Below are positions 1 through 64,000 of a stretch of 64,000 bases of DNA, in pieces. How positions within the stretch are numbered: position 1 is the first letter of the stretch; every line of letters begins with the position of its first letter. The notes under the pieces were generated by a model, which had not been told where the DNA came from, searched no databases, and saw only the letters and a list, made by a program, of their open reading frames with translations. This DNA is from Shigella phage SHSML-52-1: sequence record KX130865; one strand, written 5' to 3'. The translations under genes and the position numbers were made by a program.

Positions 1-648
1 TTTGCCTCTATTAACTCTGGTATTCTGCTGAGTCAAGGTAAATTTATTATGACTCGTGCAGTTAATGGCACCACTTATGCGGAAGCAAATATCTCTGATG
101 AAATTGATTTTGACGTAGCACTTTATGATTTGAATAGCTTCTTAAGCATTTTGAGTCTAGTGTCTGATGATGCTGAAATTTCAATGCATACTGATGGCAA
201 TATTAAAATTGCAGATACACGTTCCACAGTTTATTGGCCTGCTGCTGACAAGAGCACTATTGTTTTTCCTAATAAGCCAATTCAGTTCCCGGTGGCTTCT
301 GTTATTACTGAAATTAAAGCTGAAGACCTTCAACAATTGCTTCGAGTTTCACGTGGTCTGCAGATTGATACAATTGCTATTACAAATAAAGATGGTAAAA
401 TTGTTATCAATGGTTACAATAAAGTTGAAGATTCTGGCTTGACCCGTCCTAAGTATTCTTTGACTCTTACTGATTATGATGGTTCTAATAACTTTAACTT
501 CGTAATCAATATGGCTAATATGAAAATTCAGCCGGGTAATTATAAAGTAATGTTGTGGGGAGCTGGTGATAAAGTTGCAGCTAAGTTTGAAAGCTCTCAA
601 GTAAGTTATGTTATTGCAATGGAAGCTGATTCTACTCACGACTTCTAA
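1..648 (+). CDS. 45: DNA polymerase sliding clamp gp45 (5' end cut by window edge)
   Basis: Frame open from base 1 to stop 646-648; translation (…LQQLLRVSRGLQIDTIAIT…EADSTHDF) matches T4-family gp45; followed by 44 and 62 in canonical order. Confidence 0.9.
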   Translation, partial: FASINSGILLSQGKFIMTRAVNGTTYAEANISDEIDFDVALYDLNSFLSILSLVSDDAEISMHTDGNIKIADTRSTVYWPAADKSTIVFPNKPIQFPVASVITEIKAEDLQQLLRVSRGLQIDTIAITNKDGKIVINGYNKVEDSGLTRPKYSLTLTDYDGSNNFNFVINMANMKIQPGNYKVMLWGAGDKVAAKFESSQVSYVIAMEADSTHDF

Positions 649-652
649 GTCA

Positions 653-678
653 AAGCTTTACGTTTACTGTAGTACGAT
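653..678 (+). promoter_or_regulatory. putative middle promoter for gene 44 (MotA-box-like AAGCTTTA 653-660, -10 TACGAT 673-678)
   Basis: Box to -10 spacing 12 bp; same architecture recurs upstream of 39, 42, 56 and 32. Confidence 0.35.
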
Positions 679-680
679 TA

Positions 681-698
681 TGGAGGAGAAATCCTCCA
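681..698 (+). promoter_or_regulatory. stem-loop in gene 44 leader (TGGAGGA-GAAA-TCCTCCA)
   Basis: 7-bp perfect inverted repeat about 25 nt upstream of the gene 44 ATG. Confidence 0.3.
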
Positions 699-723
699 GT
701 TTAATGATAATGAGGAAAATTAC

Positions 724-1686
724 ATGATTACTATCAATTCTAAAGAACACATTCTAGAACAGAAATATCGTCCTTCTTCCATTGACGAATGTATTCTGCC
801 TGCGTATGACCATGCAACATTCAAGTCTTTAGTATCTAAAGGAAAACTTCCTCATATTATTTTGCACTCTCCTTCTCCTGGTACCGGTAAAACAACCGTG
901 GCAAAAGCATTATGTAATGATATCAATGCTGAAATGATGTTCGTCAACGGTTCTGATTGTAAGATTGATTTTGTGCGTGGTCCGTTAACTGCATTTGCTC
1001 GTTCAGTCTCAATGGAAGGCAAGCCTAAAGTTATCGTTATCGATGAATTTGACCGTAGCGGCCTTGCTGAATCACAACGGCACCTTCGTACATTCATGGA
1101 AGAATTCTCTAGTAACTGTTCTATTATTATTACTGCCAACAACATCGATGGAATTATCGAACCGTTACGTAGTCGTTGTCGAGTTATCGAATTCGGACGT
1201 CCAACCGAAGAAGATAAAATCTCGATGATGAAGAAAATGATTCATCGTATGGTTGAAATCTGTAAGAACGAAAATATCAAAATCGCTGATATGAAAGTTG
1301 TTGCAGCTCTGGTTAAAAAGAACTTCCCGGACTTTCGTCGTACAATTGGCCAATTAGACCAGTACTCGTCTAAAGGTGTTCTTGATGCAGGTATTCTGTC
1401 TATCGTAACTAATGACCGTGGCACAGTCTCTGATGTTATCGAAGCAATGAAGAACAAAGATATCAAACAACTTCGTGCATTAGCTCCAAAATATGCTGCA
1501 GATTATTCATGGTTCATTGATAAATTAGTTTCAGAATGTTATGACCAAGTTGCACCTGGTAAAAGTATTATTTCGCTTTACGAAATTGCAGGCGAAAATA
1601 ATAAGTTTCATGGACTAGCTAGTAATATTGAATTACATGTTATGTATATGCTTCTTCAATTGACTTGTGAATTGACTTGGAAATAA
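724..1686 (+). CDS. 44: clamp loader large subunit gp44 (AAA+ ATPase)
   Basis: 320 aa; Walker [15 protein letters not shown] Walker B, SRC motif; position between 45 and 62. Confidence 0.9.
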
Positions 1687-1687
1687 T

Positions 1688-2251
1688 ATGAACTTATTCG
1701 ATGATGACGTCCAACTTAACGAGCACCAAATCGCATGGAAGTCTAATGACGCTGATGCGATTCAAAAATGTGCTGACATGTTTAAAGAAAAACCTGAGAA
1801 TGAATTCTTTAAAATCATTAATGCTATTAATGAAAAGAAATCTATATCAATTGCTCAGGTCGACTACTCAAAATTTATGGTTGAGAACTCATTATCCCAG
1901 TTCCCGGAATGTATGCCAGCTGTTTACATGATGAACTTAGTAGGTTCTGAATTAAGTGATGAAGCGCACTTCAACTATATGATGGCGGCAATTCCGCGTG
2001 GTCGTCGATTCTCTAAATGGGCTAAACTAGTCGAAGACACCTCAGAGTTACTAGTTATCAAACTGTTGATGAAACATTACACAATCAACATGAATGATGC
2101 TACCGAGTATAAGCGGCTCCTTGAAAAAAATAACAAGTTGCCAATAGTCCTTAAAGAACTGAAGGCCATGGTCACTGATGAGTTTCTCAAAGAAGTTACA
2201 AAAAATGTGAAAGAACAAAAACAATTTAAAAAATTAGCATTGGAATGGTAA
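1688..2251 (+). CDS. 62: clamp loader small subunit gp62
   Basis: 187 aa ORF immediately after 44, start 1 nt after the 44 stop; size and position match T4 gene 62. Confidence 0.8.
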
Positions 2252-2253
2252 AA

Positions 2254-2622
2254 ATGATCGAAATTAAATTGAAGAACCCCGAAGATTTTCTTAAAGTCAA
2301 AGAGACTCTAACCCGTATGGGCATCGCTAATAACAAGGATAAAGTTCTTTATCAGTCCTGTCATATCCTCCAAAAGCAAGGTAAATACTACATCGTCCAC
2401 TTTAAAGAAATGCTGCGTATGGACGGACGTCAGGTTGATATTGATGGTGAAGACTATCAGCGACGTGATTCGATTGCTCAGTTGCTTGAAGACTGGGGCT
2501 TGATTGTTATTGAAGACTCTGCTCGTGAAGATCTGTTTGGCCTGACTAATAACTTCCGTGTCATCTCTTTTAAACAGAAAGATGACTGGACTTTGAAAGC
2601 AAAATATACAATTGGTAATTAA
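2254..2622 (+). CDS. regA: translational repressor RegA
   Basis: Matches recalled T4 RegA (…LTRMGIANNKDKVLYQSCHILQK…FKEMLRMDGRQV…); track ORF starts 2245 but ATG 2254 follows the 62 stop and gives the T4-like N-terminus MIEI. Confidence 0.8.
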   Translation: MIEIKLKNPEDFLKVKETLTRMGIANNKDKVLYQSCHILQKQGKYYIVHFKEMLRMDGRQVDIDGEDYQRRDSIAQLLEDWGLIVIEDSAREDLFGLTNNFRVISFKQKDDWTLKAKYTIGN

Positions 2623-2626
2623 AGCA

Positions 2627-2644
2627 ATGGGACTTCGGTCCCAT
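2627..2644 (+). terminator. GC hairpin with UUCG loop (GGGACTTCGGTCCC) between regA and 43
   Basis: Perfect stem with stable tetraloop; not followed by a clean U-run, so may be a partial terminator or part of the gene 43 translational operator. Confidence 0.45.
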
Positions 2645-2703
2645 TTGGAGTATAATAAGTTCATCAACAAACAAAAGACAATAACTCGTCTAAAGGAAAT
2701 TAA

Positions 2704-5415
2704 ATGAAAGAATTTTACTTAACGGTTGAACAGATTGGTGATTCAATTTTTGAACGTTACATCGATTCTAATGGCCGTGAACGTACTCGAGAAGTAGAAT
2801 ATAAACCATCACTGTTTGCTCATTGTCCAGAAAGTCAGGCTACGAAATATTTCGATATCTACGGTAAGCCGTGTACTCGTAAGTTGTTCGCTAATATGCG
2901 TGATGCTTCCCAATGGATTAAACGTATGGAAGATATCGGACTTGAAGCACTTGGCATGGACGATTTCAAATTGGCGTATTTGTCTGACACTTATAACTAT
3001 GAAATCAAATACGACCATACAAAAATTCGTGTGGCTAACTTCGACATCGAAGTAACATCTCCGGACGGGTTCCCTGAGCCGTCACAAGCAAAACATCCGA
3101 TTGATGCTATCACCCATTATGACTCAATTGACGACAGGTTCTACGTATTTGATCTATTGAATTCTCCATATGGTAATGTAGAAGAATGGTCTATCGAAAT
3201 TGCGGCTAAGCTTCAAGAACAAGGTGGTGATGAAGTTCCATCTGAAATTATCGATAAAATCATTTATATGCCGTTCGATAACGAAAAAGAATTGTTGATG
3301 GAATATCTCAACTTCTGGCAACAGAAAACTCCTGTCATTTTGACTGGATGGAACGTTGAGTCATTTGATATTCCATATGTGTATAACCGAATCAAGAATA
3401 TTTTTGGCGAATCTACTGCGAAACGTTTATCGCCACATCGTAAAACTCGTGTTAAAGTTATCGAAAACATGTATGGTTCTCGTGAAATCATTACATTGTT
3501 CGGTATATCTGTTCTTGATTACATTGACCTTTACAAAAAATTCTCTTTTACCAATCAACCGTCGTATTCTCTGGATTACATTTCAGAATTTGAATTGAAC
3601 GTTGGTAAACTGAAATATGACGGCCCTATTTCTAAGCTTCGTGAAAGCAATCACCAACGATATATTTCTTATAACATTATCGACGTGTATCGTGTATTGC
3701 AAATTGATGCTAAACGCCAGTTCATTAACTTGAGCTTGGACATGGGTTATTATGCTAAGATACAGATTCAATCTGTGTTTAGCCCAATTAAAACATGGGA
3801 TGCTATTATTTTTAATAGCCTTAAAGAGCAGAACAAGGTGATTCCGCAAGGTCGTTCTCACCCGGTTCAACCTTATCCTGGCGCTTTTGTTAAGGAACCT
3901 ATTCCAAATCGATACAAATATGTAATGAGTTTCGACCTTACATCTCTGTATCCAAGTATTATTCGCCAAGTGAATATTAGCCCGGAAACAATAGCAGGAA
4001 CGTTTAAAGTAGCTCCACTGCATGATTATATTAACGCAATCGCTGATCGTCCTTCAGATGTGTACAGTTGCTCTCCTAACGGCATGATGTATTATAAAGA
4101 CCGTGATGGTGTAGTTCCAACTGAAATCACTAAGGTCTTTAATCAGCGTAAAGAACATAAAGGTTACATGCTTGCAGCTCAACGTAATGGTGAAATAATT
4201 AAAGAGGCATTGCATAATCCTAATCTTTCTGTTGATGAACCATTAGATGTTGATTATCGTTTCGACTTCACTGATGAGATTAAAGAAAAGATTAAAAAGT
4301 TGTCTGCTAAATCTCTTAATGAAATGTTGTTTAGAGCTCAACGTACTGAAGTTGCAGGTATGACTGCACAAATTAACCGTAAATTGCTTATCAACTCACT
4401 TTATGGTGCACTTGGAAACGTTTGGTTCCGTTATTACGATTTGCGTAATGCAACTGCAATCACAACATTTGGTCAAATGGCTTTACAGTGGATTGAACGT
4501 AAAGTTAATGAATACCTGAATGAAGTTTGTGGTACAGAAGGCGAAGCTTTCGTTCTTTATGGTGATACAGACTCTATTTACGTATCTGCTGATAAAATTA
4601 TCGATAAGGTTGGTGAATCTAAATTCCGTGATACCAACCATTGGGTAGACTTCTTAGATAAGTTCGCTCGTGAACGTATGGAACCTGCTATTGATAGAGG
4701 TTTCCGTGAAATGTGTGAATACATGAACAATAAACAACACTTAATGTTCATGGACCGAGAAGCTATCGCTGGTCCTCCGCTCGGTTCTAAAGGTATTGGT
4801 GGATTCTGGACTGGTAAGAAACGTTATGCATTAAACGTGTGGGATATGGAAGGTACTCGTTACGCTGAGCCTAAACTCAAAATCATGGGTCTCGAAACAC
4901 AGAAATCTTCGACCCCTAAAGCAGTACAGAAAGCTCTTAAAGAATGTATTCGTCGTATGCTTCAAGAAGGTGAAGAATCATTACAAGAATATTTTAAAGA
5001 GTTTGAAAAAGAATTCCGTCAATTGAATTATATTAGCATCGCGTCGGTATCTTCTGCGAATAACATTGCTAAATATGACGTTGGTGGATTCCCTGGTCCT
5101 AAATGTCCGTTCCATATTCGTGGAATTCTGACGTATAACCGGGCTATCAAAGGTAATATTGATGCTCCACAAGTTGTAGAAGGTGAAAAAGTATATGTTC
5201 TGCCTTTACGTGAAGGAAACCCATTCGGTGATAAATGTATCGCATGGCCTTCTGGCACTGAAATCACAGATTTAATTAAAGACGACGTACTTCATTGGAT
5301 GGACTACACTGTTCTCCTTGAGAAGACATTTATTAAACCACTTGAAGGATTCACATCAGCAGCGAAACTCGATTACGAGAAGAAAGCATCTCTGTTCGAT
5401 ATGTTCGATTTTTGA
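2704..5415 (+). CDS. 43: family B DNA polymerase gp43
   Basis: 903 aa; exonuclease motifs (FDIEV, YNIIDV), polymerase motifs (SLYPSII, YGDTDS); N-terminus matches the RB69-type polymerase as recalled. Confidence 0.97.
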   Translation: MKEFYLTVEQIGDSIFERYIDSNGRERTREVEYKPSLFAHCPESQATKYFDIYGKPCTRKLFANMRDASQWIKRMEDIGLEALGMDDFKLAYLSDTYNYEIKYDHTKIRVANFDIEVTSPDGFPEPSQAKHPIDAITHYDSIDDRFYVFDLLNSPYGNVEEWSIEIAAKLQEQGGDEVPSEIIDKIIYMPFDNEKELLMEYLNFWQQKTPVILTGWNVESFDIPYVYNRIKNIFGESTAKRLSPHRKTRVKVIENMYGSREIITLFGISVLDYIDLYKKFSFTNQPSYSLDYISEFELNVGKLKYDGPISKLRESNHQRYISYNIIDVYRVLQIDAKRQFINLSLDMGYYAKIQIQSVFSPIKTWDAIIFNSLKEQNKVIPQGRSHPVQPYPGAFVKEPIPNRYKYVMSFDLTSLYPSIIRQVNISPETIAGTFKVAPLHDYINAIADRPSDVYSCSPNGMMYYKDRDGVVPTEITKVFNQRKEHKGYMLAAQRNGEIIKEALHNPNLSVDEPLDVDYRFDFTDEIKEKIKKLSAKSLNEMLFRAQRTEVAGMTAQINRKLLINSLYGALGNVWFRYYDLRNATAITTFGQMALQWIERKVNEYLNEVCGTEGEAFVLYGDTDSIYVSADKIIDKVGESKFRDTNHWVDFLDKFARERMEPAIDRGFREMCEYMNNKQHLMFMDREAIAGPPLGSKGIGGFWTGKKRYALNVWDMEGTRYAEPKLKIMGLETQKSSTPKAVQKALKECIRRMLQEGEESLQEYFKEFEKEFRQLNYISIASVSSANNIAKYDVGGFPGPKCPFHIRGILTYNRAIKGNIDAPQVVEGEKVYVLPLREGNPFGDKCIAWPSGTEITDLIKDDVLHWMDYTVLLEKTFIKPLEGFTSAAKLDYEKKASLFDMFDF

Positions 5416-5455
5416 TATAATGCCAAGAACGGTAAACTAATTAAATGAGAGAAAT

Positions 5456-6091
5456 ATGAAAACTACACCAATCACTATCGCTATTGACGCAATCGTAAAA
5501 CAAGCTTCATCTCTTGCCACTATGGCTAAAGTAATTAGTCAAAACCCTGCCCGATATAATGCTATTCTTGAAACTCTTCGTCGCCCTGGACTGAGTAATT
5601 ATGAAAGCCGAGTAATTATTACAGGTGTTGGTAAGAATGCTAATATTGCAACTAAAGCTTCTGAGACATTTGCTTCACTAGGTATTCCTAGCATGTATTT
5701 GAACACTGGGCATTATTCTCATGGTGACGCAGGATTTATTGCACCTAATGATGTATTAGTTCACATCAGTCGTTCCGGTAAGACTGAAGAAATGATAGGT
5801 GTTGCTAAACATCTTCGTATGATTCGTCCTCAGGTTAAACAGATTCTGTTACATTGTAACCCTGACATTCCACAAGAATACGAAGCTCTTTTTGATTATA
5901 CGTTCTGTACCGGTATCGCGGTAGAAGTTGACGAGAACTCTTTAGCTCCGACCATGTCTACTACATTGTTGTTAGCGCTTATCGATACGTTCGCTATCAA
6001 CCTTTCATCTGAACGTGGATTTACCTCTAATGATTTCCTTAAGTTCCATCCAGGCGGTGCACTAGGTGCCATGTTACGAGGCGAACAATGA
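5456..6091 (+). CDS. SIS-domain sugar-phosphate isomerase (arabinose-5-phosphate isomerase / KpsF-GutQ-like)
   Basis: 211 aa; SIS signatures VGKNANIA, SRSGKTEE and C-terminal FHPGGALG typical of KdsD/GutQ-type isomerases. Confidence 0.7.
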   Translation: MKTTPITIAIDAIVKQASSLATMAKVISQNPARYNAILETLRRPGLSNYESRVIITGVGKNANIATKASETFASLGIPSMYLNTGHYSHGDAGFIAPNDVLVHISRSGKTEEMIGVAKHLRMIRPQVKQILLHCNPDIPQEYEALFDYTFCTGIAVEVDENSLAPTMSTTLLLALIDTFAINLSSERGFTSNDFLKFHPGGALGAMLRGEQ

Positions 6092-6231
6092 AAGCAATAA
6101 CAATAGGACTTTTACTATTGATGCTTGCCATGACTATCTACTGGAGCTTAACGGCTCCAGTAATGATTCCAACACTTGTAATTGGATGGATTATGATTGG
6201 TCTACAGGCAAAGTATGAATGCTTTAACTAG
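6088..6231 (+). CDS. small hydrophobic protein (47 aa), translationally coupled to the SIS gene
   Basis: ATGA overlap with the SIS stop; two predicted TM segments; not in ORF track (below 60 aa). Confidence 0.25.
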   Translation: MKAITIGLLLLMLAMTIYWSLTAPVMIPTLVIGWIMIGLQAKYECFN

Positions 6232-6244
6232 AATAGTGTACAAT
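6218..6244 (+). promoter_or_regulatory. putative middle promoter (MotA-box AATGCTTTA 6218-6226, -10 TACAAT 6239-6244)
   Basis: Box to -10 spacing 12 bp, about 30 nt upstream of the 6273 ATG. Confidence 0.4.
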
Positions 6245-6272
6245 ACACCTACTTACCAATGAGGACTTCAAC

Positions 6273-7961
6273 ATGAAAAAAGCTGTTATTCTTGGTGCTG
6301 GATTAGCAACTCGTTTATATCCAATTACTCACCATATTCCTAAGGTGCTTGTTAACTATAAACAAGACACTATTCTGAGCAATTTGTATACAATTTATTC
6401 TGACCTTGGCGCAGATGAAATTATTGTAGTAGTTCATTCAAAATTTGCTGAAACTGTTCGAGCTTATTGTGAGCAAGAAGGGTTCAATGTGACTATTCGT
6501 ACAGTTGATGAAGCGTATGGTTCTGCTTATGCTCTTGCTAAATTACACAAAGATTTAGACGGCCATAACGTAATTGTTAACTGGTGTGATATTATTCCTG
6601 ATTTTGGTTCATGGTCTTGGAATGTTAACGCAATCTATGTTAAGGGTGATGAATGTCGATATAATTTCGATGGTGAAAATATCACTAACGTAGGTTCAAC
6701 TGGTGGTAATGTTGTAGGAATTTATCAGTTCAAAGACTGGGAATTCTATATGGGTTCTACTGATGAGGAAATTCATGAATACTGCAAAGGACGTGATTTC
6801 GTAGAATTCCTTTACAGCGGCGCATTCAATAAATCAGAGCTTATGAATATCATCGACCTTGGTGATATGCCTAAACTTGAAAAAGCTCATGAAGTTCGTG
6901 AACTTAATCGTAGTTTTAATGCAGTTGAAATTGGTGAAGAAACGGTAACAAAGATTGCTTTAACAGAACAGGGCGTTGCACTTCAAAAAGATGAAGTCAA
7001 TTGGTATAAGAAAGTTAAATCAGATTCAGTTCCACGGATTGTAAGTTATCATCCTGGCGGCCACTTTATTATGGAACGCATTAAAGGTAAGCCGGCATTT
7101 GAATATATTAAATCCAAATCAAGTCTTGCTCGTCCACAAATTGTTGATGCAATTTTAGATGCACTGAAATTCAGCACAGACACTTATTTTGTAAGTCCTG
7201 AAACTGTTCGCCGTGATTTCACTAAAGAGTTCTATACGAAAGTTATTGATCGTTGTGAAAGCATTCAGCCATTGATTGATTCATTTGGTAAAATCACACA
7301 CGTGAACTACACTAAGATTGGACGTCTGAAGCCAATGTTGAAACAAGCTTTAGAACATCTTATTCGTTATCATAACCGTTCTCAGGGACAGTACTCTGTT
7401 ATTCACGGCGACCCAAACTTCAGTAATACTATGATTACTGATAACGGCGAAGTCAAGTTTATCGACCCTCGTGGATATTTTGGTGAAACCAAGATTTACG
7501 GGCCAAAATTGTACGATGAAGCTAAAGTGCTTTATGCTGTTTCAGGTTATGATGAATTCAATGCTAATCCGACCTGGGGACAGTTTACTATTGATGAAAC
7601 AACTTGTAATGTGACTATTAACATCAATCCATTAGTTTACAAATATGGAAAGATGAGTTCGTTTAACGAGTATCATCATTTGGCTGTAGCAATTATCTGG
7701 ATTGCATTAGGTGGTTATTTCAAGAATAATCCACTTAAAGCGGTAGCCGCCTATTATAAAGGTATGGAACTTCTGACTAAGCAATTACGTAACATGGGCC
7801 GTGTACTTCAAGATGGCTCTATTAGTTATGACGTAGCAGAACCTGTAACGGCTACTCTGATTACAAAAAATCCTGGTAAATGGGTGCTAACTGATAAAGA
7901 AACTGGTGTTTCCTATCGTCCAATCGGCGGCGATATCACTCATCAATGGGAACGAATCTAA
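6273..7961 (+). CDS. bifunctional sugar-1-phosphate nucleotidyltransferase (N-terminal, RmlA-like) / APH-type kinase (C-terminal)
   Basis: 562 aa; N-terminus ILGAGLATRLYPIT resembles RmlA GGSGTRLYPLT; C-terminal HGDPNFSNTMI…FIDPRGYFG resembles the HGDxxxxN / D-x-x-G motifs of APH/choline-kinase-fold kinases. Confidence 0.7.
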   Translation: MKKAVILGAGLATRLYPITHHIPKVLVNYKQDTILSNLYTIYSDLGADEIIVVVHSKFAETVRAYCEQEGFNVTIRTVDEAYGSAYALAKLHKDLDGHNVIVNWCDIIPDFGSWSWNVNAIYVKGDECRYNFDGENITNVGSTGGNVVGIYQFKDWEFYMGSTDEEIHEYCKGRDFVEFLYSGAFNKSELMNIIDLGDMPKLEKAHEVRELNRSFNAVEIGEETVTKIALTEQGVALQKDEVNWYKKVKSDSVPRIVSYHPGGHFIMERIKGKPAFEYIKSKSSLARPQIVDAILDALKFSTDTYFVSPETVRRDFTKEFYTKVIDRCESIQPLIDSFGKITHVNYTKIGRLKPMLKQALEHLIRYHNRSQGQYSVIHGDPNFSNTMITDNGEVKFIDPRGYFGETKIYGPKLYDEAKVLYAVSGYDEFNANPTWGQFTIDETTCNVTININPLVYKYGKMSSFNEYHHLAVAIIWIALGGYFKNNPLKAVAAYYKGMELLTKQLRNMGRVLQDGSISYDVAEPVTATLITKNPGKWVLTDKETGVSYRPIGGDITHQWERI

Positions 7962-8347
7962 TGCACCGTGTAGAAAACATGCTTAATCTTTGTTTTGATG
8001 TCGATGATTGTATAACAGAGTGGAATAACAATCGTGATTACGTGAACTTCAAACCAGATGTCGAAATGGTGTCTGCCATTAATGCCCTGTACGATGCAGG
8101 GCATACCATAACGCTTTACACTGCCCGTGGTATGAAGTCGGTAGGTCCTGGTCGTATAGCAATTGACATTCTCCCAAGTCTGATTCAGAACTTGGAAAAC
8201 ATTGGTTTGAAGTACCATAATTTGCTAACACATAAACCAGTATATGATTGGATTATCGACGACAAAGCTATGCGTCCTGACGAATTCAAAGCTCTTATGA
8301 ATAAAGGCGAATTCGAAACATTTAAATCATATAAACCAAATCTATAA
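7961..8347 (+). CDS. HAD-superfamily phosphatase-like protein
   Basis: N-terminal FDVDDCIT (DxDx[T/V] HAD motif I); track start 7946 but ATG 7961 abuts the upstream stop. Confidence 0.55.
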   Translation: MHRVENMLNLCFDVDDCITEWNNNRDYVNFKPDVEMVSAINALYDAGHTITLYTARGMKSVGPGRIAIDILPSLIQNLENIGLKYHNLLTHKPVYDWIIDDKAMRPDEFKALMNKGEFETFKSYKPNL

Positions 8348-8404
8348 TAATTTAAGTAAGACCTGCAAAAACCATCGCATCAATTAACGCGAGATGCAAA
8401 AAAA

Positions 8405-9565
8405 ATGAATACTTTTAAAATCGGAACGAATTTTGATTTAGCTCTTCTTGATAAAATCGTAGAGCTCAATAAAACCTATCCTAATAGCTTGATAAACGAA
8501 GTATATGGCTCTACAAGAGAAATGGCTTTTGTAGCAGCCAGACCTGATTTTAGGCTTCCTGACGTTGACAAAAAGATGTTAGAAGACTACGTTAAACGTT
8601 GTAACGAATTAGGTATTTGCTTTAACTATACACTCAACACGATAAATCCTGGTTCAAAAAGAGAACTAGTTGAGTGGAAGAAGAAAGCTATTCAGGATTA
8701 TGTTCAGTATCTTTGGTCAATAGGCGTATGGCGTATTACTATCGCTAACCCTGTTGTTATGGAAATTGTTCGTGAAGTCAATAAAGATATTGAGATTGAA
8801 GTTTCAACAATTCTACATGTTGATGCTGTAACTCAAATCAAATACTTACATGACCAATATAACATCAAAAAGGTCTGTTGCGGAATTCATAAGAACCGTT
8901 CAGTTTCTTTCCTGAAGCGTGCAGCAGAGTTTTGCAATAAGAACAATATAATATTTGAAGTTCTTGTAAATGAGTTCTGTTCTAATGCTGGTAAAGGGTA
9001 TACAACACATTGTAGTTATCGTGACTCTTGCTATATTTTCCATAGTACTGATGTTACCGCTGATGATGCTAAATCCTTAAATGGATATCCTATGCAGCAC
9101 TGTATTAAAGCTCGTGATACAGACCCATTTAACTGGTTGAGAACTCGTTTTGTTCGTCCTCAAGATTTGAAACTTTATAATGATATTGGTATCACTCAAT
9201 TCAAAGTTTCAGGACGTACAGGTAGCACAGACTACATTTTGAAAGTTCTTGAAGCATACGCTTCTGAAAAGTTTGAAGGTAATTTGTTAGAACTGTGGAA
9301 GCCTTTAGAGACTATTTTCACTCTTGAAAATGAGACTGAGTTTTCACATACAGTAAATATTGAAACCTCTTTGTTAGATGGCTTTTTAGAAAAAAGGTGG
9401 TTCAGACATCCAGATTTTGATTGTGCTAATGAAATCTGTGGGTCAACGTGTACATATTGTGAAAGGTATTATAAACGTCAATTATCTAAAAACGGGTTAG
9501 CAGAAAACTCCATATCTATTATTGATATAACTAACTCTGATGACGCTTTGAGGTACCCGGAATGA
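8405..9565 (+). CDS. hypothetical Cys-rich protein in the modification block
   Basis: 386 aa; Cys clusters (CSNAGKGYTTHCSYRDSC; CANEICGSTCTYC) suggest metal or Fe-S binding; U32-like fold considered but signature not matched. Confidence 0.6.
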   Translation: MNTFKIGTNFDLALLDKIVELNKTYPNSLINEVYGSTREMAFVAARPDFRLPDVDKKMLEDYVKRCNELGICFNYTLNTINPGSKRELVEWKKKAIQDYVQYLWSIGVWRITIANPVVMEIVREVNKDIEIEVSTILHVDAVTQIKYLHDQYNIKKVCCGIHKNRSVSFLKRAAEFCNKNNIIFEVLVNEFCSNAGKGYTTHCSYRDSCYIFHSTDVTADDAKSLNGYPMQHCIKARDTDPFNWLRTRFVRPQDLKLYNDIGITQFKVSGRTGSTDYILKVLEAYASEKFEGNLLELWKPLETIFTLENETEFSHTVNIETSLLDGFLEKRWFRHPDFDCANEICGSTCTYCERYYKRQLSKNGLAENSISIIDITNSDDALRYPE

Positions 9566-9801
9566 TTTCTAGAAAAAGTTTTAATTATAAACTTAACGAA
9601 GAGATTTTGACTATGAAACTGAACACTAACGAACAAATTCTTAAAAAGGCCCTTATGGGCCTGTTTGAAACCAAAGCGGCTAAAGTGATTAAAGAACCTG
9701 TTCAATTGGAATACTACACTGATGCATTCCTTCATAGTGTTCTTGGAAGTATAGATTCTGAAGCTTTACGTTATATCAACATTGTCAAGAAATTCAAATA
9801 A
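9562..9801 (+). CDS. hypothetical protein (79 aa)
   Basis: Track ORF overlapping the upstream stop; contains a terminator-like hairpin at 9648-9661, so coding status is uncertain. Confidence 0.3.
   Translation: MISRKSFNYKLNEEILTMKLNTNEQILKKALMGLFETKAAKVIKEPVQLEYYTDAFLHSVLGSIDSEALRYINIVKKFK
9648..9661 (+). terminator. hairpin GGCCC-TTAT-GGGCC followed by TGTTTG
   Basis: Perfect 5-bp GC stem inside ORF 9562-9801; possible attenuator after the modification-gene block. Confidence 0.3.
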
Positions 9802-9824
9802 GCTTTACGAATTGAGTATATAAT
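9800..9824 (+). promoter_or_regulatory. putative middle promoter for gene 42 (AAGCTTTA 9800-9807, -10 TATAAT 9819-9824)
   Basis: MotA-box-like element plus consensus -10 about 20 nt upstream of the 9844 ATG. Confidence 0.4.
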
Positions 9825-9843
9825 AAATTGTATTGAGGTAAAC

Positions 9844-10560
9844 ATGGGAAAACATAACACAATGAAATATATCAAAGCCGCAGATTTTCAAGCCGCATTT
9901 AAAGCAGTCAATCGTGAAATTTTAGAAAACCCTGAATTCGTAACTGATTCTCGTATTGGACGTTGTAATGAAATTGGGTCTATGACAGTAGTTGTTGACA
10001 CTCCATCATCATTCAAAATGACCGACCCACGTATTAACCGCATCTCTTATGAATACGCCGAAGACTTCTGGAAGTTTATGATTTCTGGTGGTACCAACGC
10101 AGAAGAAGCGTTTAAGGCATATCCTAATGTCGCTAAATTTATTTCTAAACCAAAATCAGATGTTTTGCCGGCGAACTTCAACACTTTCTATGGTCCTCGC
10201 ATTGCGGCCCAATTACCAACTCTTCTAAAAGAACTTAAAGAAAAACCTAACTCTCGAAGAGTTGTGTTCCAAATTCTAGAAAGTTCTGATCAGGCTTTGC
10301 TTGATTCGGACGAAACACTTGAATATCCATGTACTGACTCAGTGACTTATTATATTCGTGATGGTAAGCTTTATACCCACTGCCATATGCGTTCTCAGAA
10401 CTGTGCTGTTGTTATGCAGTTGGATTTTTATCTCCAAGGAAAATTACTTCATTATATCGCTAACGAATGCGGTGTAGAAGTTGGTGATTATACTCATACC
10501 ATGGTAAGTGCCCATGTGTTTGAACGTGATTTTGATTATGTTAAAGGATTCCTTGACTAA
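9844..10560 (+). CDS. 42: dCMP hydroxymethylase gp42 (thymidylate-synthase fold)
   Basis: 238 aa; PNSRRVVF and CTDSVTYYIRDGKLYTHCHMRSQN match the TS/dCMP-HMase active-site region (catalytic Cys). Confidence 0.85.
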   Translation: MGKHNTMKYIKAADFQAAFKAVNREILENPEFVTDSRIGRCNEIGSMTVVVDTPSSFKMTDPRINRISYEYAEDFWKFMISGGTNAEEAFKAYPNVAKFISKPKSDVLPANFNTFYGPRIAAQLPTLLKELKEKPNSRRVVFQILESSDQALLDSDETLEYPCTDSVTYYIRDGKLYTHCHMRSQNCAVVMQLDFYLQGKLLHYIANECGVEVGDYTHTMVSAHVFERDFDYVKGFLD

Positions 10561-11459
10561 TGGCTATTTTCCGCGTACCAATCTTGAGTATGCGGTCTTA
10601 TGAAACTGGACAGTATGCTATCCTTAAGGATGGCAACTTCCAACTTCATTTGCACCGTGCTAATCCAGGTGATGTGATTACATATCCACGTAATGCATCT
10701 GATATTAAAGAATGTGAACGTCTTTTCCCGGAATTTAAGTTTGTTCCATTATGGTATAAAGATAACGCGTATAACACTCGTAAATATTTCTGGTCTGAAA
10801 ATGAATTTGTGGTTGATTCATTAATTGCTTATTATGATTGTGATTTTCTAATAACAGATATCACTGGATATGACGGCGCTTTTGATGTAGAATTCAATTT
10901 CAATATCACGGCAGACCCTAATAAACCACGTTTTTATATTGACGAATTCTTAAAAACCGATATGTTGTCAGTTAATCGTTCACTTCAAACTACTGTGTTG
11001 AATGAACGTCAAAAGGAAGTGCTGGTTAAAGCCGGTGCAGATGGTAATAAGATTATCGTAACGCAGAAAGTTATACGTCCTTCCATCATGCAGCGTCTTG
11101 TAGGTGATTTGACTCCTATTCATGTAGATGGTATTTTTCATCCATTTCGAATTAGTGATCCGTGTTATCATTTTGAACAAGTGGTTGAATGTGCAATTCA
11201 ATTAGGTCAACCACTTTATATAACCGATCCAAATAATAGCTTCGACAGAAATAAGTATCCTGAAGAAGCGCTGATTCGAATTTTTAAACCAACTAAAACT
11301 GAGTACTATCAAATTCTTAAAGGACGCCCGAAGATTCAATATTTCGAAAATCCTGAAGAAGTATTCCATCCAGGTCTTGGTGAGTTCATCTACTTTAATG
11401 CTTTAATTTCTTCGCCGTATAATATACCTAAATACGAAGATGTCGTAATCGAGGAATAA
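10560..11459 (+). CDS. hypothetical protein at the T4 beta-glucosyltransferase position; candidate hmC-DNA glycosyltransferase
   Basis: 299 aa, TAATG-coupled to gene 42; no family recognised by eye; function inferred from synteny only. Confidence 0.45.
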   Translation: MAIFRVPILSMRSYETGQYAILKDGNFQLHLHRANPGDVITYPRNASDIKECERLFPEFKFVPLWYKDNAYNTRKYFWSENEFVVDSLIAYYDCDFLITDITGYDGAFDVEFNFNITADPNKPRFYIDEFLKTDMLSVNRSLQTTVLNERQKEVLVKAGADGNKIIVTQKVIRPSIMQRLVGDLTPIHVDGIFHPFRISDPCYHFEQVVECAIQLGQPLYITDPNNSFDRNKYPEEALIRIFKPTKTEYYQILKGRPKIQYFENPEEVFHPGLGEFIYFNALISSPYNIPKYEDVVIEE

Positions 11460-11460
11460 A

Positions 11461-12009
11461 ATGGCTAAAATTATTTTAGTAGATGGCCCGGATAATGCCG
11501 GTAAAACAACTTTCATTAATGACATAATGGAAATTAGTGAAAGATATGTAAAGATTGATTTCCCTAAACGAACAGTTGATGGACGTTTCGATGTTAAGTC
11601 TCGAAATGAAGTTGGTTGTTTCGAAACGATGTTGAATTATTTAGACCCTACTAAGATTTATCTGTTAGACCGTGGATATATTAGTAACTGGGTTTATGGA
11701 CGTATTCGACAAGATGCGGACTCTGTTCTTGATGTTTATGAGCAGGATTATGTTCGTCTTTGTCAAAACCATGATGTGTTCACAATTATTTTAACACGTA
11801 ACGAAATGACTGAAAGTTTTGAAGACGACCTTATTACTTTGTCTTCATTCGGTTTTAATACAGTCATTTCACATTTTGAAGAGTTTGCAATTCATAACAA
11901 AATCCAAACATATCAATTACTTAATCATGATGGTGCTAACAAAGTTATAGGATTTAATGCAAGCGAACGTAATAATTTGATTACAGAAATCATTAAATGG
12001 GCTCGTTAA
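11461..12009 (+). CDS. P-loop kinase (thymidylate/deoxynucleoside-kinase-like)
   Basis: 182 aa; Walker A VDGPDNAGKTT and LLDRGY motif resembling the TMK/dNK DRx motif. Confidence 0.55.
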   Translation: MAKIILVDGPDNAGKTTFINDIMEISERYVKIDFPKRTVDGRFDVKSRNEVGCFETMLNYLDPTKIYLLDRGYISNWVYGRIRQDADSVLDVYEQDYVRLCQNHDVFTIILTRNEMTESFEDDLITLSSFGFNTVISHFEEFAIHNKIQTYQLLNHDGANKVIGFNASERNNLITEIIKWAR

Positions 12010-12107
12010 GAGCCATTTAAAGTTTTAAATGCTGTATAACTCTTAGTATATAATCATCTTATCTTTTAAACATGAGTAAAATATAATGATGCCTATGGAA
12101 AAATACA

Positions 12108-13280
12108 ATGTCTGATTTAAAATCTCGTCTGATTAAAGCTTCTACTTCTAAAATGACTGCAGACTTGACTAAGTCTAAGCTGTTTAATAATCGCGATGAA
12201 GTCCCTACTCGTATTCCGATGTTGAATATTGCATTAGGTGGTGCACTGAATGCCGGGTTGCAATCAGGCTTAACTATTTTTGCTGCTCCTTCTAAACACT
12301 TTAAAACGTTGTTTGGGCTGACCATGGTTGCAGCATATATGAAGAAATATAAAGATGCAATCTGTTTGTTTTATGACTCAGAATTCGGTGCTTCAGAATC
12401 TTATTTTCGTTCAATGGGTGTTGATTTAGACCGTGTAGTTCATACTCCGATTCAATCTGTCGAACAACTTAAAGTTGATATGACTAATCAGCTTGACGCG
12501 ATTGAACGCGGTGATAAAGTTATTATCTTTATCGATTCAATCGGTAATACTGCATCTAAGAAAGAAACCGAAGATGCGTTGAACGAGAAAGTTGTAGGTG
12601 ATATGTCTCGTGCTAAGGCACTTAAATCTCTGTTCCGCATTGTGACTCCTTATCTGACTATTAAAGATATTCCATGTGTTGCAATCAACCATACAGCAAT
12701 GGAAATCGGCGGACTATATCCTAAAGAGATTATGGGTGGTGGTACAGGTATTCTTTATTCTGCCAACACGGTATTTTTTATCTCTAAACGTCAGGTTAAA
12801 GAAGGTACAGAATTGACCGGTTATGACTTCACGTTGAAAGCGGAAAAATCTCGTACAGTTAAAGAGAAATCTACTTTCCCGATCACGGTTAATTTTGATG
12901 GCGGTATTGACCCATTCAGTGGCTTGTTAGAAATGGCAACTGAAATTGGTTTTGTAGTTAAGCCTAAAGCCGGGTGGTATGCTCGTGAATTCCTTGACGA
13001 AGAAACAGGCGAAATGATTCGTGAAGAGAAATCATGGCGTGCTAAAGCTACCGATTGTGTAGAATTCTGGGGACCTTTGTTTAAACATAAGCCTTTCCGA
13101 GATGCAATTGAAACTAAATATAAACTAGGTGCTATCTCTTCTATTAAAGAAGTTGATGACGCTGTTAACGACCTTATTAATTGCAAAGCAACAACTAAAG
13201 TTCCGGTTAAAGCTTCTGATGCTCCGTCTGCAGCAGATATAGAAAACGACCTTGACGAAATGGAAGATTTCGATGAATAA
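12108..13280 (+). CDS. uvsX: UvsX recombinase (RecA-like)
   Basis: 390 aa; N-terminus MSDLKSRLIKASTSK and overall sequence match T4 UvsX; acidic C-terminal tail. Confidence 0.95.
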   Translation: MSDLKSRLIKASTSKMTADLTKSKLFNNRDEVPTRIPMLNIALGGALNAGLQSGLTIFAAPSKHFKTLFGLTMVAAYMKKYKDAICLFYDSEFGASESYFRSMGVDLDRVVHTPIQSVEQLKVDMTNQLDAIERGDKVIIFIDSIGNTASKKETEDALNEKVVGDMSRAKALKSLFRIVTPYLTIKDIPCVAINHTAMEIGGLYPKEIMGGGTGILYSANTVFFISKRQVKEGTELTGYDFTLKAEKSRTVKEKSTFPITVNFDGGIDPFSGLLEMATEIGFVVKPKAGWYAREFLDEETGEMIREEKSWRAKATDCVEFWGPLFKHKPFRDAIETKYKLGAISSIKEVDDAVNDLINCKATTKVPVKASDAPSAADIENDLDEMEDFDE

Positions 13281-13614
13281 TCTCGATGATTTAAATCTAG
13301 AAATCGTTGATGAATCCCCTTCTTCGGAAGGGGAAGACATTCGCAAAGAACGAGTGTTTAATGAATCTCTTAAAATTATCCGTTCAGCAATGGAAAATGT
13401 CATTCAAGAGATTCTGATTACACTTGAAGACGGTTCTCATCATATAGTCTATATTACAAAACTAGACTGGGTTGATGGTAAAATCGTAATGGACTTTGCA
13501 GTTCTTGACCAGGACAGAAAAGCAGAACTTGCACCACATGTTGAAAAATGTGTTACAATGCAAATACAACAAGCTTTTAATGAACGGACCAAGAAAAAAT
13601 TTAAATTCTTTTAA
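13273..13614 (+). CDS. 40: small protein at the gene 40 position
   Basis: ATG 13273 overlaps the uvsX stop; track start 13252 is a TTG; assignment by synteny (uvsX-40-41). Confidence 0.5.
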   Translation: MNNLDDLNLEIVDESPSSEGEDIRKERVFNESLKIIRSAMENVIQEILITLEDGSHHIVYITKLDWVDGKIVMDFAVLDQDRKAELAPHVEKCVTMQIQQAFNERTKKKFKFF

Positions 13615-13623
13615 GGAGTTATC

Positions 13624-15066
13624 GTGGTAGAAATTATTTTGTCTCATCTAGTATATGACCAGGCTTATTTTTCTAAGGTCTGGCCTTATATGGATTCTGA
13701 GTATTTTGAGCGTGGACCGGCAAAAAACGTCTTTAAAATTATAAAGAGCCACGTTAACGAATATAATGCAATGCCATCTATCAATGCATTAAAGGTGGCT
13801 TTAGATAACAGTTCTTTAACTGAAGCCGAATATAAAGGAACTTCAGACCTAATTGAAAAATTGGCTGATACTCCTGAAGACCACGAATGGTTGGTTAAAG
13901 AAACTGAGAAATATGTCCAGCAAAAAGCGATGTATAATGCTACGTCCAAAATCATTGAGATTCAGTCTAATGCTGAACTACCTCCAGAACAACGTAACAA
14001 GAAAATGCCTGACGTAGGAGCTATTCCTGATATTATGCGTCAAGCACTTTCAATTTCGTTTGATAGTTATGTTGGGCATGACTGGATGGAAGACTATGAA
14101 GCACGCTGGCTTTCTTATCTGAACAAAGCACGTAAGGTCCCGTTCAAATTAAACATTTTGAATAAAATCACTAAAGGTGGTGCTGAAACCGGTACACTGA
14201 ATGTTTTAATGGCCGGTGTTAACGTCGGCAAATCTTTAGGCCTTTGTTCACTTGCTGCAGATTATCTTCAAACAGGACATAATGTTCTTTATATTTCCAT
14301 GGAAATGGCTGAAGAAGTTTGTGCTAAGCGTATAGATGCAAACATGCTTGACGTATCACTCGATGATATCGATGATGGTAACGTATCTTATGCTGAATAT
14401 AAAGCCAAGATGGAAAAATGGCGTTCAAAAACAACATTAGGACGTTTAGTAGTTAAACAGTATCCTACCGGTGGAGCTAATGCTAATACATTTCGTGCAT
14501 TGCTTAATGAATTGAAACTCAAGAAGAACTTTGTGCCATCTGTAATCATGGTTGATTACTTAGGTATTTGTGGGTCTTGTCGTATCAGAGTTTACACTGA
14601 AAATAGTTACACATTAGTTAAAGCTATCGCAGAAGAACTTCGTGCATTAGCAGTAGAATCTGAAACAGTTCTATGGACTGCAGCTCAAGTAGGACGTGCA
14701 GCATGGGATGCTTCAGACATGAACATGAGTGATATCGCAGAATCAGCAGGTTTACCAGCAACGGCAGATTTCATGTTGGCTGTAATTGAAACTGAAGAAC
14801 TTGCACAAGCTGAACAACAACTTATCAAACAAATCAAATCACGATACGGTGATAAGAATAAGTGGAATAAATTCCTGATGGGTGTACGTAAAGGCAATCA
14901 GAAATGGGTTGAGATTGAGCAAGAAGGCATGAACACACCTAACACAGTAAATGAAAACGCAGGTGCTCAGATGCGTCAGGCAGAGGTGAATCGTACGGAA
15001 CGCGTAGGTAAAGCCAAAGCAACACGTGCTGACCTAGATAGCTTAGCCAACGAGTTAAAATTTTAA
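13624..15066 (+). CDS. 41: replicative DNA helicase gp41 (DnaB family)
   Basis: 480 aa, GTG start after AAGGAG; near-identical to recalled T4 gp41 (MVEIILSHL…, GVNVGKSLGL Walker A). Confidence 0.95.
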   Translation: MVEIILSHLVYDQAYFSKVWPYMDSEYFERGPAKNVFKIIKSHVNEYNAMPSINALKVALDNSSLTEAEYKGTSDLIEKLADTPEDHEWLVKETEKYVQQKAMYNATSKIIEIQSNAELPPEQRNKKMPDVGAIPDIMRQALSISFDSYVGHDWMEDYEARWLSYLNKARKVPFKLNILNKITKGGAETGTLNVLMAGVNVGKSLGLCSLAADYLQTGHNVLYISMEMAEEVCAKRIDANMLDVSLDDIDDGNVSYAEYKAKMEKWRSKTTLGRLVVKQYPTGGANANTFRALLNELKLKKNFVPSVIMVDYLGICGSCRIRVYTENSYTLVKAIAEELRALAVESETVLWTAAQVGRAAWDASDMNMSDIAESAGLPATADFMLAVIETEELAQAEQQLIKQIKSRYGDKNKWNKFLMGVRKGNQKWVEIEQEGMNTPNTVNENAGAQMRQAEVNRTERVGKAKATRADLDSLANELKF

Positions 15067-15070
15067 TAAA

Positions 15071-15090
15071 AAGGAGACTTCGGTCTCCTT
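15071..15090 (+). terminator. rho-independent terminator after gene 41 (AAGGAGAC-UUCG-GUCUCCUU)
   Basis: Perfect 8-bp stem with UUCG loop directly after the gene 41 stop. Confidence 0.65.
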
Positions 15091-15095
15091 TCGGG

Positions 15096-15125
15096 GTTTA
15101 CATCTTCCTCTAGGCATGATATGAT
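15096..15125 (+). promoter_or_regulatory. early promoter (-35 GTTTAC 15096-15101, -10 TATGAT near 15120)
   Basis: T4 early-promoter-like -35 immediately after the terminator, upstream of ORF 15155. Confidence 0.4.
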
Positions 15126-15154
15126 GAACTTACACCAACCAAGAGGAAAACATT

Positions 15155-15529
15155 ATGAATATGTCTCAAGCAATTTTTACTGCAATCACCGAAAACACAA
15201 CTGTTGAAGTAGTTTCTCCGCTGGCAACCTACGTTATTCTTGCTCCTAAAACTATTGTATCTCGTATGGAAAACATGGGCAAACGTATCGTACAAATAGT
15301 TGGAGCTGGAAATCAAAAACTTGATTATCTACGAACCATCAAAGCTTATGAACATTTCCAACTCGAAAAAGGTTCTCCTATCCAGGTAGAACTCGTAAAT
15401 GGTGATATCGTTCGAGCAATGTTCCATCATTTCTATGCGTTGAATGACCCATCTAAAGCGGTTCGTTTAATTGCATACGACGCAAACCAAAACGAAATCA
15501 ATGCAGATATATCTAAATTACGTTTTTAA
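15155..15529 (+). CDS. hypothetical early protein (124 aa)
   Basis: Track ORF with RBS AAGAGGAAAA; no family recognised. Confidence 0.55.
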   Translation: MNMSQAIFTAITENTTVEVVSPLATYVILAPKTIVSRMENMGKRIVQIVGAGNQKLDYLRTIKAYEHFQLEKGSPIQVELVNGDIVRAMFHHFYALNDPSKAVRLIAYDANQNEINADISKLRF

Positions 15530-15578
15530 GTTTACTTCTCCAGTAGTTGTGTTATTATAGACCTATCAACTACTGGAG
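15530..15578 (+). promoter_or_regulatory. PeSL-type cassette: early promoter with 12-bp inverted repeat (CTCCAGTAGTTG / CAACTACTGGAG)
   Basis: -35 GTTTAC 15530-15535, -10 TATTAT 15553-15558 inside the loop; downstream arm contains the RBS GGAG of ORF 15585. Confidence 0.55.
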
Positions 15579-15584
15579 AACAAA

Positions 15585-15902
15585 ATGAAAACCATCGATT
15601 GTAAAGCAGAATTTAAGATTTTTTATCACGGTTCAAGTAGTTCAGCTAACATCGAAAACATGCTTTGTCCTCCTGAAGAAACAGGAGTTCTGTCTGAAAC
15701 TGGACGTAAGAAAAACTTGAATCGTGTATTCTTTACTGAAGATATCGGTTTAGCAAAGATTTATGCAGGACGAGCAGCACGCTCTTATGGAGGTGAACCA
15801 CGTCTCTATCGAGTAATTTCTCCGGTAGACGTAGTTCAAATGAATGATACTAAAGGTGCTACAGTTTATCACGCTGAATGGGCCTTCTGTGAGGAAATCT
15901 AA
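15585..15902 (+). CDS. hypothetical early protein (105 aa)
   Basis: Track ORF directly downstream of a PeSL promoter; no family recognised. Confidence 0.55.
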   Translation: MKTIDCKAEFKIFYHGSSSSANIENMLCPPEETGVLSETGRKKNLNRVFFTEDIGLAKIYAGRAARSYGGEPRLYRVISPVDVVQMNDTKGATVYHAEWAFCEEI

Positions 15903-15909
15903 AATGGAA
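15891..15909 (+). repeat. 19-bp junction repeat GAGGAAATCTAAAATGGAA (copy 1)
   Basis: Identical 19-mer spans stop and next start at two consecutive gene junctions (second copy 16096-16114). Confidence 0.6.
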
Positions 15910-16107
15910 AATATGGCTAAAGTGTTGTTTATTGGTTGGTTTGAAAATGGGAATATGTTTACCAAAGAAGTTACCATGGACGTGTCTGATAAAGACCAAA
16001 TCCTATGGGCCACTTCTCAATTTGCTGAAGTAAATAAAGCTTTAGTTGAAGCATTTGTTGATGATAAGAAAGTTTTTGAATCCGATTGGCGTAAAGAGGA
16101 AATCTAA
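15904..16107 (+). CDS. hypothetical early protein (67 aa)
   Basis: ATG 15904 one nt after the upstream stop; track ORF 15844-16107 in the same frame. Confidence 0.45.
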   Translation: MENMAKVLFIGWFENGNMFTKEVTMDVSDKDQILWATSQFAEVNKALVEAFVDDKKVFESDWRKEEI

Positions 16108-16114
16108 AATGGAA
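16096..16114 (+). repeat. 19-bp junction repeat GAGGAAATCTAAAATGGAA (copy 2)
   Basis: Second identical copy at the next gene junction. Confidence 0.6.
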
Positions 16115-16249
16115 GAAGTAGAATGTGTAGTGTGTGGTTGTAGCGTCTATGAAGACGAAGCTGTTTTCGATGCATATGATAATGCGACTTGTTTAGACTG
16201 CGACCGTGAATCTGAAGAACATGCTTACGAGCATGAAGACGAGGAATAA
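16109..16249 (+). CDS. small acidic zinc-ribbon-like protein (46 aa)
   Basis: CVVCGC…CLDC cysteine pairs plus acidic tail; ATG 16109 within track ORF 16046-16249. Confidence 0.45.
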   Translation: MEEVECVVCGCSVYEDEAVFDAYDNATCLDCDRESEEHAYEHEDEE

Positions 16250-16261
16250 AATAAAATAATT

Positions 16262-16303
16262 GTTTACAGGGGTCTATGGTAGTGATACTATAGACCTATC
16301 AAC
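16262..16303 (+). promoter_or_regulatory. PeSL-type early promoter (GTTTAC 16262-16267; inverted repeat GGTCTAT / ATAGACC)
   Basis: Contains the recurrent TATAGACCTATCAAC core found at seven plus-strand junctions. Confidence 0.5.
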
Positions 16304-16319
16304 TATAGAGGAAATTGAA

Positions 16320-16688
16320 ATGAAAAAATTAATCGCTTTAGCAATGGTATTTGGATTAACCGGATGTGGTGCTCATGGCTTTATCCCTAATAACGTTGGC
16401 CAACTGATTTACAATCCGAATGTTAAACAGTATGACCAACCTAAAGTTGAAGTGGAAGACCCGGTTACTGTAGGTAATCGAATGATTCAAGCTGATGCTC
16501 ATGCTCAACGTTATCGTGACTCTGATACTGTAGCTATGTCAAAAGAACAACGCGTTAAAGAACATTGTCTACAGGCTACTGAAATCGCATTTATTCGCTA
16601 TGTTGAAACAACTGGTAAAGAGCCTACCCAGAAACAAATCGCGAATAACTACGTCCAGTGTATTGAACGTTTAAACAAATTTAATTAA
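16320..16688 (+). CDS. putative lipoprotein
   Basis: Signal peptide with lipobox (MKKLIALAMVFGLTGC); ATG 16320 with RBS AGAGGAAATTGAA; track ORF 16260 begins at an upstream TTG. Confidence 0.55.
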   Translation: MKKLIALAMVFGLTGCGAHGFIPNNVGQLIYNPNVKQYDQPKVEVEDPVTVGNRMIQADAHAQRYRDSDTVAMSKEQRVKEHCLQATEIAFIRYVETTGKEPTQKQIANNYVQCIERLNKFN

Positions 16689-16749
16689 TTGGTTTACACC
16701 AAAGTTAAACCAAGATACTATAAACATAACAAATCAAGAGGAAATTAAC

Positions 16750-16998
16750 ATGGAATTATTCGTGGCTAGTTCAGTAGCAGTTTTAATCGCAGGTATTGGT
16801 TCAATCATCATTTACATGTTGCCTTGGGTAATCGCACTTATTCGTGGCACAAAAAGCACAACAGCAATCTTCTTTGTATCTTTACTCTTTAACTGGACGA
16901 TGGTTGGTTGGATTGGAACTTTAATTTGGTCTATCGTTGCCGAAAAGAAATCGGCTCAGCAGCCTCAACAAGTAATTATTATTCGCGAAAAAGAATAA
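16750..16998 (+). CDS. imm: superinfection immunity (Imm)-like membrane protein
   Basis: 82 aa, two TM segments, motif LPWVIALIRG…WTMVGWIGTLIW resembling the Imm_superinfect family. Confidence 0.5.
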   Translation: MELFVASSVAVLIAGIGSIIIYMLPWVIALIRGTKSTTAIFFVSLLFNWTMVGWIGTLIWSIVAEKKSAQQPQQVIIIREKE

Positions 16999-17002
16999 AC
17001 TT

Positions 17003-17041
17003 GTTTACATTATAGATGGACTATAGTATAGTAGTCCTATC
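17003..17041 (+). promoter_or_regulatory. PeSL-type early promoter (GTTTAC 17003-17008; inverted repeat GGACTA / TAGTCC)
   Basis: Variant core ATAGTAGTCCTATCAAA shared with cassettes at 37980, 38492 and 58821. Confidence 0.5.
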
Positions 17042-17061
17042 AAATCAACTAAGGAGTTAAA

Positions 17062-17355
17062 ATGAAAAAGTTATCATTGGCAGCAATCCTACTTGCAGTA
17101 TCATGTGCACCAGCTCCAGTTACAGCAGGTTATGATAAAGACCTCTGTGAGTGGTCAATGACTGCAAATCAAGAAGATGTTGAACAACAAATCTTCTCTG
17201 ATATCATGAACATCACTAAACGAGACCGTCCTAATATGGTTAATAAAGTTGTTGAACAACTTAAGTCTGGCGGTATCATGCAGTACAACTATGTTTTGTA
17301 TTGTGACCCTAATTTCGATAACAAAGATATCGTAACCGAAATCACAGGTGAATAA
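17062..17355 (+). CDS. sp: spackle-like periplasmic protein
   Basis: 97 aa with signal peptide; GYDKDLCEWSMTA…GGIMQYNYVLYCD resembles T4 Sp as recalled. Confidence 0.55.
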   Translation: MKKLSLAAILLAVSCAPAPVTAGYDKDLCEWSMTANQEDVEQQIFSDIMNITKRDRPNMVNKVVEQLKSGGIMQYNYVLYCDPNFDNKDIVTEITGE

Positions 17356-17356
17356 T

Positions 17357-18007
17357 ATGATTTATTATATGCACAAAAACGCGCCATTTAAATATGGTAA
17401 ATTTCCTAATGCACAATGTTATAATATAACGCCGAATGAAAATAATAACGGATATCATATTGGTGTAATTTTTGTAATTGTTAAAGATAACGAAATCGTC
17501 GCCTGGGCAGATTTTAAAGGTACAACATATGATGTTAATCCAGTGCCTTTCACATATTATAATTTAATGGATTTGGCATACGACTATAATTGGTTTACTC
17601 ATGATACTCTAGCACATGTTGAAGGCGTAGGATTTGACATCTCTTATTCTAGCTATTCATTATGTCCTATGAGCCGAGCTCACGGTAAAGATGTATCATA
17701 TCTTTCAATTCGGAAACGTGTAAACTTCAAACGTAGTACAGAGTATGTTGGTGGACTCTTTGTTAAAGATAATAAAATAACCCGTATTAGTTATCCTTTA
17801 AGTGTAGGTCAAAAAGATGTTGATGTTGATTTAGACTTAACTGAAAATAACATTAATCATATTGCTTCTGTATATTTTGATATCGATGAAAAAATTGTAG
17901 TGTGTGGATACGAATTACCACCTGAAGAAAAGGATGAAACAATTGAAGTCGAATTAGAAATTTCTGTTGATGACCAAATATTTAATGCATTTATGAATCG
18001 AGGTTAA
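17357..18007 (+). CDS. hypothetical protein (216 aa)
   Basis: Track ORF (GTG 17348); ATG 17357 follows the sp stop; no family recognised. Confidence 0.55.
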   Translation: MIYYMHKNAPFKYGKFPNAQCYNITPNENNNGYHIGVIFVIVKDNEIVAWADFKGTTYDVNPVPFTYYNLMDLAYDYNWFTHDTLAHVEGVGFDISYSSYSLCPMSRAHGKDVSYLSIRKRVNFKRSTEYVGGLFVKDNKITRISYPLSVGQKDVDVDLDLTENNINHIASVYFDIDEKIVVCGYELPPEEKDETIEVELEISVDDQIFNAFMNRG

Positions 18008-18008
18008 A

Positions 18009-18206
18009 ATGACTACTGCAATTTGCACTGGTTCTAAAATTAGTGTTTTTACAAGTTTTGAAGATTATGAAGTTGTTTCAAAACACCAATGCCATATTAG
18101 CGTAAAAGCTAATGACGGTGTAATTTGGAATATTCCACAGTATGAAGGCACTACATACGAAGTCACAGATATAAATGGTGACAAAGCAATCTTTGTAATT
18201 GATTAA
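18009..18206 (+). CDS. hypothetical protein (65 aa)
   Basis: Track ORF, start 1 nt after the upstream stop. Confidence 0.45.
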   Translation: MTTAICTGSKISVFTSFEDYEVVSKHQCHISVKANDGVIWNIPQYEGTTYEVTDINGDKAIFVID

Positions 18207-18225
18207 ATATACTCAGGAGGTACCT

Positions 18226-18693
18226 ATGGGTATTATTAACACTGCAATAGATTCTGTTTACGCATATAAGTTTATTCGACTAATGCAAAAACCTTTTACC
18301 GAATGGAAAGCGTATGAAGCCAAAATCATCGACGAACGTGGAAGTGTTCTTAAACGTCCTTCTACTCCCGAAGAGAAAGCGGCTTATACACCTTTTCATG
18401 CTTCAGTTCGTTCAATGAAGCGAATGATGAGTACTGTTCCAGGTCTTAATGGAATGGCCTCAATGATGTCTGCCTGGAGTGCCGTAGCATCCCGCTATAA
18501 CATTACAGAAGAACAACAGAAAGAAATATTTAAAGAACTCCCTTTATTTGAGGATATGGTTGCTGGTGATTCAGGCGGTAGTCCTCAAGCTATTGCATCA
18601 GGAACTACTACAGGTGCAATTGTAAATAAAGGTCCAGAACAAATTCCTTCCAAGAAAAGAAAGCGAATTAAAGTAAATATTAATAAGTTGTGA
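18226..18693 (+). CDS. hypothetical protein with basic C-terminal tail (KKRKRIKVNINKL)
   Basis: ATG 18226 preceded by AGGAGG; track ORF starts 18199. Confidence 0.5.
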   Translation: MGIINTAIDSVYAYKFIRLMQKPFTEWKAYEAKIIDERGSVLKRPSTPEEKAAYTPFHASVRSMKRMMSTVPGLNGMASMMSAWSAVASRYNITEEQQKEIFKELPLFEDMVAGDSGGSPQAIASGTTTGAIVNKGPEQIPSKKRKRIKVNINKL

Positions 18694-18699
18694 TAAGAT

Positions 18700-18719
18700 G
18701 GCCTTATTAATTTAAGGCC
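18700..18719 (+). promoter_or_regulatory. hairpin GGCCTTA-TTAATT-TAAGGCC upstream of gene 61
   Basis: 7-bp perfect inverted repeat in the 39-nt spacer before the gene 61 ATG; no U-run. Confidence 0.35.
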
Positions 18720-18732
18720 TCTGGAGAATACT

Positions 18733-19755
18733 ATGGCTGAATGGATAGATAATGAATTTGCTTATCGTGCGTTTTCTCACCTCCCTCGTTTTAGACAAAT
18801 CAATAATTCAAGCACATTTAAATTAACATTTCGTTGTCCAGTTTGTGGCGACTCCCAGACAGATGCAATGAAAGCTCGCGGATGGTATTATGGCGGTACT
18901 CCAGGTAATGTGCATTGCTATAACTGTCAATACCACAATACAATTTCTGGATACTTAAAAGAGTATGATGAAGAGCTTTATCGCGAATATCTAATGGAAG
19001 TTCGTAAAGAAAAAGCTAGAATGGAACCAAAGATTGAAAAGGTTCCTGAAGCTAAGCCGGAGCCAGAGAAAAAGACTATAAATTCTTTGCCATCTTGTTC
19101 TCGTCTGGACAAGTTGCCTGAAGAGCATCCTATTGTGAAATATGTTAAGTCTCGGTGTATTCCTAAAGAATCGTGGAACAGATTATGGTTCACATTAGAA
19201 TGGCCCAAATTGGTCAACAAGATTCAACCTGGTACGTATAAGAAAGAGATTCCTGAACCGCGTTTAGTGATTCCTATTTTTAATAAAGATGGGAAGGCCG
19301 AGTCATTCCAAGGACGTGCACTTCGTAAAGATGCTCCTCAGAAATATATCACTATTAAAGCGTTTGAGTCTGCAACAAAAATTTATGGTGTTGAACGTGT
19401 TAAGGAAGGAGACGTCTGGGTAATGGAAGGCCCTATTGATAGTTTATTCATACCCAATGCAATCGCTATTACAGGCGGCTCGATAGATTTAGATGTGGTA
19501 CCATTTAAAGAACGTCGGGTATGGGTAATGGATAATGAACCTAGGCATCCGGATACTATAGCTCGTATGAAGCGATTAGTTGATGCAGGCGAACGTGTCA
19601 TGTTCTGGGACCGAGCTCCATGGAGATCAAAGGATGTGAATGATATGGTAATGAAAGAAAATGCAACACCACAAGAAATTTTAGAATATATGAAACAGAA
19701 TATTTCAAGTGGGTTGCATGCTAAAATGAGATTATCTCGTTATTCGAAGATTTAA
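18733..19755 (+). CDS. 61: DNA primase gp61
   Basis: 340 aa; zinc ribbon CPVCGDS…CYNC and overall match to recalled T4 gp61. Confidence 0.93.
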   Translation: MAEWIDNEFAYRAFSHLPRFRQINNSSTFKLTFRCPVCGDSQTDAMKARGWYYGGTPGNVHCYNCQYHNTISGYLKEYDEELYREYLMEVRKEKARMEPKIEKVPEAKPEPEKKTINSLPSCSRLDKLPEEHPIVKYVKSRCIPKESWNRLWFTLEWPKLVNKIQPGTYKKEIPEPRLVIPIFNKDGKAESFQGRALRKDAPQKYITIKAFESATKIYGVERVKEGDVWVMEGPIDSLFIPNAIAITGGSIDLDVVPFKERRVWVMDNEPRHPDTIARMKRLVDAGERVMFWDRAPWRSKDVNDMVMKENATPQEILEYMKQNISSGLHAKMRLSRYSKI

Positions 19756-19949
19756 ACAAGCCCTATAATAGCAAAGGCCAAATCAACTACAGTATCCAAT
19801 GGAATAGAAGGAACTATAATACCATGGGCAACTAACAATGGTGCAATCCCGAAGTTCCATGAAATAATGCCACCTACAACTATTGCAGCGATAGCAGTTT
19901 TCTTTTTATTGCCTTTAATAGCGTTGATTAACGATGGAAGTTTAAACAT
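19752..19949 (-). CDS. small membrane protein (65 aa), antisense to the surrounding early genes
   Basis: Strong RBS AAGGAGATATT before ATG on the minus strand; hydrophobic segments; convergent with gene 61. Confidence 0.45.
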   Translation of the reverse strand: MFKLPSLINAIKGNKKKTAIAAIVVGGIISWNFGIAPLLVAHGIIVPSIPLDTVVDLAFAIIGLV

Positions 19950-19978
19950 AATATCTCCTTAGTTACCTATTATTTATT

Positions 19979-20004
19979 ACGCTTTATAAAATTAATGTTA
20001 GAAT
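19979..20004 (+). promoter_or_regulatory. putative middle promoter for gene 56 (ACGCTTTA 19979-19986, -10 TAGAAT 19999-20004)
   Basis: MotA-box-like element with 12-bp spacing to -10. Confidence 0.4.
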
Positions 20005-20037
20005 TAACTTTCTTATACTGAATTGAAAGGAAAAATA

Positions 20038-20559
20038 ATGGCACACTTTAACGAATGTTCACAACTTATTTCTGGTGTTGATAAAGCAGAAGAAGCTTAT
20101 TTTAATGCTCTGATTCACGAAGATAAAGACCCACTGCAGGTAATGCTTGATATGCAGAAATCTTTACAGGTTCGTCTGGCAAATGACAAGCCTGAACATA
20201 ACAAACATCCTGATGAATTGGCTACTGCTGGTGATGTTGTTGATTGGCTGCGTAATCAGAAAGATTATATTGATGATGAATTCCGTGAACTGCTGACTTC
20301 ACTTGGTGGTATGAGCAATGGTGAAAAAGCCGCTAGCTCTGTATGGAAGCCATGGAAAGCACAACATGCTGAATATCGAAATCGTCGTATCGATGAATTG
20401 TCTCCTGAAGACCAGCTTGAAATTAAATTTGAGATGATTGATATCCTCCACTTTGTTCTGAATATGTTCCAAGGTCTGGGTCTTTCTGCTGAAGAAATCT
20501 TTAAACTTTATTACCTGAAAAATGCTGAAAATTTCGCACGTCAAGACCGAGGTTATTAA
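20038..20559 (+). CDS. 56: dCTP pyrophosphatase gp56 (MazG-like)
   Basis: N-terminus MAHFNEC… and overall match to recalled T4 gp56; track ORF starts at upstream TTG 20023. Confidence 0.9.
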   Translation: MAHFNECSQLISGVDKAEEAYFNALIHEDKDPLQVMLDMQKSLQVRLANDKPEHNKHPDELATAGDVVDWLRNQKDYIDDEFRELLTSLGGMSNGEKAASSVWKPWKAQHAEYRNRRIDELSPEDQLEIKFEMIDILHFVLNMFQGLGLSAEEIFKLYYLKNAENFARQDRGY

Positions 20560-20726
20560 TGGCTCGTTTAAATAAACGCCAACTCAAGAAAGCCCATAAG
20601 AAACGTATTGACCGGCTATTTAAAGATTATAACAAAGAGCTCGTGTGTGAGCTCTTAACTAATCAACTTCGTATGGTTGAAGTTATAGAAGGTCCTGACG
20701 AAATTTTGTCAGTGAAGAAGCTTTAA
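20559..20726 (+). CDS. hypothetical basic protein (55 aa)
   Basis: TAATG overlap with the gene 56 stop; not in track (below 60 aa). Confidence 0.3.
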   Translation: MARLNKRQLKKAHKKRIDRLFKDYNKELVCELLTNQLRMVEVIEGPDEILSVKKL

Positions 20727-20748
20727 AATTAATTATAGAGCATTCAAA

Positions 20749-20973
20749 ATGAAATTTGATTTCTACTCATGGCAAAAAGCCGGGAGACCGGCTACTCGAG
20801 CATTTGGTTCTGATGGATATGATGACAGGCTTCATTGGAAATTTAATAACTCAGATGATTATTCTCCAGTAATCATTAATGGTGATGTTGTTGTATTAGC
20901 TAAATTCGGGTATTTTACTGTTCCACAGGAATTCATTATAAATACACCTGTAATTAAACAACAAAGGAGTTAA
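20749..20973 (+). CDS. hypothetical protein (74 aa)
   Basis: Track ORF; weak RBS; its 3' end carries the soc late promoter. Confidence 0.35.
   Translation: MKFDFYSWQKAGRPATRAFGSDGYDDRLHWKFNNSDDYSPVIINGDVVVLAKFGYFTVPQEFIINTPVIKQQRS
20937..20944 (+). promoter_or_regulatory. late promoter TATAAATA for soc
   Basis: Exact T4 late -10 consensus about 32 nt upstream of the soc ATG, with RBS AAGGAG between. Confidence 0.5.
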
Positions 20974-20975
20974 TT

Positions 20976-21212
20976 ATGGGTGGTTATGTAAACATCAAAA
21001 CCTTTACGCATCCTGCTGGTGAAGGTAAAGAAGTTAAAGGTATGGAAGTTTCTGTGCCGTTTGAGATTTATTCAAACGAACATCGGATTGCAGATTCTCA
21101 TTACCAAATCTTTCCATCAGAAAAGGCAGCTTATTCTACTGTAGTTTCTGATGCAGCTGACTGGAAAACTAAGAACGCTGCAATGTTTACCCCTACACCA
21201 GTAAGTGGTTAA
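20976..21212 (+). CDS. soc: small outer capsid protein Soc
   Basis: 78 aa; GYVNIKTF…HYQIFPSEKAAYSTV matches T4 Soc as recalled. Confidence 0.7.
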   Translation: MGGYVNIKTFTHPAGEGKEVKGMEVSVPFEIYSNEHRIADSHYQIFPSEKAAYSTVVSDAADWKTKNAAMFTPTPVSG

Positions 21213-21219
21213 ATAATTT

Positions 21220-21247
21220 AAGGAATCCTTCGGGATTCCTTTTTTTG
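21220..21247 (+). terminator. rho-independent terminator after soc (AAGGAAUCC-UUCG-GGAUUCCUU + U7)
   Basis: Perfect 9-bp stem, UUCG loop, followed by TTTTTTGTTT. Confidence 0.8.
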
Positions 21248-21255
21248 TTTATACA

Positions 21256-21290
21256 GTTTACATCCACTAAAAACTGTGTTAAGATATTCT
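21256..21290 (+). promoter_or_regulatory. early promoter (-35 GTTTAC 21256-21261)
   Basis: GTTTAC directly after the terminator; -10 not canonical. Confidence 0.3.
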
Positions 21291-21313
21291 TACTTACTCA
21301 AGAGGAGAACAAT

Positions 21314-21541
21314 ATGTTAAATCGTTGGATTAAACCTAATAACACATTAGGTGCTTTGATTGCTCAAGAAGTTTCGTTGAAATACGGTCTTGGATATTAC
21401 GATGATGTAGTCATACACTCATTCATGATGGATGGTGAAGACGTCAAATTTAATGCCGAAATCCGCTGGGATGACGGTGGTGTTCGTTTTGTTCGAGGAA
21501 CAATTAATGCTTACGATGCTGAAGAAGTTATTTGCTGTTAA
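21314..21541 (+). CDS. hypothetical protein (75 aa)
   Basis: ATG 21314 with RBS AGAGGAGAA; track ORF begins upstream at 21245. Confidence 0.45.
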   Translation: MLNRWIKPNNTLGALIAQEVSLKYGLGYYDDVVIHSFMMDGEDVKFNAEIRWDDGGVRFVRGTINAYDAEEVICC

Positions 21542-21554
21542 ACCAGGCGAAGGT

Positions 21555-21755
21555 ATGATGCCTATTCCTGATACACACGAAAAAAGTTGGGAATACATTG
21601 GTGACGGCATGATGGAAGAAGTTATTCGTCCAAAAACAAAACAGGTTAATGCTTCAAGCTCTTCAAGTTATAATCATTCATACGTATCGTCTTGGCCTGG
21701 TGATTCCGGGTCAAGTTATTCTGATTGTAGTTCGGACTCAGGGAGTTGTGATTAA
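21555..21755 (+). CDS. hypothetical Ser-rich protein (66 aa)
   Basis: ATG 21555 after AGGCGAAGG; track ORF 21432-21755 in the same frame. Confidence 0.35.
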   Translation: MMPIPDTHEKSWEYIGDGMMEEVIRPKTKQVNASSSSSYNHSYVSSWPGDSGSSYSDCSSDSGSCD

Positions 21756-21934
21756 TGAACAGAATAGTTAAATGGTTTAAAAGCTGGGACGATGGTGTCG
21801 GTCCAGAAGATTGGCTGGATGTTCTTGAAGAGAATATGGCTAAAGAATTCCAGAAACATGAAGAAAAGCTCGTCGAAGATGAAGGCGAACGTATTGTAAA
21901 ACTTTATATGGGTGAACCATCGAGGAAATTATAA
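21755..21934 (+). CDS. hypothetical acidic protein (59 aa)
   Basis: TAATG-coupled to both neighbours; not in track (below 60 aa). Confidence 0.3.
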   Translation: MNRIVKWFKSWDDGVGPEDWLDVLEENMAKEFQKHEEKLVEDEGERIVKLYMGEPSRKL

Positions 21935-22398
21935 TGGATGCTATGTTATTTAAAATGTATTTGCTTGAAGCCAAGTCGTTTAAACATATACCAGTAGAAG
22001 ATAAGACTCCACTAGAAATAGCTATTCTCATTAACAAAAGTCTAAATAATCCGCAATATATCGTAGAAGAATTCTGCAAATTGCAGATTCCTAAAGGTTA
22101 CAAAATTCGTGTAGAGCGAGTTGGAGCTATTACTCGTTCTAAAAATTCTCCGTTTAGTCTTGAAGAAGGCATAAAGGACTTAGGTTATGAATCCACGGAA
22201 AATGCTGTTTATGTGAATCCTGAAAGGCGTTTAGACCTGTTTGAAAAGCGGGACCATAAGTATTTTGCCAAAAAATACTTTATTACATCATTAGCAGATT
22301 TAGTCCATTTGCAACGAGCTATTTGGAAATTTTTTAAGACAAAAGGTGTAGCGCTAGAAACATTCTCCGAGCAGCCTAGTTTTTATTTAGGTGAATAA
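21934..22398 (+). CDS. hypothetical protein (154 aa)
   Basis: Track ORF; no family recognised. Confidence 0.5.
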   Translation: MDAMLFKMYLLEAKSFKHIPVEDKTPLEIAILINKSLNNPQYIVEEFCKLQIPKGYKIRVERVGAITRSKNSPFSLEEGIKDLGYESTENAVYVNPERRLDLFEKRDHKYFAKKYFITSLADLVHLQRAIWKFFKTKGVALETFSEQPSFYLGE

Positions 22399-22579
22399 TA
22401 TGGACCTTATGAGTATGTTTGACGAGCCTGAAGTTGAGGCTCCTAAAGTGCATCGTAGTGAACTTGTTGATGAACTAGATAGTATTATACAACGACACGG
22501 CTTTAGTTTACCTGTCGAAGCCCTGAAAGACCTTGCCTCTTATTATGACGACCCTCCACCATGGAGTCCTTGGAAATGA
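22391..22579 (+). CDS. hypothetical acidic protein (62 aa)
   Basis: Track ORF overlapping the upstream stop. Confidence 0.4.
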   Translation: MNNMDLMSMFDEPEVEAPKVHRSELVDELDSIIQRHGFSLPVEALKDLASYYDDPPPWSPWK

Positions 22580-22739
22580 AAGAGAAATTTAAAGAGAAAT
22601 TCTTACTAGAAATCAAGGAAAAAGACTTTGAGACATGGTATCGAATGGTGAAAGGGTTGACATTGCTTTTTAAAGCATCGTTATTCATGTTAGAACAACC
22701 TGGCCCAGATGGTCCTTTAGTAGGAAAGCTTAAAAAGTA

Positions 22740-22768
22740 GTTTACATTCCCTCCTCTCGTGTTATGAT
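22740..22768 (+). promoter_or_regulatory. early promoter (-35 GTTTAC 22740-22745, -10 TATGAT 22763-22768)
   Basis: 17-bp spacer; 28 nt upstream of the 22796 ATG. Confidence 0.45.
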
Positions 22769-22795
22769 AGGCTTATCTTTAAATGGAGGTCTATC

Positions 22796-23377
22796 ATGAC
22801 ATGTCAATCTGAACTTCAAGAACGCGAATACCTAACAAATCTTATTGATAGCAAATTCACCCGCCAAGAACAAAACATTCTCTGGGCTTGCACCGATTCT
22901 AAGGAAGACCCGGATTTCCACTATGAATTAGACCATCTTGTTCGTAAGCATATGACTTCTACAGTACCAGTAGAACTCTACCGTGGTGTAACTCCAGAAG
23001 AAGTAGAACATCTTTCATTGTTATCTGTAGGATGCCATTGGTCTCCTGGACGAGTAACATCGTTCACAACTGATTTCAGTACGGCTCGTCAATTCTCTGG
23101 GAGATGGGAATATCAGACGTACACTATTCTTAGTCTCAGGAATGCTCCATTCATTTTTGATTACTACCAAAACATGGTTAACATTGTACTTGCCGGAAAG
23201 AATCCTAAGCATGTTATGGAAGAAACGCGTGTTGACGTCCTAGATATGATTGAATCTGAACAAGAATACATGGTCTCAGGTATCTCTAGATTTGAGATTG
23301 TGGAAATTGAAGACTTAGAATATGACCCTTTATCTCGACTATACAAAATCATTCATTTAAAAATGTTGAATTTTTAG
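22796..23377 (+). CDS. ADP-ribosyltransferase, ModA/ModB-like (paralog 1)
   Basis: 193 aa; R-S-E arrangement (LYRGV, SFTTDFS, EQEYM) typical of arginine-specific mono-ARTs; paralogous to the next gene. Confidence 0.55.
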   Translation: MTCQSELQEREYLTNLIDSKFTRQEQNILWACTDSKEDPDFHYELDHLVRKHMTSTVPVELYRGVTPEEVEHLSLLSVGCHWSPGRVTSFTTDFSTARQFSGRWEYQTYTILSLRNAPFIFDYYQNMVNIVLAGKNPKHVMEETRVDVLDMIESEQEYMVSGISRFEIVEIEDLEYDPLSRLYKIIHLKMLNF

Positions 23378-23406
23378 TGTACAAACTCTACCGACGATGA
23401 TACTAT
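23377..23406 (+). promoter_or_regulatory. early promoter (-35 GTGTAC 23377-23382, -10 TACTAT 23401-23406)
   Basis: 18-bp spacer; upstream of the second ART paralog. Confidence 0.4.
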
Positions 23407-23434
23407 ACCTTTATCAACCACAGGAGAAACCTAA

Positions 23435-24043
23435 ATGTTTATGCCGTATAATGAATGTGAAATTGAGGAAATGGTTCGCCGTGCTCAATGCCCCGAATAT
23501 CAAGATGAATTGCAGTACGAAATTGATAGTCAATTCAACGATAATGAACAAAGCATCCTTTGGCAGTGTATGGAAAACAAGCCAGACTGTATTCAACAGG
23601 AGTTAAGTTCAATCGTTCGTAGAAATTGGACGTCTTCAGTTCCTGAGACAATGTATCGTGGAATCTCTAAGAAAACTATGGCCACACTCGATGATAAAAG
23701 CATTGGTAGTATTATTAAATTTGACAGAGTAATGAGCTTTAGTCCAGTGTTCGGTGTAGCACGTAACTTTGCTTCGTATAATTTTTACGGAACATTTAAT
23801 ATGTTCTGCATCAAAGATGCACCATTTGCTTTCAACTTCCGTGAACATATGCTTAACATGATTCTGGCTGCGCCATCTTGTGAGTTCAATGGAGCTTTCC
23901 CTGAAGCGACAAGACGGTCTAATGCTAGACTTATATCTGACGAATGCGAATTTATGCTCCCTATAGGGACTACACTACGTGTAGATTCTATTATTCAAGA
24001 TGGACGTTATACAATCTGGAATCTGTCTATTGTCAGTTACTGA
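23435..24043 (+). CDS. ADP-ribosyltransferase, ModA/ModB-like (paralog 2)
   Basis: 202 aa; shares N-terminal block (E.QSILW.C…VRRNWTSSVPETMYRGI) with paralog 1; SFSPVFG and ECEFM motifs. Confidence 0.55.
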   Translation: MFMPYNECEIEEMVRRAQCPEYQDELQYEIDSQFNDNEQSILWQCMENKPDCIQQELSSIVRRNWTSSVPETMYRGISKKTMATLDDKSIGSIIKFDRVMSFSPVFGVARNFASYNFYGTFNMFCIKDAPFAFNFREHMLNMILAAPSCEFNGAFPEATRRSNARLISDECEFMLPIGTTLRVDSIIQDGRYTIWNLSIVSY

Positions 24044-24117
24044 CTGAATTGGAATAACCGGATGGAACTCAGAACCATTATAACACATAAAAAATTAAAG
24101 CATTTTATGAAAAAAGA

Positions 24118-24158
24118 GTGTACACTACCTGAGGGCATGATATTATAGACCTATCAGC
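24118..24158 (+). promoter_or_regulatory. PeSL-type early promoter (-35 GTGTAC 24118-24123, -10 TATTAT 24141-24146, core TATAGACCTATCAGC)
   Basis: 17-bp spacer; conserved cassette core. Confidence 0.5.
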
Positions 24159-24196
24159 TAAATGACCTTAACGTCCGTAAGACAGAGGAAAATATT

Positions 24197-24943
24197 ATGT
24201 TATCAAATAATAAAATTAACAAAATCAATCGTCGTCTTGACCACACCAGAGCTTCTGCGAAGAGACGCTCTAAGGATTTTAACTTAGACTTTAATTACCT
24301 TAAAAACATTCTTGATCAAAAGGTCTGCGCTTACTCAGGTGAATCTTTCAATAACTCTGTTGAAGGTGAGAAATTATCCTTAGAACGTTTTAATAACGAT
24401 ATCGGCTACATTAAAGGTAATGTTATCCCAGTTAAGAAAAAATATAACACGGCTCGTTCTGATTTAACATTAGAAGAACTTATTGAGAAACGTGATGCCA
24501 TTGCAAGACGTATCGCTAATCCTTCTGTCCGTAAAGTAGAGAAACTTAATCTCGACGAGAAGAAATGGGCCCAAATTAAAAAGGTTTATGGTACTATTTT
24601 AAAAATCCGAGCAAAACGTGAAAATCGTGTTAAGCATATGGCTAACATGATGAAAAATCAACCTTTATCTAACGAATCTAAACTTAGAATTGTTGCTTTG
24701 AAAGCACGCATTAATGGCTCACATCAAGCAGAAGGCCATGAACTTACTAAACTCAACGTTCTTCTTAAAGGCTCTGACTGGAAAACTAAAACTAAATTAA
24801 CTGATGCTGAATCGCTTTTCGATACATATGATAAAGTTATCCAAGGTCTGCGACGTTTTGAAAAGATTGGTTTCATTGGTAAATTAAAATTGAAACGTGG
24901 CTTACCACTTAGCGCATCATTATTCCAACTGATTAAAGGTTAA
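24197..24943 (+). CDS. basic protein at the srd position (Srd-like, tentative)
   Basis: 248 aa, Lys/Arg-rich; assignment by size and synteny (modA/modB - srd - dda) only. Confidence 0.4.
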   Translation: MLSNNKINKINRRLDHTRASAKRRSKDFNLDFNYLKNILDQKVCAYSGESFNNSVEGEKLSLERFNNDIGYIKGNVIPVKKKYNTARSDLTLEELIEKRDAIARRIANPSVRKVEKLNLDEKKWAQIKKVYGTILKIRAKRENRVKHMANMMKNQPLSNESKLRIVALKARINGSHQAEGHELTKLNVLLKGSDWKTKTKLTDAESLFDTYDKVIQGLRRFEKIGFIGKLKLKRGLPLSASLFQLIKG

Positions 24944-24945
24944 TT

Positions 24946-25257
24946 ATGGTTTATGTATATGCAATAGTTTATCGAGATATGGAAGGATTTACTGTCCCGG
25001 TTCCACTTGATGAGCATCGTCCTGCAGTATTTTTTAGAAAGGATATTGCAGATAAAGTTTTCGATACTTTGAAAACACAGTATAAAACAGATTTAAAAAT
25101 GGGAGTTCTAAGAATGGTCGAAACTCCGCGTAAGTTCTGGTTTAATAAGCTTGAAATGAAACACATTAAACTAGATGCGGAGACGCAAAGATTGTATCAA
25201 CGAATTCTAGATACTGGCCGTATTGTTAGTATTCCAATTGCAGGGACTTTACGATGA
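24946..25257 (+). CDS. hypothetical protein (103 aa)
   Basis: Track ORF, tightly packed between the srd-like gene and dda. Confidence 0.5.
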   Translation: MVYVYAIVYRDMEGFTVPVPLDEHRPAVFFRKDIADKVFDTLKTQYKTDLKMGVLRMVETPRKFWFNKLEMKHIKLDAETQRLYQRILDTGRIVSIPIAGTLR

Positions 25258-26567
25258 CATTTGATGATTTGACTGAAGGCCAGAAAAACGCCTTCAACGT
25301 TGTTATGAAAGCTATTAAAGAAAAGAAACATCACGTAACTATTAACGGGCCTGCTGGTACAGGTAAAACAACCCTTACTAGATTCATCGTTGAAGCTCTT
25401 ATTTCTGCCGGAGAATCAGGTATTATTTTAGCAGCCCCTACACATGCTGCTAAAAAGGTTCTAAGCAAACTTGCCGGTCAAGAAGCATCGACTATTCATA
25501 GCATTCTTAAAATCAACCCAACTACATACGAAGAAAACGTATTGTTTGAACAGAAAAAGGTTCCCGACTTAGCCTTGTGTCGTGTACTGTTATTTGATGA
25601 AGCGTCAATGTGCGACCGTTCTCTGTTTAAAATAATGTTAGCTAGTATCCCTAAATGGTGCACAGTAATTGGAATTGGTGACCGATGCCAGATTCGACCG
25701 GTAGACCCAGGCGAATCAACTGCGTATCTAAGTCCTTTCTTCACTCACAAAGACTTCGTGCAATGCGACCTTACAGAAGTTAAACGTAGCAATGCGCCAA
25801 TTATTGATGTTGCGACTGATATTCGTAATGGCAAATGGATTTATGATAAAGTAGTTGATGGGCATGGTGTTCATGGATATACAGACCTTAAATCGTATAT
25901 GATGAATTATTTTAATGTCGTTAAAACTCCTGAAGACCTTTTCGAAAATCGAATGATGGCATTCACAAATAAGTCGGTGGACAAGTTGAATTCAATTATT
26001 CGCCGAAAACTTTTTGAAACAGAAAAGCCATTTATTAAAGACGAAGTCATTGTTCTACAAGAGCCACTTACTAAGACATATAAGCTAGATGGCAAAAATA
26101 TGACCGAAATGCTTTTCAATAACGGGCAATTCGTTCGTATTCGAGACGCTGTAGAAACGTCTACATTCGTTAAAGCACGCGGTGTTTCAGGCGAATATAT
26201 GATACGATACTGGAATCTTACAGTAGAAACATATGGGGATGATGAAGAATACATCCGCGAAGATATAAAGGTTATTTCTTCCGAAGAAGAGCTTTATAAA
26301 TTCAATTTGTTTTTGGCTAAGACCGCAGAAACATACAAATTTTGGAATAAAGGTGGTAAAGCTCCATGGAGCGAATTCTGGGATGCTAAACGTATGTTCA
26401 CTAAGGTGAAGGCACTACCAGTATCAACCTTCCATAAGGCCCAGGGTATGTCTGTTGACACGGCCTTTGTTTATACACCGTGTATCCATTATGCCGATTC
26501 AGAATTAGCTAAACAGTTATTATATGTCGGCACAACTCGTGGTCGTTTTGACGTCCATTTTATTTGA
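25254..26567 (+). CDS. dda: Dda DNA helicase (SF1)
   Basis: 437 aa; N-terminus MTFDDLTEGQKNAFN…GPAGTGKTT matches recalled T4 Dda. Confidence 0.95.
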   Translation: MTFDDLTEGQKNAFNVVMKAIKEKKHHVTINGPAGTGKTTLTRFIVEALISAGESGIILAAPTHAAKKVLSKLAGQEASTIHSILKINPTTYEENVLFEQKKVPDLALCRVLLFDEASMCDRSLFKIMLASIPKWCTVIGIGDRCQIRPVDPGESTAYLSPFFTHKDFVQCDLTEVKRSNAPIIDVATDIRNGKWIYDKVVDGHGVHGYTDLKSYMMNYFNVVKTPEDLFENRMMAFTNKSVDKLNSIIRRKLFETEKPFIKDEVIVLQEPLTKTYKLDGKNMTEMLFNNGQFVRIRDAVETSTFVKARGVSGEYMIRYWNLTVETYGDDEEYIREDIKVISSEEELYKFNLFLAKTAETYKFWNKGGKAPWSEFWDAKRMFTKVKALPVSTFHKAQGMSVDTAFVYTPCIHYADSELAKQLLYVGTTRGRFDVHFI

Positions 26568-26576
26568 GAGAAAATT

Positions 26577-27254
26577 ATGAGCACTGATGTTATTATAGAT
26601 TTTGAAACATTCGGCAATACATCAAAAGCGGCTGTTATTGACCTTGCGGTTATTGCATATAATTCCGACCCTGAAGTTGTTGAATCATTTGAAGAACTTG
26701 TTCAACGAGGTAAGCGAATTAAATTTAATTTAGCTTCTCAGAAAGGGAAGCGAGTTTTCGCTAAATCCACTATGAAATGGTGGAAAGAACAATCGGCTGA
26801 AGCACGTAAAAACTTGGCCCCGTCTGAAGACGATGTCACTACGCTTGAAGGCATTAAAATCTTTTTAGATTATTGTCGAGCTAATAAAGTTGACCAATGG
26901 AAATCACAGATGTGGTGCCGTGGTATGAGCTTTGACTTCCCGATATTGGTCGATTTGATTCGTGACCTCTATCGTGATGAAGGTGTTCTTGAACCAGATA
27001 TTGATACTGATAAATTAGAACCGGTTAAATTCTGGGCTCAACGTGATATTCGTACGGCAATCGAAGCTTACTCGTTGACACGAGGATTAAGTATGTGTCC
27101 ATTACCGATGGGTACGCTAAAAGGATTCGTTGCCCATGATAGTATTCATGATTGTGCTAAAGATATTTTGATGTTAAAATATGCTCAGCGTTATGCGCTT
27201 GGCCTTGAAGATGTCCCTGAGAATCCTGACCCGTTAAGTGTAAAACAGCGATAA
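26577..27254 (+). CDS. dexA: exonuclease A (DexA, DEDD 3'-5' exonuclease)
   Basis: 225 aa; N-terminal DFETFG exo motif; position after dda. Confidence 0.8.
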   Translation: MSTDVIIDFETFGNTSKAAVIDLAVIAYNSDPEVVESFEELVQRGKRIKFNLASQKGKRVFAKSTMKWWKEQSAEARKNLAPSEDDVTTLEGIKIFLDYCRANKVDQWKSQMWCRGMSFDFPILVDLIRDLYRDEGVLEPDIDTDKLEPVKFWAQRDIRTAIEAYSLTRGLSMCPLPMGTLKGFVAHDSIHDCAKDILMLKYAQRYALGLEDVPENPDPLSVKQR

Positions 27255-27258
27255 ACCA

Positions 27259-27288
27259 GTTTACAACCAAGGATGGTTGGAGTATAAT
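27259..27288 (+). promoter_or_regulatory. early promoter (-35 GTTTAC 27259-27264, -10 TATAAT 27283-27288)
   Basis: Consensus hexamers with 18-bp spacer containing CAACCAAGGATGGTTG. Confidence 0.55.
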
Positions 27289-27318
27289 CTTTCTATCTTA
27301 ACTAAACAGGAAAACATT

Positions 27319-27813
27319 ATGAATATCAATACTACGGCTACTTACATCCTGAAAGACGAAAAACAAATCAACTGGTACGGTGCTTCAGTGCGAGCTTATG
27401 AAAAGTTTTGTGAAATTTTAGGCGCCACTCAAGGTAATAGTTTCACTATTGTTAACTTCATCAAACAAGCTGAAGGCCCTTGGTTATTCTTAGAAATTAA
27501 AAATTCATATGGTACAATTTCTACTACCGCCCTTCCAAGCACCGACTTTGAACTGTTGATTGAAGAAGTAGAACCCGTTAAAGACATCTGTATTGATATG
27601 GATATCGCTTGTATGTACGGTACTCTTATTAAGCCTATTGAGCCTACTGATTTGCTGTGTAAATATGTTTCAATTCGACGCCCATTCGCTGGTCCAGTAA
27701 ATGGATGGGTAACTGATCAGTGGATTGAAGACGGTGTTGAACTTCTTAACGTTGTTCATGCCGGTGATTTTAGTGTGGTTCCACGTAGTGCTGTGGTTAA
27801 TATCCTTAATTAA
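27319..27813 (+). CDS. hypothetical protein, tandem paralog A
   Basis: C-terminal block VTDQWIEDGVELLNVVHAGDFSVV shared with 27878 and 28343 ORFs; ATG 27319 lies downstream of the promoter. Confidence 0.5.
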   Translation: MNINTTATYILKDEKQINWYGASVRAYEKFCEILGATQGNSFTIVNFIKQAEGPWLFLEIKNSYGTISTTALPSTDFELLIEEVEPVKDICIDMDIACMYGTLIKPIEPTDLLCKYVSIRRPFAGPVNGWVTDQWIEDGVELLNVVHAGDFSVVPRSAVVNILN

Positions 27814-27815
27814 TG

Positions 27816-27845
27816 TTGTACATCCAAGGACGGATGGAGTATAAT
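27816..27845 (+). promoter_or_regulatory. early promoter (-35 TTGTAC 27816-27821, -10 TATAAT 27840-27845)
   Basis: Paralogous to the 27259 promoter (CATCCAAGGACGGATGGAGTATAAT). Confidence 0.55.
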
Positions 27846-27877
27846 GAATTCAACTTAAACAAAGAGAGAGAGAAATT

Positions 27878-28333
27878 ATGATTACTATTGGTGAAATTAA
27901 GCGTGTATCATCTGCATCTCGTTCTAAAGCTGCAGGTCGTCTGGTTGAAGTTGTCGGACTTCGTACTAATGGTACTGGACGTGTTAAAGAAGTTAAAGTT
28001 CGAATCATTCCTAGTTCCGGAAAAACTGAAACTCAGTACGCTTACGTAAGTCCTAAATTCTTGGAAACTCATGTGAGCGCTCATTTTGCTTCTACTGAAC
28101 CTAATGTACAGTTCAAATGGGCCTTGTGTAAAGGTGTTGAATTCCAGACTGATAAAGAATTTGATTACATCGACGAATACGGCTATCCAAGCACAACTGA
28201 TATCATGTGTGGCTTCATTAGTGACCAATGGGTAGAAGATGGTGAAAAGTTATACAATATCGTATTCTTAGGTGACTTCAGAGTTGTTAAAGAATCTGAA
28301 ATCACTCGCTATGTATCTCCTCGTAAAGCTTAA
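27878..28333 (+). CDS. hypothetical protein, tandem paralog B
   Basis: 151 aa; internal duplication plus shared C-terminal block ISDQWVEDGEKLYNIVFLGDFRVV. Confidence 0.55.
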   Translation: MITIGEIKRVSSASRSKAAGRLVEVVGLRTNGTGRVKEVKVRIIPSSGKTETQYAYVSPKFLETHVSAHFASTEPNVQFKWALCKGVEFQTDKEFDYIDEYGYPSTTDIMCGFISDQWVEDGEKLYNIVFLGDFRVVKESEITRYVSPRKA

Positions 28334-28342
28334 GGAATTATT

Positions 28343-28762
28343 ATGAATATTGCAAATCTCTCTATTGGTGATTACGTACACGTATCGGATGCTTCTCGCT
28401 CTAAAGTTGCTGGTAAGTTGGTTGAAGTTCTTTATGTAAGTGATCCTGTTTTTGGTCGCAATGAAGTTAAAGTTCGTGATGCTGATGGCAACATTGGTTA
28501 CGTTAAAAGCCAGTTCATTGAGCCAGAAGAAAAAGCGTTCAAATGGGGACTATGCAGATCAGTTTCTGTTGAAAAAGACCATGAATTCACTATTGCTGCG
28601 GCAACTGATGGAACACCATGGAAAACTAAGCAAATCGCTGGATTTATTAGCGACCGTTGGGTAGAAGATGGTGTCAAGCTTTATAACATTGTTTTTGCCG
28701 GGCAGTTCATGGTAGTTCCTGAATTCCAAATTAAAAAATATAGCCCAGCTGCTTTCGCATAA
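28343..28762 (+). CDS. hypothetical protein, tandem paralog C
   Basis: 139 aa; SDASRSKVAGKLVEV and ISDRWVEDGVKLYNIVFAGQFMVV shared with paralog B. Confidence 0.55.
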   Translation: MNIANLSIGDYVHVSDASRSKVAGKLVEVLYVSDPVFGRNEVKVRDADGNIGYVKSQFIEPEEKAFKWGLCRSVSVEKDHEFTIAAATDGTPWKTKQIAGFISDRWVEDGVKLYNIVFAGQFMVVPEFQIKKYSPAAFA

Positions 28763-28766
28763 AGTT

Positions 28767-28816
28767 GTTTACTTCTCCTCTGGTTTTGATATTATAACCA
28801 TATCAACCAGAGGAGA
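28767..28816 (+). promoter_or_regulatory. PeSL-type cassette: early promoter with 11-bp inverted repeat (CTCCTCTGGTT / AACCAGAGGAG)
   Basis: -35 GTTTAC 28767-28772, -10 TATTAT 28790-28795; downstream arm includes RBS GAGGAG of ORF 28822. Confidence 0.55.
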
Positions 28817-28821
28817 ATAAT

Positions 28822-29346
28822 ATGTTAGTTTATCGCGTAGAACGTAGTTTTTGTACTCAACGTGAATCATTACCAGGAATTGTTATCGAAGACGGTAAAG
28901 CCGTCAGAATTTGGGAAACCTCTTGGAATAAAGAACCTCTCTCACCTTACGGTTGGTCTGGCACTGACAACTCTGAAGAAACATGGGAGTTCCTTGATAA
29001 ACATGGAATAATCTCAGGTAACTTCTACCATCACGGCGACAACTATAATGTCCCTAATCGTCCTACAGTAAATGAAGACAAACTCCTTGAACAAAATATC
29101 TTAAGATACCATAGAATTGAGCACACATTTGAATTGAACAAAGATTGGGCTCAAGGGTTCTATTTTGGATTTGAAAGCGTTGACGCGGTTTATGCATGGT
29201 TTGATGACCAGGTGGATGTTGAACTCTTGAAAGCTAAAGGATACTACATCGCGGTCTATGAAGCACCTGATTTCATCCTCGGAAGTTGTCAATTAATGTT
29301 TAGACGTTCATTGGCAGAACAAGTTGATTTTATTTTGCTAAAATGA
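28822..29346 (+). CDS. hypothetical protein (174 aa)
   Basis: Track ORF after a PeSL promoter; no family recognised. Confidence 0.55.
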   Translation: MLVYRVERSFCTQRESLPGIVIEDGKAVRIWETSWNKEPLSPYGWSGTDNSEETWEFLDKHGIISGNFYHHGDNYNVPNRPTVNEDKLLEQNILRYHRIEHTFELNKDWAQGFYFGFESVDAVYAWFDDQVDVELLKAKGYYIAVYEAPDFILGSCQLMFRRSLAEQVDFILLK

Positions 29347-29389
29347 TGTACAACAACTATGGTCTATGATACTATAGACCTATCAAAAC
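29346..29389 (+). promoter_or_regulatory. PeSL-type element (inverted repeat GGTCTAT / ATAGACC; core TATAGACCTATCAAAAC)
   Basis: Conserved cassette core upstream of the 29404 ATG; -35 weak (ATGTAC). Confidence 0.4.
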
Positions 29390-29403
29390 AAGAGGAGAAT
29401 ATT

Positions 29404-29631
29404 ATGAAACGTCAAATCATTAAAAACGTAACTACTGATTCAAACATCGATGAGTTTGAAGATGTTCTGTTTAATCCTGATTTAGTTGTTGTACAGAAAA
29501 ACTGGACTGAATTTTTATGCTACACTGAAGTGGTTTACGTTTACGAAAAACTCGGTGATGAAATGCCTATCTATGGTATCTTCCGTGAAATCACTGAAAA
29601 CGGTACAACTTATTGGAAGGAAACTTACTAA
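29404..29631 (+). CDS. hypothetical protein (75 aa)
   Basis: ATG 29404 after AGAGGAGAA; track ORF starts 29359. Confidence 0.45.
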
Positions 29632-30035
29632 TGGCTAATAAATTCCGCGTTAACTCATGGTACAAATTTAAAGATAAACGTGCCCAAGAAGAGTTTATTA
29701 AAAACCACACTGATAATGGGATTTACGCACGACGTCTTGGCATGGAACCATTTAAAGTATTAGATGTTGACCATCTTGGACGTCCTACTAAAATTGTGAC
29801 ATCTACTGGCATGGTTGGATACGCAACAGGCGGTGATATCCTTGATGAAAACTTTATCTGGCTCTCTACGAATGAAGCAGAGTTCTTTGATGAAGTGGAA
29901 AATCCATACCAAGCTTCTGAAGAGCAAGAACAGATAGAAGATTTCACAGAATTCCCGGTAATGAAAGTTACTATCGAAAATAACGACCAGGCATGGTCTT
30001 TGTATCAAATGTTGAAAGCACATTTTAAGGAATAA
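29631..30035 (+). CDS. hypothetical acidic protein (134 aa)
   Basis: TAATG-coupled to the upstream ORF; track ORF 29613-30035. Confidence 0.5.
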
Positions 30036-30037
30036 TA

Positions 30038-30217
30038 ATGCCGTTATACGACTATAAATGTCAATCTGAAGATTGTGGCCATGAATATGAAAAAATTAAA
30101 AGGATTTCTGAACGAGAAAACGATGTTTGCCCTGAATGTCATCGTCTGTCTACTCGTCGGGTTTCTGCTCCTAAACATGTGAACGGTGGTTTTTACGACT
30201 TACTTAAGAAGGGATAA
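30038..30217 (+). CDS. zinc-ribbon protein (FmdB-like, 59 aa)
   Basis: MPLYDYKCQSEDCGHEYE…DVCPECH: CxxC…CxxC pattern of the FmdB regulatory zinc-ribbon family; not in track. Confidence 0.45.
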   Translation: MPLYDYKCQSEDCGHEYEKIKRISERENDVCPECHRLSTRRVSAPKHVNGGFYDLLKKG

Positions 30218-30219
30218 TT

Positions 30220-30645
30220 ATGGCTTTTAAAGGTTTTGAAGTTGGTAAGAAATATCGTATTATCAAAGGTCAAGAAGATAATTTCTTGAGAATTCTTAAT
30301 ACAACTGGTAAACGTCTTAACACTAATCTGCATACTACTTTATTGTCTAAAGATTTTATTGTGGAAGAGATGATTGGTTACGGTGTTTCAGTGATTGCTG
30401 TAGAAGCCGTAGGCGATTACGGCCGAACTATTCATAGTATGCAAGGTGATATTCTAATTTACGGTGCAGAATTTAAATTCTTTGAAGAAGTTCTTGAATC
30501 AGATACAGCCGTCGATTTCAAAAAAGGCTCTATAGAATTTGTTGATGGTTCGGTGATCGTATCAGGCGATGTGGTCATTACAGTTAAAAGTGAACAAGGG
30601 CGTTTGGCTGCAATTGATGCACTTCAGAAAATTAAATTTAAATAA
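30220..30645 (+). CDS. hypothetical protein (141 aa)
   Basis: Track ORF followed by a terminator. Confidence 0.55.
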   Translation: MAFKGFEVGKKYRIIKGQEDNFLRILNTTGKRLNTNLHTTLLSKDFIVEEMIGYGVSVIAVEAVGDYGRTIHSMQGDILIYGAEFKFFEEVLESDTAVDFKKGSIEFVDGSVIVSGDVVITVKSEQGRLAAIDALQKIKFK

Positions 30646-30665
30646 GGGCTTCGGCCCTTTTTGCT
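30645..30665 (+). terminator. rho-independent terminator (AGGGC-UUCG-GCCCU + U-run)
   Basis: Hairpin overlapping the stop codon, followed by TTTTTGCTTT. Confidence 0.7.
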
Positions 30666-30686
30666 TTAGATTTCGGATGATAGAAT
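30661..30686 (+). promoter_or_regulatory. putative middle promoter for gene 39 (TTGCTTTA 30661-30668, -10 TAGAAT 30681-30686)
   Basis: Near-consensus MotA box with 12-bp spacing. Confidence 0.45.
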
Positions 30687-30708
30687 ACCTTCATAACGAG
30701 GAGACAAC

Positions 30709-32526
30709 ATGATTAAAAATGAAATTAAGGTATTGTCAGATGTAGAACATATTAAGAAACGTAGTGGTATGTATATTGGTTCTTCTGCCAAAGAAGCCCA
30801 CGAGCGTTTTTTGTTTGGTAAATATCAACAAGTTGAATATGTTCCTGGTCTGGTTAAATTAATCGATGAGATTATTGACAACTCGGTTGATGAAGCTATT
30901 CGTACATCATTTAAGTTTGCAAATAAAATTGATGTGCAAATTAAAAATAATCAAGTTTCGGTGGAAGATAACGGACGTGGTATTCCTCAAGGTTTAGTTA
31001 CCGACCAAACGGGTGAACAAATTCCTGGGCCTGTAGCAGCCTGGACTATTCCAAAGGCAGGTGGTAACTTTGGTGATGACTCTGAACGCAAGACTGGTGG
31101 TATGAACGGCGTCGGGAGTAGTTTAACTAATATCTTCTCTACGTTGTTTACAGGCATCACGTCAGATGGTGAAAATGAAATCACTGTTAACTGTTCAAAC
31201 GGAATGGAAAACAAATCATGGTCTTCTAAGAAATCTAAAGGTAAAGGCACTAAAGTAATCTTCACTCCTGATTTCTCTTCATTTGAAGAGCATAATTTAT
31301 CTCAAATTTATTTAGATATTACTTTAGACCGACTTCAAACATTGGCAGTCGTTTATCCTGATATCAAGTTCACATTTAATGGTAAAAAGGTCGATGGTAA
31401 TTTTAAACGATTTGCTAAACAATTTGGTGAAGATAACATCATTCAAGAAAATGATAAAGTCTCTATAGCATTCACAACATCACCAGATGGCTTCCGTCAT
31501 TTAACTTATGTGAATAACATCCATACTAAAAATGGTGGACATCATGTTGAATGTGTAATGGACGATATCTGCGAACATCTTTTGCCGGGTATTAAAAAGA
31601 AATATAAGGGTATTGAAGTCACTAAAGCTCGTGTTAAAGAATGTCTCACAATGTTGATGTTTATTAGAGACATGAGCAACATGCGTTTTGATTCTCAGAC
31701 TAAAGAACGTTTAACGTCAACGTATGGTGATATTCGTAATCATATCCAATTAGATGCTAAGAAAATTGCTCAGGCGCTTCTTAAAAACGAAGCCTTGATT
31801 ATGCCTATTGTTGAAGCAGCATTAGCTCGTAAATTGGCGGCAGAAAAGGCTGCAGAAACTAAAGCAGCTAAAAAGGCAACTAAAGCTAAGGTTCATAAGC
31901 ATATTAAAGCTAACCAATGTGGTAAAGATGCAGATACGACATTGTTCTTAACAGAAGGTGATTCTGCAATTGGTTATCTCATTGATGTTCGTGACCGTGA
32001 ACTACATGGTGGATTCCCATTACGTGGTAAGGTAATGAATAGCTGGGGTATGTCATATGCTGATATGATGAAGAACAAAGAGCTCTTTGATATCTGTGCT
32101 ATCACAGGTCTTATTCTTGGTGAAAAGGCAGAGAATACGAACTATCGTAATATTGCAATTATGACCGATGCCGATCATGACGGTCTTGGAAGTATTTATC
32201 CGGCTTTGCTTGCTTTCTTTAGTAATTGGCCTGAATTGTTTGAACAAGGACGTATTCGCTTTGTTAAAACGCCTGTAATTATTGCACAAATTGGCAAAAC
32301 TCAAAAATGGTTTTATACTGTAGCTGAGTATGAAGAAGTTAAAGATACACTGCCTAAGCATAGTATTCGATACATCAAGGGATTGGGCTCCCTTGAAAAG
32401 TCAGAATATCGTGAAATGATTCAGAACCCTGTGTACGACGTAGTTAAACTTCCTGAAAATTGGAAAGAACTATTTGAAATGTTGTTGGGTGATGATTCAG
32501 AACTTCGTAAAGAATGGATGTCCTAA
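30709..32526 (+). CDS. 39: topoisomerase II large (GyrB-like ATPase) subunit, contiguous gp39+gp60
   Basis: 605 aa single ORF with GHKL ATPase and TOPRIM regions; no split gene 60 or bypass gap. Confidence 0.9.
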   Translation: MIKNEIKVLSDVEHIKKRSGMYIGSSAKEAHERFLFGKYQQVEYVPGLVKLIDEIIDNSVDEAIRTSFKFANKIDVQIKNNQVSVEDNGRGIPQGLVTDQTGEQIPGPVAAWTIPKAGGNFGDDSERKTGGMNGVGSSLTNIFSTLFTGITSDGENEITVNCSNGMENKSWSSKKSKGKGTKVIFTPDFSSFEEHNLSQIYLDITLDRLQTLAVVYPDIKFTFNGKKVDGNFKRFAKQFGEDNIIQENDKVSIAFTTSPDGFRHLTYVNNIHTKNGGHHVECVMDDICEHLLPGIKKKYKGIEVTKARVKECLTMLMFIRDMSNMRFDSQTKERLTSTYGDIRNHIQLDAKKIAQALLKNEALIMPIVEAALARKLAAEKAAETKAAKKATKAKVHKHIKANQCGKDADTTLFLTEGDSAIGYLIDVRDRELHGGFPLRGKVMNSWGMSYADMMKNKELFDICAITGLILGEKAENTNYRNIAIMTDADHDGLGSIYPALLAFFSNWPELFEQGRIRFVKTPVIIAQIGKTQKWFYTVAEYEEVKDTLPKHSIRYIKGLGSLEKSEYREMIQNPVYDVVKLPENWKELFEMLLGDDSELRKEWMS

Positions 32527-32542
32527 GCTCCTTAGGGAGCTT
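32525..32542 (+). terminator. hairpin AAGCTCC-TTAG-GGAGCTT after gene 39
   Basis: 7-bp stem overlapping the stop codon, followed by a T-rich tract. Confidence 0.45.
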
Positions 32543-32568
32543 CATTTTAATTTTAATAAGGCTTAATT

Positions 32569-33669
32569 ATGAAAGTTATGTTTATCCCATCTCGCGCAGT
32601 CCCATTTAACCCAGAACGTGTACAAGGTGGTCTTGAAGCAGTACATTTAAATGTGTTGAAATATTTAGTTTCTATCGGTGCTGATATTGATTATATCGGC
32701 TTTGATAATGACACATTTGGTGATTGGAAGGTTAATCATCATCCTGTTGGTCATCTGACTAAATTCAGTCTAGGTATGAGTTATACTATGGCTCGTAAGA
32801 TTGTTGAACTAGCCGGCATCCATGAATACGATTTTGTTGTTACTATGGAACCGACTAAACTAACCGTTCAGGCAATTAAAGACGCAGGTCTCTCTAAAGT
32901 TCATAAGAATTTTATGGCAACACCATTTGAACCGGTATCTCGTGGCATTGTTCAAATTTGGGACCAGACTATTCAAATTCATAAGAATGGTGGTAAGAGC
33001 TATGCTCCTACTAAAGCCTTCCGTGAATTTGAACGTAAATATTGTTATATGACTTCAGGTCTGACTGACAAAATTGATTATGATTATTGGCGAGCAAATC
33101 CGTTGTTTGAAGCCGAAGATTATCCGGTTATTTGTTTGAATGAGAAACCTGAAGTTCTTCCGGCGACTGATCTGATTATTAGTGCACAACGTTATGACAC
33201 TAAAATGCGTCGTACTGATGTTGCTCTTGAAGCGATTAAAGCACTAGGCGAAAATGGTGTAGGATACTGTCCTAGTAAATGGGCACCACCGGCTAAGTAT
33301 CCTGTTATTATTGATGCTCCACACAGTGAAATCATGGAACGTCTTAAAACAGCTAAAGCACTTATCAATACGTGTCCTGACACGGGTACGGTAGAGAATA
33401 GTTCTATTGAAGCCATCTCTAAAGGTGTCCCTGTGATTCAGTTAGTTTTTAAGGATTATCCGCACGCGACATTCGAATATGACCCAGATACTGTGCGTGT
33501 AGAAATTGATTCCTCTACTCCTAAGAAAGAAGTAGTTGCGCTTTACACAAAAGCTGTATTAGAATTCACTGACACATACGAAGCTCGAGTTAAACGTGCT
33601 GAAGCAGTATGGAAGAAGTATAACCGAGATGCGGTTGTTGCGATGTGGGATAAAATCTTCACAGCGTAA
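32569..33669 (+). CDS. GT-B-fold glycosyltransferase (GT4-like); candidate hmC-DNA sugar transferase
   Basis: 366 aa; C-terminal TGTVENSSIEAISKGVPVIQ resembles the GT4 E-x7-E sugar-donor motif; sits between 39 and rIIA. Confidence 0.6.
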   Translation: MKVMFIPSRAVPFNPERVQGGLEAVHLNVLKYLVSIGADIDYIGFDNDTFGDWKVNHHPVGHLTKFSLGMSYTMARKIVELAGIHEYDFVVTMEPTKLTVQAIKDAGLSKVHKNFMATPFEPVSRGIVQIWDQTIQIHKNGGKSYAPTKAFREFERKYCYMTSGLTDKIDYDYWRANPLFEAEDYPVICLNEKPEVLPATDLIISAQRYDTKMRRTDVALEAIKALGENGVGYCPSKWAPPAKYPVIIDAPHSEIMERLKTAKALINTCPDTGTVENSSIEAISKGVPVIQLVFKDYPHATFEYDPDTVRVEIDSSTPKKEVVALYTKAVLEFTDTYEARVKRAEAVWKKYNRDAVVAMWDKIFTA

Positions 33670-33685
33670 ATCCTGAATCGCCTGA

Positions 33686-33736
33686 GGCACTATTACACAT
33701 AAGATGATAGATTATATGGTCTTTAGTAATAGTGCC
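33686..33736. repeat. 11-bp perfect inverted repeat (GGCACTATTAC / GTAATAGTGCC) with 29-nt loop
   Basis: Arms at 33686-33696 and 33726-33736 in the intergenic region after the glycosyltransferase. Confidence 0.6.
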
Positions 33737-33761
33737 CTAGGAATCTACTGAAGAGAATATT

Positions 33762-33962
33762 ATGAGAACATATAACGTGGACTTGGAACTTTTTGATAAA
33801 GCAGTGCTCCGGGAATTCCGGCTTATCCAAAGATTTTTTGATATCGAATCAGCAGAGTCCTTTAAAGAACGCTTTAAAGAAATTCGATATAAAATACAAA
33901 CCGATACAGCTACTAAAGAAGAACTTCTTGAAGTAGCAGAAATTTTTAAACGTAACTTGTGA
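33762..33962 (+). CDS. hypothetical protein (66 aa)
   Basis: Track ORF immediately upstream of rIIA. Confidence 0.4.
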   Translation: MRTYNVDLELFDKAVLREFRLIQRFFDIESAESFKERFKEIRYKIQTDTATKEELLEVAEIFKRNL

Positions 33963-33974
33963 TGAGAGAAAAAT

Positions 33975-36188
33975 ATGATTATTGAAACGGCTAAAGAAAC
34001 GATTATTGGTTCAGGCGGTAAGAGCACAGCATTCACTATTCAAGGCAATAGCAAAGTTTATAAGATTTTGTCTAATGACCTTTATACAAACAAAGAATTG
34101 GCTTGTGTACGTGAATTAATCACAAACTGTATTGATGGACAAATTCTTAATGGTTGCACTGATAAGTTTATTGTTCAGGCTCCAGGTCGTTTAGACCCAC
34201 GTTTTGTAGTTCGAGACTTTGGTCCTGGTATGAGTGATTTCACCATTAGAGGTAATGACGAAGAGCCAGGAATCTATAATTCATATTTTGCTTCAACTAA
34301 AACATCGAGTAACGATTTCATTGGTGGATTCGGACTCGGCTCTAAAGCTCCGCTAGCATATACCGATACATTTAACCTTACGTCTTATCACAACGGTGAA
34401 GTTCGTGGTTACGTAATCTACCAAGATGACACAGGTCCACAAATTAAGCTGACCTTTGTAGATAAGATGGGTCCTGATGACCGTACGGGTGTAGAAGTAG
34501 TCGTACCGGTTAACCCGGAAGATTTTGAAAAGTTCGCATCCGAAATTGCATATGTTATGCGTCCTCTAGGTGATATTGCAGAAGTTCGTGGTGTTAAAGA
34601 TATTAAATACTTCCCTGAATTTGACGATGTATATTTGGCCAAGGAAGCTCCATGGGGTGAACGCGGTAATATCATGGCTGTTTACGGTGGTATTGTATAT
34701 CCAATCGGAAGTGTTATTAAAGAACAAACATGGATGATGACTCGATGCACCACAGCTTATATTAAATTCCCTATGGGTGAACTAGACGTAGCTCCGTCTC
34801 GTGAAGCATTGTCATTTGATAAACGTACAGTAGCAAATATCCATAAACGCGTTGCAGAAATCGATGCTAAATTGTTCGCTGAAGATTCTAAGAAATGGAT
34901 TGATTGTAAATACCCACGTCATGTGTTCCGTGAAATTGATTCTCTTGGTTATACCGCTCGTAAATACATGGAAAAGGCTGGGTCTAATATTGAATCACTG
35001 AAATACTCTAAAGAACAACTAACTTATTCTGAGTTGTACAAACGTTTTAAAATGGGGCCTGAGTGGTGTAATCTTGGCGTCGTATATGATATCGTTGAAT
35101 CCCCTCGTCTTCGTCGTATTCGTGAAAGTGGTAGCTCATCATCGACCATTTCAATTAACAGCCTGATTGGCATTAACATTAAAAATGTTGAAATCGTTAT
35201 TGACGACGTTAAGGGACGCGTTCCATTAATGCGAGCTCTTAATTCAATTGAAATGTCTAAAGACGAGGTTAAATTAACTGGTAAAGTTCCACGCGGTTTT
35301 GGTAAAAGTGTACTATTCGTTGACCCTACAGACGAAGATGCAATGAAACTTCTGGAACGCCTTAAAGTTATCTTTGATGGCGACAACATTAACATGTACA
35401 AGACTTCAGAGCTTTTACAAATCGTTAAGCCATGGATTGAAGTCAGGAAACGGACTAATGAGCCTCGTCCTAAATCGCCAAGTGCTCATCGATTCTTTAA
35501 GAATGAAAACGACGTTTGGGTATCAGAAGATCTCTTTATTCCGGCAAGTGAAGCAGATGAAATCCAAGGTTATGCTATAGTTCGTAATCGTTCTAATGCT
35601 GAATGTCTTGATGCAGATAAAGGTTGGTTGAACTATGACTCCAATTTCTTGACTCGTATTGCTGATTTGTCAGGTATTAAAGAGTTCACTGTAGTTCGTC
35701 CACAGATTGCTAAGAAAGTTCGTAAACTTGGTGAAGTAGAATGCTTGTTCGAAAAATCAATTAATGACTATATTATGCTAATCGATAAAGTGGATTATGA
35801 TGAGTATGTATCACCAAGTCGTAGAGCACAGCCTTATTTGAATCATATTACTCGTAATGAAGAGCTTAACTTCCTTAGTAAGTATTTTAGCTCTAAGAAC
35901 AAAGAAATCAGTAAAGACTTTGCAAAACTCTCCACAGTAAATAATCGCTGGGGATGGAATCGATTCGCAGGTGCTACTAATACAGACCTGAATAAGAAGT
36001 TAGAATTGTGTGCTAAAATTTTCGATAAGCTTAAAGATAATGCTTACGATAATGATGATAAAATGGTTATTGAATTCGAAACCAATTATCATATTGTGTC
36101 AGAATACATGGGACGACGTGGTACTCTTTCAAAAGAACAGGTCGCTCAAATCGTTAAATTCATGAAGGCCGTGGAAGCGGCCAAATAA
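33975..36188 (+). CDS. rIIA: rIIA membrane-associated protein
   Basis: 737 aa; extensive match to recalled T4 rIIA (…LYTNK…VRELITN…RLDPRFV…FGPGMSDF…). Confidence 0.95.
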   Translation: MIIETAKETIIGSGGKSTAFTIQGNSKVYKILSNDLYTNKELACVRELITNCIDGQILNGCTDKFIVQAPGRLDPRFVVRDFGPGMSDFTIRGNDEEPGIYNSYFASTKTSSNDFIGGFGLGSKAPLAYTDTFNLTSYHNGEVRGYVIYQDDTGPQIKLTFVDKMGPDDRTGVEVVVPVNPEDFEKFASEIAYVMRPLGDIAEVRGVKDIKYFPEFDDVYLAKEAPWGERGNIMAVYGGIVYPIGSVIKEQTWMMTRCTTAYIKFPMGELDVAPSREALSFDKRTVANIHKRVAEIDAKLFAEDSKKWIDCKYPRHVFREIDSLGYTARKYMEKAGSNIESLKYSKEQLTYSELYKRFKMGPEWCNLGVVYDIVESPRLRRIRESGSSSSTISINSLIGINIKNVEIVIDDVKGRVPLMRALNSIEMSKDEVKLTGKVPRGFGKSVLFVDPTDEDAMKLLERLKVIFDGDNINMYKTSELLQIVKPWIEVRKRTNEPRPKSPSAHRFFKNENDVWVSEDLFIPASEADEIQGYAIVRNRSNAECLDADKGWLNYDSNFLTRIADLSGIKEFTVVRPQIAKKVRKLGEVECLFEKSINDYIMLIDKVDYDEYVSPSRRAQPYLNHITRNEELNFLSKYFSSKNKEISKDFAKLSTVNNRWGWNRFAGATNTDLNKKLELCAKIFDKLKDNAYDNDDKMVIEFETNYHIVSEYMGRRGTLSKEQVAQIVKFMKAVEAAK

Positions 36189-36197
36189 GGAAACATT

Positions 36198-37145
36198 ATG
36201 TACAATATCAAATGCTTGTCCCAAGAAGAACAGTTAGAAGCTTACGGCCTGGTTGAATCAGGCAAATGGACTCGTAAAGAAATTGCCGATTACTTCGACA
36301 TTTCAACAGATACTCTTCGTAAGATTGTTAAGAATTTTAAAGCAGAAGGCGTTGTCCCTGAATCAAACGATGCCTCTTATGTAATCGAAGAAGTTCCAGA
36401 AAATGATGAACCTATTATCGGCGGACATCGTCCTGAAATCGTATGGAACGCGTCATCTAAATTTATTTCAATTATTGAAGGACGCGTAGCATACAATGCG
36501 ACCCCATCAAGTCATGCAAATTTTGAAGAAATTAAAGCTAATCTGGTCGCAGGAAACCTTAGTAAAGCTGTCGAACTTATTAACATCAAGAAAGCTATTA
36601 GTAAGTTTGTTGATGGTAATGTTGTTATTGAAGGTGGTAGTTTATTTTATCAAGGTATAGAGATTCGTTCTGGCCTGGTTAATCGTATTATTGATTCTAT
36701 GGAAAAAGGCGAAGACTTTAAATTCTATCTGCCGTTCCTTGAAAACCTGTTAGAAAACCCAAGCGAAAAAGCTGTACAACGTTTATTCGACTTCTTGGTT
36801 GCAAACGATATTGAAATCACTGAAGATGGGTATTTCTATGCATGGAAAGTAGTTCGTAAGGACTATTTAGACTGCTATAGTGGTACATTTGATAACTCCC
36901 CAGGTAAAGTTGTTTCAATGCCTCGTACTCGAGTTAACGACGATGATACTCAAACCTGTTCTCGCGGTCTCCACGTTTGTGCTAAATCTTATATTCGCCA
37001 CTTTGGTTCTAGCTCAGATAAAGTTGTTAAGGTTAAAGTTCATCCACGTGATGTTGTATCCATCCCAGTTGACTACGGTGATGCTAAGATGCGTACTTGT
37101 CGTTATGAAGTAATTTCAGACGTTACTGAATTATTTGCAGAATAA
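36198..37145 (+). CDS. rIIB: rIIB protein
   Basis: 315 aa; MYNIKCL… and conserved C-terminal half (GGSLFYQ…PGKVVSMPRTRVNDDDTQTCSRGLHVC…) match T4 rIIB. Confidence 0.95.
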   Translation: MYNIKCLSQEEQLEAYGLVESGKWTRKEIADYFDISTDTLRKIVKNFKAEGVVPESNDASYVIEEVPENDEPIIGGHRPEIVWNASSKFISIIEGRVAYNATPSSHANFEEIKANLVAGNLSKAVELINIKKAISKFVDGNVVIEGGSLFYQGIEIRSGLVNRIIDSMEKGEDFKFYLPFLENLLENPSEKAVQRLFDFLVANDIEITEDGYFYAWKVVRKDYLDCYSGTFDNSPGKVVSMPRTRVNDDDTQTCSRGLHVCAKSYIRHFGSSSDKVVKVKVHPRDVVSIPVDYGDAKMRTCRYEVISDVTELFAE

Positions 37146-37150
37146 TAATT

Positions 37151-37176
37151 GGGGACTTCGGTCCCCTTTTTTCTTT
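37151..37176 (+). terminator. rho-independent terminator after rIIB (GGGGAC-UUCG-GUCCCC + U-run)
   Basis: Perfect hairpin followed by TTTTTTCTTT. Confidence 0.8.
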
Positions 37177-37186
37177 AGGGGTAATT

Positions 37187-37474
37187 ATGATTCATCCATT
37201 TGACGTATCAGAATCCAAAATTGCTAATCTTCGTGGTCATCATAAGTGTAAATCAGTTTATTGTGCTAAATTGGTAAAACACCCAGGTGATGCACACTAC
37301 GGCTGGTTAGAATGCGACGAAGTTGTTATTGAAATCCCACCGGTAGATGCAGAATATCTTGAAGAAGGTGACCGCATTTATTTTGGCGAACTACACATCA
37401 GAGGTATCTATGGTAAAGACGAACTTGGGACTGTTGAGGCTGAAGAATCTTCCGACATTTATCCTGTCGAATGA
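37187..37474 (+). CDS. hypothetical protein (95 aa)
   Basis: Track ORF; Cys/His-containing (HHKCKSVYC). Confidence 0.4.
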   Translation: MIHPFDVSESKIANLRGHHKCKSVYCAKLVKHPGDAHYGWLECDEVVIEIPPVDAEYLEEGDRIYFGELHIRGIYGKDELGTVEAEESSDIYPVE

Positions 37475-37490
37475 GTTTTTGACTAGTGAA

Positions 37491-37967
37491 ATGAAAGTGA
37501 AGATTGCTGACACTGCTCGGTACTCGTTGAAACAAGATCCAGGTCAAATAAAAGAAGACGTTGTTCGACGTTGTAAGGTTGCAGTCTTTGCAGAGTATGT
37601 AGTAGCAAATTGGCTAGACGGATATGTTAATAAAGGTAATGAAGACGTAGAAGACCCGTACACGTATGCGTGGGACGTGTTAGCCCATCCTAAATATTGT
37701 GGAATTCGTGTAGAAGTCAAGACACATCAGATGGATTCTAAATGGATTTCTGTTACCACAGGATACAGTGGTGATTATCCAGGCGGCAACGGAATCAACA
37801 TAGGGCCCTTCCTTAATCATCGAGTCGCTGACTGTATTATTATATTGAATGTCAAAGAAACCTCACCTGACGTCTTCTCTTATTCTATAAAGTTCGTGGG
37901 AGACCATGAAGACCTAAAGAAAATCGTCCGCAAGAGCAACTACAACGGCTGGTATCTTCATCTTTAA
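37491..37967 (+). CDS. putative PD-(D/E)xK-type nuclease at the denB position
   Basis: ATG 37491 within track ORF 37347-37967; AWDVLAHPKYCGIRVEVKTH resembles a D…E-x-K nuclease core; synteny with T4 denB. Confidence 0.35.
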   Translation: MKVKIADTARYSLKQDPGQIKEDVVRRCKVAVFAEYVVANWLDGYVNKGNEDVEDPYTYAWDVLAHPKYCGIRVEVKTHQMDSKWISVTTGYSGDYPGGNGINIGPFLNHRVADCIIILNVKETSPDVFSYSIKFVGDHEDLKKIVRKSNYNGWYLHL

Positions 37968-37979
37968 TTTCATAAAAGT

Positions 37980-38016
37980 GTTTACAACTAAGTAGGACTA
38001 TGATATAGTAGTCCTA
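37980..38016 (+). promoter_or_regulatory. PeSL-type early promoter (GTTTAC 37980-37985; 8-bp inverted repeat TAGGACTA / TAGTCCTA)
   Basis: Variant core ATAGTAGTCCTATC. Confidence 0.5.
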
Positions 38017-38035
38017 TCTAAAAGAGGATAACATC

Positions 38036-38299
38036 ATGAAATTTAAATTTTTCTACGCAAAACATAAAGTAACAGGCGAATTTGTTTCAATGTACAACAC
38101 TGCAGATGACGAAGGGATGATTTATACCCATTTGGGTCTATCTCATTGGGACTCGGACGTGCCTTATATGTCATCTGAAGCCGAAATAACTCGTTTAGTT
38201 AACGGACATATGAACGACCATTTTGGTGTTATTCTTTCTAAAGACCTTAAAGAGGTTATCAACAAAGGATATATGGAACTCGCGGAAGTTGAGATATGA
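38036..38299 (+). CDS. hypothetical protein (87 aa)
   Basis: Track ORF with RBS AAGAGGATAA. Confidence 0.5.
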   Translation: MKFKFFYAKHKVTGEFVSMYNTADDEGMIYTHLGLSHWDSDVPYMSSEAEITRLVNGHMNDHFGVILSKDLKEVINKGYMELAEVEI

Positions 38300-38382
38300 G
38301 CTCTAAAATGTGGATCGGAATATGGTTGCTTAGTATCCCAATGATTTGTATAATATTTTCAATTGTGTTGAGGTACTTATGA
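38296..38382 (+). CDS. small hydrophobic peptide (28 aa)
   Basis: ATGA-coupled to the upstream ORF; single TM-like segment; not in track. Confidence 0.25.
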   Translation: MSSKMWIGIWLLSIPMICIIFSIVLRYL

Positions 38383-38489
38383 AAAATGCACTTCTTATTG
38401 TACTAAGAACAATTTGTGATACGGGTTTTTACATTGCATGTTCGTTCACTGGAACATGGTTGGCTTTAACATATTTTAATGTAATTTAA
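38379..38489 (+). CDS. small hydrophobic peptide (36 aa)
   Basis: ATGA-coupled to the preceding peptide ORF; not in track. Confidence 0.25.
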   Translation: MKNALLIVLRTICDTGFYIACSFTGTWLALTYFNVI

Positions 38490-38491
38490 TT

Positions 38492-38530
38492 GTTTACAAC
38501 ACAGTAGGATTATGGTATAGTAGTCCTACT
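38492..38530 (+). promoter_or_regulatory. PeSL-type early promoter (GTTTAC 38492-38497; inverted repeat AGTAGGA / TCCTACT)
   Basis: Cassette upstream of ORF 38550. Confidence 0.5.
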
Positions 38531-38549
38531 GAAACATGAGGAACACAAA

Positions 38550-38750
38550 ATGGCTAAGCTTTTTAAAGATGTTGAAATTGGTGAAAAATTCGTCCTGAAT
38601 AATGGACAGCAGCTTATTCGTGTAGCTTCTATAGCCGGACAAACTCATAACTGCATTGCCCCAACGTGTTGGACTCGATTCTTTATTGAAGATGACACTG
38701 AATGTTTAACTGTTGAAGAGCTTTTTGAACGTTCTGATATGGCCGAATAA
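38550..38750 (+). CDS. hypothetical protein (66 aa)
   Basis: Track ORF with RBS TGAGGAACA. Confidence 0.5.
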   Translation: MAKLFKDVEIGEKFVLNNGQQLIRVASIAGQTHNCIAPTCWTRFFIEDDTECLTVEELFERSDMAE

Positions 38751-38826
38751 AATTGTACAAACTCTTGAGAGCAGAGTATAATGCTCTCATGGATTACAAA
38801 AACATTAATCAATTGAGGAAATTAGC

Positions 38827-39273
38827 ATGTCCAAATATTTAACTCGTAAAGACCTTCTGGCAGTTGGCGGTGAAGTTGTTGCAGTAGTTCGTAATGGCGA
38901 ATACGGTTCTGAAGTTTCTAAAGAGTTTCGTTCTCGTGAAGGTTTTTACTTCTTTGTTAAAGGTTCATCTGACTGGCGACAAGTAGCAGCACGATTCTTT
39001 GTAGGACGTCAACGTTCTAAACAAGGGTTGGATGCAATTCTTTCTCACATTCGTCAAGGCCGTTCACAACTCGCCCGTACCATGGGCACTAATAATATTG
39101 AATATGACGTAATCTTTGTTTCAGCCAAGAACATGAAACCCCTGACTACTGGTTATGGTAAAGGTCAATTGGCTCTGGCATTCACTCGCAACCATACATC
39201 AGAATATCAAACACTCACTGAAATGAACCGTCTTCTGGCCGATAATTTCAAATTCATTCTGCAGAGTTACTAA
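38827..39273 (+). CDS. ndd: nucleoid disruption protein Ndd
   Basis: 148 aa; [12 protein letters not shown]…[14 protein letters not shown]…[15 protein letters not shown]…LADNFKF matches recalled T4 Ndd. Confidence 0.85.
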
Positions 39274-39280
39274 TTTATAC

Positions 39281-39314
39281 AGGCCTATTAAGTTAGGCCT
39301 TTAATTTATTTTTG
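39281..39314 (+). terminator. terminator after ndd (AGGCCUA-UUAAGU-UAGGCCU + U-rich)
   Basis: 7-bp stem followed by TTAATTTATTTTTG. Confidence 0.6.
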
Positions 39315-39325
39315 AGGTAATTAAA

Positions 39326-39472
39326 ATGGTATCATGGATTATTGCATTGTTGTGTTGGTCGTTTTTATTCGTTAACACTTTAGTTACAGGCGAAACAACA
39401 GTATTTCAACAGGCCGTATCACAAGGCACCTTAGCGGTCTTAGCTCTTTTTAACGTGTTAAAAGGCGAGTAA
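39326..39472 (+). CDS. small membrane protein (48 aa)
   Basis: RBS GAGG; hydrophobic; TAATG-coupled to the next small ORF; not in track. Confidence 0.35.
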   Translation: MVSWIIALLCWSFLFVNTLVTGETTVFQQAVSQGTLAVLALFNVLKGE

Positions 39473-39612
39473 TGATTAAGAAAATCTTAGCAGGAGCCTT
39501 CGGGCTCTTGTTGTTGCTTACGGTTCTGTACTATGGTGTGATGTTTGGACTAATCCAAGTAGTGCTTTTCATTTCAGATGTTATAATGGATATTCGTTCA
39601 TTAATATGGTGA
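39472..39612 (+). CDS. small membrane protein (46 aa)
   Basis: Hydrophobic; ends 4 nt before the gene 52 ATG. Confidence 0.35.
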   Translation: MIKKILAGAFGLLLLLTVLYYGVMFGLIQVVLFISDVIMDIRSLIW

Positions 39613-39616
39613 AAAT

Positions 39617-40942
39617 ATGCAATTGAATTCTCGTAATCTAAAAAGTATTATTGATAACGAAGCCTTAGCATATGCGATGTACACCGTTGAAAACCGTGCA
39701 ATCCCAAACATGATTGATGGATTTAAGCCGGTTCAACGTTTTGTGGTTCATCGTGCATTAGATTTGGCTCGTGGTAATAAAGAAAAATTTCATAAACTTG
39801 CGTCAATTGCAGGCGGTGTTGCAGATTTAGGTTATCACCATGGTGAATCTTCTGCACAAGATGCAGGTGCATTGATGGCTAACACATGGAACAACAACTA
39901 TCCACTGTTAGATGGCCAAGGCAACTTTGGTTCTAGAACAGTCCAAAAAGCTGCAGCATCTCGTTATATTTTTGCTCGTGTAAGTAAAAATTTCTATAAC
40001 GTATATAAAGATACTGAATATGCTCCAGCTCATGAAGATAAAGAACACGTTCCACCAAAATTCTATCTTCCTATTATTCCGACAGTTCTTTTGAATGGTG
40101 TATCTGGTATTGCAACCGGTTACGCAACAAATATTCTGCCTCATAGTTTTAAATCGGTAAAAAAGGCTGTATTACAAGCTCTTCAAGGTAAAAATGTCAC
40201 TAAGCCAAAAGTTGAATTCCCGGAATTCCATGGTGAAGTACATGAAGTTGATGGGCGTTATGAGATTCACGGAACATATAAGTTCACATCTCGCACTCAA
40301 ATGCAGATAACTGAAATCCCATATAAATTCGACCGTGAAACGTATGTGAGTAAGGTTCTTGACCCGTTGGAAGACAAAGGTCTAATCTCATGGGAAGATG
40401 ATTGTGGTGAACACGGCTTTGGGTTTAAGGTGAAGTTCCGTAAAGAGTACTCGCTTCCTGATGATGAAGAGCTACGTCATGAAAAAATCATGAAAGATTT
40501 TAGTCTCATCGAACGTCGTTCACAAAACATCACAGTGATTAATGAAAAGGGTAAATTAGCAGTCTACGATAACGTAGTGGACTTAATCAAAGATTTTGTT
40601 GAAGTCCGTAAGACTTACGTTCAGAAACGTATTGACAACAAAATCCTTGAATCTGAAAAAGCATTTAAACTGGCTTTTGCTAAGGCACACTTCATCAAAA
40701 AAGTTATCAACGGTGAAATCGTGATTCAGGGCAAGACTCGTAAAGCTTTGACTGAAGAGCTAGCACAAATCGAAATGTACAAAGAACATGTCGATAAACT
40801 GGTGGGTCTTAACATCTTCCATATCACTTCCGACGAAGCACGTAAACTAGCAGAAGAAGCTAAAGCTAAGAAAGAAGAAAATGAGTATTGGAAGTCTACT
40901 GATGTTGTGACAGAGTACACTAAAGACTTGGAGGCACTTTGA
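39617..40942 (+). CDS. 52: topoisomerase II medium subunit gp52 (GyrA-like)
   Basis: 441 aa; N-terminus MQLNSRNLKSIIDNEALAYAMYTVENRAIPNMIDGFKPVQRF matches T4 gp52. Confidence 0.93.
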   Translation: MQLNSRNLKSIIDNEALAYAMYTVENRAIPNMIDGFKPVQRFVVHRALDLARGNKEKFHKLASIAGGVADLGYHHGESSAQDAGALMANTWNNNYPLLDGQGNFGSRTVQKAAASRYIFARVSKNFYNVYKDTEYAPAHEDKEHVPPKFYLPIIPTVLLNGVSGIATGYATNILPHSFKSVKKAVLQALQGKNVTKPKVEFPEFHGEVHEVDGRYEIHGTYKFTSRTQMQITEIPYKFDRETYVSKVLDPLEDKGLISWEDDCGEHGFGFKVKFRKEYSLPDDEELRHEKIMKDFSLIERRSQNITVINEKGKLAVYDNVVDLIKDFVEVRKTYVQKRIDNKILESEKAFKLAFAKAHFIKKVINGEIVIQGKTRKALTEELAQIEMYKEHVDKLVGLNIFHITSDEARKLAEEAKAKKEENEYWKSTDVVTEYTKDLEAL

Positions 40943-41017
40943 GTGCCCTAGCCTTAGGATTTCTCGGTGCAATAGCTGCACTAGTGATTTGGCTGTATTG
41001 GTTGGACAAACATGATT

Positions 41018-41055
41018 AGGGAGCTTCGGCTCCCTTTTGTGCATTTTTTTCTCAC
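41018..41055 (+). terminator. rho-independent terminator after gene 52 (AGGGAGC-UUCG-GCUCCCU + U-run)
   Basis: Perfect hairpin followed by TTTGTGCATTTTTTT. Confidence 0.7.
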
Positions 41056-41060
41056 AAAAC

Positions 41061-41138
41061 AGTTTACATGTGCTTCAAACATGATATTATAGACCTATCA
41101 AAACAAAACAGCCAAATTGGAGAAATAAAATGTCTAAA
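41061..41138 (+). repeat. promoter/RBS/start cassette, direct-repeat copy 1 (GTTTAC, MotA-box TGCTTCA, -10 TATTAT, GGAGAAATAAAATGTCTAAA)
   Basis: About 76 bp, roughly 85-90% identical to 41382-41457. Confidence 0.6.
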
Positions 41139-41345
41139 ATGAAATTAACCCAAAACACAACTACTCGTTTCGGTAAAGTTAAACCTGGTATGAATGCTCT
41201 CCGTAAAGCACTTGTTGAAGAATTAAATTTCTTAGAAGTTGAAATCAATTCTTTAGTGGTTCGCGGTTCAAATGGACATCATTTAGAAAAGCTTCGTTCT
41301 AAAAAGGCAAAACTTATTAGCCTTATTAAAGAAATGAGTTTGTAA
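41130..41345 (+). CDS. hypothetical basic protein (71 aa)
   Basis: Track ORF; starts MSK like motA because of the duplicated cassette. Confidence 0.5.
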   Translation: MSKMKLTQNTTTRFGKVKPGMNALRKALVEELNFLEVEINSLVVRGSNGHHLEKLRSKKAKLISLIKEMSL

Positions 41346-41354
41346 ATTTTACCA

Positions 41355-41374
41355 GGGCTTTTGAAAAAGAGCCC
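41355..41374 (+). promoter_or_regulatory. hairpin GGGCT…AGCCC between ORF 41130 and the motA cassette
   Basis: 5-bp GC stem with A/T-rich loop, followed by AAAATAAAG. Confidence 0.3.
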
Positions 41375-41381
41375 AAAATAA

Positions 41382-41457
41382 AGTTTACTTTTGCTTCAAA
41401 CATGATATTATAGACCTATCAAAACAAATACTAATTTGGAGAAATAAAATGTCTAAA
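41382..41457 (+). repeat. promoter/RBS/start cassette, direct-repeat copy 2 (drives motA)
   Basis: GTTTAC 41383-41388, TGCTTCA, -10 TATTAT 41406-41411, identical RBS and MSK start. Confidence 0.6.
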
Positions 41458-42081
41458 GTTACTTACATCATCAAAGCTTCTGAAAACGCTCTGAATGAAA
41501 AAACTGCTGCAATAATGGTTTATATCATTAAGAACAACTTCACCACTGCTGCCAATGTCCGTGAAGCTCTGGAAGCAGAATACAGTGCATCAGTTGTTAA
41601 CTCTAACATTGGTGTATTGATTAAGAAAGGTTTAGTCGAAAAATCCGGTGATGGACTTGTAGCAACAGGCGAAGCAATGGATATTATCCAAAAAGCTGCA
41701 GACCTCTTTGCCCAAGAAAATGCTCCAGAACTTCTTCAGAAACGTAACACCAGAAAAGCACGTGGAGTTACTCCTGAAATGCATGAATTAGCAAACTTTG
41801 TTTTTGAAAATATTAAAGATAAAGTTGAAGTTAAAGAAATTGGTGAAAACCGTAGTAACTTAGAAGTTCGATTCGCTAAACGAGTTCTAGGCATTCGCCA
41901 AATTGAAATTCGACGAGATGGCGCTCTTAGAATCTTTGCATACAACATGTCAGAAACTGAATCAAAGCTGTTTACTTCTCTTGAAAATGATGTTAAGATT
42001 AAGATCGGTGGTAAATATACTTACATTGACTTCCCTAATGTGTCTAAAGAAATCATTACCCTTGTAACTAACGTACTGTGA
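41449..42081 (+). CDS. motA: middle transcription activator MotA
   Basis: 210 aa; MSKVTYIIKAS…VVNSNIGVLIKKGLVEKSGDGL…QENAPELL matches recalled T4 MotA. Confidence 0.9.
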   Translation: MSKVTYIIKASENALNEKTAAIMVYIIKNNFTTAANVREALEAEYSASVVNSNIGVLIKKGLVEKSGDGLVATGEAMDIIQKAADLFAQENAPELLQKRNTRKARGVTPEMHELANFVFENIKDKVEVKEIGENRSNLEVRFAKRVLGIRQIEIRRDGALRIFAYNMSETESKLFTSLENDVKIKIGGKYTYIDFPNVSKEIITLVTNVL

Positions 42082-42091
42082 GGAATACATA

Positions 42092-42421
42092 ATGAATAAG
42101 CTGAATATTATTAACGAACTTCGTAAATGTGCAGAACCTACTCAGGAAGGATGGGATATTTGGTACCACGGGGCTTATTTAGGGACAATTGTAAAGATTA
42201 AAGCAGGCCAATATACGGTTATTCGTGAAAATAATGACGCGCCATTTGGCCTTCGTAAAAACTACATGGCAGCGATCAGTTCATTTGTTGATGCAGCTTA
42301 CGAAATCTATAAAGAAGATTATAAAGAATATCAGCAGTCACAACCGGTTATTCGTTCGATTGGTGTAAATAAACAAGCACAAAAATCTATTTGGCAACGT
42401 ATTAAGGAATGGTTTAAATGA
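42092..42421 (+). CDS. hypothetical protein (109 aa)
   Basis: Track ORF. Confidence 0.5.
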
Positions 42422-42879
42422 AAACTTTTAAAGAACGTTTAGCTCTGTTAGATAAAGCTTTGTCGCGTGAGACTCCGGAAAGTCTGGCTGCTAAATTAGC
42501 TTCTTACGGTGGTGAATATACAGAACAAAATGTTTTAGACGAAGTTCCTGAAATCTGTTGGCAGACTCTGTATTGGGATGAAAACCAAAAGTATCAACGA
42601 CGAATTGTCTGCGCAGCCAACCGTTTTAAATTAAAAGATGGACGAACTCTTATTATTCCAGGTGCTCGTCATTATTCTAAAGATATGGCAGAAGTTTTAG
42701 ATGTAGTTAAACCTCAATTAGTTACTCAACAAGTTTGTGATGATGACCAAGGGTTTATTGACCAATATAGTAATTATTGGACACGTGAAGAAGCAATGAT
42801 TATTGCAACTTACGCTGGACAAGTACGTATTGAACGTGGTGGTAATGAAAAAGAACTTTACTCTGAGGACCTTTACTAA
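42418..42879 (+). CDS. hypothetical protein (153 aa)
   Basis: Track ORF, ATGA-coupled. Confidence 0.5.
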
Positions 42880-43160
42880 TGAATCTTAAACAACTCCAGA
42901 TTGATGCTATTGAAGCCCACATTAATCATATCAAACGCCTGAATGTTATGATGGAAGAAAATTATGGTATGTATGCTAATCAGCCTGGTTGGGATGCTTT
43001 AGATCATCCTTATTTGGTTAATTTATGTAAAGGTGATACGTTAGCAATTATTCGTGATGGGTTAAAACCTTTCTTGCGCGACATGTATATTAAAATGAAC
43101 GAAGAAATTATTAGCTCGTTGCAATATCAATTAAGGAAATTAGATGATGAGAATAATTGA
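42879..43160 (+). CDS. hypothetical protein (93 aa)
   Basis: Track ORF, TAATG-coupled. Confidence 0.45.
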   Translation: MNLKQLQIDAIEAHINHIKRLNVMMEENYGMYANQPGWDALDHPYLVNLCKGDTLAIIRDGLKPFLRDMYIKMNEEIISSLQYQLRKLDDENN

Positions 43161-43371
43161 TTCTAAAGCAGATTATTTTAATTCTGTTAATGATAAGAAT
43201 AAAGCTTTAATTCGCCACTTTATTACTGAGATGGGTTATACTGACTCTAAAGATTTGAAAGAGCACATTATCGAATGTTCTGTGGCTAAAAAGTTTTCTT
43301 TCACAGACAAATGTTTAAATGAGGTTATAAATCATTATGAACAATCTTGTAGCAAAACACGATTTCAATAA
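43144..43371 (+). CDS. hypothetical protein (75 aa)
   Basis: Track ORF. Confidence 0.4.
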   Translation: MMRIIDSKADYFNSVNDKNKALIRHFITEMGYTDSKDLKEHIIECSVAKKFSFTDKCLNEVINHYEQSCSKTRFQ

Positions 43372-43445
43372 GGCTTCTGTCCATAAGGACAAGAAGAAAT
43401 CAGAACTTCAATCTAAACGCAAACAAAAACATAAGGGTAAAGACT

Positions 43446-43745
43446 ATGCTTACTAAAATCAAAGAAAATCCTGCCACTGAACTTGTTATTCGTTGTGAAG
43501 AACTTGCAGAGCTTTATCAGGTTAACCGAGAAGTGTGTCGTAGTGTTATCGTAGATATGGAAGACGAAGTATGTTCTCGTATTCCTTTTAGTGTCGATTT
43601 CAATCACATGAAGCCTGGTGAAATCACTATCGTCTTTGGTTCTGACTATACTGAAGAACGGGCTCTTAATGCCCTAGAATATGAAATGTCATTCTTCGAC
43701 ATACAGGACTACATTGATAGTTATAAGGAACAATATGAGTCATAA
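43446..43745 (+). CDS. hypothetical acidic protein (99 aa)
   Basis: Track ORF; acidic composition; lies in the region where T4 has arn, but no sequence-level assignment. Confidence 0.45.
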   Translation: MLTKIKENPATELVIRCEELAELYQVNREVCRSVIVDMEDEVCSRIPFSVDFNHMKPGEITIVFGSDYTEERALNALEYEMSFFDIQDYIDSYKEQYES

Positions 43746-43896
43746 TCTTCAGAACGTAGTAGAGGCCGAACGTGAGCGTGAGGCTTTAGTCTATAATGAA
43801 CTATTAGCTCCGTTCTTAGCCTTACACTCGTACGAACAGGAAGACTACATTGATTATGTTAAAAGCGTAGAAAAAGCCGTTTACAATCAACACTGA
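43735..43896 (+). CDS. hypothetical protein (53 aa)
   Basis: ATG 43735 after TAAGGAACAAT; in frame with track ORF 43681-43896. Confidence 0.3.
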   Translation: MSHNLQNVVEAEREREALVYNELLAPFLALHSYEQEDYIDYVKSVEKAVYNQH

Positions 43897-43908
43897 TAAT
43901 GGTACTAT
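43879..43908 (+). promoter_or_regulatory. early promoter for asiA (-35 GTTTAC 43879-43884, -10 TACTAT 43903-43908)
   Basis: 18-bp spacer; -35 lies inside the preceding small ORF. Confidence 0.35.
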
Positions 43909-43942
43909 ATCCATATCAACCAAGTGGAATGAATAAAACGTT

Positions 43943-44215
43943 ATGAATAAAGACATTGAAATCGTACGTGAAATTATTACTATTGCTTCTATTTTGATTA
44001 AATTCTCTAGGGAAGATATTGTTGAAGACCGAGCAAGTTTCATCGGATTCTTGAATGAGATTGGAATTAAAAAAGATGGTCGGCAGCTAAATCAGAATTC
44101 GTTCAGAAAACTAATTACAAATTTAACTGCCGAAGAAAAGAAAACACTGATTAGTGAATTCAATGAAGGTTTTGAAAATATTTATCGTCATTTAGCGATG
44201 TATTCTAACAACTAA
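43943..44215 (+). CDS. asiA: anti-sigma-70 protein AsiA
   Basis: 90 aa; MNKDIEIVREIITIASILIKFSREDIVEDRASFIGFLNEIG…NEGFENIYRHLAMY matches T4 AsiA. Confidence 0.9.
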   Translation: MNKDIEIVREIITIASILIKFSREDIVEDRASFIGFLNEIGIKKDGRQLNQNSFRKLITNLTAEEKKTLISEFNEGFENIYRHLAMYSNN

Positions 44216-44875
44216 TTATTTAGCCCTTCCTAGTATTCGGACCGCTTGGTTGCATATAGCTGCTAAGCGATCTTCCTCAAGTATATTACTCCCCTTATAC
44301 CAATACATCGTCACAGTTCCAGCATAGATGTTATCCAAATTAAAGTATGGACAACTATACATATAAGAAAGTTCAGCAGTCTTAGATTTTGTAGGCAAAA
44401 ATGCAAATTCTGATTTAGACGAGAAATGACGGCCACTTAAATGAATTATATATTCATTGGCCGTTTTATCCACCGGGAATCCCCCAAGGGACTTTTCAGA
44501 AATTGTGCTAGGCAGTTTGCCTTCATAAGCTATAAGGTCGACGAAATAATTTAAGTTTTTAGGTCTGAAAGAATACACAGCACTAAAATCTGCACCAGAT
44601 GAGATATGAACTATTTGCAGTTGTTCTAGAGCCGCAGATTCAAAACGTAAAGCTCGTTCTTTTTGGATTATTTCAGTATAAGTATCATACTTAGATCTTA
44701 CATAATAATCCAGCAAAATACTTCCTTTGTACCATATTAGTGCCATTAGGAACAAAAGAATAATTACCGCTACTCGGGACATTAAAACCTTTCCAGTAGC
44801 GTTATCTTTGAAAATACGATCTAGCAACCCAAATAGAATATCACTAAGCGAAAATGATACTTTTGGTGTTGCCAT
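44216..44875 (-). CDS. t: holin T
   Basis: 219 aa; N-terminal TM segment and conserved periplasmic domain (…LEQLQIVHISSGADFSAVYSFRPKNLNYFVD…YMYSCPYFNLDNIYAGT…) match T4 holin. Confidence 0.9.
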   Translation of the reverse strand: MATPKVSFSLSDILFGLLDRIFKDNATGKVLMSRVAVIILLFLMALIWYKGSILLDYYVRSKYDTYTEIIQKERALRFESAALEQLQIVHISSGADFSAVYSFRPKNLNYFVDLIAYEGKLPSTISEKSLGGFPVDKTANEYIIHLSGRHFSSKSEFAFLPTKSKTAELSYMYSCPYFNLDNIYAGTVTMYWYKGSNILEEDRLAAICNQAVRILGRAK

Positions 44876-44884
44876 AATACCTCC

Positions 44885-45436
44885 TTACTTAAAGATATTT
44901 ATAATCGCTTTGATAATAGATTTGTTTTCAAGGTCAGGGAATTTAGGGAATTCGCCGCCAAGATGTTCATGTTTTTCTAAAAGGGCAAAGAATTTTTTGA
45001 GCTCTTTAAATTTTCGTTTTTCTTCTCTATTAGCAACCTCTGCGTCAATAAGAGAACTTAAAACACTGAATAATTTATAGAGTTCATGAATTTTCTTATC
45101 ACGTTGAACTACACGTTTATATGCTTCATCTTCCTTCCACCCGTCGTCGGTCCAAATGTCAAATTCACCAGGTTCTTCTGTAGTAACATTTTGAAGAGCA
45201 CCTGGAGTGTCAATAACAATTTTTTGCTTATCATATGTCCATACTGTTTTTCCTCGATGGTCTTCAACATATACCCATTCTTGCTCGCGTTCGTCAAATA
45301 TAACAGCATAGCCTTCTTTAGGGTCTAAAGGTTTTTTTGGTGTCGAATGAGCTGGAAATCCTACGCCTTTTAATGGTTTATAATTTTCTTCTTTGTAAAA
45401 TTCTTTAGTGTCAAAATAATAGTGATAGAGTTTCAT
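44885..45436 (-). CDS. 38: tail fiber assembly chaperone gp38 (T4-type)
   Basis: 183 aa; MKLYHYYFDTKEFYKEENYKP… matches recalled T4 gp38; directly downstream of gene 37. Confidence 0.8.
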   Translation of the reverse strand: MKLYHYYFDTKEFYKEENYKPLKGVGFPAHSTPKKPLDPKEGYAVIFDEREQEWVYVEDHRGKTVWTYDKQKIVIDTPGALQNVTTEEPGEFDIWTDDGWKEDEAYKRVVQRDKKIHELYKLFSVLSSLIDAEVANREEKRKFKELKKFFALLEKHEHLGGEFPKFPDLENKSIIKAIINIFK

Positions 45437-45446
45437 ATTATAAAAA

Positions 45447-45460
45447 GGGACAGAAGTCCC
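45447..45460 (-). terminator. hairpin GGGAC-UUCU-GUCCC + U5 between genes 37 and 38
   Basis: Read on the minus strand: perfect 5-bp GC stem followed by TTTTTAT. Confidence 0.5.
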
Positions 45461-45466
45461 TTCTCC

Positions 45467-48400
45467 TTATGCTAAACGAACGATATAGTTAAAAGCAACG
45501 TTTTTAACAGTGTTTTCTGTATTTCCTGTGGCATTTACAGTTATTGTATGTCCATGGGAACCAATTGCAACAGTATGAGAATGAGCACCAATACCCACCG
45601 AATGGGTATGAGCACCAATACCTACCGTATGAGCATGGTTACCCGTAGAGCTAGTAGTTCCTGACCAACTATGGGTGTGGGCACCGTCATTTGATGTTTT
45701 ACCGACCTTAGTTGCTAAAGTCGAACCAGTGATACCTGAGTTAATTTTAGCATATGAGTTTGCACCTATCGTAGTAACCCCGTCTCTAAACAAATCGTTT
45801 GCCCATGCAGCAGTGACCTGTGGACCTGAACGCGCGTGTTGGTGAGCTCCTGCGGAACTAGTATTACCACTCACTGTATGGTTATGGTTACCAGTGGTAT
45901 TACTGGTCTTAGTACCATAATCAAAGCTTGAAGTCGTTTTGCTACCGTAATCAAAACTAGAAGTGGTCTTAGTACCCAAATCTGTGCTTGATGCACTTGC
46001 ACTATGGCTATGTGACTTAACACCATCTGCTTCTGTACTTAATACAGCGCGCCCAGATGGTTTACCCTTGATAGTTTGACCACGCATATCAGGCAGAGCG
46101 CCAGAAGGATACACCGCAGCTAACTTAGGATACAAGCCAGTATCAAATGTTTGGCCTTCCATTATGGCATAACCTTCAGGAGGTGTATCAGTAGGCCAAG
46201 GAATCGGAGCACCAATTGGGTAACTCGAGACAATATCCGTCTTAAGGTTATTTATTGTGGTATTCAAGTTAGCAAAGTTGCCAGAACCACCAGTAATATT
46301 ACCATCAGTACCGAATTGAGCATTACCAACTTTTAATGGTTTAGTAATATCGACAGAATCAGAGTTTAATGCAATACCATGTGAATATGTGTAGCTGTGC
46401 ATACGAACGACGTTGCCGCCATCTCCAATACCTAAATACCATTTCGGAACATCTGCTTTACGTCCTTGAATGAAGTTAGAAGACTCTTGTGTTGGAGCAT
46501 TTATTCTAATAGCATCTGATGCCATATTTACTGTTATGCGTTGACCAGCCGTAGTTCCAGCCGCTTCTACTTTAAATCTACCGCCGCCGATATCTACATC
46601 ATGATCCATGGAAACTTTACCAGTACTTAATGTAATATAGAACGGACGTAAATTAGAAATACCACCTGATTCACCAACATTCTGTGGAGTTGGAATAATA
46701 TAAAGCTTATCTTCAGAACGACGGAAAATAGCCCCGTATTCAGCATCGTAAATACGGAAAGCATCAGCAGTCCCGCCAATTTTAACCTGTCCAGTAATTG
46801 AGGCACCACCTTGAACAAACAATCCATTATTCATTGTAACGTTGCCAACTAGAGTGCTTAATCCGTTAACTCTAAGACTTCCGTCGGTTATTAAGCTTCC
46901 TCTAGCATTAACCTGTCCATTGAACTGAGTTACAACAGGGCCTGTAGTTTCAGAACCGGTCGGAGCTACGCGTTGAGAATAGAAATAATAACCTTGGCCA
47001 TCAGAAACCTCAAATACGGTTTCTCGAGCTTTATCACCAGTAGCATTAAATGAGTTACCCCATGCTTTCACGGTCACATAACTTTTGTTCTGACCTGCAC
47101 GAGTACCGCCTTCCCAAAGGATTTGTTTGGTGCCATCAATACCTGAAGCCGCTTTAAAAACTAGAGAAGCATTAGTTCCATCACCATTAAAATATAATCC
47201 ATTATTAAGTTTTAACGTTTGAACAGAAGCGATGGTACCATCAGCACGCAAATTTAACGAATTTGAACCAGTTTTAATATCTAAAATGCCAGGCTCAACA
47301 AGAAGCCCATCACCCATACTAACGGACATACGACCAGTGCCACGGAAATAGTGATACATCTTGGCATTGCTGCTATAACCAATATGAGTCTGACCGTCAC
47401 CGTTATTATTACCATCAACATCGGTACGCGCAGTAAACATTGCTTGGTTGTTATTTGGGTAATCCCAAGTAGAACCAGAATCTCGACTATAACCAACCAT
47501 CAATTTTTTAGTACTGTTAATACCGTTATTAAGAATAGTGCCGGCAGAAATACCATTCGCAACTAAATCGATAACCCCGTCACGAACCCATTTAATACCA
47601 GTATCATTGTCACCAATTGCAATACCTTTACCAAACGAAACCAATGGATAACGTCCTTGGTCACCAACATCAGCAAGACCTATACCTATCGAATTAGCAA
47701 CAGACATACGCCCATCTGTGGTATAAGACCATTGATAAACTTCAGCATTACGTCCCGTCCAATACGAAATATTCTGTGGTTTACCTGAACGAGCATCGGC
47801 AACTTCATGGAAAATAGCAGAAGAAACATGTCCGCGGAATTTACGAAGGTAGTTTATACCATTAGTATCCAAATCTGTTTCGGTTGGAGTATAGTGCCAA
47901 GTCGGTAATGAAACTAAATCATATGCAGTATCAATATTAGTGTCCCAAGATTTAGTGCTCACATTGATATTTTTGGTAATAACTTTAGGACCAATTAAAG
48001 AACCAGCTTTAGTTTCAATATTACTTTGAGTAACTAAATATCCATTAGATACTAATAAACTTCCGGAATCAACTTGAAAATTACCGTTTCGATTAAAAGT
48101 CCAGTATTTTGAAGTCCCGGTTTCATCAATATAATGGAATTTAAAACTACCTTCGTTTACTAATGTACCAGCAGAAAAAGTTCCATCTTTATAGCGTTGT
48201 TTAATCAGTGGATGGTATTCTGAAACAGAAGTAGTTGAACTTAAATCTGTAAAGATAGGGGCTTTATTCGAATGTTGGTTAGCCCAAGCGCCATTTCCAG
48301 TGGTTTTAGGTAAAAATTCAATGTATTTTCCTGCATAAACAAACTGATTTCCATTGAGATTATACGTGCCGTTTTGTAAATAATCGCCAGTTTGAGTTAC

Positions 48401-48583
48401 ATTACCGTTAATATCCCCACCCTTAGCAAAGCCTAGGCTAATAATATTACCGAGGTCATCTTTAGTAAAAAGAGTTCGGTCTTTTAAGTTTATCGCTAAT
48501 TCGCCTTCGGCTAATTGTGCTGCAGTAGGATTAACTCCTGCCACTTTGCTTCTTTTAAATTGTATCTGTTTTAATGTAGCCAT
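45467..48583 (-). CDS. 37: long tail fiber distal subunit gp37 (receptor-binding, C-terminal His-box)
   Basis: 1038 aa; conserved N-terminus [13 protein letters not shown]…; C-terminal HxH repeats ([33 protein letters not shown]) and …NYIVRLA end as in T4 gp37. Confidence 0.9.
45577..45632 (-). repeat. tandem repeat of about 27 bp encoding His-box units in gene 37
   Basis: ATGAGCACCAATACC(C/T)ACCG(A/T)ATG repeated head-to-tail; coordinates approximate. Confidence 0.5.
45914..45967 (-). repeat. imperfect tandem repeat of about 27 bp in gene 37 (encodes KTTSSFDYG x2)
   Basis: Two adjacent near-identical units; coordinates approximate. Confidence 0.45.
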
Positions 48584-48591
48584 AAGTCCTC

Positions 48592-49254
48592 TTAATAATA
48601 GCCGAAATCTTGAACAGAATCTTTAATTACAATCTGGTCGAAACGAGGAACATGATTAGCCTCAGACGCCGGATTCTGTGAGAAAAAGTTTGGTGCTGTT
48701 AAAGTACCAGTCATGGTATCGCCTTTACGCAATACACGGGAATTTGCGTTATCCGTAACAATATTTATTCGACCATCAACATAGTCCTTTCTAGTAAGGT
48801 CATTCGCTGCTATAGGAGCAGCTGCATTACTTCTTATTTGACCTACTGCTGTCATAACGCCTTTTGTACTAATATCACCATTACGTGCATTAATTACAAC
48901 AGTTCGGTCTGCTGAACCTTGTGATGATTTAAAACCAATACCATTCCACGAAACGATGTCAATATTTGCCATAGCAAAGGTAGCTGCATCACCGTTACCT
49001 GGATAAACACCGCACTGTTGACTACTACCTATAGTAGGAACATGTACTCCTCCATTAAATCGAACAGTCGCGGCGTAAGTACCACCATTAGCTTTAGAAA
49101 CGAAATCGTTATCAGCAGCTTGCGGTTTATTATATTCTGAATAGAGTTTAAACGTTTTATACAGGACGTCATCACCTGCTGGCATTAAAGGGAAATTACC
49201 TTGATGCCATATAACAGCACCGCCAGTTGTACTACCAGCTTTTAAATCGGCCAT
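48592..49254 (-). CDS. 36: long tail fiber distal connector gp36
   Basis: 220 aa; position between 35 and 37; RBS AAGGAG. Confidence 0.8.
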
Positions 49255-49278
49255 AGTTGTCTCCTTATATGTATACCA

Positions 49279-49286
49279 TATTTATA
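49279..49286 (-). promoter_or_regulatory. late promoter TATAAATA for gene 36
   Basis: Exact late consensus on the minus strand about 25 nt upstream of the gene 36 ATG. Confidence 0.5.
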
Positions 49287-49293
49287 CAAAAAT

Positions 49294-49311
49294 GGGAGAC
49301 CGAAGTCTCCC
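49294..49311 (-). terminator. rho-independent terminator after gene 35 (GGGAGAC-UUCG-GUCUCCC + U-run)
   Basis: Perfect 7-bp stem on the minus strand followed by ATTTTTG. Confidence 0.65.
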
Positions 49312-49322
49312 TAAATTTATTC

Positions 49323-50444
49323 TTATGCTTCTTTAAATTCTTGTCCAAATACCTTACCAGTATCAGTTGAAGATTGAGTAGGTAGTGTCATTATGTCTGG
49401 GGCACTTAAAGATTCTGAAACATAATTTACACGAATACCATTTATACCAAACTCGGCCGGTTTTGAAACGCTTCCATTACATGATACTTCAGTGAATATA
49501 ACGTTTCTTAATCCACCTTGGCCGACTGGAGCTGTACGATAACAATAAATCGTGAACCCGTCAGCACCAGCAGGAATTTCTATGTAGTCTTCATATATCT
49601 TCCATTCACCTGCGCTCCCATCAAAGTTTATATCTTTAAATGAAATAGGTGAAGTAGAAGGAGATTTAAAGAAACGAATAGAAAGTCGTGTCGTCCCTTG
49701 TGCTAACAAATCAGCATCGGCCATTAGTTGGAATTTCATATAAAGGAAATCTCCAGGCTTCAATTTATACCCAGCGAGAGGCGTAATAATGGATGTTGTA
49801 GGCATCCTTTTAATTTCGTTATTAGTACCTCCAACGGCAGATAAAAATGTGTCTGTCGATTCGTACGTACGTCTAGGGAAGCCGGTAGCACCAATATCAT
49901 CGATCGTGTCGTACACAACATCAAGTGGTGTACTATAGTCAGTTGAAGTTTTCTTATTACTATACTTAATATGTTCTAATGCTATAGCATTCTTACCAGA
50001 AATATAAAATGCAGAATAAGAAATGTCCACTATATTTAAAACTTGTTGAGCTAATGGAATAGCAGAACTCCCAGCTTTGGTAAACCATGCAAGAACTTCT
50101 GGTGGAAAGTTTGTTTTAGCGTTAGTAACAAGAGCAAATATAAAATTTGAAGCATATGTGTCCATGAAAGTAACAAATGCACTTGACGTTGCGTCGTTTT
50201 CAGTAGAGAAATTATATGACTTAGATTCAACTACTGCACCTGTTGTAGGATTTATTACACGAACGTTTAATCCAACGGAAAAAACCTGGGACCCAAGTGG
50301 ATTATCTTGGAACTTAATATAAGTAGGAGATGTTGATAGCGGACAAGAGCCCGCTATGCTTAATTTAAATCGTACTGAATTGCTTTCCGATAAAAATGGC
50401 GTTTGGACGTATCCTTGTCCAAACTTAGCCATAAATTTTTCCAT
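49323..50444 (-). CDS. 35: long tail fiber hinge protein gp35
   Basis: 373 aa; position between 34 and 36. Confidence 0.8.
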   Translation of the reverse strand: MEKFMAKFGQGYVQTPFLSESNSVRFKLSIAGSCPLSTSPTYIKFQDNPLGSQVFSVGLNVRVINPTTGAVVESKSYNFSTENDATSSAFVTFMDTYASNFIFALVTNAKTNFPPEVLAWFTKAGSSAIPLAQQVLNIVDISYSAFYISGKNAIALEHIKYSNKKTSTDYSTPLDVVYDTIDDIGATGFPRRTYESTDTFLSAVGGTNNEIKRMPTTSIITPLAGYKLKPGDFLYMKFQLMADADLLAQGTTRLSIRFFKSPSTSPISFKDINFDGSAGEWKIYEDYIEIPAGADGFTIYCYRTAPVGQGGLRNVIFTEVSCNGSVSKPAEFGINGIRVNYVSESLSAPDIMTLPTQSSTDTGKVFGQEFKEA

Positions 50445-50452
50445 AATACCTC

Positions 50453-53400
50453 TTATTCAATCCACTCGAATTTAACAGATTTATTCACAGGGTCTGGAAT
50501 AATGCGGACATTACCAATCCTTAAGAAATCCCTTATTGTCAAGTTTCCGATTGTTGCATTATCAGAAGGTAAAGCACCAATATCAGAAGGTTGAGGAGGG
50601 TTTCCGCCATCAAATACCTGAACAAAACTTGACCAAGAATTTTTAGTTTTCTGCCATGTACGTGTCCAACGGGTTGTACGTGCCTCTGGAGTTGTTGGAT
50701 AAGTAATCCAATCTTGGTAAAGCGAATCAAGTGTATTACCAAACTGAGTCAATGTACCAGGAGATTTAACTTCTTCGCCACGTTCTAAGTATGGAAGCCC
50801 AGTCACTTCATTAGTTTTTTCAACCATTTTAAAATAACCCGGGAACTGGTTATAAGTGGCTGAATCGTTAATATCGATTGACCAGAATCCTACGGTATCA
50901 GATGTTGGCGCCCGGGTATATAAATCAGATGTTTTAGAACCCTGAGAACGAATTCTCGAGTTAACAGTTAAACCACCTGAATTTATAGTAGCACCTTTGG
51001 CAATGATTAAGCCTTCACCAATCGTTACTTGGCCAGATGCATTATTAATAGCCAAAGGACGTAATCCATTAAATCCACCGGTCTGATCACCGGATGCAGT
51101 AAGCATAAAATAGGTATTAGCAGCATCATTACGAATAAAGAATCCGTAATCACCGCTAATTGCTCTGAAAGCATTTGCAGACTTGCTAATGAATTCACCA
51201 TTGGCTGTGACTGAACGACCAAATGTTGCAACGCCATTAACATTCATCAAACCGGAAGCATTAATGTTTATTGGCATTACAGTACCATTAATGCTAAACG
51301 CTATATTCCCATCTTTATTACGTTGAGAATAAAAATGATTAGACGTTTCATCACCAACTTCAAATACAGTAGAACGTGTTGTATCTGATCCGCCACCAAA
51401 CTGATTTCCCCATACTCTGATAGTCATCGTCTGTGCTGGGTTAGTTCCAGTTTGAGGTCCTTTTTCAAAAATCAGACGAGTTGCTGTTCCAGTATTAGAA
51501 ATAGTTAATGTACTATTTGCCGAAACTGAACCACCAAACGTAGCAGTACTAGATGATACAAGAGGGGCACTCAGATTCGTTTGTTGGGTTAAGGTTAGTG
51601 AACCATTAACCGTCTGTGCAATATCCCTACGAATGAACTGAGATGAATCTAGACCATCCAATAAATTTGCATCAGCAGCTTTTGCTTTTAATGGCAAATA
51701 ATTTGCTAATACACGGTTTAATTCATATGGAGAAATAGCATAACTATTTTTCTCGTAAAGATTCAGATCCTGGGTACTACCTTGAGTATCGTCACCAACG
51801 AATGTAATAGAACCGGATGAAGTTTTAACGAATCCGCGAATTGCTGTAGTAGCAGCCCATGTTGGTTCATTCTGGACAATCCATTTTAAATTCTTAGGAG
51901 ATACAGCAGTATTAGCAGAAGTTCCTGTTACAGTTTCAGCCTGAGTAGCAACCTTAATTACGCCTTCAGACGTTTCAGTGGACTTAGTCCCTAAAAGCTT
52001 TTTAGGAGTAATAAGAACATCATCTAAAGTTCCTGCATTAGATTCTGCCTGGGTCGCTACTCGAAGTGTACCACGTTGTGTTTCATTTGCTTTAGAAATA
52101 TCAAGAGTATAATGGTTCCACAAGGTTCCTTCTTCAATAAGTCCGGAATCAGAATTAACACTGGTACGGTCAGAAGAATCAAAATGAGTTTTAATTTTCA
52201 GTGGAGTCGAGATACGAGTATCATCAGTTCCAGTATCAAATTCAACTTGCGTAGCAAGTTCGGCTATGCCGGATAATCCTTCCGTAGCTTTCCTATCATT
52301 TAACGTCTTAGGCGTTACTGCACGTGTATAATCAGTCCCAGCATTAGTTTCTGCTTGCGTAGCAATTTCAATTAAACCAATACGTCCATCAGTAGAAGTT
52401 TTCTTATGTAGTGTTTCAGGAGTTACTACAGCGTGAGAATAACCTGCTTGTGATTGACCAGCAATTACTTCACTATCAACAGCTAAAATTACTGCACCTT
52501 GTTGAGCATAAGTTGCTTTATATTGGTCAAGGGCTTTAGGAGAAATAGTTAAATTATTTACGGTTTTATTATAAACGTTAGTGCCTGCGGCCCCACGAGT
52601 TTCAGCAGGAGTAGCAGAAGTAGTTGATACATATTTAACTATACCAGATAGTGTTTCAGAACCCTGACGTGCCTGCAATTTCTTAGGTGTAATAATCGTT
52701 GTGTCATCAAGACCGGCATCAGTTTCAGCCTGAGTAGCAATTTCAGCAAGACCACGACGAGTTTCAGTTGCTGTACGCTCATTTAATTTTTTAGGCGTAA
52801 CAATAGTATCGTCCACAAATGCTGCTGTGGAATTCTGGTTAACTTGTGCTGTTGTAGCAATTTTAGCGATACCACGTCGAGCTTCAGTTGCTGTACGATT
52901 TGCCAACGTTTCAGGAGTAATAGCCACTTCTTTAGCTGGAGTATTCTCTAAATCAACATTTGCTTGCGCTTGAGTAGCAAGAGCAATAACACCTAAACGA
53001 GCTCGTGTAGCATCAGTTCCAGCATCAACACGTTCTACCGTAGGGACATTCTGTTGCACAACCCAATAACGTGTACCAGCAACGGTGTCTTCGATATACG
53101 CTAATTCTAATACAGGAACATATGAAGTAGTGCCATTGAATTCTAGTTCAGTAACAGAGACCCATTGAGCATCAGGTGGATATTCAGAACGTTTAGGGAA
53201 CTGAAGCAATGCAACAGTGGAAGCAATTGTATCACCTTCGGCAGCTTTAATTTTTACTGTTTGACCTTTACGCATGTAGTTCATTGAAATTTTAACAGTG
53301 TCACCACTCAAAATTCCGGTAGGCAGCGTAAGATTAATAGTTCCGGTTGTAGCGTTATTTGTGCCAAAGATAAGAACTTCTTCATTTGGACGAATATTTG

Positions 53401-54328
53401 AATCCGCACGGATAATACGAAGACGCGATTTCTGGTCGCCTTCCCATATACGCCATAAACTATTTGCAGCATCAAAAACAAAAAACGCGTCAGAGTCATT
53501 TCTGCCTTCAGCAATATGAGTCCCGACTTCACCAATAGACGTTGTATCATCAAATGTTTTAACAATTGTATGATACAGTGGGTTTAATCTATCTAAATCG
53601 ACTAGGCTGATTATATCACCATTGTTAGCATTACGTGGAAGTGTAATGTTGATTGGTGCTGCACTAGTAAAACGACGAACGATAAAATCATTTGCTTGTG
53701 CTTGATATGGTGTCGCAGGTGTAACAGTGATTGATTCTTTACCATAATCGGTAATATACATCTGCCACAAACGATTACTAAACACAAACAATAGTTGTGA
53801 ACGTGGGCGCGTCATTAAAACCGTACGAACTTGTTCACCTCTAAAGTTTAAAATACTCTGTACAGACGCGTTAATCTGTACTTTAACTGTCCCGGTTCGT
53901 CCACCAATATCAGCCAAAACAACAGTATCACCATCAACTGGAGTATTTGGCAATGTAAAAACCATATCATTGCCGGCACCAGTGTTAACCGAAATCGATT
54001 CACCTGAAGAAAGTTGATAAGTCCCAGAAGCGACAGTTATCCATTGTGCATCAGTACGAACTGCACGCCATTGTAAAAGGTTAAATGCCCCGGAAGGAGA
54101 CACGATATCATTTATTGCTTGATATAAACGGTTGTCATAAAGAACAACAAATCCTTTGTTATATCCACGCGTAGAATCATATACTTGAACGGTGTTTTCT
54201 TGTACCAGGAAGTCAACGTTTACGCCATCAGTACCTACTGTACGGTCGGCTAATGCTACGTTAACAATCTTGTCGCCACCGGCGTCCAGACCGTCTTCGG
54301 CTCTGAACTTACGTTTGATGTCGGCCAT
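50453..54328 (-). CDS. 34: long tail fiber proximal subunit gp34
   Basis: 1291 aa; N-terminus MADIKRKFRAEDGLDAGGDKIVNVALADR…; repeated shaft motifs (…IATQAE.NAGTD…). Confidence 0.9.
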   Translation of the reverse strand: MADIKRKFRAEDGLDAGGDKIVNVALADRTVGTDGVNVDFLVQENTVQVYDSTRGYNKGFVVLYDNRLYQAINDIVSPSGAFNLLQWRAVRTDAQWITVASGTYQLSSGESISVNTGAGNDMVFTLPNTPVDGDTVVLADIGGRTGTVKVQINASVQSILNFRGEQVRTVLMTRPRSQLLFVFSNRLWQMYITDYGKESITVTPATPYQAQANDFIVRRFTSAAPINITLPRNANNGDIISLVDLDRLNPLYHTIVKTFDDTTSIGEVGTHIAEGRNDSDAFFVFDAANSLWRIWEGDQKSRLRIIRADSNIRPNEEVLIFGTNNATTGTINLTLPTGILSGDTVKISMNYMRKGQTVKIKAAEGDTIASTVALLQFPKRSEYPPDAQWVSVTELEFNGTTSYVPVLELAYIEDTVAGTRYWVVQQNVPTVERVDAGTDATRARLGVIALATQAQANVDLENTPAKEVAITPETLANRTATEARRGIAKIATTAQVNQNSTAAFVDDTIVTPKKLNERTATETRRGLAEIATQAETDAGLDDTTIITPKKLQARQGSETLSGIVKYVSTTSATPAETRGAAGTNVYNKTVNNLTISPKALDQYKATYAQQGAVILAVDSEVIAGQSQAGYSHAVVTPETLHKKTSTDGRIGLIEIATQAETNAGTDYTRAVTPKTLNDRKATEGLSGIAELATQVEFDTGTDDTRISTPLKIKTHFDSSDRTSVNSDSGLIEEGTLWNHYTLDISKANETQRGTLRVATQAESNAGTLDDVLITPKKLLGTKSTETSEGVIKVATQAETVTGTSANTAVSPKNLKWIVQNEPTWAATTAIRGFVKTSSGSITFVGDDTQGSTQDLNLYEKNSYAISPYELNRVLANYLPLKAKAADANLLDGLDSSQFIRRDIAQTVNGSLTLTQQTNLSAPLVSSSTATFGGSVSANSTLTISNTGTATRLIFEKGPQTGTNPAQTMTIRVWGNQFGGGSDTTRSTVFEVGDETSNHFYSQRNKDGNIAFSINGTVMPININASGLMNVNGVATFGRSVTANGEFISKSANAFRAISGDYGFFIRNDAANTYFMLTASGDQTGGFNGLRPLAINNASGQVTIGEGLIIAKGATINSGGLTVNSRIRSQGSKTSDLYTRAPTSDTVGFWSIDINDSATYNQFPGYFKMVEKTNEVTGLPYLERGEEVKSPGTLTQFGNTLDSLYQDWITYPTTPEARTTRWTRTWQKTKNSWSSFVQVFDGGNPPQPSDIGALPSDNATIGNLTIRDFLRIGNVRIIPDPVNKSVKFEWIE

Positions 54329-54358
54329 TCGTTTTTCCTTTATTGTTTCAATAATACT

Positions 54359-54366
54359 TATTTATA
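54359..54366 (-). promoter_or_regulatory. late promoter TATAAATA for the tail-fiber operon (gene 34)
   Basis: Exact late consensus on the minus strand about 31 nt upstream of the gene 34 ATG. Confidence 0.55.
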
Positions 54367-54369
54367 CCA

Positions 54370-54399
54370 GTTTACGCTTTCAAATGAGTGTGTTACTAT
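54370..54399 (+). promoter_or_regulatory. early promoter for the rnh-dsbA-33-59 cluster (-35 GTTTAC 54370-54375, -10 TACTAT 54394-54399)
   Basis: 18-bp spacer; divergent from the gene 34 late promoter. Confidence 0.4.
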
Positions 54400-54431
54400 A
54401 GACAAGTTGACTAACTGAACAAGAGGTTCAT

Positions 54432-55349
54432 ATGGATTTAGAAATGATGTTGGATGAAGATTACAAAGAAGGTATTGCACTTGCCGACTTTAGTAACATT
54501 GCGTTGGCAGCCGCATTAAACAACTTTGAAGATGGCGATAAAATTACTGTTCCAATGGTTCGCCATGTAATATTGAATTCAATTCGTAAAAACGTAGTGA
54601 TGTTCCGTAAGCAAGGCTATACAAAATTTGTATTGTGTATGGATAATGCTACTTCAGGTTATTGGCGACGTGACTTTGCTTACTATTACAAGAAAAATCG
54701 CAAAACCGATCGTGAAGCTTCAAAGTGGGATTGGGAAGGATATTTTACTGCACTCCATCAAGTTGTTGATGAGATTAAGAAATACATGCCATACGTTGTA
54801 ATGGATATTGACAAGTATGAAGCGGATGACCATATTGGTGTATTAACTAAATATTTGTCATTAGCTGGTCATAAGGTATGTATTGTTGCATCAGATGGTG
54901 ACTTTACACAATTACACAAATATCCTAACGTTAAACAGTGGTCGCCACCACAGAAAAAATGGGTTAAAATTAAGAATGGTTCTGCTGAAATTGATTGCAT
55001 GACTAAAATTCTTAAAGGCGACCGTAAGGATGGTGTTGCATCTGTTCGAGTTCGTGGTGACTTCTGGTTTACTCGAGTTGAAGGTGAACGAACTCCAAGC
55101 ATGAAAACATCAATTATTGAAGCAATTGCTAACGACCGTTCTCAAGCTGAAGTATTATTAAGTGCAGAAGAATATAAACGGTATCAAGAAAATTTGGTTC
55201 TCATTGATTTTGATTATATCCCTGATAATATTGCTTCAACCATTATAGAGTATTATAACTCATATAAACAACAACCTAAAGGCAAGATTTATTCATATTT
55301 TGTAAAATCTGGTCTTTCTAAATTAACAAGTGTAATTAATGAATTCTGA
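54432..55349 (+). CDS. rnh: RNase H (5'-3' exonuclease / flap endonuclease)
   Basis: 305 aa; MDLEMMLDEDYKEGIALADFSNIALAAA… and overall match to recalled T4 RNase H. Confidence 0.85.
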   Translation: MDLEMMLDEDYKEGIALADFSNIALAAALNNFEDGDKITVPMVRHVILNSIRKNVVMFRKQGYTKFVLCMDNATSGYWRRDFAYYYKKNRKTDREASKWDWEGYFTALHQVVDEIKKYMPYVVMDIDKYEADDHIGVLTKYLSLAGHKVCIVASDGDFTQLHKYPNVKQWSPPQKKWVKIKNGSAEIDCMTKILKGDRKDGVASVRVRGDFWFTRVEGERTPSMKTSIIEAIANDRSQAEVLLSAEEYKRYQENLVLIDFDYIPDNIASTIIEYYNSYKQQPKGKIYSYFVKSGLSKLTSVINEF

Positions 55350-55356
55350 GGTAAAC

Positions 55357-55626
55357 ATGGCTAAGAAAGAAGCAGTTGAATTTAATCAAGATGTGCATGG
55401 TGAAGAACTGGCTAAACTAGTCAAGGAAGCTTCCGATAACAAACTTAAAATTTCTGGTTATAATGAACTGATTAAAGACATTCGTACTCGTGCTAAAGAA
55501 GAGCTTGGCGTCGATGGAAAAATGTTTAATCGTTTGTTAGCTCTTTATCATAAAGACGCACGTGACCAATTTGAAGCTGAAAACGAAGAGGTAGTCGAGC
55601 TTTATGACACAGTTTTCACTAAGTGA
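55357..55626 (+). CDS. dsbA: dsDNA-binding protein DsbA (late transcription)
   Basis: ATG 55357 gives an 89-aa protein MAKKEAVEF…ISGYNELIKDIRTRAKEELGVDGKMFNRLLALYHKD… matching T4 DsbA; track ORF starts 55339. Confidence 0.8.
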   Translation: MAKKEAVEFNQDVHGEELAKLVKEASDNKLKISGYNELIKDIRTRAKEELGVDGKMFNRLLALYHKDARDQFEAENEEVVELYDTVFTK

Positions 55627-55942
55627 TATTAAACCGGTTGATGAGACCGGTTTATCTGAACAAGAATTAACAGTAAAACACGATAAAGATGATATCGCTA
55701 AATTGCTTGACCGACAAGAAAATGGATTCATTATCGAATCCATGGTTGAAAAATTTGGTATGTCTTATTTAGAAGCAACAACTGCTTTCTTGGAAGAAAA
55801 TTCTATTCCAGAAACACAATTTGCTAAATTTATTCCTACAGGAATTGTTGAAAAAATTACAAGCGAAGCAATTGACGAAAATATGCTTCGCCCATCAGTT
55901 GCTCGTGGTGAAAAAACTAATACGTTAGATTTCTTATTATGA
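55604..55942 (+). CDS. 33: late transcription co-activator gp33
   Basis: 112 aa; MTQFSLSDIKPVDETGLSEQEL…FLEENSIPETQFAKFIP…NTLDFLL matches T4 gp33. Confidence 0.9.
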   Translation: MTQFSLSDIKPVDETGLSEQELTVKHDKDDIAKLLDRQENGFIIESMVEKFGMSYLEATTAFLEENSIPETQFAKFIPTGIVEKITSEAIDENMLRPSVARGEKTNTLDFLL

Positions 55943-56622
55943 AATACGTTGTGTATAAAACTACCAATAAAATAAATGGTAAAATTTATATAGGCGTACA
56001 CAAAAAACATAAAGAGAAAGATTGGTATATTGGATCAGGCCGCGCTATATTAGCGGCCAAAGCTAAATATGGACTAAAAAATTTTTATACCGAAATTCTT
56101 TATGAATATGATAATGACAAGGACGCCTATAAAAAAGAAGCAGAATTGGTTAACGAAGATTTTGTTTTGCGAGATGATACTTATAACTTAGTTCCCGGTG
56201 GTAAAGGTGGTCCTGGTAAAAAACAAAGTGATGAAGCTAAAAGGTCTATTTCACTTTCTAAATTAGGTAAACCTAGATCTGAAGAGACTAAGGCTAAAGT
56301 ATCTAAAACAAGACTAGAAAGAAAAATACCGTCACCTAATAAGGGTAAGAAACTATCTGAAGCTCACAAATTGGCCTTGAGTAAAGTCCGAAAAGGGCGA
56401 AAAACGAATAAGCCGATGCCTGATTCAACCAAAGAAGCTCTTAGAATAGCAAATTCAAAGCCGCATTCTAAAGAAAGAACTATTAAAAAACAAAAACCTA
56501 TAATTATTGATGGTACAAAATACGCCTCGTGTAAAGAAGTTTCAAATGTTTTTAATATTTCTGCGTCTTTAGTTACATATAGACTTAAATCTTCAAAATG
56601 GTCCGGATGGAAATATGATTAA
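55939..56622 (+). CDS. GIY-YIG homing endonuclease (Seg-like)
   Basis: 227 aa; N-terminal KYVVYKTTNKINGKIYIGVH…YIGSG…NLVPGG GIY-YIG domain; Lys-rich NUMOD-like repeats and a C-terminal DNA-binding region. Confidence 0.8.
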   Translation: MKYVVYKTTNKINGKIYIGVHKKHKEKDWYIGSGRAILAAKAKYGLKNFYTEILYEYDNDKDAYKKEAELVNEDFVLRDDTYNLVPGGKGGPGKKQSDEAKRSISLSKLGKPRSEETKAKVSKTRLERKIPSPNKGKKLSEAHKLALSKVRKGRKTNKPMPDSTKEALRIANSKPHSKERTIKKQKPIIIDGTKYASCKEVSNVFNISASLVTYRLKSSKWSGWKYD

Positions 56623-57268
56623 AATACGCATGCCTCCTGATGGAGAACGTTATATTAATGGAAAATCGGTATATAAACTATACTTGATGTGCAAAAACCA
56701 TTTTGGTGGTCGGTATGACGTAATCAAATATAACTGGTGCATGCGTGTTTCGGATAATGCGTATCAAAAACGCCGAGATAAATATTTCTTTGAGAAACTA
56801 GCAGAGAAATATAAGTTAAAGGAACTCACCTTGATATTCATCAGTAACTTAGTTGCTAACCAAGATGCATGGATTGGTGAGATATCAGACGCTGATGCAT
56901 TAGTTTTCTATAGGGAATATATTGGACGACTCAAACAAGCCAAGGAGACGTTTGCTGAAGATGTACGTAACATCTACTATTTCAGTAAGAAAGTGGAAGT
57001 TAGTGCGCTTCAAGAGATATTTGATTATAATAATAAAGTTCAGTCGAGCTACATATTTAAATTGCTACAAAGCAATATAATTTCATTTGAAACCTTCTTG
57101 TTGTTGGATTCATTCTTGAATATTATAGATAAGCATGACGAACTTACTGACAATTTAGTCTGGCAAAATTATTCTACCAAATTAAAGGCATATCGAAAAA
57201 TACTTCAAATCGATGGAAATGCTGCTAAGAAATTGTTCATAGAAACAATCAAATCATGTAAGTATTAA
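56615..57268 (+). CDS. 59: helicase loader gp59
   Basis: 217 aa; MIKIRMPPDGERYINGKSVYKLYLM…NWCMRVSDNAYQKRRDKYFF… matches T4 gp59. Confidence 0.93.
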   Translation: MIKIRMPPDGERYINGKSVYKLYLMCKNHFGGRYDVIKYNWCMRVSDNAYQKRRDKYFFEKLAEKYKLKELTLIFISNLVANQDAWIGEISDADALVFYREYIGRLKQAKETFAEDVRNIYYFSKKVEVSALQEIFDYNNKVQSSYIFKLLQSNIISFETFLLLDSFLNIIDKHDELTDNLVWQNYSTKLKAYRKILQIDGNAAKKLFIETIKSCKY

Positions 57269-57292
57269 GCTTTATTTCTTGTGTGTTAAAAT
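57267..57292 (+). promoter_or_regulatory. putative middle promoter for gene 32 (AAGCTTTA 57267-57274, -10 TAAAAT 57287-57292)
   Basis: MotA-box-like element with 12-bp spacing. Confidence 0.4.
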
Positions 57293-57297
57293 TACTT

Positions 57298-57305
57298 TAT
57301 AAATA
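57298..57305 (+). promoter_or_regulatory. late promoter TATAAATA upstream of gene 32
   Basis: Exact late consensus about 97 nt upstream of the gene 32 ATG. Confidence 0.45.
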
Positions 57306-57315
57306 AATCATACCA

Positions 57316-57339
57316 GCTACGAGGTATAAGTGTCGTAGC
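57316..57339 (+). promoter_or_regulatory. stem-loop in gene 32 leader (GCTACGA…TCGTAGC)
   Basis: 7-bp perfect inverted repeat with 10-nt loop at the 5' end of the leader, where T4 has a pseudoknot. Confidence 0.35.
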
Positions 57340-57351
57340 AACCAACTGTAA

Positions 57352-57402
57352 ATAAATTAAATAATCTAAATAATCTAAATAATCTAAATAAAGGTAAATA
57401 TA
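57352..57402 (+). repeat. A/U-rich tandem repeats (ATAATCTAA x3 plus degenerate copies) adjacent to the gene 32 start; putative gp32 translational operator
   Basis: Three perfect 9-bp units at 57361-57387 flanked by related copies; unstructured A/U-rich tract before the RBS. Confidence 0.55.
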
Positions 57403-58305
57403 ATGTTTAAACGTAAATCTACTGCTGACCTCGCTGCTCAAATGGCTAAACTGAACGGTAACAAAGGTTTCTCTTCAGAAGATAAAGGCGAATGGAAGCT
57501 GAAGCTAGATGCATCAGGTAATGGTCAAGCGGTAATTCGTTTCCTGCCAGCAAAAACTGATGACGCACTACCATTTGCAATTCTTGTTAACCACGGTTTC
57601 AAGAAAAATGGTAAATGGTATATTGAAAATTGCTCTTCTACACATGGTGATTACGACTCTTGTCCTGTATGTCAGTACATTAGTAAAAATGACCTGTACA
57701 ATACCAACAAAACTGAATATTCTCAACTGAAACGTAAAACTTCTTATTGGGCTAATATTCTGGTTGTTAAAGACCCTCAAGCTCCAGATAACGAAGGTAA
57801 AGTATTTAAATATCGTTTCGGTAAAAAGATTTGGGACAAAATCAATGCAATGATTGCAGTTGATACCGAAATGGGTGAAACTCCGGTTGATGTTACTTGT
57901 CCGTTTGAAGGTGCCAACTTCGTTCTGAAAGCTAAGCAGGTTTCCGGTTTTAGCAACTATGACGAATCTAAATTCTTGGGTCAATCTGAAATTCCTCGTA
58001 TTAATGACGAAGCATTCCAGAAAGAACTATATGACCAGATGGTAGACCTTACTACTTTGACGGCTAAAGACCAGTTCAAGTCCTTTGAAAAATTAAATGA
58101 ATCTTTCGCTAAGGTTCTTGGTACTGCCGCTCTTGGTGGTGCAGCAGCCGCAGCAGCTTCTGTTGCAGATAAAGTTGCTTCTGACCTTGACGATTTTGAT
58201 AAAGACATGGAAGCCTTTAGTTCTGCAAAAACTGAAGATGACTTCATGAGCTCTACCTCATCCTCTGATGATGGCGACCTCGATGACCTGTTAGCTGGTC
58301 TATAA
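57403..58305 (+). CDS. 32: single-stranded DNA-binding protein gp32
   Basis: 300 aa; [36 protein letters not shown]…; zinc-site Cys/His; acidic C-terminus; matches T4 gp32. Confidence 0.97.
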
Positions 58306-58311
58306 TAAATT

Positions 58312-58335
58312 GGGAGACTTCGGTCTCCCTTTTGA
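58312..58335 (+). terminator. rho-independent terminator after gene 32 (GGGAGAC-UUCG-GUCUCCC + U-run)
   Basis: Perfect 7-bp stem, UUCG loop, followed by TTTTGAG. Confidence 0.75.
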
Positions 58336-58359
58336 GTATCTGTAAATTGCCGAAAAAGT

Positions 58360-58405
58360 TGTTTACTTCTTCCCTTGTTTACTTCTTCCCTGGATGTGTT
58401 AGTAT
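58360..58405 (+). promoter_or_regulatory. early promoter with tandemly duplicated -35 region (TGTTTACTTCTTCCCT x2) and -10 TAGTAT
   Basis: 16-bp unit at 58360-58375 and 58376-58391; second GTTTAC is 17 bp from the -10 at 58400-58405. Confidence 0.5.
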
Positions 58406-58434
58406 AGACCTATTAACAACATGAGGAAACCAAA

Positions 58435-58821
58435 ATGGAAATCGGAAAATCTTATATCATCAACCCTTTATTTAAAGACGACTTTGCTAACGAGTGCCGT
58501 TGCAATACAATAATGCTAAATTTAATAGAGAAGCACGGACCTAGTTTTGTTGTAGATGAAATGGAAAGTGATGATTGTGCTGGTGAATGTGTGGTACGTG
58601 TAACTATGGAAGATGGCACTGAATACATGGCGAGTGGCCCACTTGAGACGTATTTTGAGATTTACTCTGAAGAATTCAAATACTTTACTGAGGTAGATTT
58701 AGTAAAACCTCAACCTACTAACGAAGGTATAACTTTAGGTGTAACAAAAATCCATTGTATCGTAGATGAAACCAACGTCGACGAAATCATCGAACTTTTG
58801 CAAAAAACTTTTAAAAAGTAG
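58435..58821 (+). CDS. hypothetical acidic protein (128 aa)
   Basis: Track ORF with RBS TGAGGAAACC. Confidence 0.5.
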   Translation: MEIGKSYIINPLFKDDFANECRCNTIMLNLIEKHGPSFVVDEMESDDCAGECVVRVTMEDGTEYMASGPLETYFEIYSEEFKYFTEVDLVKPQPTNEGITLGVTKIHCIVDETNVDEIIELLQKTFKK

Positions 58822-58860
58822 TTTATAACAAGATAGGGCTATGTTATAGTAGTCCTATCA
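58821..58860 (+). promoter_or_regulatory. PeSL-type early promoter (-35 GTTTAT 58821-58826; inverted repeat GATAGG / CCTATC)
   Basis: Variant core ATAGTAGTCCTATCAAA. Confidence 0.45.
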
Positions 58861-58884
58861 AATAAAAGTGAAGAGGAGAATAAA

Positions 58885-59133
58885 ATGAGATTGCAACGCC
58901 AGAGCATCAAAGATTCAGAAGTTAGAGGTAAATGGTACTTCAACATCGTTGGTAAAGACGCTGAACTCCTTGAACAAGCTGAAGAAGCTTTACGTGAAAT
59001 GGGTTGGAACGAAGAATGTGATGGATGTCCACTCTACGAAGATGGTGAAAGCGCAGGATTCTGGATTCACCACTCTGATGTTGAATCGTTTAAAGCTGAT
59101 TGGAAAGTTGTTAAGAAAAATCTGAGGAAATAA
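58885..59133 (+). CDS. hypothetical protein (82 aa)
   Basis: Track ORF with RBS AAGAGGAGAA. Confidence 0.5.
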   Translation: MRLQRQSIKDSEVRGKWYFNIVGKDAELLEQAEEALREMGWNEECDGCPLYEDGESAGFWIHHSDVESFKADWKVVKKNLRK

Positions 59134-59135
59134 AA

Positions 59136-59723
59136 ATGCTTAAATTAGTATTCGCATGCGCACCATCTAAAACAGTTGATGATAAACTGGAATATGCTTT
59201 TGGATTAGGTGATGGACTTCCATGGAAGCATATCAAACAAGATATGAGTAACTTTGTTGCTCGCACTAAAAACACTGTAATGGTTATGGGTGCTAAGACT
59301 TTTGCATCATTACCTCGTCTACTACCAGATCGTACTCATGTGGTTGTCACTGATATGGCCAGAAAACTGCCTAGGACTAAAACTGATGAACTTGCACGGT
59401 TCTATATCACCCAATCTGAATTTATTACATTGGTAACAGGTGGTGAAATTAACTTGTTTAGCCCTGCAACTGATGTACCGTTTAAACTTTCTACCGAACA
59501 TGTTGATGTATCTGTTATCGGCGGTCCTGCTCTACTTAAACAAGCATTGCCTTATGCCGATGAAATTGTGATGACTAAAATCATTAAGAAATGTCGTGTT
59601 AATTCCGATGTTCAACTTGATAAAGATTTCATCCAAGATATTATGCTTCAACGTTCTATGGTAGAATCTCATTACTACAGAATCGATGAACTCACCGAAA
59701 TTACTGAGAGCGTATATAAATGA
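59136..59723 (+). CDS. frd: dihydrofolate reductase
   Basis: 195 aa; LGDGLPW and VIGGPALL DHFR motifs; matches recalled T4 Frd. Confidence 0.9.
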   Translation: MLKLVFACAPSKTVDDKLEYAFGLGDGLPWKHIKQDMSNFVARTKNTVMVMGAKTFASLPRLLPDRTHVVVTDMARKLPRTKTDELARFYITQSEFITLVTGGEINLFSPATDVPFKLSTEHVDVSVIGGPALLKQALPYADEIVMTKIIKKCRVNSDVQLDKDFIQDIMLQRSMVESHYYRIDELTEITESVYK

Positions 59724-60580
59724 AACAATACCAATACCTGATTAATGATATCCTAGAAAATGGCTACGAAACAGACGACCGTACAGGCACAGGAACAATT
59801 GCCCTGTTCGGAACTAAATTACATTGGGACCTGACTAAAGGATTCCCTGCAGTAACAACTAAGAAATTAGCATGGAAAGCTTGTATTGCCGAGTTACTGT
59901 GGTTCATGTCTGGTTCTACTAATGTTAATGAATTACGTCTTCGTACTCATGGTAGTCTAATTGAAGGTAAAACTATTTGGGACGACAACTATGAAAATCA
60001 GGCAAAAGACCTTGGATATCATAGCGGCGAACTTGGTCCTATTTATGGTAAGCAATGGCGTGATTTCGGTGGTGTGGACCAATTAGTTGAAACAATCGAC
60101 CGTATTAAAAAATTACCAACTGATCGTCGTCAAATTGTTTCTGCATGGAACCCAGCCGAAATTGACCAAATGGCTCTTCCTCCTTGTCATATGTTCTATC
60201 AATTTAATGTGCGTAATGGACATCTTGATTTACAATGGTATCAACGCAGTGTAGATGTTTTCTTGGGCCTGCCGTTCAACATTGCCTCGTACGCTGCCTT
60301 GACGCATATTGTGGCTAAGATGTGTAATCTTATCCCAGGTGATTTAGTGTTCTCAGGCGGCAACACGCATATCTACAGCAATCATGTAGAACAATGCAAA
60401 GAAGTTCTTCGTCGTGAACCTAAAGAGTTATGTTCTCTTGAAATTAATTGGCCTAGTAATTTTGAGAATTGGCCTACAAAAATCCAAATGGACTGGGTTA
60501 CTGGAACGATGACACATTCTGATTTCGTTCTTAAAAATTACGAATCTCATCCAGCTATCAAAGCTAAAATGGCGGTATAA
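59720..60580 (+). CDS. td: thymidylate synthase (uninterrupted)
   Basis: 286 aa contiguous ORF with active-site PPCH and DRR motifs; no intron interrupting the reading frame. Confidence 0.93.
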   Translation: MKQYQYLINDILENGYETDDRTGTGTIALFGTKLHWDLTKGFPAVTTKKLAWKACIAELLWFMSGSTNVNELRLRTHGSLIEGKTIWDDNYENQAKDLGYHSGELGPIYGKQWRDFGGVDQLVETIDRIKKLPTDRRQIVSAWNPAEIDQMALPPCHMFYQFNVRNGHLDLQWYQRSVDVFLGLPFNIASYAALTHIVAKMCNLIPGDLVFSGGNTHIYSNHVEQCKEVLRREPKELCSLEINWPSNFENWPTKIQMDWVTGTMTHSDFVLKNYESHPAIKAKMAV

Positions 60581-60581
60581 A

Positions 60582-60836
60582 ATGATTTTACGTTTTATTA
60601 ATTCATATGGCACCACAATTTTTGAAATGAAAAATCCAAGTGAACTGGATATCCCTTCACCAAATAGTGAAATCACAGTTAAAGGTGAACGATTCATTTG
60701 TTATTCACATGAACGAATTTATGAATATCGTGAATTCTGTGGTGGATTCGGTATAGAAAAAGAACCGTTGGTTTATTTTAATATCACGGTCTTGACTCCT
60801 AAAGAATATGAAGAAATTATTGCAGAGGACATGTAA
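60582..60836 (+). CDS. hypothetical protein (84 aa)
   Basis: Track ORF between td and nrdA. Confidence 0.45.
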   Translation: MILRFINSYGTTIFEMKNPSELDIPSPNSEITVKGERFICYSHERIYEYREFCGGFGIEKEPLVYFNITVLTPKEYEEIIAEDM

Positions 60837-61141
60837 TGAAAATGTGCCGCGTTGTGAATAAATATAAATCCGATTTTGATGTTAATATTCATCGTGGCAC
60901 ATTCTGGGGAAATTATGTAGGCAAGGATGCCTCTTCCCGAGAAGAAGCTATTGAGCTTTTCAAAAAGGATTTTATTAAGAGAATTAAGTGTGGAGAAATC
61001 ACAAAAGCTCATCTAGAACCTTTACGTGGTATGCGTCTGGGATGCACATGTAAACCAAAAGCCTGTCACGGTGATATAATAGCTCTAGTGGTTAATAAAC
61101 TTTTTAAAGACGAATTTAATATAGAGGACATATGCAAGTAA
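60836..61141 (+). CDS. hypothetical protein (101 aa)
   Basis: Track ORF, TAATG-coupled; several Cys/His residues. Confidence 0.5.
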   Translation: MKMCRVVNKYKSDFDVNIHRGTFWGNYVGKDASSREEAIELFKKDFIKRIKCGEITKAHLEPLRGMRLGCTCKPKACHGDIIALVVNKLFKDEFNIEDICK

Positions 61142-63387
61142 CTAAGAGCAGTGGCGTATCCCAAAATTTTGATGCACAGAAAATTATCCAGGTTCTGACC
61201 TGGCAATGTGAAGGAACACAAATTGACCCATATGAATTGTACGAAGAAATTAAGACCCATCTTGTCGACGGGATGAGCACCAAAGATATCCAGAAGATTT
61301 GTATTAAAGTTGCAGCTAACTCGATTTCTGTCGAAGAACCTGATTATCAGTATGTCGCCGCCAAAGGGCTAATGTTTGCACTTCGTAAAGATGTATATGG
61401 GCAGTTTGAACCGCCTGCTTTTATCGACCATATTTCTTATTGTGTTAATGAAGGCAAATACGACCCTGAGCTGTTGTCTCAATATTCAGCAGAAGAAATC
61501 ATTTATCTCGATTCACAGATTAAACATGAACGAGACTTTGACCTGACTTATGCTGGTGCTATGCAGCTTAAAGAAAAATATCTAGTTAAAGATAAAACAA
61601 CTGGGAAGATTTATGAAACTCCACAGTTTGCTATCATGGCTATTGGCATGGCCTTACATCAAGACGAAACTCATGACCGTTTGAAACATATTATTCGTTT
61701 TTATGATGCCGTTTCTACTCATCAAGTTTCATTGCCTACTCCAATTATGGCAGGTGCTCGTACTCCGACTCGCCAGTTCTCTAGTTGTGTAGTTATTGAA
61801 GCCGGTGATTCGTTAAAATCTATTAACAAAACTTCAGCATCAATTATTGAATATATTTCTAAACGAGCTGGTATAGGTATCAACGTTGGTATGCTTCGTG
61901 CAGAAGGTTCTAAGATCGGTATGGGCGAAGTTCGACATACGGGTGTTATTCCATTCTGGAAACATTTCCAAACTGCAGTAAAATCTTGTTCTCAAGGTGG
62001 TATTCGTGGTGGTGCTGCTACAGCGTATTATCCGATGTGGCACTTAGAAGTAGAGAACCTATTAGTTCTGAAAAATAACAAAGGCGTGGATGAAAACCGT
62101 ATTCGACATATGGACTACGGAATTCAGATTAATGACCTTATGATGGAACGCCTTGGTAAAAATGATTATATTACTTTATTTAGCCCTCACGAAATGTCAG
62201 GCGAACTATACTACTCGTTCTTTGAAGATCAAGATAAATTCCGTGAGCTTTATGAGAAAGCTGAAAAAGACCCAACAATCAGAAAGAAAAGAATCAAAGC
62301 ACTAGAACTCTTTGAATTGTTCATGACTGAACGTTCTGGCACTGCTCGAATTTATCCACAGTTTGTTGATAACACGAATAACTACACTCCGTTTATTCGT
62401 GAAAAAGCTCCAATTCGTCAGAGTAACTTATGTTGTGAAATCGCTATTCCAACTAATGATGTGAATGGTCCTGATGCTGAAATTGGTTTATGTACGTTAT
62501 CTGCTTTTGTATTAGATAAATTTGATTGGCAAGACCAAGATAAAATTAATGAACTTGCTGAAGTACAAGTACGTGCACTTGATAACCTGTTAGACTATCA
62601 AGATTATCCGGTCCCAGAAGCTTTAAAAGCTAAAAAGCGTCGTAATCTTGGTGTTGGTGTTACGAACTATGCTGCATGGTTAGCTTCTAACTTTGCTTCA
62701 TATGAAGACGCTAACGATTTGACTCATGAATTGTTTGAGAGATTGCAATATGGCCTTATCAAAGCTTCAATCAAACTCGCCAAAGAAAAAGGACCTTGTG
62801 AGTATTATTCAGACACTAAATGGTCTAGAGGCGAATTACCTATCGACTGGTACAATAAAAAAATTGACCAAATCGCAGCCCCGAACTACGTCTGTGACTG
62901 GGAAGAACTTCGAGCTGAACTCAAAGAACATGGAATTCGTAACTCAACGTTGTCTGCACTCATGCCTTGTGAGTCAAGCAGTCAAGTATCTAACTCTACA
63001 AACGGGATTGAACCGCCGCGTGGTCCAGTGAGTATTAAAGAATCTAAAGAAGGCAACTTCCGTCAGGTTGTTCCTAATATTGAACACAACATGGGTCTTT
63101 ATGACTATGCGTGGAAACTCGCTAAGAAAGGTAATAAGCCTTATCTGACACAAGTTGTTATCATGTTAAAATGGGTGTGCCAATCTGCTTCTGCTAATAC
63201 ATACTACGACCCTTCAGTCTTTGAGAAAGGCAAAGTGCCAATGTCTGTAATGCTTGATGACTTGCTTTACTTCTGGTACTTTGGTGGTAAGAACCTTTAC
63301 TATCATAACACTCGAGATGGTTCTGGTACAGATGACTATGAGTTAGAAACGCCTAAAGCTGAAGATTGCTCCGCTTGTAAGCTTTAA
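61132..63387 (+). CDS. nrdA: aerobic ribonucleotide reductase large subunit NrdA
   Basis: 751 aa; N-terminal ATP-cone, catalytic-site motifs (NLCCEI, ALMPCESSSQ) and C-terminal Cys pair. Confidence 0.95.
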   Translation: MQVTKSSGVSQNFDAQKIIQVLTWQCEGTQIDPYELYEEIKTHLVDGMSTKDIQKICIKVAANSISVEEPDYQYVAAKGLMFALRKDVYGQFEPPAFIDHISYCVNEGKYDPELLSQYSAEEIIYLDSQIKHERDFDLTYAGAMQLKEKYLVKDKTTGKIYETPQFAIMAIGMALHQDETHDRLKHIIRFYDAVSTHQVSLPTPIMAGARTPTRQFSSCVVIEAGDSLKSINKTSASIIEYISKRAGIGINVGMLRAEGSKIGMGEVRHTGVIPFWKHFQTAVKSCSQGGIRGGAATAYYPMWHLEVENLLVLKNNKGVDENRIRHMDYGIQINDLMMERLGKNDYITLFSPHEMSGELYYSFFEDQDKFRELYEKAEKDPTIRKKRIKALELFELFMTERSGTARIYPQFVDNTNNYTPFIREKAPIRQSNLCCEIAIPTNDVNGPDAEIGLCTLSAFVLDKFDWQDQDKINELAEVQVRALDNLLDYQDYPVPEALKAKKRRNLGVGVTNYAAWLASNFASYEDANDLTHELFERLQYGLIKASIKLAKEKGPCEYYSDTKWSRGELPIDWYNKKIDQIAAPNYVCDWEELRAELKEHGIRNSTLSALMPCESSSQVSNSTNGIEPPRGPVSIKESKEGNFRQVVPNIEHNMGLYDYAWKLAKKGNKPYLTQVVIMLKWVCQSASANTYYDPSVFEKGKVPMSVMLDDLLYFWYFGGKNLYYHNTRDGSGTDDYELETPKAEDCSACKL

Positions 63388-63437
63388 GAATTTTGTTTAT
63401 AATTGACTCATGGATGAGTCACTATTGAGAGAATATA

Positions 63438-64000
63438 ATGAGTACAGTTTTTAATACCCAAAAAGTTGATGTTTTGAATGAACCAATGTTCTTTGGTTCC
63501 GGTCTTGGCCTTGCGCGTTACGATATTCAACGCCATAAAGTTTTTGAAGAGCTTATTGAAAAGCAATTGTCGTTTTTTTGGCGCCCTGAAGAGGTAAACT
63601 TGATGTTGGACTCTGCGCAGTTCAATAAGCTTCCACAGTTCCAACAGAACATCTTTACGAACAACCTTAAGTATCAATCATTATTGGATTCTATCCAAGG
63701 CAGGGCACCATCTGCGGTACTTATGGCATTACTTTCCGACCCTTCATTAGATACATGGGTTGCTACATGGACATTCAGTGAAACCATTCACTCTCGTTCA
63801 TATACTCATATCATGCGAAATCTTTATACTGATCCATCGAAGGTATTTGATGAGATTGTATTAGATGAAGCAATTATGAAACGTGCGGAATCAATCGGCA
63901 AATATTATGATGATGTTCTAGTTAAAACACGTGAATGGGAAAATGCTAAAGAAATTTTTAAATGTTTTTCCGAAAATGAATATGATTTGGATGCATATTC
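63438..64000 (+). CDS. nrdB: ribonucleotide reductase small subunit NrdB (3' end beyond window)
   Basis: ATG 63438 after GAGAGAATATA; frame open to the window end; FFWRPEEV and TWTFSETIHSRSY are R2-type iron-site motifs; not in track because no stop. Confidence 0.85.
   Translation, partial: MSTVFNTQKVDVLNEPMFFGSGLGLARYDIQRHKVFEELIEKQLSFFWRPEEVNLMLDSAQFNKLPQFQQNIFTNNLKYQSLLDSIQGRAPSAVLMALLSDPSLDTWVATWTFSETIHSRSYTHIMRNLYTDPSKVFDEIVLDEAIMKRAESIGKYYDDVLVKTREWENAKEIFKCFSENEYDLDAY

Follow-up and report, generated by a model that had tools for sequence, protein, structure and literature searches.

A conserved minus-strand gene convergent with gene 61 in T-even phages and its predicted late membrane-protein product

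When an isolated minus-strand open reading frame of 65 codons interrupts a long run of genes on the other strand, is it a gene at all, and if so, when would it be expressed and what would its product do? We examined this question at one locus of Shigella phage SHSML-52-1 (sequence record KX130865), in a stretch of 64,000 nucleotides that is called the window below. From position 1 to position 44000 of the window all ORFs of at least 90 aa are on the + strand, and the first minus-strand gene block is that of the tail fibres, which begins at 44216. The orientation of the 65-aa ORF is locally exceptional, as the initial annotation of this DNA had pointed out.

The reading that we favour, with a probability of about 0.7 for all of its parts together, is that the ORF is a genuine Tevenvirinae gene, that it encodes a bitopic inner-membrane protein of about 65 residues, and that it is transcribed late by gp55-RNA polymerase. 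The gene itself is already known. The label 'hypothetical' has been attached to it since RB69, where it is RB69ORF029w, and it falls within the existing family PHROG 2024. In that sense the feature is ordinary, a conserved hypothetical gene carried along by annotators since RB69, and what can be said of it is modest but useful. Newly added here are the evidence for selection, a conserved late promoter motif, a gap in the annotation of T4, pairs of paralogues and homology to a prophage family.

Position, coding status and distribution of the ORF

Around the 65-aa ORF, a region of 1.9 kb shows 96-98% identity to many genomes of Mosigvirus (RB69-like T-even phages). In annotated relatives the order on the + strand is helicase 41, dmd, imm.1, imm, sp, 61.2, 61.1, 61, 56, soc.2, soc.1 and soc, and our own family scans of the window agree with this order. 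The features of the locus are listed in Table 1.

Table 1. Positions of the features discussed in the text, numbered from the first letter of the window
Feature	Position	Strand	Basis or remark
Spackle	17062-17355		PF25676, E 1e-42
Gene 61, DNA primase, 340 aa, convergent with the 65-aa ORF	18733..19755	+	phrog_47, E 9e-102
TTAA palindrome, overlapping stop codons of gene 61 (+) and the 65-aa ORF (-)	19752..19755	both	
65-aa small membrane-protein CDS (RB69ORF029w homologue, PHROG 2024)	19752..19949	-	ATG start, ORF list
Predicted transmembrane helix, codons 18-41, with W31-N32 and P37	19827..19898	-	AF2, hydropathy, charge distribution
Shine-Dalgarno sequence AAGGAG	19955..19960	-	5-nt spacer to the ATG of the 65-aa ORF
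T4-type late promoter motif AATAAATA (putative)	19971..19978	-	ends 21 nt before the ATG; A at -13 variant of TATAAATA
Middle-promoter-like site for gene 56 (TTACGCTTTA, 12 bp, TAGAAT)	19977..20004	+	consensus match only
Gene 56, dCTP pyrophosphatase (gp56), divergent from the promoter region of the ORF	20038..20559	+	phrog_173, E 1.2e-45
soc gene start	20937	+	behind perfect TATAAATA
Tail-fibre gene starts	44896, 49279, 54359	-	behind perfect TATAAATA

The ORF, whose translation is MFKLPSLINAIKGNKKKTAIAAIVVGGIISWNFGIAPLLVAHGIIVPSIPLDTVVDLAFAIIGLV, occupies what would otherwise be the one non-coding gap between genes 61 and 56. Its coordinates and length were found to be as first described, and so were the strong ribosome binding site and the convergence on gene 61. 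The minus-strand sequence that precedes the ORF is CTAAGGAGATATT-ATG, and GGAGG stands in the equivalent place in homologues. The 4-nt overlap with gene 61 consists of the TTAA that is common to both stop codons, and the same stop/stop overlap is annotated in phage 55, Shf125875, T4 (in a pharokka record), Dhakavirus, Gelderlandvirus and Kanagawavirus. The middle-promoter-like site of gene 56, which follows the consensus and the 12 +/- 1 bp spacing given for middle promoters (PMC2988021), overlaps the minus-strand late motif. Between 18500 and 20700 no intrinsic terminator was predicted on either strand, and no paralogue of the ORF was found elsewhere in the window.

Real genes in the vicinity contain other antisense ORFs, of 72-81 aa, and the length of the 65-aa ORF alone is not beyond chance. 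It is its gap-filling position, its strong Shine-Dalgarno sequence, its conservation and the purifying selection acting on it, and not its length, that lead us to regard it as real.

The protein has exactly the sequence of YP_009288990.1 (Shigella phage SHSML-52-1). It matches PHROG 2024, a family without an assigned function, over the whole length of both (residues 1-65 against profile positions 1-65 of 65, E 4.5e-27), and all 11 representatives that we took from 7 genera match phrog_2024 as well. In the comparison with RB69ORF029w and phrog_2024, the size, the full-length match and the convergent location at the 3' end of gene 61 all agree, and no difference was seen. The homologue of Shf125875 is annotated as 'similar to RB69ORF029w' and that of phage 55 as 'putative transmembrane protein', while the other annotations of the family, in hundreds of genomes, read 'hypothetical'; the gene is called in nearly all Mosigvirus records. 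Using tblastn we obtained matches in 691 phage records, 684 of them at a coverage of at least 80%. At 90% identity the family comprises 118 clusters, all of 41-74 aa, and at 50% identity, in a set of 1.8 billion proteins, it has 19 representatives.

Across nine pairs of homologues, taken within and between genera, dN/dS was 0.10-0.47. Compared with the divergent Mosigvirus ESCO47, the ORF has 31 synonymous and 20 non-synonymous differences (dN/dS 0.11), distributed over codon positions 1, 2 and 3 as 16, 3 and 32. The 65-aa ORF is a genuine protein-coding gene under purifying selection. Conservation in related phages had been proposed as a check on the ORF, and the reading frame is indeed kept in them.

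A convergent homologue of 63-69 codons at the 3' end of gene 61 was found in seven lineages: Mosigvirus, Tequatrovirus, Gaprivervirus, Dhakavirus, Gelderlandvirus, Kanagawavirus and a Klebsiella T4-like phage. The position of the family is convergent with gene 61, abutting its 3' end and upstream of gene 56 (or dam). Length, start codon and Shine-Dalgarno sequence are kept across the seven genera at protein identities of 15-50%. At the gene 61 junction of Krischvirus, Tulanevirus, Lazarusvirus and Slopekvirus, which are Straboviridae outside Tevenvirinae, no homologue was found.

T4 is the reference phage for lysis, lysis inhibition and late transcription. Its homologue has 66 aa and is located at 17738-17938 of NC_000866, on the + strand, inside a gap of 309 bp between dam and 61. 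The RefSeq record has nothing annotated in this gap, and studies that use the RefSeq annotation of T4 would not see the gene because the gap is left empty there; the recent pharokka-annotated T4 record calls the ORF. In the collection that we searched, the exact T4 protein was present in raw-read assemblies only, without an NCBI or UniRef accession.

Some phages carry the gene twice. ESCO47 has a Dhakavirus-type and a Mosigvirus-type copy, which overlap by 8 nt and stand behind a single CATAAATA. Gaprivervirus VR25 and VR26 have both subtypes in tandem, in the order opposite to that of ESCO47. Gaprivervirus VR20 has its second copy as a pseudogene (ATG-TGA), and this decayed paralogue separates the end of the first copy from gene 61 by about 200 nt; CJ20 has lost part of the second copy. 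Judged from their sequences, these copies represent two paralogous subtypes that are arranged in tandem in some phages. The T4-like isolate 4E10 has a truncated copy of the gene. Given this truncation and the loss of the second paralogue in VR20 and CJ20, the protein is probably dispensable in culture.

Predicted topology and prophage relatives

The ORF had been described as hydrophobic and as a likely membrane protein, with transmembrane prediction as the way to check it. Hydropathy, the distribution of charges and an AF2 model all agree with this description. The AF2 model, made from an alignment of 35 sequences, has a mean pLDDT of 84 and contains helices at residues 4-13, 15-41 and 51-62 with a loop at 42-50; over the 27-residue helix 15-41 the block pLDDT is 81-92. 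Kyte-Doolittle maxima for 19-residue segments are 1.65-2.6 in all genera. The N-terminal segment of the 65-aa protein has a charge of +5 and the C-terminal segment one of -2. Across the family, +5 to +7 basic residues precede the hydrophobic core and the C-terminal segment is neutral or acidic. From this charge distribution and the positive-inside rule, an N-in/C-out orientation is predicted. The product is predicted to be a single-helix inner-membrane protein with a lysine-rich amphipathic N-terminus in the cytoplasm and a tail of about 24 residues in the periplasm.

In the family, whose proteins have about 62-69 aa, the columns W31, N32 and P37 are invariant, G43 and P47 are conserved in at least 90% of its members, and position 52 is nearly always D/E. 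The tail has the motif G-(V/I/L)-x-(L/V)-P-x-(V/I)-x-(L/M/I)-(D/E) and a short hydrophobic helix. A conserved Asn located centrally in a membrane helix is a typical sign of helix-helix association. The invariant polar Asn and the tandem pairs of paralogues suggest that the protein may act in this way, its partner being a second copy of itself, its paralogue or some other late protein of the inner membrane.

When IMG/VR was scanned with the pattern of the family, proteins of 96 aa were retrieved in which the last 45 residues can be aligned with residues 20-64 of the T-even protein. When the two families were compared by hhalign, the probability was 98% and the E value 3e-13. Searched against the window in the form of 1207 six-frame fragments, a profile built from the 96-aa proteins alone recovered the 65-aa ORF (E 2.3e-9). 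Members of the 96-aa family are frequent in the prophage regions of E. coli, Klebsiella, Serratia and Pectobacterium; no match was obtained when cultured phages were searched by tblastn with the 96-aa prophage protein. In E. coli the gene is at the end of a degraded siphovirus-like prophage that adjoins mipA, about 1.4 kb from a divergent lysozyme gene, and the genes of this module are 'hypothetical' throughout in the RefSeq annotation.

The 96-aa proteins, such as WP_000579857.1, have the C-terminal pattern W-N ... P ... G ... P ... (D/E) in common with the T-even protein. They differ from it in an additional amphipathic helix at the N-terminus with a polar linker of about 45 residues, and in the setting of their genes, which lie in siphovirus-like prophages near lysozyme and not beside a primase gene; they are also uncharacterised. 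The profile comparisons indicate that the membrane domain of the 65-aa protein is homologous to the C-terminus of the 96-aa prophage family, a relationship that is new here. This link to a widespread family would offer a second system in which the membrane domain can be studied.

A putative late promoter

A late gene of the T4 type has a TATAAATA-type element at -13 to -6 and needs no -35 element, and the motif AATAAATA upstream of the 65-aa ORF matches an element of this type. Among 50 late promoters of T4, 32 have perfect TATAAATA, and A in place of T at -13, as in the motif described here, is the commonest variant, with 9 cases (PMC2988020, Geiduschek and Kassavetis). Late transcripts of T4 can have either polarity, and both strands are transcribed at several sites at different times (PMC2988020).

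Representatives of 6 of the 7 lineages have (N)ATAAATA 12-33 nt before the ATG of the homologue. The T4 homologue has GATAAATA, 20 nt before the ATG, those of Gaprivervirus and the Klebsiella phage have CATAAATA, and those of Dhakavirus and Kanagawavirus have perfect TATAAATA. The homologue of Gelderlandvirus has a poor match, with 6 of 8 positions. It is the first base that is off consensus in Mosigvirus, T4 and Gaprivervirus. In some genera the motif is 12-15 nt from the ATG and near the Shine-Dalgarno sequence, which would give a very short leader.

The heptamer ATAAATA occurred 13 times in the window where 28.2 +/- 4.9 occurrences were expected, and all 100 shuffled sequences had at least 13. 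This depletion suggests that the motif is avoided where it is not needed. The window contains five perfect TATAAATA sites, four of which are located 20-31 nt before the starts of soc or of tail-fibre genes. The 65-aa ORF is on the same strand as the tail fibres, the only late-gene block of the window. The initial annotation had supposed that the ORF could be expressed late. This is plausible from the gp55-type motif 21 nt upstream, which is placed like those of the known late genes of the window, and as far as sequence goes late transcription has good support.

Most likely, gp55-RNA polymerase would use the variant late promoter AATAAATA at 19971-19978 to transcribe the ORF. In early and middle infection, read-through from gene 61 into gene 56 would cover the ORF in the antisense direction, since the two genes are co-directional and no terminator was predicted between them, and the protein would appear only late. 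Our literature searches on RB69ORF029w, on Ribo-seq and small ORFs of T4 and on antisense or late promoters at gene 61, and on transcription start-site mapping and proteogenomics of T4, returned nothing on the 65-aa ORF and no transcript, ribosome or peptide evidence for it.

Candidate functions and alternative readings

Sequence searches of Pfam, NCBIfam, PADLOC and PDB, with single sequences and with profiles, gave nothing significant for the 65-aa ORF family, and a Foldseek search against BFVD returned family members only. Our best single guess, offered tentatively, is that the protein assists holin-controlled lysis or lysis inhibition, or another late envelope process, as a non-essential factor that acts through association of transmembrane helices. 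Like this protein as we picture it, the T4 RI antiholin, LysA and LysB of P2 and S107 of lambda are small, late, non-essential inner-membrane proteins, and they act by binding to a holin. The likeness to these accessory lysis-timing proteins would be an analogy in the mode of action, not membership: the 65-aa protein has no sequence similarity to them and no linkage to t, rI and e, and the T-even gene is not adjacent to e, t, rI or the spanin genes. A small, late and non-essential holin-binding role would explain why the gene was missed by classical T4 genetics. As a presumably late membrane protein encoded on the opposite strand, with an invariant Asn within the membrane and with tandem paralogues, it is a candidate that could readily be tested for an auxiliary part in the timing of lysis or in envelope events. 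A wider proposal, which we put forward as speculative, is that it may be an unrecognised T-even component of lysis, lysis inhibition or the late envelope, which would be organised as a two-paralogue operon in some phages and related to a lysozyme-adjacent prophage domain.

A different role in the envelope is unlikely. The protein would then be a late factor for envelope protection or superinfection exclusion, like Imm or Sp, or else a peptide like a type I toxin that is silenced by the early antisense transcript. Its size and topology resemble those of small phage membrane effectors, imm and sp are nearby on the other strand, 2-3 kb upstream, and the gene order would place the whole ORF under early antisense read-through. 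However, we found no similarity to Imm, to Sp or to any PADLOC, Pfam or NCBIfam family, and Imm and Sp are early genes, whereas the 65-aa ORF has a promoter motif of the late type. As for a type I toxin, which would have a family profile match and a dedicated cis-antisense sRNA, Ldr_toxin gave a weak match in 1 of 11 members, but its E value of 0.1 is at the noise level, and the ORF does not qualify as one.

That the protein is itself a holin or an antiholin, a shortened member of GTA_holin_3TM (PF11351) that permeabilises the inner membrane or gates holin T, is doubtful, and we rate it as quite improbable. This possibility arises mainly from the prophage relatives. In 7 of 8 of the 96-aa prophage proteins PF11351 was the top or the only Pfam match, always co-linear (E 0.002-0.09, 13.8-19 bits), and the 96-aa genes are near a lysozyme gene. 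In addition, a T4-like member of the family, A0A482MZV5, is labelled 'Holin' in UniProt, which is an unverified name given by the submitter. The scores of the 96-aa relatives were, however, all under the gathering score of 24.8 bits, and PF11351 gave no match at E <= 1 with any of the 11 T-even members. The same 96-aa sequences also gave an NCBIfam match to an MFS transporter at E 6.6e-4, which is evidently spurious, so that E values of about 1e-3 are noise for these hydrophobic proteins.

Two proteins that have been placed in PF11351 were used for comparison. ICP1 TeaA is a tested holin that was put in PF11351 by remote homology (PMC7182436), and ORF 26 of an Oceanospirillum phage has been assigned to PF11351 (PMC10132091). 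Our comparator from the latter phage, PD0307, is the protein encoded beside the peptidase gene, whose identity with ORF 26 is taken from gene order alone. Comparison of the 96-aa family with TeaA and with the PD0307 protein by hhalign, gave probabilities of 0.4% and 0.7%. This is a weak test, as each target was a single sequence and neither comparator reached PF11351 by hmmscan.

The structure and the setting also argue against a holin, a class further marked by lethal hole formation that collapses the PMF. A single transmembrane helix is predicted (the 27-residue helix, with a 12-residue C-terminal helix) against three in GTA_holin_3TM, and the charged cytoplasmic C-terminal tail of holins is missing, as the C-terminus of the 65-aa protein is hydrophobic and uncharged. 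The ORF is not in a lysis cassette, its neighbours being primase and dCTPase and not an endolysin or a spanin. Mutants of T4 in t fail to lyse, and the 65-aa protein is thus not a stand-alone holin. We do not place the ORF in PF11351, in view of the sub-threshold scores, the lack of a match for the T-even proteins, the single transmembrane helix and the lack of detectable similarity to TeaA; the link was not established. What remains of the likeness to GTA_holin_3TM is that both are small membrane proteins of phages or gene transfer agents, and that the prophage relatives only have co-linear sub-threshold matches.

Very unlikely, in our view, is a reading in which the protein is secondary. The conserved element would be mainly a late promoter for an RNA that is antisense to the 3' part of gene 61 and shuts off primase late; the late transcript would also block read-through into gene 56. 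With no terminator predicted from 18500 to 20700 a late transcript would indeed run antisense into gene 61, and transcription of both strands of T4 at different times, cited above, fits such a role. But an antisense role would not impose selection by codon phase, as is seen in the dN/dS values and in the 16/3/32 distribution of differences, and it would not keep a strong Shine-Dalgarno sequence with an ATG in seven genera or invariant residues at an overall identity of only 15-30%. Against it stands also the first copy of VR20, which stops about 200 nt short of gene 61 with the decayed second paralogue intervening. Functions of an antisense RNA and of a protein could coexist at one locus.

A chance ORF in an AT-rich intergenic spacer, propagated by gene callers, would be in keeping with the chance antisense ORFs of the neighbourhood and with the 'hypothetical' annotations of the family, but it is refuted by the in-frame purifying selection and by the constancy of length, start and Shine-Dalgarno sequence across seven genera, and a profile made from unrelated prophage proteins finds the 65-aa ORF.

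Tandem paralogues and decayed copies of the membrane-protein gene

The family of the 65-aa membrane protein includes two paralogous subtypes, A and B, which are found in tandem in Mosigvirus ESCO47 and, in the opposite order, in Gaprivervirus VR25 and VR26. The second copy has decayed in two other phages: it is a VR20 pseudogene whose ATG is followed by TGA, and CJ20 has lost part of it by deletion. The tandem subtypes, their occurrence in both orders and the decayed second copies suggest an ancestral two-gene operon that underwent differential loss. A frameshift cuts the homologue in Tequatrovirus 4E10 to 41 codons, which reflects either misread sequence in an A-run or a gene that the phage can do without in culture.

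In T4, the gap between dam and 61 houses a 66-aa homologue, where the RefSeq record has no annotation. Its SD is GGAGG, and GATAAATA lies 20 nt upstream. In the protein collection searched, neither an NCBI nor a UniRef accession was attached to the exact sequence of this homologue.

The C-terminal membrane domain is also common to the 96-aa hypothetical proteins of enterobacterial prophages (L024-L045, L047). Their gene belongs to a four-gene module encoding a SegE-like GIY-YIG domain protein and proteins of 186, 103 and 96 aa. The module sits where a degraded prophage ends on the side of mipA, next to a divergent phage lysozyme gene.

Features of the window and of comparison loci (L, coordinates within each locus)
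Feature	Location	Strand	Remarks
Tandem copies, ESCO47	L007 2305-2508, 2501-2698		order B-A
Tandem copies, VR25/VR26	L018 and L019 1501-1698, 1707-1907		order A-B
VR20/CJ20 loci	L005 about 2707-2905; L006		decayed second copy
Truncated homologue, 4E10	L008 2483-2608		frameshift in lysine-rich N-terminal region
T4 homologue	L004 2739-2939 = NC_000866 17738-17938	+	protein begins MVQKLMALVNAIKGNKKR
96-aa prophage gene (example)	L043 10001-10291		
imm.1 and imm	window about 16260-17000	+	
Middle-promoter-like site, gene 56	window 19977-20004	+	MotA-box-like TTACGCTTTA, 12-bp spacer, TAGAAT
Late gene starts after perfect TATAAATA	window 20937; 44896, 49279, 54359		soc; tail-fibre genes
Isolated ATAAATA	window 32193-32199	-	inside large + strand early gene 30709-32526

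Promoter motifs on both strands

The middle-promoter-like site for gene 56 overlaps the minus-strand late-promoter motif back-to-back, so that, judging from the sequence, one stretch of about 35 bp may hold promoters of two classes, one on each strand. ATAAATA is strongly depleted in the whole window (13 observed vs 28 ± 5 expected, both strands), and perfect TATAAATA sites occur almost exclusively 20 to 31 nt 5' of late gene starts. The isolated minus-strand ATAAATA may be another antisense late promoter.

Position of the immunity genes

The interval from dmd to sp contains imm.1 and imm in the window and in its relatives, whereas in T4 it is occupied by 61.4 alone; the superinfection-immunity genes are therefore grouped with spackle in Mosigvirus.

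Follow-up and report, generated by a model that had tools for sequence, protein, structure and literature searches.

The gene pair and its surroundings

The DNA analyzed here, referred to below as the window, is a 64,000-nt stretch of Shigella phage SHSML-52-1, and two of its open reading frames, ORF1 and ORF2, are predicted to encode ADP-ribosyltransferases (ARTs) of the Mod family. The preliminary description had placed two adjacent genes of 193 and 202 aa at this site, and their coordinates and sizes proved exact; both are on the + strand, arranged head to tail, among the following genes:

21934-22398, + strand: Mrh-family protein
22391-22579, + strand: T4 ModA.2-like protein
22561-22740, + strand: 59-aa protein, PHROG 5790
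22796..23377, + strand: ORF1, 193 aa, in the modB position, predicted Mod-family arginine ADP-ribosyltransferase
23435..24043, + strand: ORF2, 202 aa, in the modA position, predicted Mod-family arginine ADP-ribosyltransferase
24197-24943, + strand: Srd
24946-25257, + strand: Dda.1-family protein
25254-26567, + strand: Dda helicase

BLASTP aligns the two products over ~147 residues at 35% identity (E 2e-28), which identifies them as paralogs. An N-terminal block shared by the pair had been reported earlier; the paralogy behind that observation stands, whereas its restriction to the N-terminus does not, as the likeness covers nearly the whole catalytic domain.

The start of ORF2 can be read in two ways. 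A second in-frame ATG at 23441 (M3, two codons downstream of M1) would yield a protein of 200 aa; this is where the annotation of phage Mizar starts the counterpart of ORF2, also at 200 aa, and where the alignments of ORF2 with both T4 ModA and T4 ModB begin. The spacing of the Shine-Dalgarno sequence GGAG at 23423-23426, on the other hand, favors the first ATG (23435) over that at 23441.

Several other signals in the vicinity were considered and set aside. Minus-strand ORFs of 60-70 aa overlap the genes; these were rejected, as the promoter motifs and the conserved genes all lie on the + strand. Two terminator-like hairpins within ORF2, at 23807-23821 and 23970-23984, have 6-bp stems and fall in a conserved coding region, and they were judged to be chance occurrences. 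A search of Rfam at gathering thresholds returned no family anywhere in the whole 64,000-nt window.

Downstream of the pair, the Srd protein matches the Srd anti-sigma factor family with an E value of 6e-99, and its N-terminal ~100-150 residues also match PHROGs for endonuclease, HNH endonuclease and endonuclease VII (E 4e-18 to 1e-10). These profile matches suggest an HNH-like domain within Srd or in its ancestry.

Candidate promoters and ribosome binding sites

Each of the two genes is preceded by a T4-type early-promoter motif and by a Shine-Dalgarno sequence, and a further motif precedes srd:

22740..22768, + strand: T4-type early-promoter motif before ORF1 (motif match), GTTTAC, 17-nt gap to the -10 hexamer, TGT-TATGAT (extended -10)
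22785..22789, + strand: Shine-Dalgarno sequence GGAGG of ORF1, 6 nt from the ATG, marked in the Mizar annotation as a ribosome binding site
23377..23406, + strand: T4-type early-promoter motif before ORF2 (motif match), GTGTAC, 18-nt gap to the -10 hexamer, TGA-TACTAT
23423..23426, + strand: Shine-Dalgarno sequence GGAG of ORF2, 8 nt from the ATG at 23435, read from the sequence
24118-24146, + strand: early-promoter motif before srd (pattern match)

The hexamer GTTTAC is the -35 consensus of T4 early promoters (PMC1524935), and the motif upstream of ORF2 begins at the final base of the ORF1 stop codon. Both strands of the window were scanned with the pattern GT[GT]TAC-N13-15-TGnTAnnnT, and the counts were compared with those in shuffled sequences: 16 matches were found on the + strand, between 15096 and 58405, and none on the - strand, against an expectation of 0.44 from the shuffles. 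The motif upstream of ORF1 is kept in Mizar and in phiE142 (locus L017), and that upstream of ORF2 in the same two phages as well as in loci L003 and L019. At the level of motifs, then, the earlier proposal of a separate promoter for each gene holds good, and the sites at 22740-22768 and 23377-23406 are regarded as candidate promoters.

A generic sigma-70 scan had yielded matches no more numerous than in shuffles and had picked out the ORF1 motif only, and it was replaced by the T4 early-promoter pattern. Given the strand-exclusive distribution of the motifs, the entire window looks like a single rightward early-transcribed region.

Family membership and catalytic residues

Both proteins match PHROG 832, annotated as "RNA polymerase ADP-ribosylase", with E values of 5.8e-38 for ORF1 and 1.3e-38 for ORF2. 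In BLASTP comparisons with the T4 enzymes, ORF1 is 38% identical to ModB (91 bits, E 8e-28) and 26% identical to ModA (42 bits, E 8e-10), and ORF2 aligns over its full length with both, at 30% identity to ModB (105 bits, E 4e-33) and likewise 30% to ModA (71 bits, E 5e-20). Of the general domain collections, Pfam-A had no match to ORF1 and, for ORF2, nothing beyond a sub-threshold match to DUF6597, and NCBIfam matched neither protein; database homologs bear precomputed labels for PF26816.

The preliminary description had also recognized in each protein the R-S-E arrangement of arginine-specific mono-ADP-ribosyltransferases, and this arrangement can be assigned residue by residue. ORF1 carries it as Y62-R63-G64, S89-F90-T91 and E155-Q-E157, and ORF2 as Y74-R75-G76, S101-F102-S103 and E170-C-E172, encoded by the following codons:

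22982-22984, + strand: ORF1 R63
23060-23062, + strand: ORF1 S89
23258-23260, + strand: ORF1 E155
23264-23266, + strand: ORF1 E157
23657-23659, + strand: ORF2 R75
23735-23737, + strand: ORF2 S101
23942-23944, + strand: ORF2 E170
23948-23950, + strand: ORF2 E172

Alignment with T4 ModA and ModB places a catalytic arginine and catalytic glutamates in both ORFs. In the four-way alignment, R63, G64, S89, E155 and E157 of ORF1 share columns with R75, G76, S101, E170 and E172 of ORF2, with R73, G74, S99, E171 and E173 of T4 ModB, and with R72, G73, S96, E163 and E165 of T4 ModA. None of these five positions varies among 24 closer homologs, and each is kept in 38-39 of 39 representatives drawn from across the family. 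Mutational analyses of the T4 enzymes speak directly to their function: the double substitution R73A,G74A inactivates the ModB enzyme and impairs the burst size of T4 (PMC10468400), and E165A abolishes ADP-ribosylation by ModA (PMC11404850). Because the conserved residues of ORF1 and ORF2 align with the positions of these inactivating mutations, they correspond to experimentally validated residues.

The Mod family is a small one, carried mostly by phages: of 1.84 billion cluster representatives searched with a profile, 121 matched at E <= 1e-3, 43 of these at E <= 1e-10. The same profile also matches inside giant proteins of ~1000-4300 aa (P0061, P0069, P0070, P0074 and others), which probably belong to the polymorphic toxins or polyvalent proteins and contain a related ART domain.

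Predicted fold

AlphaFold models of both proteins are confident (pLDDT 94.1 for ORF2 and 89.5 for ORF1), and they support a predicted fold consisting of the ADP-ribosyltransferase split beta-sandwich together with an N-terminal helical region. The best PDB structural matches of the two predicted models are all ADP-ribosyltransferases of the R-S-E clade. Relatedness to the bacterial ART toxins of this clade (C3, VIP2, iota Ia/CDTa, Certhrax, Vis, Tre1, HopU1 and SpvB) is distant, with only 10-20% sequence identity, and the biological settings differ as well: the toxins are secreted or injected effectors, whereas ORF1 and ORF2 would be early proteins of a phage. A sequence search of the PDB found no experimental structure of a Mod protein and no match to any chain above chance level; hits to nucleophosmin, trigger factor and SPT7 (E 0.017 to about 1) were rejected as noise.

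Gene order and comparison with T4

The order of genes around the pair matches that of T4, where mrh is followed, further along, by modA.2, modB, modA, srd, dda.1 and dda. As this order is shared, ORF1 is the positional modB and ORF2 the positional modA. T4 ModB (NP_049636, 207 aa), described as an NAD-protein ADP-ribosyltransferase and RNAylating enzyme, also belongs to PHROG 832, and its gene, like ORF1, follows modA.2 and has an early-promoter motif upstream. The proteins differ in detail: ORF1 is 14 aa shorter, its N-terminal helix is shorter, and it is without an insertion of ~8 residues that T4 ModB carries before the ExE region. T4 ModA (NP_049635, 200 aa), which ADP-ribosylates Arg265 of the RNA polymerase alpha subunit, is encoded directly upstream of srd, as is ORF2. 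With family, catalytic residues, predicted fold and T4-like gene order all in agreement, the identification of the pair as ModA/ModB-like is upheld.

The two phages also differ slightly in how the genes of the pair are joined. In T4, modB and modA overlap by ATGA (positions 3508-3511 of the T4 locus, L002), in which the start codon of modA runs into the modB stop codon, and early-promoter motifs stand before modB and srd, with none before modA. In the present window, ORF1 and ORF2 are instead separated by a 57-nt spacer (within window 23375-23437) carrying an early-promoter motif and a Shine-Dalgarno sequence. This arrangement, with a separate motif and Shine-Dalgarno sequence for the downstream gene, is kept in Mizar, in phiE142 (L017), and in loci L003 and L019.

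Among other T4-like loci (L004-L010), several show a single Mod homolog within the fetched region of ~6.5 kb, and the proteins of L008-L010 are longer, at 233-240 aa. The tandem pair is therefore found in only part of the family.

Correspondence of the two proteins with ModA and ModB

Sequence scores and position do not point the same way for both proteins. The best T4 match of ORF1 is ModB (91 vs 42 bits for ModA), in accord with its position. For T4 ModA, the better match in the window is ORF2 (71 vs 42 bits for ORF1), and yet ORF2 itself scores higher against ModB than against ModA (105 vs 71 bits). In a neighbor-joining (NJ) tree built from the Mod proteins of 20 loci, the T4 ModA clade and the ORF2 clade were sisters (bootstrap 77%); in a wider tree of 39 sequences the grouping of ORF2 with ModA was recovered at 30%, with deep nodes at 2-35%. 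Neither tree resolved a clade of ORF1 with ModB. The branch bearing T4 ModA is long and includes just one further 50%-identity cluster, and this is probably why ORF2 scores higher against ModB. Assignment of ModA and ModB orthology by NJ phylogeny was dropped in view of the low bootstrap values at the deep nodes of the wide tree. Gene position supports both readings, ORF1 as modB and ORF2 as modA; for the second, phylogeny adds weak support.

These comparisons leave room for a division of labor unlike that of T4, in which both proteins are active ARTs; both might, for example, act as ModB-like, broad-spectrum enzymes on translation factors and possibly in RNAylation, leaving RNA polymerase alpha to Alt or unmodified, or their targets might be swapped or new. 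Such a division is compatible with the main reading of the pair, and we regard it as a real though minor possibility. It would accord with the preference of ORF2 for ModB in BLASTP, with the long ModA branch and its single neighboring cluster in a family whose deep branches are poorly supported, and with the promoter motif that ORF2 has to itself in place of the translational coupling of T4 modA. Against this, ORF2 sits in the modA position directly before srd, T4 ModA prefers ORF2 over ORF1, the ORF2 clade is sister to the ModA clade in both trees, and faster evolution of T4 ModA alone would give ORF2 its higher score against ModB. At 26-38% identity to the T4 enzymes, the target set of either protein is not to be inferred from sequence, be it Arg265 of RNA polymerase alpha or S1, EF-Tu, trigger factor and RNAylation. 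A more specific proposal, that the gene in the modA position of RB69-type phages does not encode a functional ModA and that these phages carry two ModB-like enzymes with distinct target spectra, possibly RNAylating, is unlikely. It would build on the closer likeness of ORF2 to T4 ModB and on the separate promoter motif of ORF2. Were it correct, the upstream copy, which phiE142 and ESh27 have lost, would be expendable, and Arg265 of RNA polymerase alpha might be modified by Alt alone or not at all.

Relatives and natural deletions of ORF1

The pair is already known. A 4.6-kb region containing it is 97.6-98.7% identical at the nucleotide level to the best-matching Escherichia and Shigella T-even phages, among them phiEC1, Mizar, FP43, moskry and the AV series, and 151 records cover at least 80% of the region; the window overall is ~98-99% identical to many deposited genomes of Mosigvirus, the genus in which moskry is classified and which makes up the RB69 group of Tevenvirinae. 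ORF2 is 100% identical to a phiEC1 protein and ORF1 99.5% identical to an AV116 protein. In RB69 (AY303349 / NC_004928) the same genes are named modB (upstream) and modA (downstream), and relative to RB69 and the other Mosigvirus phages (phiEC1, Mizar, moskry and the AV series) the present pair shows strain-level substitutions only. Names in other records include "ADP-ribosylase", "RNA polymerase ADP-ribosylase" and "ModA or ModB ribosyltransferase". From the near-identical genomes, the identity of ORF2 with the phiEC1 protein and the RB69 names, it follows that these are the annotated modB and modA of an RB69-like (Mosigvirus) T-even coliphage, genes deposited and named not only in RB69 but also in more than 100 near-identical genomes.

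Two of the relatives, phiE142 (L017 2992-3126; window 22806-23261) and Shigella phage ESh27, retain ORF1 only as a 44-aa in-frame remnant in which MTCQSE is joined directly to QEYMVSG.... Two copies of AATCTGAAC, at 22806-22814 and 23253-23261 in the window, flank the deletion, which leaves the ORF1 promoter motif and Shine-Dalgarno sequence in place. As ORF1 has been deleted in at least two natural relatives, it is dispensable in nature, at least under some conditions.

It might be asked whether one of the two has lost catalytic activity and persists as a pseudo-enzyme, or is a duplicate undergoing decay, and here the in-frame loss of ORF1 in phiE142 and ESh27, as well as an N-terminal helix shorter in ORF1 than in ORF2 and the T4 proteins, would fit. 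The suggestion is nevertheless extremely unlikely: both proteins keep all of the invariant family residues (R, G, S and ExE), both give confident models of the ART fold, and each is found at 90% identity or higher in more than 130 phage records.

A proposed role early in infection

Taken together, the family relationships and the conserved chemistry of the active site lead us to conclude, with a probability of about 0.9 for family and chemistry, that both proteins are Mod-family R-S-ExE arginine mono-ADP-ribosyltransferases, presumably active early in infection. We infer their activity, expression timing and targets from the T4 enzymes. The preliminary description had stated that in T4 these enzymes modify the alpha subunit of host RNA polymerase and translation factors, and this agrees with the literature, in which ModA acts on Arg265 of RNA polymerase alpha and ModB on S1 and translation factors (PMC2988021, PMC10468400). 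The targets reported for T4 ModB are ribosomal protein S1, EF-Tu and trigger factor, and the enzyme can also transfer NAD-capped RNA (PMC10468400).

By analogy, transcription of the two genes by host sigma-70 RNA polymerase would begin immediately upon infection, from a separate T4-type early promoter for each. Both enzymes would then bind NAD+ through the arginine of beta-1 and the S-x-[ST] motif of beta-2, and the ExE glutamates of the ARTT loop would serve to activate both C1' of the ribose and the arginine that accepts ADP-ribose. The ADP-ribose would thereby be moved onto arginines of host transcription or translation proteins, and as an outcome the host may be partly redirected to phage gene expression.

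A different main role, in counter-defense through ADP-ribosylation of nucleic acids or of the host's immunity proteins, is very unlikely. The Mod family does appear to be fast-evolving and dispensable, and phage ARTs with anti-defense roles exist, AcrIF11 reportedly being one. Both the ExE motif and the precedent of T4 suggest instead that the targets are protein arginines within the expression machinery (PMC2988021, PMC10468400), and the gene content of the locus shows no link to a defense system.

Beyond its correct annotation the pair matters little, as these are the textbook host-takeover ADP-ribosyltransferases of the T-even phages. Its value is comparative: the RB69-type enzymes are only 26-38% identical to those of T4 and still keep all of the catalytic residues, and they could help to map the determinants of target choice and of RNAylation.

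Follow-up and report, generated by a model that had tools for sequence, protein, structure and literature searches.

Three motB-family genes between dexA and gene 39 of an RB69-like Shigella phage: a common C-terminal domain, an intact motB.1 and related early-type promoters

Between dexA and gene 39 of Shigella phage SHSML-52-1 (KX130865), three consecutive genes end in similar sequences, and two of them lie behind similar promoters. What are these genes, and how did they come to stand side by side? The first-pass annotation of the window (the whole stretch of 64,000 nucleotides that was analysed) took them for a locally amplified family of unknown function with duplicated promoters. We confirmed the three ORFs, called A, B and C here, all on the plus strand (Table 1). 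The gene order, dda-dexA-A-B-C-motB.2-cef-goF-39.2-ORF005c-39, bears out their reported place between dexA and the topoisomerase gene 39, an early region in a Tevenvirinae-type position. By DNA comparison the window is assigned to an RB69-like Mosigvirus (4.3 kb of it show 98.4% identity with phage Mizar and 95.7% with RB69). The RB69 annotation has the same order, with motB.1, motB and ORF010c "similar to motB", and by homology A is identified as motB.1, B as motB and C as a second motB copy of the RB69ORF010c type. It has been published that MotB and MotB.1 have a common C-terminal domain and that RB69 carries two motB copies (Patterson-West et al. 2021, PMC7827196); that all three are paralogues, which the RB69 annotation also indicates, is thus already known. 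The label "unknown function" is outdated as well, as the family is named (MotB, PF17613) and T4 MotB has been studied experimentally (PMC6070864, PMC7827196). We consider it likely that the trio as a whole represents the motB.1, motB and diverged motB copy of an RB69-like T-even phage, with the two-barrel architecture, transcription, mechanism and origin described here. A permissive-threshold Rfam search of positions 26000-31000 gave two sub-threshold chance matches only (Y_RNA and SNORA48) and no sign of an RNA gene.

Table 1. Features of the motB.1-motB locus, in window coordinates
Feature	Position	Strand	Residues	Details
P(A), predicted early-type sigma-70 promoter of motB.1	27260..27288	+		TTTACA, 17-nt spacer, TATAAT; 11/12 consensus matches
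Gene A, motB.1, intact form	27319..27813	+	164 aa	phrog_2333, E 1.9e-82
Linker motif of A	27595..27636	+	93-106	DMDIACMYGTLIKP; from family alignment
C-terminal core block of A	27709..27780	+	131-154	VTDQWIEDGVELLNVVHAGDFSVV
P(B), predicted early-type promoter of the motB/motB' pair	27817..27845	+		TGTACA, 17-nt spacer, TATAAT; 10/12 consensus matches
Gene B, motB orthologue	27878..28333	+	151 aa	
N-terminal motif of B	27908..27952	+	11-25	SSASRSKAAGRLVEV; core of KOW-like domain
C-terminal core block of B	28217..28288	+	114-137	ISDQWVEDGEKLYNIVFLGDFRVV
Gene C, second motB copy, RB69ORF010c type	28343..28762	+	139 aa	
N-terminal motif of C	28385..28429	+	15-29	SDASRSKVAGKLVEV
C-terminal core block of C	28646..28717	+	102-125	ISDRWVEDGVKLYNIVFAGQFMVV
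P(D), predicted early-type promoter of motB.2	28768..28795	+		consensus scan; downstream boundary of the trio
motB.2, next gene downstream	28822-29346			
goF, same locus	29631-30035			
GoF-like gene, same locus	30220-30645			phrog_622, E 1e-20

The C-terminal block that first drew attention to the trio stands up to closer comparison. The pattern is present in A, B and C, and composition-adjusted BLASTP gave E=3e-10 for A-B, 2e-10 for A-C and 9e-32 for B-C, the last with 43% identity over the full length. All three proteins also exceed the gathering cut-off (25 bits) of the Pfam model motB (PF17613, 'Modifier of transcription'), with 35.1 bits for A (E 1.5e-8), 130.2 for B (E 8.4e-38) and 81.4 for C (E 8.8e-23); the model covers B over its full length and A in its C-terminal half only (profile positions 78-153). 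Comparison of the MotB.1 and MotB profiles by hhalign aligned residues 112-163 of A with 82-146 of B (probability 98.75%, E 1.5e-16), showing that the homology spans the entire C-terminal domain, beyond the block initially quoted. Low-complexity or chance similarity, named beforehand as the outcome that would refute the family, can be dismissed for all practical purposes in view of BLASTP E values of 1e-10 to 1e-32, the hhalign probability and the passing of a curated Pfam threshold. The family core G[WFY][IV][TS]D[QR]W[IV]E.G..L.N[IV]V..G.[FY].V[IV] is found in A, B and C. An exhaustive HMM search, in which the three C-terminal domains were run against 1.84 billion representative proteins, returned only 29 clusters. 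Some 26 of these consist of small phage proteins (all but one of 100-251 aa) that, with few exceptions, have the domain at their C-terminal end or close to it; no distant homologue with a known function therefore emerges. Three long HMM matches were judged spurious, as they are repeat proteins with many weak stretches.

B and C are related over their whole length. B is 97% identical to RB69 MotB and 48% identical to T4 MotB, the latter over the full length, while C is 99% identical to RB69ORF010c (AAP75912), from which it differs in no meaningful way and which occupies the same position, and 39% identical to T4 MotB. C starts 9 nt past the stop codon of B with an AAGGA ribosome-binding site and no promoter of its own, and is predicted to be co-transcribed with B. 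Both proteins have a KOW-like N-terminal domain with the SRSK.AG..VE motif of MotB proper (Category 1 of PMC7827196). This motif is not in A, whose N-terminal domain is unrelated to those of B and C and which falls in the MotB.1 group. A longer version of the motif, SxASRSK[AV]AG[KR]LVEV, had been described as an N-terminal repeat of B and C; it is indeed common to the two, but it represents one motif of a homologous N-terminal domain and not a repeat within either protein. Residues S14, R15, S16, G20, V23 and E24 of the B motif are invariant in 40 family members. The Pfam KOW model (PF00467) matches neither B nor C. T4 MotB (NP_049626) has the same two-domain layout as B and C, the same neighbourhood (dexA ... 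cef-goF-39.2-39) and an early-type promoter. Relative to it, B is ~11 residues and C ~23 residues shorter, and, unlike T4, the present phage carries two tandem motB copies.

Structure prediction, which the first-pass annotation had proposed as a check, yielded AlphaFold2 models of A (pLDDT 79) and B (pLDDT 84.7, from an input alignment without a T4 MotB row) in which two beta domains are joined by a disordered linker. In the model of B, a basic KOW-like N-terminal barrel (1-62) and an acidic linker precede the C-terminal barrel (77-151); in that of A, an LSm/SH3-like N-terminal barrel (aa 1-85) is followed by a low-confidence linker (86-107) and the MotB-type C-terminal barrel (108-164). The MotB-type C-terminal barrel would span some 55-75 residues in the three proteins. 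As modelled, the C-terminal domain has the five strands, the helical turn and the fold matches of SH3-like small beta-barrels (Tudor, chromo, PWWP, KOW class). DSSP showed beta3 and beta4 joined in a tight hairpin and beta5 preceded by a helical turn of 3 residues, so that its pattern is that of an SH3-like small barrel rather than of an OB-fold, and the helix between beta3 and beta4 that defines the latter is absent from the model. It is on this point that our models depart from the published HHpred proposal, which placed the C-terminal domain of MotB among OB-folds of the cold-shock DNA-binding family (b.40.4.5; PMC7827196). If that assignment is right, the C-terminal domain may be the nucleic-acid binder of all three proteins and the N-terminal domains might merely modulate binding. 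MotB does bind DNA tightly, and nucleic acids are frequent ligands of both kinds of small barrel; we nevertheless regard an OB-fold binder as rather unlikely. Sequence searches of solved structures with A and B gave best E values of 0.041 and 0.9, respectively, to unrelated proteins.

As for A, it is 98% identical to RB69 MotB.1 over aa 1-123, 100% identical to RB69ORF012c over aa 140-164 and 37% identical to T4 MotB.1 (E 1e-25). Its ATG lies downstream of the -10 element, and an alternative TTG at 27277 falls inside the promoter. The protein is acidic throughout (pI 4.5, net charge -9). Its N-terminal domain is modelled as a bent five-stranded sheet (strands 8-11, 42-49, 55-61, 67-73 and 80-82) with a helix at 26-37, and is predicted to be the MotB.1 member of the LSm-like GoF / MotB.1 / Frd.2 family, a kinship to GoF that rests on published structure predictions (Kim et al. 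2025, PMC12152347). By hhalign, the MotB.1 profile shows no detectable link with GoF (probability 0.8%) and a weak match with the GoF-like gene at 30220 (E 0.0013, probability 18%); BLASTP between GoF and the product of the latter gene was not significant. Compared with T4-type MotB.1, A has an extra 20-residue linker insertion that contains the DMDIACMYGTLIKP motif, which also occurs in relatives at other positions. In the model this region has a low pLDDT and a short helix (96-100).

A differs from the reference records in that it is uninterrupted over 164 aa and has the whole C-terminal barrel, whereas MotB.1 is recorded with 119 aa in T4 (NP_049627) and as 132 + 29 aa in RB69 (AAP75915 + AAP75914). 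These shorter products result from 1-nt insertions, two in RB69 and one in the T4 reference, all of them in the C-terminal domain. The extra base is missing from one re-sequenced T4 record that we aligned; a further 12 T4/T4T records, as well as RB55 and RB59, match over 520 and not 521 nt, in line with the same one-base difference. Programmed frameshifting in T4 and RB69 was considered and rejected on account of these records and because RB69 would need two shifts within ~50 nt. Alternatively, gene A could be the decaying pseudogene remnant of a motB duplicate, as the C-terminal domain is disrupted in both reference genomes and deletion of motB.1 in T4 has no phenotype in laboratory conditions (PMC12152347). 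We find this highly improbable: the ORF is intact not only here but also in a cluster of 181 proteins of 164 aa and in the 143-aa T4-type MotB.1 protein, found on 256 contigs; the re-sequenced T4 record and the 14 that fit 520 nt are at odds with decay; and of the 21 residues that are invariant in the MotB.1 alignment, nearly all lie in the C-terminal domain. The intact 164-aa A implies that MotB.1 normally has a complete MotB-type C-terminal barrel, and that the 119-aa protein of T4 and the "29-aa peptide" of RB69 result from single-base insertions in old reference records. Because of these insertions, constructs designed from NC_000866 are probably truncated. The only published functional tests of MotB.1 used a gene synthesised from NC_000866.4, with a 13.8-kDa product, and that protein would have lacked about three strands at the end of the barrel.

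P(A) and P(B), called as promoters from consensus matches (the T4-type early consensus being a GTTTAC-like -35 element, a 17-nt spacer and a TATAAT -10 element), are 75% identical over 48 nt. Their local alignment score of 40 compares with 13.2 +/- 2.3 (maximum 30) in 2000 shuffles and with only 12-21 in alignments against the four other early-type promoters of the window. They have in common a 26-nt core with 23 identical bases, which is present nowhere else in the window even when 3 mismatches are allowed. Both spacers contain an inverted repeat, CAACC..GGTTG in P(A) and CATCC..GGATG in P(B), which would form a weak stem of 5-6 bp (about -7 kcal/mol) in ambiguous registers that differ between the alleles. 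The first-pass annotation was thus right to call the two promoters related, but their description as duplicated does not hold: in other T-even genomes the core precedes unrelated genes, at 2-4 places per RB69-like genome, which argues for a dispersed cassette and against co-duplication with the genes. Such a cassette fits modular shuffling in this variable region. It resembles the PeSL cassettes (Arbiol 2010, PMC2839356; Comeau 2014, PMC4122927) in that near-identical early promoters with a small inverted repeat are dispersed before different genes in variable regions. Unlike in PeSLs, the repeat measures only 5-6 bp and lies within the -35/-10 spacer, and no terminator-like stem-loop stands beside the promoter; RB69 is not named in PMC4122927. 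As for P(D), it is orthologous to the T4 motB.2 promoter (score 46), and motB.2 has shifted together with its promoter in comparison with T4. Middle promoters with a MotA box and late promoters were also looked for, and none precedes A, B or C; the matches were a weak one within B and the one expected upstream of gene 39.

How, then, did the trio arise? Three adjacent genes on the same strand with a common domain, two of them behind promoters so much alike, readily evoke an uncharacterised family whose units, each of promoter plus gene, were recently amplified in place by tandem copying. Local copying appears to account for B and C only; these resemble tandem duplicates, and their identity of no more than 43% makes the duplication old. 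Moreover, C-type orthologues are spread across genera, with 86% identity in genera other than that of the present phage; the survey of their distribution, suggested at the outset, found them in 206 of the 763 motB-carrying records. All 11 C-type-carrying records among the matches listed have a second MotB-like place, and overall MotB-like places exceed records by 211. The duplicates still recombine, to judge from B/C chimeras: in P0155 the N-terminal domain is 89% like that of B and the C-terminal one 89% like that of C, and P0222 is also a chimera. A shares with its neighbours the C-terminal domain only. Phage proteins of 180 and 250 aa whose N-terminal regions are different match this domain with 72-88% identity, against only 44% for the domain of B, or of C, and the greater proximity of the A domain to proteins of other phages speaks for domain shuffling rather than local copying. 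The evidence points to A, with its LSm-like N-terminal domain, being a relative produced by such shuffling. Since the N-terminal domain of A is unrelated to that of B, the promoters were not copied along with their genes, and P(A) and P(B) would be copies of one dispersed early-promoter cassette. With a promoter core that precedes unrelated genes elsewhere and a family that is named and partly characterised, recent local amplification of the trio is very unlikely.

A model of function can be proposed for the trio from what is known of T4 MotB. The latter is a non-specific DNA binder that co-purifies with H-NS and StpA, alters the H-NS footprint at proV and has a 2-fold effect on burst size; it up-regulates 75 host genes, of which ~30% are H-NS-regulated, and de-represses H-NS-silenced host genes (PMC6070864, PMC7827196). 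A would be transcribed from its own early promoter, and B and C together from the second one. By homology with T4 MotB, B would coat DNA without sequence preference and override or remodel H-NS binding, thereby relieving H-NS silencing and improving phage yield. Its basic N-terminal domain (+8) is compatible with such a role, net charge being a crude guide to DNA binding.

The models and the distribution of charges suggest a division of labour within these proteins. The N-terminal domain carries a mean charge of +6.2 (0 to +10) in 40 MotB family members and the C-terminal domain one of -1.9 (-7 to +2), the latter being -5 in B. We infer that MotB binds DNA through its conserved basic N-terminal domain, and that the SH3/Tudor-like C-terminal barrel found in all three proteins, neutral to acidic in charge, serves as a common module for protein contacts or assembly. 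MotB.1, itself acidic, would combine the same module with another N-terminal effector domain. The N-terminal domain of C has no net charge (0, as against +5 to +8), and C has probably diverged from B in function, as its partner or as a variant of it. It is tempting to go further and to see in the C-terminal barrel a docking module that brings different N-terminal effectors, basic and KOW-like in MotB, acidic and LSm-like in MotB.1, to a common partner. We offer this idea tentatively, as possible rather than probable. The partner may be a protein of the host nucleoid such as H-NS or StpA, or the paralogues may dock to one another. A docking role would have been hidden because the T4 and RB69 reference records truncate MotB.1 inside the barrel.

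T4 Arn is another phage H-NS antagonist, with the same proposed outcome as MotB. This outcome, interference at an early stage of infection with silencing by H-NS, is also proposed for T7 gp5.5 (cited in PMC7827196). MotB has no known sequence or fold kinship with T7 gp5.5 and T4 Arn, and it acts through DNA binding instead of binding to the oligomerisation surface of H-NS or mimicking DNA.

The three consecutive genes A, B and C, which the first-pass annotation had read as a locally amplified family of unknown function, belong to a gene family that is already annotated and published and whose function is partly known; that interpretation was thus right only in part. In RB69, the trio is annotated as motB.1 (followed by the 29-aa ORF012c), motB and RB69ORF010c, 'similar to motB', so that its paralogy is not new. 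The T4 proteins MotB and MotB.1 have a conserved C-terminal domain in common and differ in their N-terminal domains, one gene is possibly a duplicate of the other, and the RB69 complement has been given as two motB genes, one motB.1 and one 29-aa peptide (Patterson-West et al. 2021, PMC7827196). The N-terminal domains of MotB.1, GoF and Frd.2 form an LSm-like fold family (Kim et al. 2025, PMC12152347). As for activity, MotB is a tight, non-specific DNA binder that co-purifies with H-NS and StpA and, at proV, dominates the footprints of H-NS; it also increases burst size 2-fold and up-regulates 75 host genes, ~30% of them H-NS-regulated (PMC6070864, PMC7827196). Among 1.84 billion proteins, an exhaustive search with profiles yielded only 29 clusters (50% identity), three of which are repeat proteins and were judged spurious, so that the family is a narrow one. 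The by-products of our analysis, namely an intact MotB.1, a predicted SH3-like, acidic shared domain and a dispersed promoter cassette, serve curation and experimental design and do not amount to a discovery.

The shared blocks that drew attention to the trio are real. The C-terminal pattern initially described is found in all three proteins, each of which scores above the curated Pfam threshold for motB (PF17613). BLASTP aligns B and C over their full length (43% identity, E 9e-32) and A with both B (E 3e-10) and C (E 2e-10). In a profile-profile comparison of 42 MotB.1-type with 40 MotB-type sequences, residues 112-163 of A align to residues 82-146 of B (probability 98.75%, E 1.5e-16), and these statistics together exclude chance and low complexity. 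The profile alignment indicates that the unit common to A, B and C is a whole domain extending beyond the 24-residue block, and that B has 13 residues inserted in the first hairpin. The N-terminal motif SxASRSK[AV]AG[KR]LVEV is indeed common to B and C, but it is the conserved heart of a domain rather than a repeat.

B and C are separated by 9 nt and served by one promoter. Their identity of 43% suggests that the duplication is old. Of 763 phage records with a MotB homologue, 206 have a C-type orthologue (≥80% identity), and all 11 records listed among the latter, some of them Tequatrovirus phages, hold a second MotB-like place. Natural chimeras indicate that the tandem copies still recombine: P0155 combines an N-terminal domain 89% B-like with a C-terminal domain 89% C-like, and P0222 a T4-like N-terminal domain with a C-terminal domain 81% C-like. 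The C-terminal domain of A is only 44% identical to that of B and 72-88% identical to those of ~180- and ~250-aa proteins with other N-terminal arrangements, and the MotB.1-type C-terminal domain is also found fused to KOW-like N-terminal domains. Taken together, these sequence relationships argue that the family evolves by domain shuffling, in which two N-terminal types are combined with two C-terminal subtypes.

The proteins A and B were modelled with AlphaFold2 (pLDDT 79 and 84.7, respectively), and each model comprises two beta domains with a disordered linker between them. In the C-terminal domain of both, beta3 and beta4 are connected by a tight turn, and a short helical turn comes ahead of beta5. 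This combination is the pattern of SH3-like small barrels, unlike that of OB folds. The models thus predict an SH3-like C-terminal domain, contrary to the OB pattern proposed in 2021 on the basis of HHpred (PMC7827196); this predicted fold and the charge pattern are new here. Among 40 MotB family members, the N-terminal domain has a mean charge of +6.2 (0 to +10) and the C-terminal domain of -1.9, with an acidic linker. The respective charges are +8 and -5 in B, and 0 and +1 in C; A as a whole carries -9 (pI 4.5). The basic KOW-like N-terminal domain would be the DNA-binding part of MotB, and the shared C-terminal barrel would have a common role, probably protein contact. The disordered linker of A contains a candidate short linear interaction motif, DMDIACMYGTLIKP (residues 93-106; 27595-27636), which in relatives lies directly ahead of the C-terminal domain, at the extreme N-terminus (~180-aa proteins) or between two LSm-like domains (~250-aa proteins). 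The final residue is alanine in 40 of 40 aligned MotB-type proteins (..PRKA, ..AAFA, ..ALYA, ..IHRA, ..ARCA; codons 28328-28330 in B and 28757-28759 in C) and in none of the MotB.1-type proteins. It may represent a C-terminal recognition or degradation signal.

The intact motB.1 of the window reveals disruptions in reference genomes that are discussed in neither of the two papers mentioning this gene. Relative to the window, RB69 has two 1-nt insertions ~50 nt apart (AY303349 locus, ~1687 and ~1738; window 27684 and 27735), which break motB.1 up into two ORFs, one of 132 aa and the other the 29-aa ORF012c. What PMC7827196 calls a 'Category 3 peptide' is the out-of-frame tail of MotB.1. The T4 reference (NC_000866/AF158101) has one extra G (...TGGATT(G)GAAGAT...; NC_000866.4 locus ~3806, record ~7305; cf. 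window 27730-27740), with TGGATTGGAAGAT at this site versus TGGATTGAAGAT in MT984581. MotB.1 consequently stops at 119 aa, and the following frame still codes EDGVELLNVVHAGEYSVVPRSAVVAILN. The extra G is absent from MT984581, a re-sequenced T4 in which a 143-aa protein with a complete C-terminal barrel is annotated; 12 more T4/T4T records, RB55 and RB59 give a match length of 520 versus 521 nt, and the 143-aa protein is present on 256 contigs. The extra G is probably a reference-genome error. The motB.1 used by Kim et al. was a synthetic gene based on NC_000866.4, and the monomer that they reported has 13.8 kDa (PMC12152347), a size that corresponds to the truncated form. In phage Mizar (PV714129; 1321-1835), the closest relative, an intact 164-aa motB.1 has no annotated CDS, and the annotated motB CDS starts at locus position 1835, within the promoter core (1821-1846), instead of at the counterpart of the ATG at 27878.

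The window belongs to a T-even Mosigvirus of the RB69 group; over 4.3 kb (26500-30800), it is 98.4% identical to Mizar and 95.7% to RB69. The last of the eight genes that separate dexA from gene 39 is a GoF-like paralogue, and its product shows a full-length but weak N-terminal similarity to the MotB.1 N-terminal domain (hhalign E 0.0013); at least five of these eight genes are therefore made up of a few shuffled small-barrel modules.

Genes and promoter-associated elements of the motB region and related sites in the window
Feature	Coordinates	Strand	Remark
dda	25254-26567	+	
dexA	26577-27254	+	
P(A)	27260-27288		promoter of A; spacer inverted repeat within 27263-27288
A (motB.1)	27319-27813	+	164 aa
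P(B)	27817-27845		promoter of B and C; spacer inverted repeat within 27820-27845
B (motB)	27878-28333	+	151 aa
C (second motB copy)	28343-28762	+	139 aa
motB.2 spacer and ribosome-binding site	28773-28813		
motB.2	28822-29346	+	
Direct repeats	28805-28824, 29387-29406		20 nt, 90% identical
cef	between motB.2 and goF	+	
cef ribosome-binding region	29381-29399		
goF	29631-30035	+	
39.2	30038-30217	+	
GoF-like gene	30220-30645	+	RB69ORF005c homologue, 141 aa; phrog_622, E 1e-20
60+39	from 30709	+	fused topoisomerase gene
Promoter pair	41062-41092, 41383-41413		score 92
Promoter pair	15530-15560, 28767-28797		score 54

Both P(A) and P(B) are predicted to be good T4-early-type promoters. Their similarity, which the first-pass annotation had noticed, clearly exceeds that of either to the other early promoters of the window, but their duplication together with the genes is not supported. 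Their 26-nt core, ACA[A/T]CCAAGGA[T/C]GG[T/A]TGGAGTATAAT, occurs at 525 places in 208 records, with two to four copies per RB69-like genome, and in other T-even genomes it also precedes unrelated genes, which encode 320-336-aa coiled-coil proteins (phrog_1435 and phrog_2351). Furthermore, the motB.2 promoter is orthologous to that of T4 motB.2 despite the differing gene location. This dispersal and this orthology fit the mobile early-promoter cassettes that mediate modular shuffling in T4-type phages (PMC2839356, PMC4122927), and not promoter-gene co-duplication. In four other T-even loci (L005, 9797-11800; L007, L014 and L026), the cassette lies ahead of each gene of a tandem pair whose products have 316-336 aa and C-terminal coiled coils (phrog_1435, phrog_2351).

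The promoter spacer contains a 5-bp inverted repeat that is kept by compensatory changes in 20 of 20 T-even copies examined (the two window sites plus L005-L014, L026 and L037), with the alleles CAACC..GGTTG, CATCC..GGATG and CTTCC..GGAGG, of which the third includes one G.T wobble. The corresponding RNA folds with a free energy of about -7 kcal/mol, in a register that varies between alleles. In the motB.2 promoter, the spacer TTCTCCTCTGG is complementary to the ribosome-binding site of motB.2, CCAGAGGAGAA, and pairs with the ribosome-binding region of cef as well; because this arm lies within the promoter spacer, only read-through transcripts could sequester the motB.2 site. The direct repeats flank motB.2 exactly, the arrangement to be expected if the gene had been inserted as a module through recombination. 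Two further near-identical early-type promoter pairs stand out from an alignment-score background of 12-35, and promoter subfamilies may thus be general in this genome.

Follow-up and report, generated by a model that had tools for sequence, protein, structure and literature searches.

The window, a stretch of 64,000 nucleotides from Shigella phage SHSML-52-1 (sequence record KX130865), comes from a T4-like coliphage of the genus Mosigvirus with 98-99% identity to LF82-4, APCEc01, and p000v. It carries four micro-ORFs, designated here orfA to orfD, which an earlier note had described as two pairs of translationally coupled ORFs for hydrophobic peptides. The sequence and the ORF list confirm their positions and lengths (28, 36, 48, and 46 aa), as well as both junction overlaps: ATGA (4 nt) for orfA/orfB and TAATG (1 nt) for orfC/orfD. 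The overlaps hold, but the pairs are not isolated. Each belongs to a longer chain, one running from an 87-aa ORF through orfA to orfB and the other from orfC through orfD to gene 52. The TGA stop of the 87-aa ORF overlaps the orfA ATG as ATGA, which extends the first “pair” to three ORFs. The features of the locus, with the basis for each, are as follows.

37980..38016, + strand: early sigma70-type promoter (TTTACA-17-TATAGT) with a hairpin of 10-bp stem (promoter scan; hairpin -13.2 kcal/mol, z -4.1)
38036..38299, + strand: 87-aa ORF, phrog_2390, first cistron of its chain (ORF list, PHROG match)
38296..38382, + strand: orfA, 28-aa single-helix hydrophobic peptide MSSKMWIGIWLLSIPMICIIFSIVLRYL, T4 ndd.6 orthologue (BLASTP, phrog_8851)
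38379..38489, + strand: orfB, 36 aa from its ATG, moderately hydrophobic, Mosigvirus-specific (phrog_18561)
38492..38528, + strand: 37-bp promoter-hairpin cassette, second copy (promoter scan, repeat; hairpin -16.8 kcal/mol, z -6.5)
39281..39300, + strand: terminator-like hairpin with a T-rich tail, in the interval between ndd and orfC (-11.4 kcal/mol)
39326..39472, + strand: orfC, 48-aa two-helix hairpin peptide of the T4 Ac family (phrog_2501, BLASTP, AF2)
39472..39612, + strand: orfD, 46 aa, T4 gp52.1 orthologue, DUF7396 (BLASTP, Pfam, phrog_3595)
39617..40942, + strand: gene 52, DNA topoisomerase II medium subunit, the large last gene of the orfC-orfD chain (ORF list, relatives' annotation)

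The chain of 87-aa ORF, ndd.6, and ndd.5 is also present in the Tequatrovirus phages Ec_O157kw, BCPSen_003, and Killian. Start/stop overlap is itself commonplace: of 21 gene junctions in the corresponding region of T4, 8 overlap.

Counterparts of the four micro-ORFs in T4-type phages

We consider the four micro-ORFs to be the Mosigvirus forms of small early membrane-protein genes from the denB-to-gene 52 interval of T4-type phages, with a probability of roughly 85%. Here, orfA corresponds to ndd.6, orfC to ac, and orfD to 52.1, while the ndd.5 slot is filled by orfB, a cassette specific to the genus. All four have family matches among PHROG profiles (E 4e-11 to 1e-29). Orthologues occupy the same positions in Tequatro-, Gapriver-, Dhaka-, Jiaoda-, Marfa-, Moon-, Kanagawa-, and Gelderlandvirus. 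Searches with tblastn returned 757 records for orfA, 723 for orfD, 272 for orfC, and 151 for orfB; orfD spans nine Tevenvirinae genera, the orfC family at least five, and orfA four (Tequatro-, Mosig-, Gelderland-, and Dhakavirus). Ndd-anchored retrieval from IMG/VR yielded three loci only, and GenBank phage records served as the comparison set instead.

orfA is 54% identical to T4 Ndd.6 over 28 of 28 residues (BLASTP, E 6e-11) and matches phrog_8851 over positions 1-28 of 28 (E 3.7e-11). T4 Ndd.6 (28 aa, P39248; phrog_8851) has the same length, is likewise ATGA-coupled to the next ORF, and also lies downstream of denB. T4 lacks the 87-aa ORF, whereas orfA, like ndd.6 in some Tequatroviruses, is ATGA-coupled to it. 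The database label “outer membrane protein” for Ndd.6 looks implausible for a single hydrophobic helix of 28 aa, in which neither a signal peptide nor a lipobox is evident on reading the sequence. A literature search under the names ndd.5 and ndd.6 found no phage papers, only papers on neurodevelopmental disorders.

orfC belongs to the Ac family. It matches phrog_2501 over residues 2-48 (E 4.5e-22), the family that also contains T4 Ac (E 2.2e-25), and is 37% identical to T4 Ac over 35 aa (BLASTP, E 3e-7; z 9.4 against shuffles). The two proteins share an SVFxQ..xQG motif, and G34 of orfC aligns with G38 of T4. T4 Ac (gene ac, 51 aa, P18924) is of similar length, and both genes lie between ndd and 52.1 with a 3' end that overlaps the 52.1 start, by 1 nt in the window versus 8 nt in T4. 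Unlike T4, SHSML-52-1 has no stp between ndd and ac. The single-sequence AF2 model of orfC has helices at 2-21 and 25-46 (pLDDT 79), resembling the two-helix hairpin of the ESMFold model of T4 Ac (10.1101/2025.06.30.662393). orfC therefore departs from the single transmembrane segment that the earlier note had assigned to each peptide; orfD is modelled as one long helix. orfC falls in a second allele class, TGET(T/S)VF, to which T4 Ac does not belong; other members come from some phages of Tequatrovirus and Jiaodavirus (e.g., RB32, Ec_O157kw, and KP1079).

orfD is 72% identical to T4 gp52.1 over 46 aa (BLASTP, E 2e-21). It matches Pfam PF24129 (DUF7396) at 81.6 bits (cutoff 27) over positions 1-46 of 46, and phrog_3595 at E 6e-24. 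T4 gp52.1 (46 aa, P18922) is equal in length and likewise immediately precedes gene 52. The two differ in the N-terminal half of the helix, ILAGAFGLLLLLTVL in orfD and ILGYSLALAALLVAL in T4 gp52.1; in the AF2 model of orfD, the helix extends over residues 2-45 (pLDDT 96). A gap of 4 nt separates the end of orfD from gene 52, which the 52.1 gene directly precedes in nine genera; in all lineages examined, the ORF upstream of 52.1 overlaps its start, by 1, 4, or 8 nt.

None of the four micro-ORFs is new. Any hint of overlooked genes in the earlier note does not survive comparison with T4 counterparts, PHROG and Pfam families, and annotated GenBank relatives. The finding is ordinary, since orfA, orfC, and orfD are T4 ndd.6, ac, and 52.1, orfB sits in the ndd.5 slot, and all are present in public annotations and family libraries. 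Their discovery value is small, the loci being either well-known T4 genes or hypothetical proteins already in catalogues. The GenBank record of phage 55 annotates all four; that of APCEc01 annotates three (orfA is missing), one of them as “acridine resistance protein”; and those of Mizar and NBG1 annotate neither orfA nor orfD. One or more of these genes are missing from many GenBank records, so cut-offs on ORF size systematically conceal early membrane peptides of a conserved class.

Coding signals and selection

Hydrophobicity alone is weak evidence for a gene in this AT-rich genome. All four peptides are hydrophobic, as the earlier note had proposed (GRAVY 1.07-1.70), yet of the 265 short ORFs with an ATG start in all six frames, 37 reach a GRAVY of at least 1.0. 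Only 8 of these 37 lie outside longer ORFs, and half of the eight are orfA to orfD, which occupy otherwise empty gaps on the coding strand. Each is preceded by a Shine-Dalgarno-like motif: GAG for orfA, GAGGT for orfB and orfC, and AAGG/GGCGAG for orfD.

Comparison between genera indicates purifying selection on orfA, orfC, and orfD. Between-genus pN is well under pS, with dN/dS of 0.26-0.5 for orfA, 0.17-0.5 for orfC, and 0.04-0.2 for orfD. Within the genus, orfD gives a ratio of 0.83 (4 synonymous and 11 nonsynonymous changes), while between genera it is strongly conserved. Conservation of the frames in relatives, which the earlier note had proposed as a check, is thus seen for orfA, orfC, and orfD across several genera (dN/dS 0.04-0.5), but not to the same extent for orfB, which is Mosigvirus-only and weakly constrained. 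Taken together, these data support the four ORFs as real genes that are translationally coupled and encode small hydrophobic peptides, probably inserted in the membrane.

Expression data from T4 cover transcripts and proteins. Transcripts of ac, 52.1, and ndd.2-ndd.6 are classed as early (PMC9697503 Table S2), and the proteins Ac, gp52.1, and Ndd.2-Ndd.6 were undetected by mass spectrometry in the same multi-omics study (Class_P = NA; PMC9697503). Our literature search found no T4 Ribo-seq study. Rfam gave no match at E <= 1 across 37900-39700, leaving a structured-RNA explanation unsupported.

Promoter cassettes and the ndd.5 slot

The first chain is flanked by two copies of a 37-bp cassette. 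The copy at 37980..38016 is the upstream member of a PeSL-like repeat in exact register, where none is expected by chance; it probably drives the 87-aa ORF, orfA, and orfB. The second copy ends this module and drives the ndd.1-like gene. Promoters were predicted at 37981, 38493, and 38754. The PeSL (promoter-early stem-loop) cassettes of T4-type phages are likewise repeated units of early promoter, hairpin, and Shine-Dalgarno on either side of small variable ORFs in a hyperplastic region (Arbiol 2010 PMC2839356; Comeau 2014 PMC4122927), and the window cassettes match their -35/-10 consensus TTTACW-N17-TAYWAT. They differ in the placement of the hairpin, which lies across the -10 box, whereas in the published PeSL of phage PST the stem-loop is just 5' of the promoter. 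Ahead of the second chain, the counterpart of the hairpin at 39281..39300 is annotated as a terminator in the relatives NBG1 and G53.

orfB occupies the T4 ndd.5 slot without resembling its T4 occupant. It follows orfA (ndd.6) directly with a 4-nt overlap, and a longer, TTG-started version from 38346 is in the ORF list. T4 Ndd.5 (32 aa; phrog_5011) shares the slot, the ATGA overlap with ndd.6, a similar size, and an MK- start. However, we rejected orfB as a diverged ndd.5: BLASTP gave no match at E <= 10, z was 0.8 against shuffles, and the PHROG families differ (phrog_18561, E 1.4e-29, versus phrog_5011). orfB is best read, by analogy, as a putative cassette replacement in this slot, like the exchange of ndd.4 and ndd.5 in phage PST (PMC4122927), where the swap is mediated by PeSL (PMC4122927 Fig. 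6A).

Sequence comparison lends weak support to orfB as a constrained gene. Within Mosigvirus, its nonsynonymous/synonymous ratio is ~0.65 versus 0.05-0.15 in its neighbours, on small counts. This ratio comes from 14 aligned copies, 8 of them from the orfB tblastn list (seven of low identity and one identical), and is indicative only because the seven low-identity matches (loci L019-L025, chosen for low orfB identity) inflate the nonsynonymous count. A decaying or chance frame, located in the spacer that separates orfA from the next promoter cassette and open only because Mosigvirus genomes are 96-99% identical, would account for the restriction of orfB to 151 closely related Mosigvirus-like records, its lack of resemblance to T4 Ndd.5 or anything else, the even spread of its polymorphisms across codon positions (7, 4, and 5), and the high ratio. 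orfB is also the least hydrophobic of the four, with R10 and D14 in its N-terminal half, and its frame is destroyed by a 1-nt deletion in PECP20 and loses a codon in p000y. Against this, a good Shine-Dalgarno (GAGGT) lies 4 nt ahead of orfB, whose start overlaps orfA as ATGA, the exact T4 ndd.6/ndd.5 geometry, and one annotator reports a transmembrane helix (TMHMM). Full-length, single-piece matches occur in 150 of 151 records, and among the 14 aligned copies, where stop codons were examined, PECP20 alone is broken; that deletion, located at the homopolymer junction GGG/TTTTT, could be a sequencing error. The sampled loci were also biased to divergent proteins. We regard it as unlikely that orfB, alone of the four, is nonfunctional.

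Proposed membrane action and its alternatives

The proposed mechanism starts from transcription immediately after infection. The genes would be carried on short polycistronic mRNAs, and a ribosome finishing one cistron would re-initiate on the next, coordinating synthesis. The peptides, once made, would lodge in the inner membrane of the host: as a single helix in the case of orfA and of orfD, and as a helical hairpin in that of orfC. If it works like T4 Ac, orfC may alter how the envelope handles small cationic dyes and so let acridines build up inside infected cells; for T4, inhibition of AcrAB-TolC efflux is the mechanism now proposed. The wild-type gene thus confers sensitivity and its loss appears as “acridine resistance”, which makes the name “acridine resistance protein”, given to orfC counterparts in relatives, misleading. 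orfA and orfB would be accessory peptides of a hyperplastic region, dispensable in the laboratory and exchanged via the flanking PeSL-like cassettes.

E. coli AcrZ is a 49-aa inner-membrane peptide that binds AcrB. AcrZ is comparable to orfC and orfD in size and in having a hydrophobic helix, and the proposed link to AcrAB-TolC is that of T4 Ac; the likeness is one of analogy only. Mimicry at the sequence level was rejected, with z of 0.15 for orfC and 0.34 for orfD against composition-preserving shuffles (acrZ from MG1655). T4 gp52.1 gave z 2.85 against AcrZ, which is unconvincing after seven tests.

The label of “small membrane effector”, put forward in the earlier note, agrees with what is known of T4 Ac (10.1101/2025.06.30.662393), the only one of the T4 counterparts with a documented function. 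Expression of T4 Ac in E. coli raises acriflavine sensitivity, and T4 phages with a deletion of ac or a G38R substitution in Ac are acriflavine-resistant (10.1101/2025.06.30.662393). The AcrAB-TolC model is a preprint hypothesis (10.1101/2025.06.30.662393; echoed in PMC13250531). Sensitivity from wild-type ac has been shown for T4/T2-type alleles only, and the homologue survey of the preprint covered only ac genes of 93-100% identity (10.1101/2025.06.30.662393), as against 37% for orfC. The BASEL intercalator study reports no acriflavine data for Mosigvirus phages.

The PHROGs and Pfam scans and the literature found contain nothing that points to a function for orfA, orfB, or orfD, and the only mention of gp52.1 found was the GT7 deletion. 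Some or all of the peptides, especially these three, could be membrane-active factors unrelated to dye permeability, serving superinfection exclusion, protection against or triggering of abortive infection, or lysis timing. The peptides are early-expressed, hydrophobic, and dispensable, the same region encodes rIIB, Stp (the activator of PrrC in T4), and Ndd, and promoter cassettes shuffle the genes, as expected of host-adaptive genes. Yet the same scans and papers gave no hint of any of these roles, and orfD is so widely conserved and so tightly attached to gene 52 that it is unlike a strain-specific counter-defence gene. We consider such a role quite unlikely. That the peptides themselves are irrelevant, and the micro-ORFs are translational relays that open mRNA structure, deliver ribosomes, and set downstream expression, above all of gene 52, is highly improbable. 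A relay would fit the chain of overlaps and 4-nt spacing from orfC through orfD to gene 52, which is kept in all lineages with varying overlap geometry, as well as the terminator-like hairpin ahead of orfC and the acceptance of unrelated peptide families (phrog_2501 or phrog_9347) in the slot 5' of 52.1. However, amino acid conservation is far above what a relay needs (orfD dN/dS 0.04-0.2, with the core YYGV.FGL..VVLFISDVI invariant across genera), and gene 52 has its own GGTGA Shine-Dalgarno. In T4, a single missense change in Ac, G38R, gives resistance, plasmid-expressed Ac has a phenotype on its own (10.1101/2025.06.30.662393), and the phage is viable without the entire 52.1-rIIB block (PMC9712115).

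Within the preferred reading of the micro-ORFs as T4-type early membrane-protein genes, orfD may cooperate with the hairpin peptide of the preceding ORF. We hold this with low confidence; it is suggested by gene arrangement alone, the two being translationally coupled in every lineage examined. One elaboration, which we think very unlikely, would have gp52.1 serve as the constant member of an inner-membrane module of two peptides, produced at fixed stoichiometry and alongside gp52. The variable partner would be the upstream hairpin peptide, either of the Ac family (phrog_2501, with at least two allele classes) or of the unrelated phrog_9347, and partner swapping would tune the targeted envelope function (efflux or permeability) to the host. 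Different Ac classes stand alongside the same 52.1 type, and no covariation of Ac and 52.1 was visible. If such a module exists, the phenotypes of T4 ac deletions could be partly polar on 52.1, a possibility raised by the 8-nt overlap of the two T4 genes. Conserved in nine genera, and in every case coupled both to gene 52 and to a hydrophobic peptide encoded upstream, gp52.1 is a reasonable target for studies of host membrane and efflux remodelling by T-even phages.

Coupled genes for small membrane peptides

The four micro-ORFs analyzed here belong to the known genes of the T4 family and can already be found in annotations and family libraries. All four occur where the earlier note had placed them, as confirmed in the sequence and the ORF list, and the sequence also bears out both overlaps. 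Each ORF is preceded by a Shine-Dalgarno-like motif.

Micro-ORFs under study
38296-38382, +, orfA, 28 aa
38379-38489, +, orfB, 36 aa, ATGA overlap with orfA
39326-39472, +, orfC, 48 aa
39472-39612, +, orfD, 46 aa, TAATG overlap with orfC

The description of these ORFs as two pairs holds for the overlaps but not for the count, as an 87-aa ORF (38036-38299, +) is ATGA-coupled to orfA, giving a three-member chain. It was also missed that the orfD stop lies 4 nt ahead of gene 52 (DNA topoisomerase II medium subunit). The broader interpretation as coupled genes that encode small membrane peptides is upheld. All four products are strongly hydrophobic, as proposed (GRAVY 1.07-1.70). A GRAVY of at least 1 is common background in this AT-rich DNA, being found in 37 of 265 short ATG-ORFs across six frames; eight of these 37 sit outside longer ORFs, and orfA-orfD make up half of the eight. 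A single TM segment had been suggested for every peptide. This is correct for orfA and orfD and nominally for orfB, but orfC has two modeled helices. In AlphaFold2 models built from single sequences, orfD is one unbroken helix (2-45, pLDDT 96), while orfC forms helices 2-21 and 25-46 with G-E-T between them (pLDDT 79), a hairpin that agrees with the ESMFold hairpin of T4 Ac in a preprint (10.1101/2025.06.30.662393).

Four more short hydrophobic ORFs (31-47 aa, GRAVY ≥1.0), outside every ORF of at least 80 aa, may be additional genes for small membrane proteins, in the same broad class as these.

Further short hydrophobic ORFs
6088-6231, +
19867-19962, +
30081-30182, +
24037-24138, -

Identity and conservation

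BLASTP against the translated T4 region matched orfA to Ndd.6 (54% identity, all 28 residues, E 6e-11), orfC to Ac (37% across 35 residues, E 3e-7), and orfD to gp52.1 (72% across all 46 residues, E 2e-21); orfB had no match in that region. Profile searches were concordant, placing orfA in phrog_8851, orfB in phrog_18561, orfC in phrog_2501 (shared with T4 Ac), and orfD in phrog_3595, with orfD also matching Pfam DUF7396 (81.6 bits against a cutoff of 27). The plus-strand order (rIIB, a 95-aa ORF, denB, the 87-aa ORF, orfA, orfB, an ndd.1-like gene, ndd, orfC, orfD, gene 52, motA) is that of T4's classical early region, rIIB-denB-ndd-ac-52. The ORF list shows nothing comparable to the four micro-ORFs on the minus strand of the region, and Rfam returned no family matches there.

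Over the surrounding 2.1 kb, identity to Escherichia phages LF82-4, CAU_ECP01, p000v, and APCEc01 (genus Mosigvirus, Tevenvirinae) is 98-99%, and 151 phage records span 80% or more of this stretch. GenBank annotation of relatives is inconsistent. The phage 55 record annotates all four ORFs, three as putative transmembrane proteins; that of APCEc01 has orfB, orfC (“acridine resistance protein”), and orfD; and that of Mizar notes a TMHMM helix for orfB. Most records lack orfA, and orfD (52.1) is unannotated in Mizar, NBG1, G53, p000y, and many Tequatrovirus records; in some, its position is covered solely by the “acridine resistance protein” feature. This name is misleading because wild-type Ac gives sensitivity.

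The earlier note had made its reading depend on frame conservation in relatives. The comparison used the corresponding region of 20 annotated phage records (T4 included) and three IMG/VR contigs. The frames of orfA, orfC, and orfD are conserved, as indicated by pN well under pS between genera and by their spread in tblastn (757, 272, and 723 phage records, respectively, counting orfA-like matches). Nei-Gojobori dN/dS between the window and other genera was 0.26-0.5 for orfA, 0.17-0.5 for orfC, and 0.04-0.2 for orfD, in which changes are mostly at third positions (e.g., 25 of 44 differences from T4). In nine genera (Tequatro-, Mosig-, Gapriver-, Dhaka-, Jiaoda-, Marfa-, Moon-, Kanagawa-, and Gelderlandvirus), a gp52.1 homologue immediately precedes gene 52. 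These homologues share a near-invariant core, YYG(V/M)xFG(L/M)..(V/I)VLFISDVI, with S(L/F/Y)(I/V)W at the C terminus. Of these genera, at least five have Ac-family peptides and four have Ndd.6.

The 87-aa ORF is split in an IMG/VR contig (L005 1710-1973; 37 + 43 aa) and in phage Killian (L018 2501-2765; 60 + 32 aa), and is absent from T4, which suggests that it is dispensable. The ndd.6 frame is intact where this ORF is split.

Promoter cassettes and orfB

A promoter scan found three Sigma70-type early promoters. The first two are embedded, in exact register, in two copies of a 37-bp cassette, GTTTACAACnnAGTAGGAyTATGrTATAGTAGTCCTA (chance expectation, none), with strong hairpins (-13.2 and -16.8 kcal/mol). 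These copies bracket the 87-aa ORF-orfA-orfB module.

Promoters, cassettes, and terminator
37981-38009, +, promoter; cassette at 37980-38016
38493-38521, +, promoter; cassette at 38492-38528
38754-38782, +, promoter; diverged third cassette copy at 38754-38790, ahead of ndd
39281-39300, +, terminator-like hairpin after ndd, followed by the orfC-orfD-gene 52 chain

As promoter-hairpin cassettes flanking a module, they resemble the PeSL (promoter-early stem-loop) elements of T4-type phages, although the window hairpin spans the -10 box and the published PeSL stem-loop lies upstream of the promoter. In phage PST, T4 ndd.4/ndd.5 were swapped for unrelated ORFs via PeSL cassettes (PMC4122927, 2014). 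T4 Ndd.5 belongs to phrog_5011, not to the family of orfB; a PeSL-type exchange, as in PST, would thus explain an unrelated peptide in the ndd.5 slot.

By tblastn, orfB is restricted to the 151 Mosigvirus-like records. It is probably expressed, because it has a GAGGT Shine-Dalgarno and because its ATGA coupling matches that of T4 ndd.6/ndd.5 exactly. An alignment of 14 Mosigvirus sequences shows five synonymous and 11 nonsynonymous variant codons in orfB (ratio 0.65, biased by small counts and by seven loci picked for low orfB identity). The same ratio is 0.05-0.10 for denB, the 87-aa ORF, ndd.1, and ndd, and 0.15 for orfA; that of orfD is 0.83, yet comparison between genera shows orfD to be clearly constrained. 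In p000y, orfB has lost a codon in frame, and in PECP20 it has a frame-breaking 1-nt deletion that may be a sequencing error, as it falls at a GGG/TTTTT run. Overall, orfB appears weakly constrained and dispensable.

Ac, gp52.1, and their neighbors

Ac alone among the four has experimental support for function, and only as the T4/T2 allele. T4 becomes acriflavine-resistant on ac loss or G38R (classic genetics; 10.1101/2025.06.30.662393), and this glycine aligns with orfC G34. E. coli expressing Ac is more sensitive to acriflavine and ampicillin, and the preprint's authors propose that Ac blocks AcrAB-TolC efflux (10.1101/2025.06.30.662393), an idea carried as an assumption in a 2026 PNAS paper (PMC13250531). 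One version, mimicry of the AcrB-binding peptide AcrZ, was dropped as no similarity was found. Transcripts of T4 ac, 52.1, and ndd.2-ndd.6 are early, and LC-MS detected none of the proteins (PMC9697503 Table S2). T4 survives loss of the whole 52.1-rIIB block in the GT7 deletion (PMC9712115); the T4 orthologues are therefore dispensable in the laboratory.

In the T4 locus (L003, record orientation), ac (3843-3998) and 52.1 (3710-3850) overlap by 8 nt, so complete ac deletions, such as that of the 2025 preprint, may remove 52.1 start context. The preprint (10.1101/2025.06.30.662393) does not discuss polar effects on 52.1, and the term “52.1” is absent from its text.

An upstream ORF overlaps the 52.1 start codon in every lineage examined, by 1 nt in the window, 4 nt in 348Ecol098PP, PSD2001, Merlin, Q7622, and S16, and 8 nt in T4, phi25-307, pEC-M719, Marfa, KP1079, and AnYang. 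The retained trait thus appears to be coupling as such, not any one sequence; such overlaps are commonplace in these genomes, occurring at 8 of 21 junctions in the T4 region. Two further peptide families lie between ndd (or ndd/stp) and 52.1. One, phrog_9347, is a second hairpin-peptide family with motif G(V/A)W(V/I/T)P, unrelated to Ac but sharing its ND/NK ending. In Q7622, an extra 43-aa ORF (L014 2388-2519) between it and 52.1 supplies the overlap. The other, not in the window, is a conserved small membrane protein of ~57-64 aa (...GL.P......S..F...FERI....G..K).

Peptide families upstream of 52.1 (coordinates within each fetched locus)
L010 3081-3245, phrog_9347, Gaprivervirus, overlaps 52.1 start
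L017 2222-2383, phrog_9347, Dhakavirus, overlaps 52.1 start
L012 2343-2483, phrog_9347, Marfavirus, overlaps 52.1 start
L014 2230-2388, phrog_9347, Kanagawavirus
L012 2134-2319, small membrane protein, Marfa
L016 2143-2316, small membrane protein, KP1079
L015 2640-2825, small membrane protein, S16
L013 2053-2247, small membrane protein, Merlin

What remains of mild interest is gp52.1 alone, a very conserved peptide set against gene 52. Translational coupling always ties it to a hairpin peptide encoded upstream, which is interchangeable (phrog_2501 or phrog_9347); the two might form a functional two-peptide module.

A candidate fifth micro-ORF (40939-41019, +; TTG start, 26 aa, hydrophobic, MSALALGFLGAIAALVIWLYWLDKHD) follows gene 52 and is unannotated in APCEc01 and Mizar. 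There is a GGAGG 5 nt ahead of its start, which overlaps the stop of gene 52, and a terminator (41019-41050; GGGAGC-UUCG-GCUCCC hairpin and T-run) is directly 3′. The same slot is filled by motA.1 in T4 and, in Merlin, S16, Q7622, and Marfa, by hydrophobic ORFs of 45-59 aa that overlap the stop of gene 52; none of these has detectable similarity to the candidate. Three relatives also have the candidate's frame open, with three nonsynonymous changes and one synonymous change.
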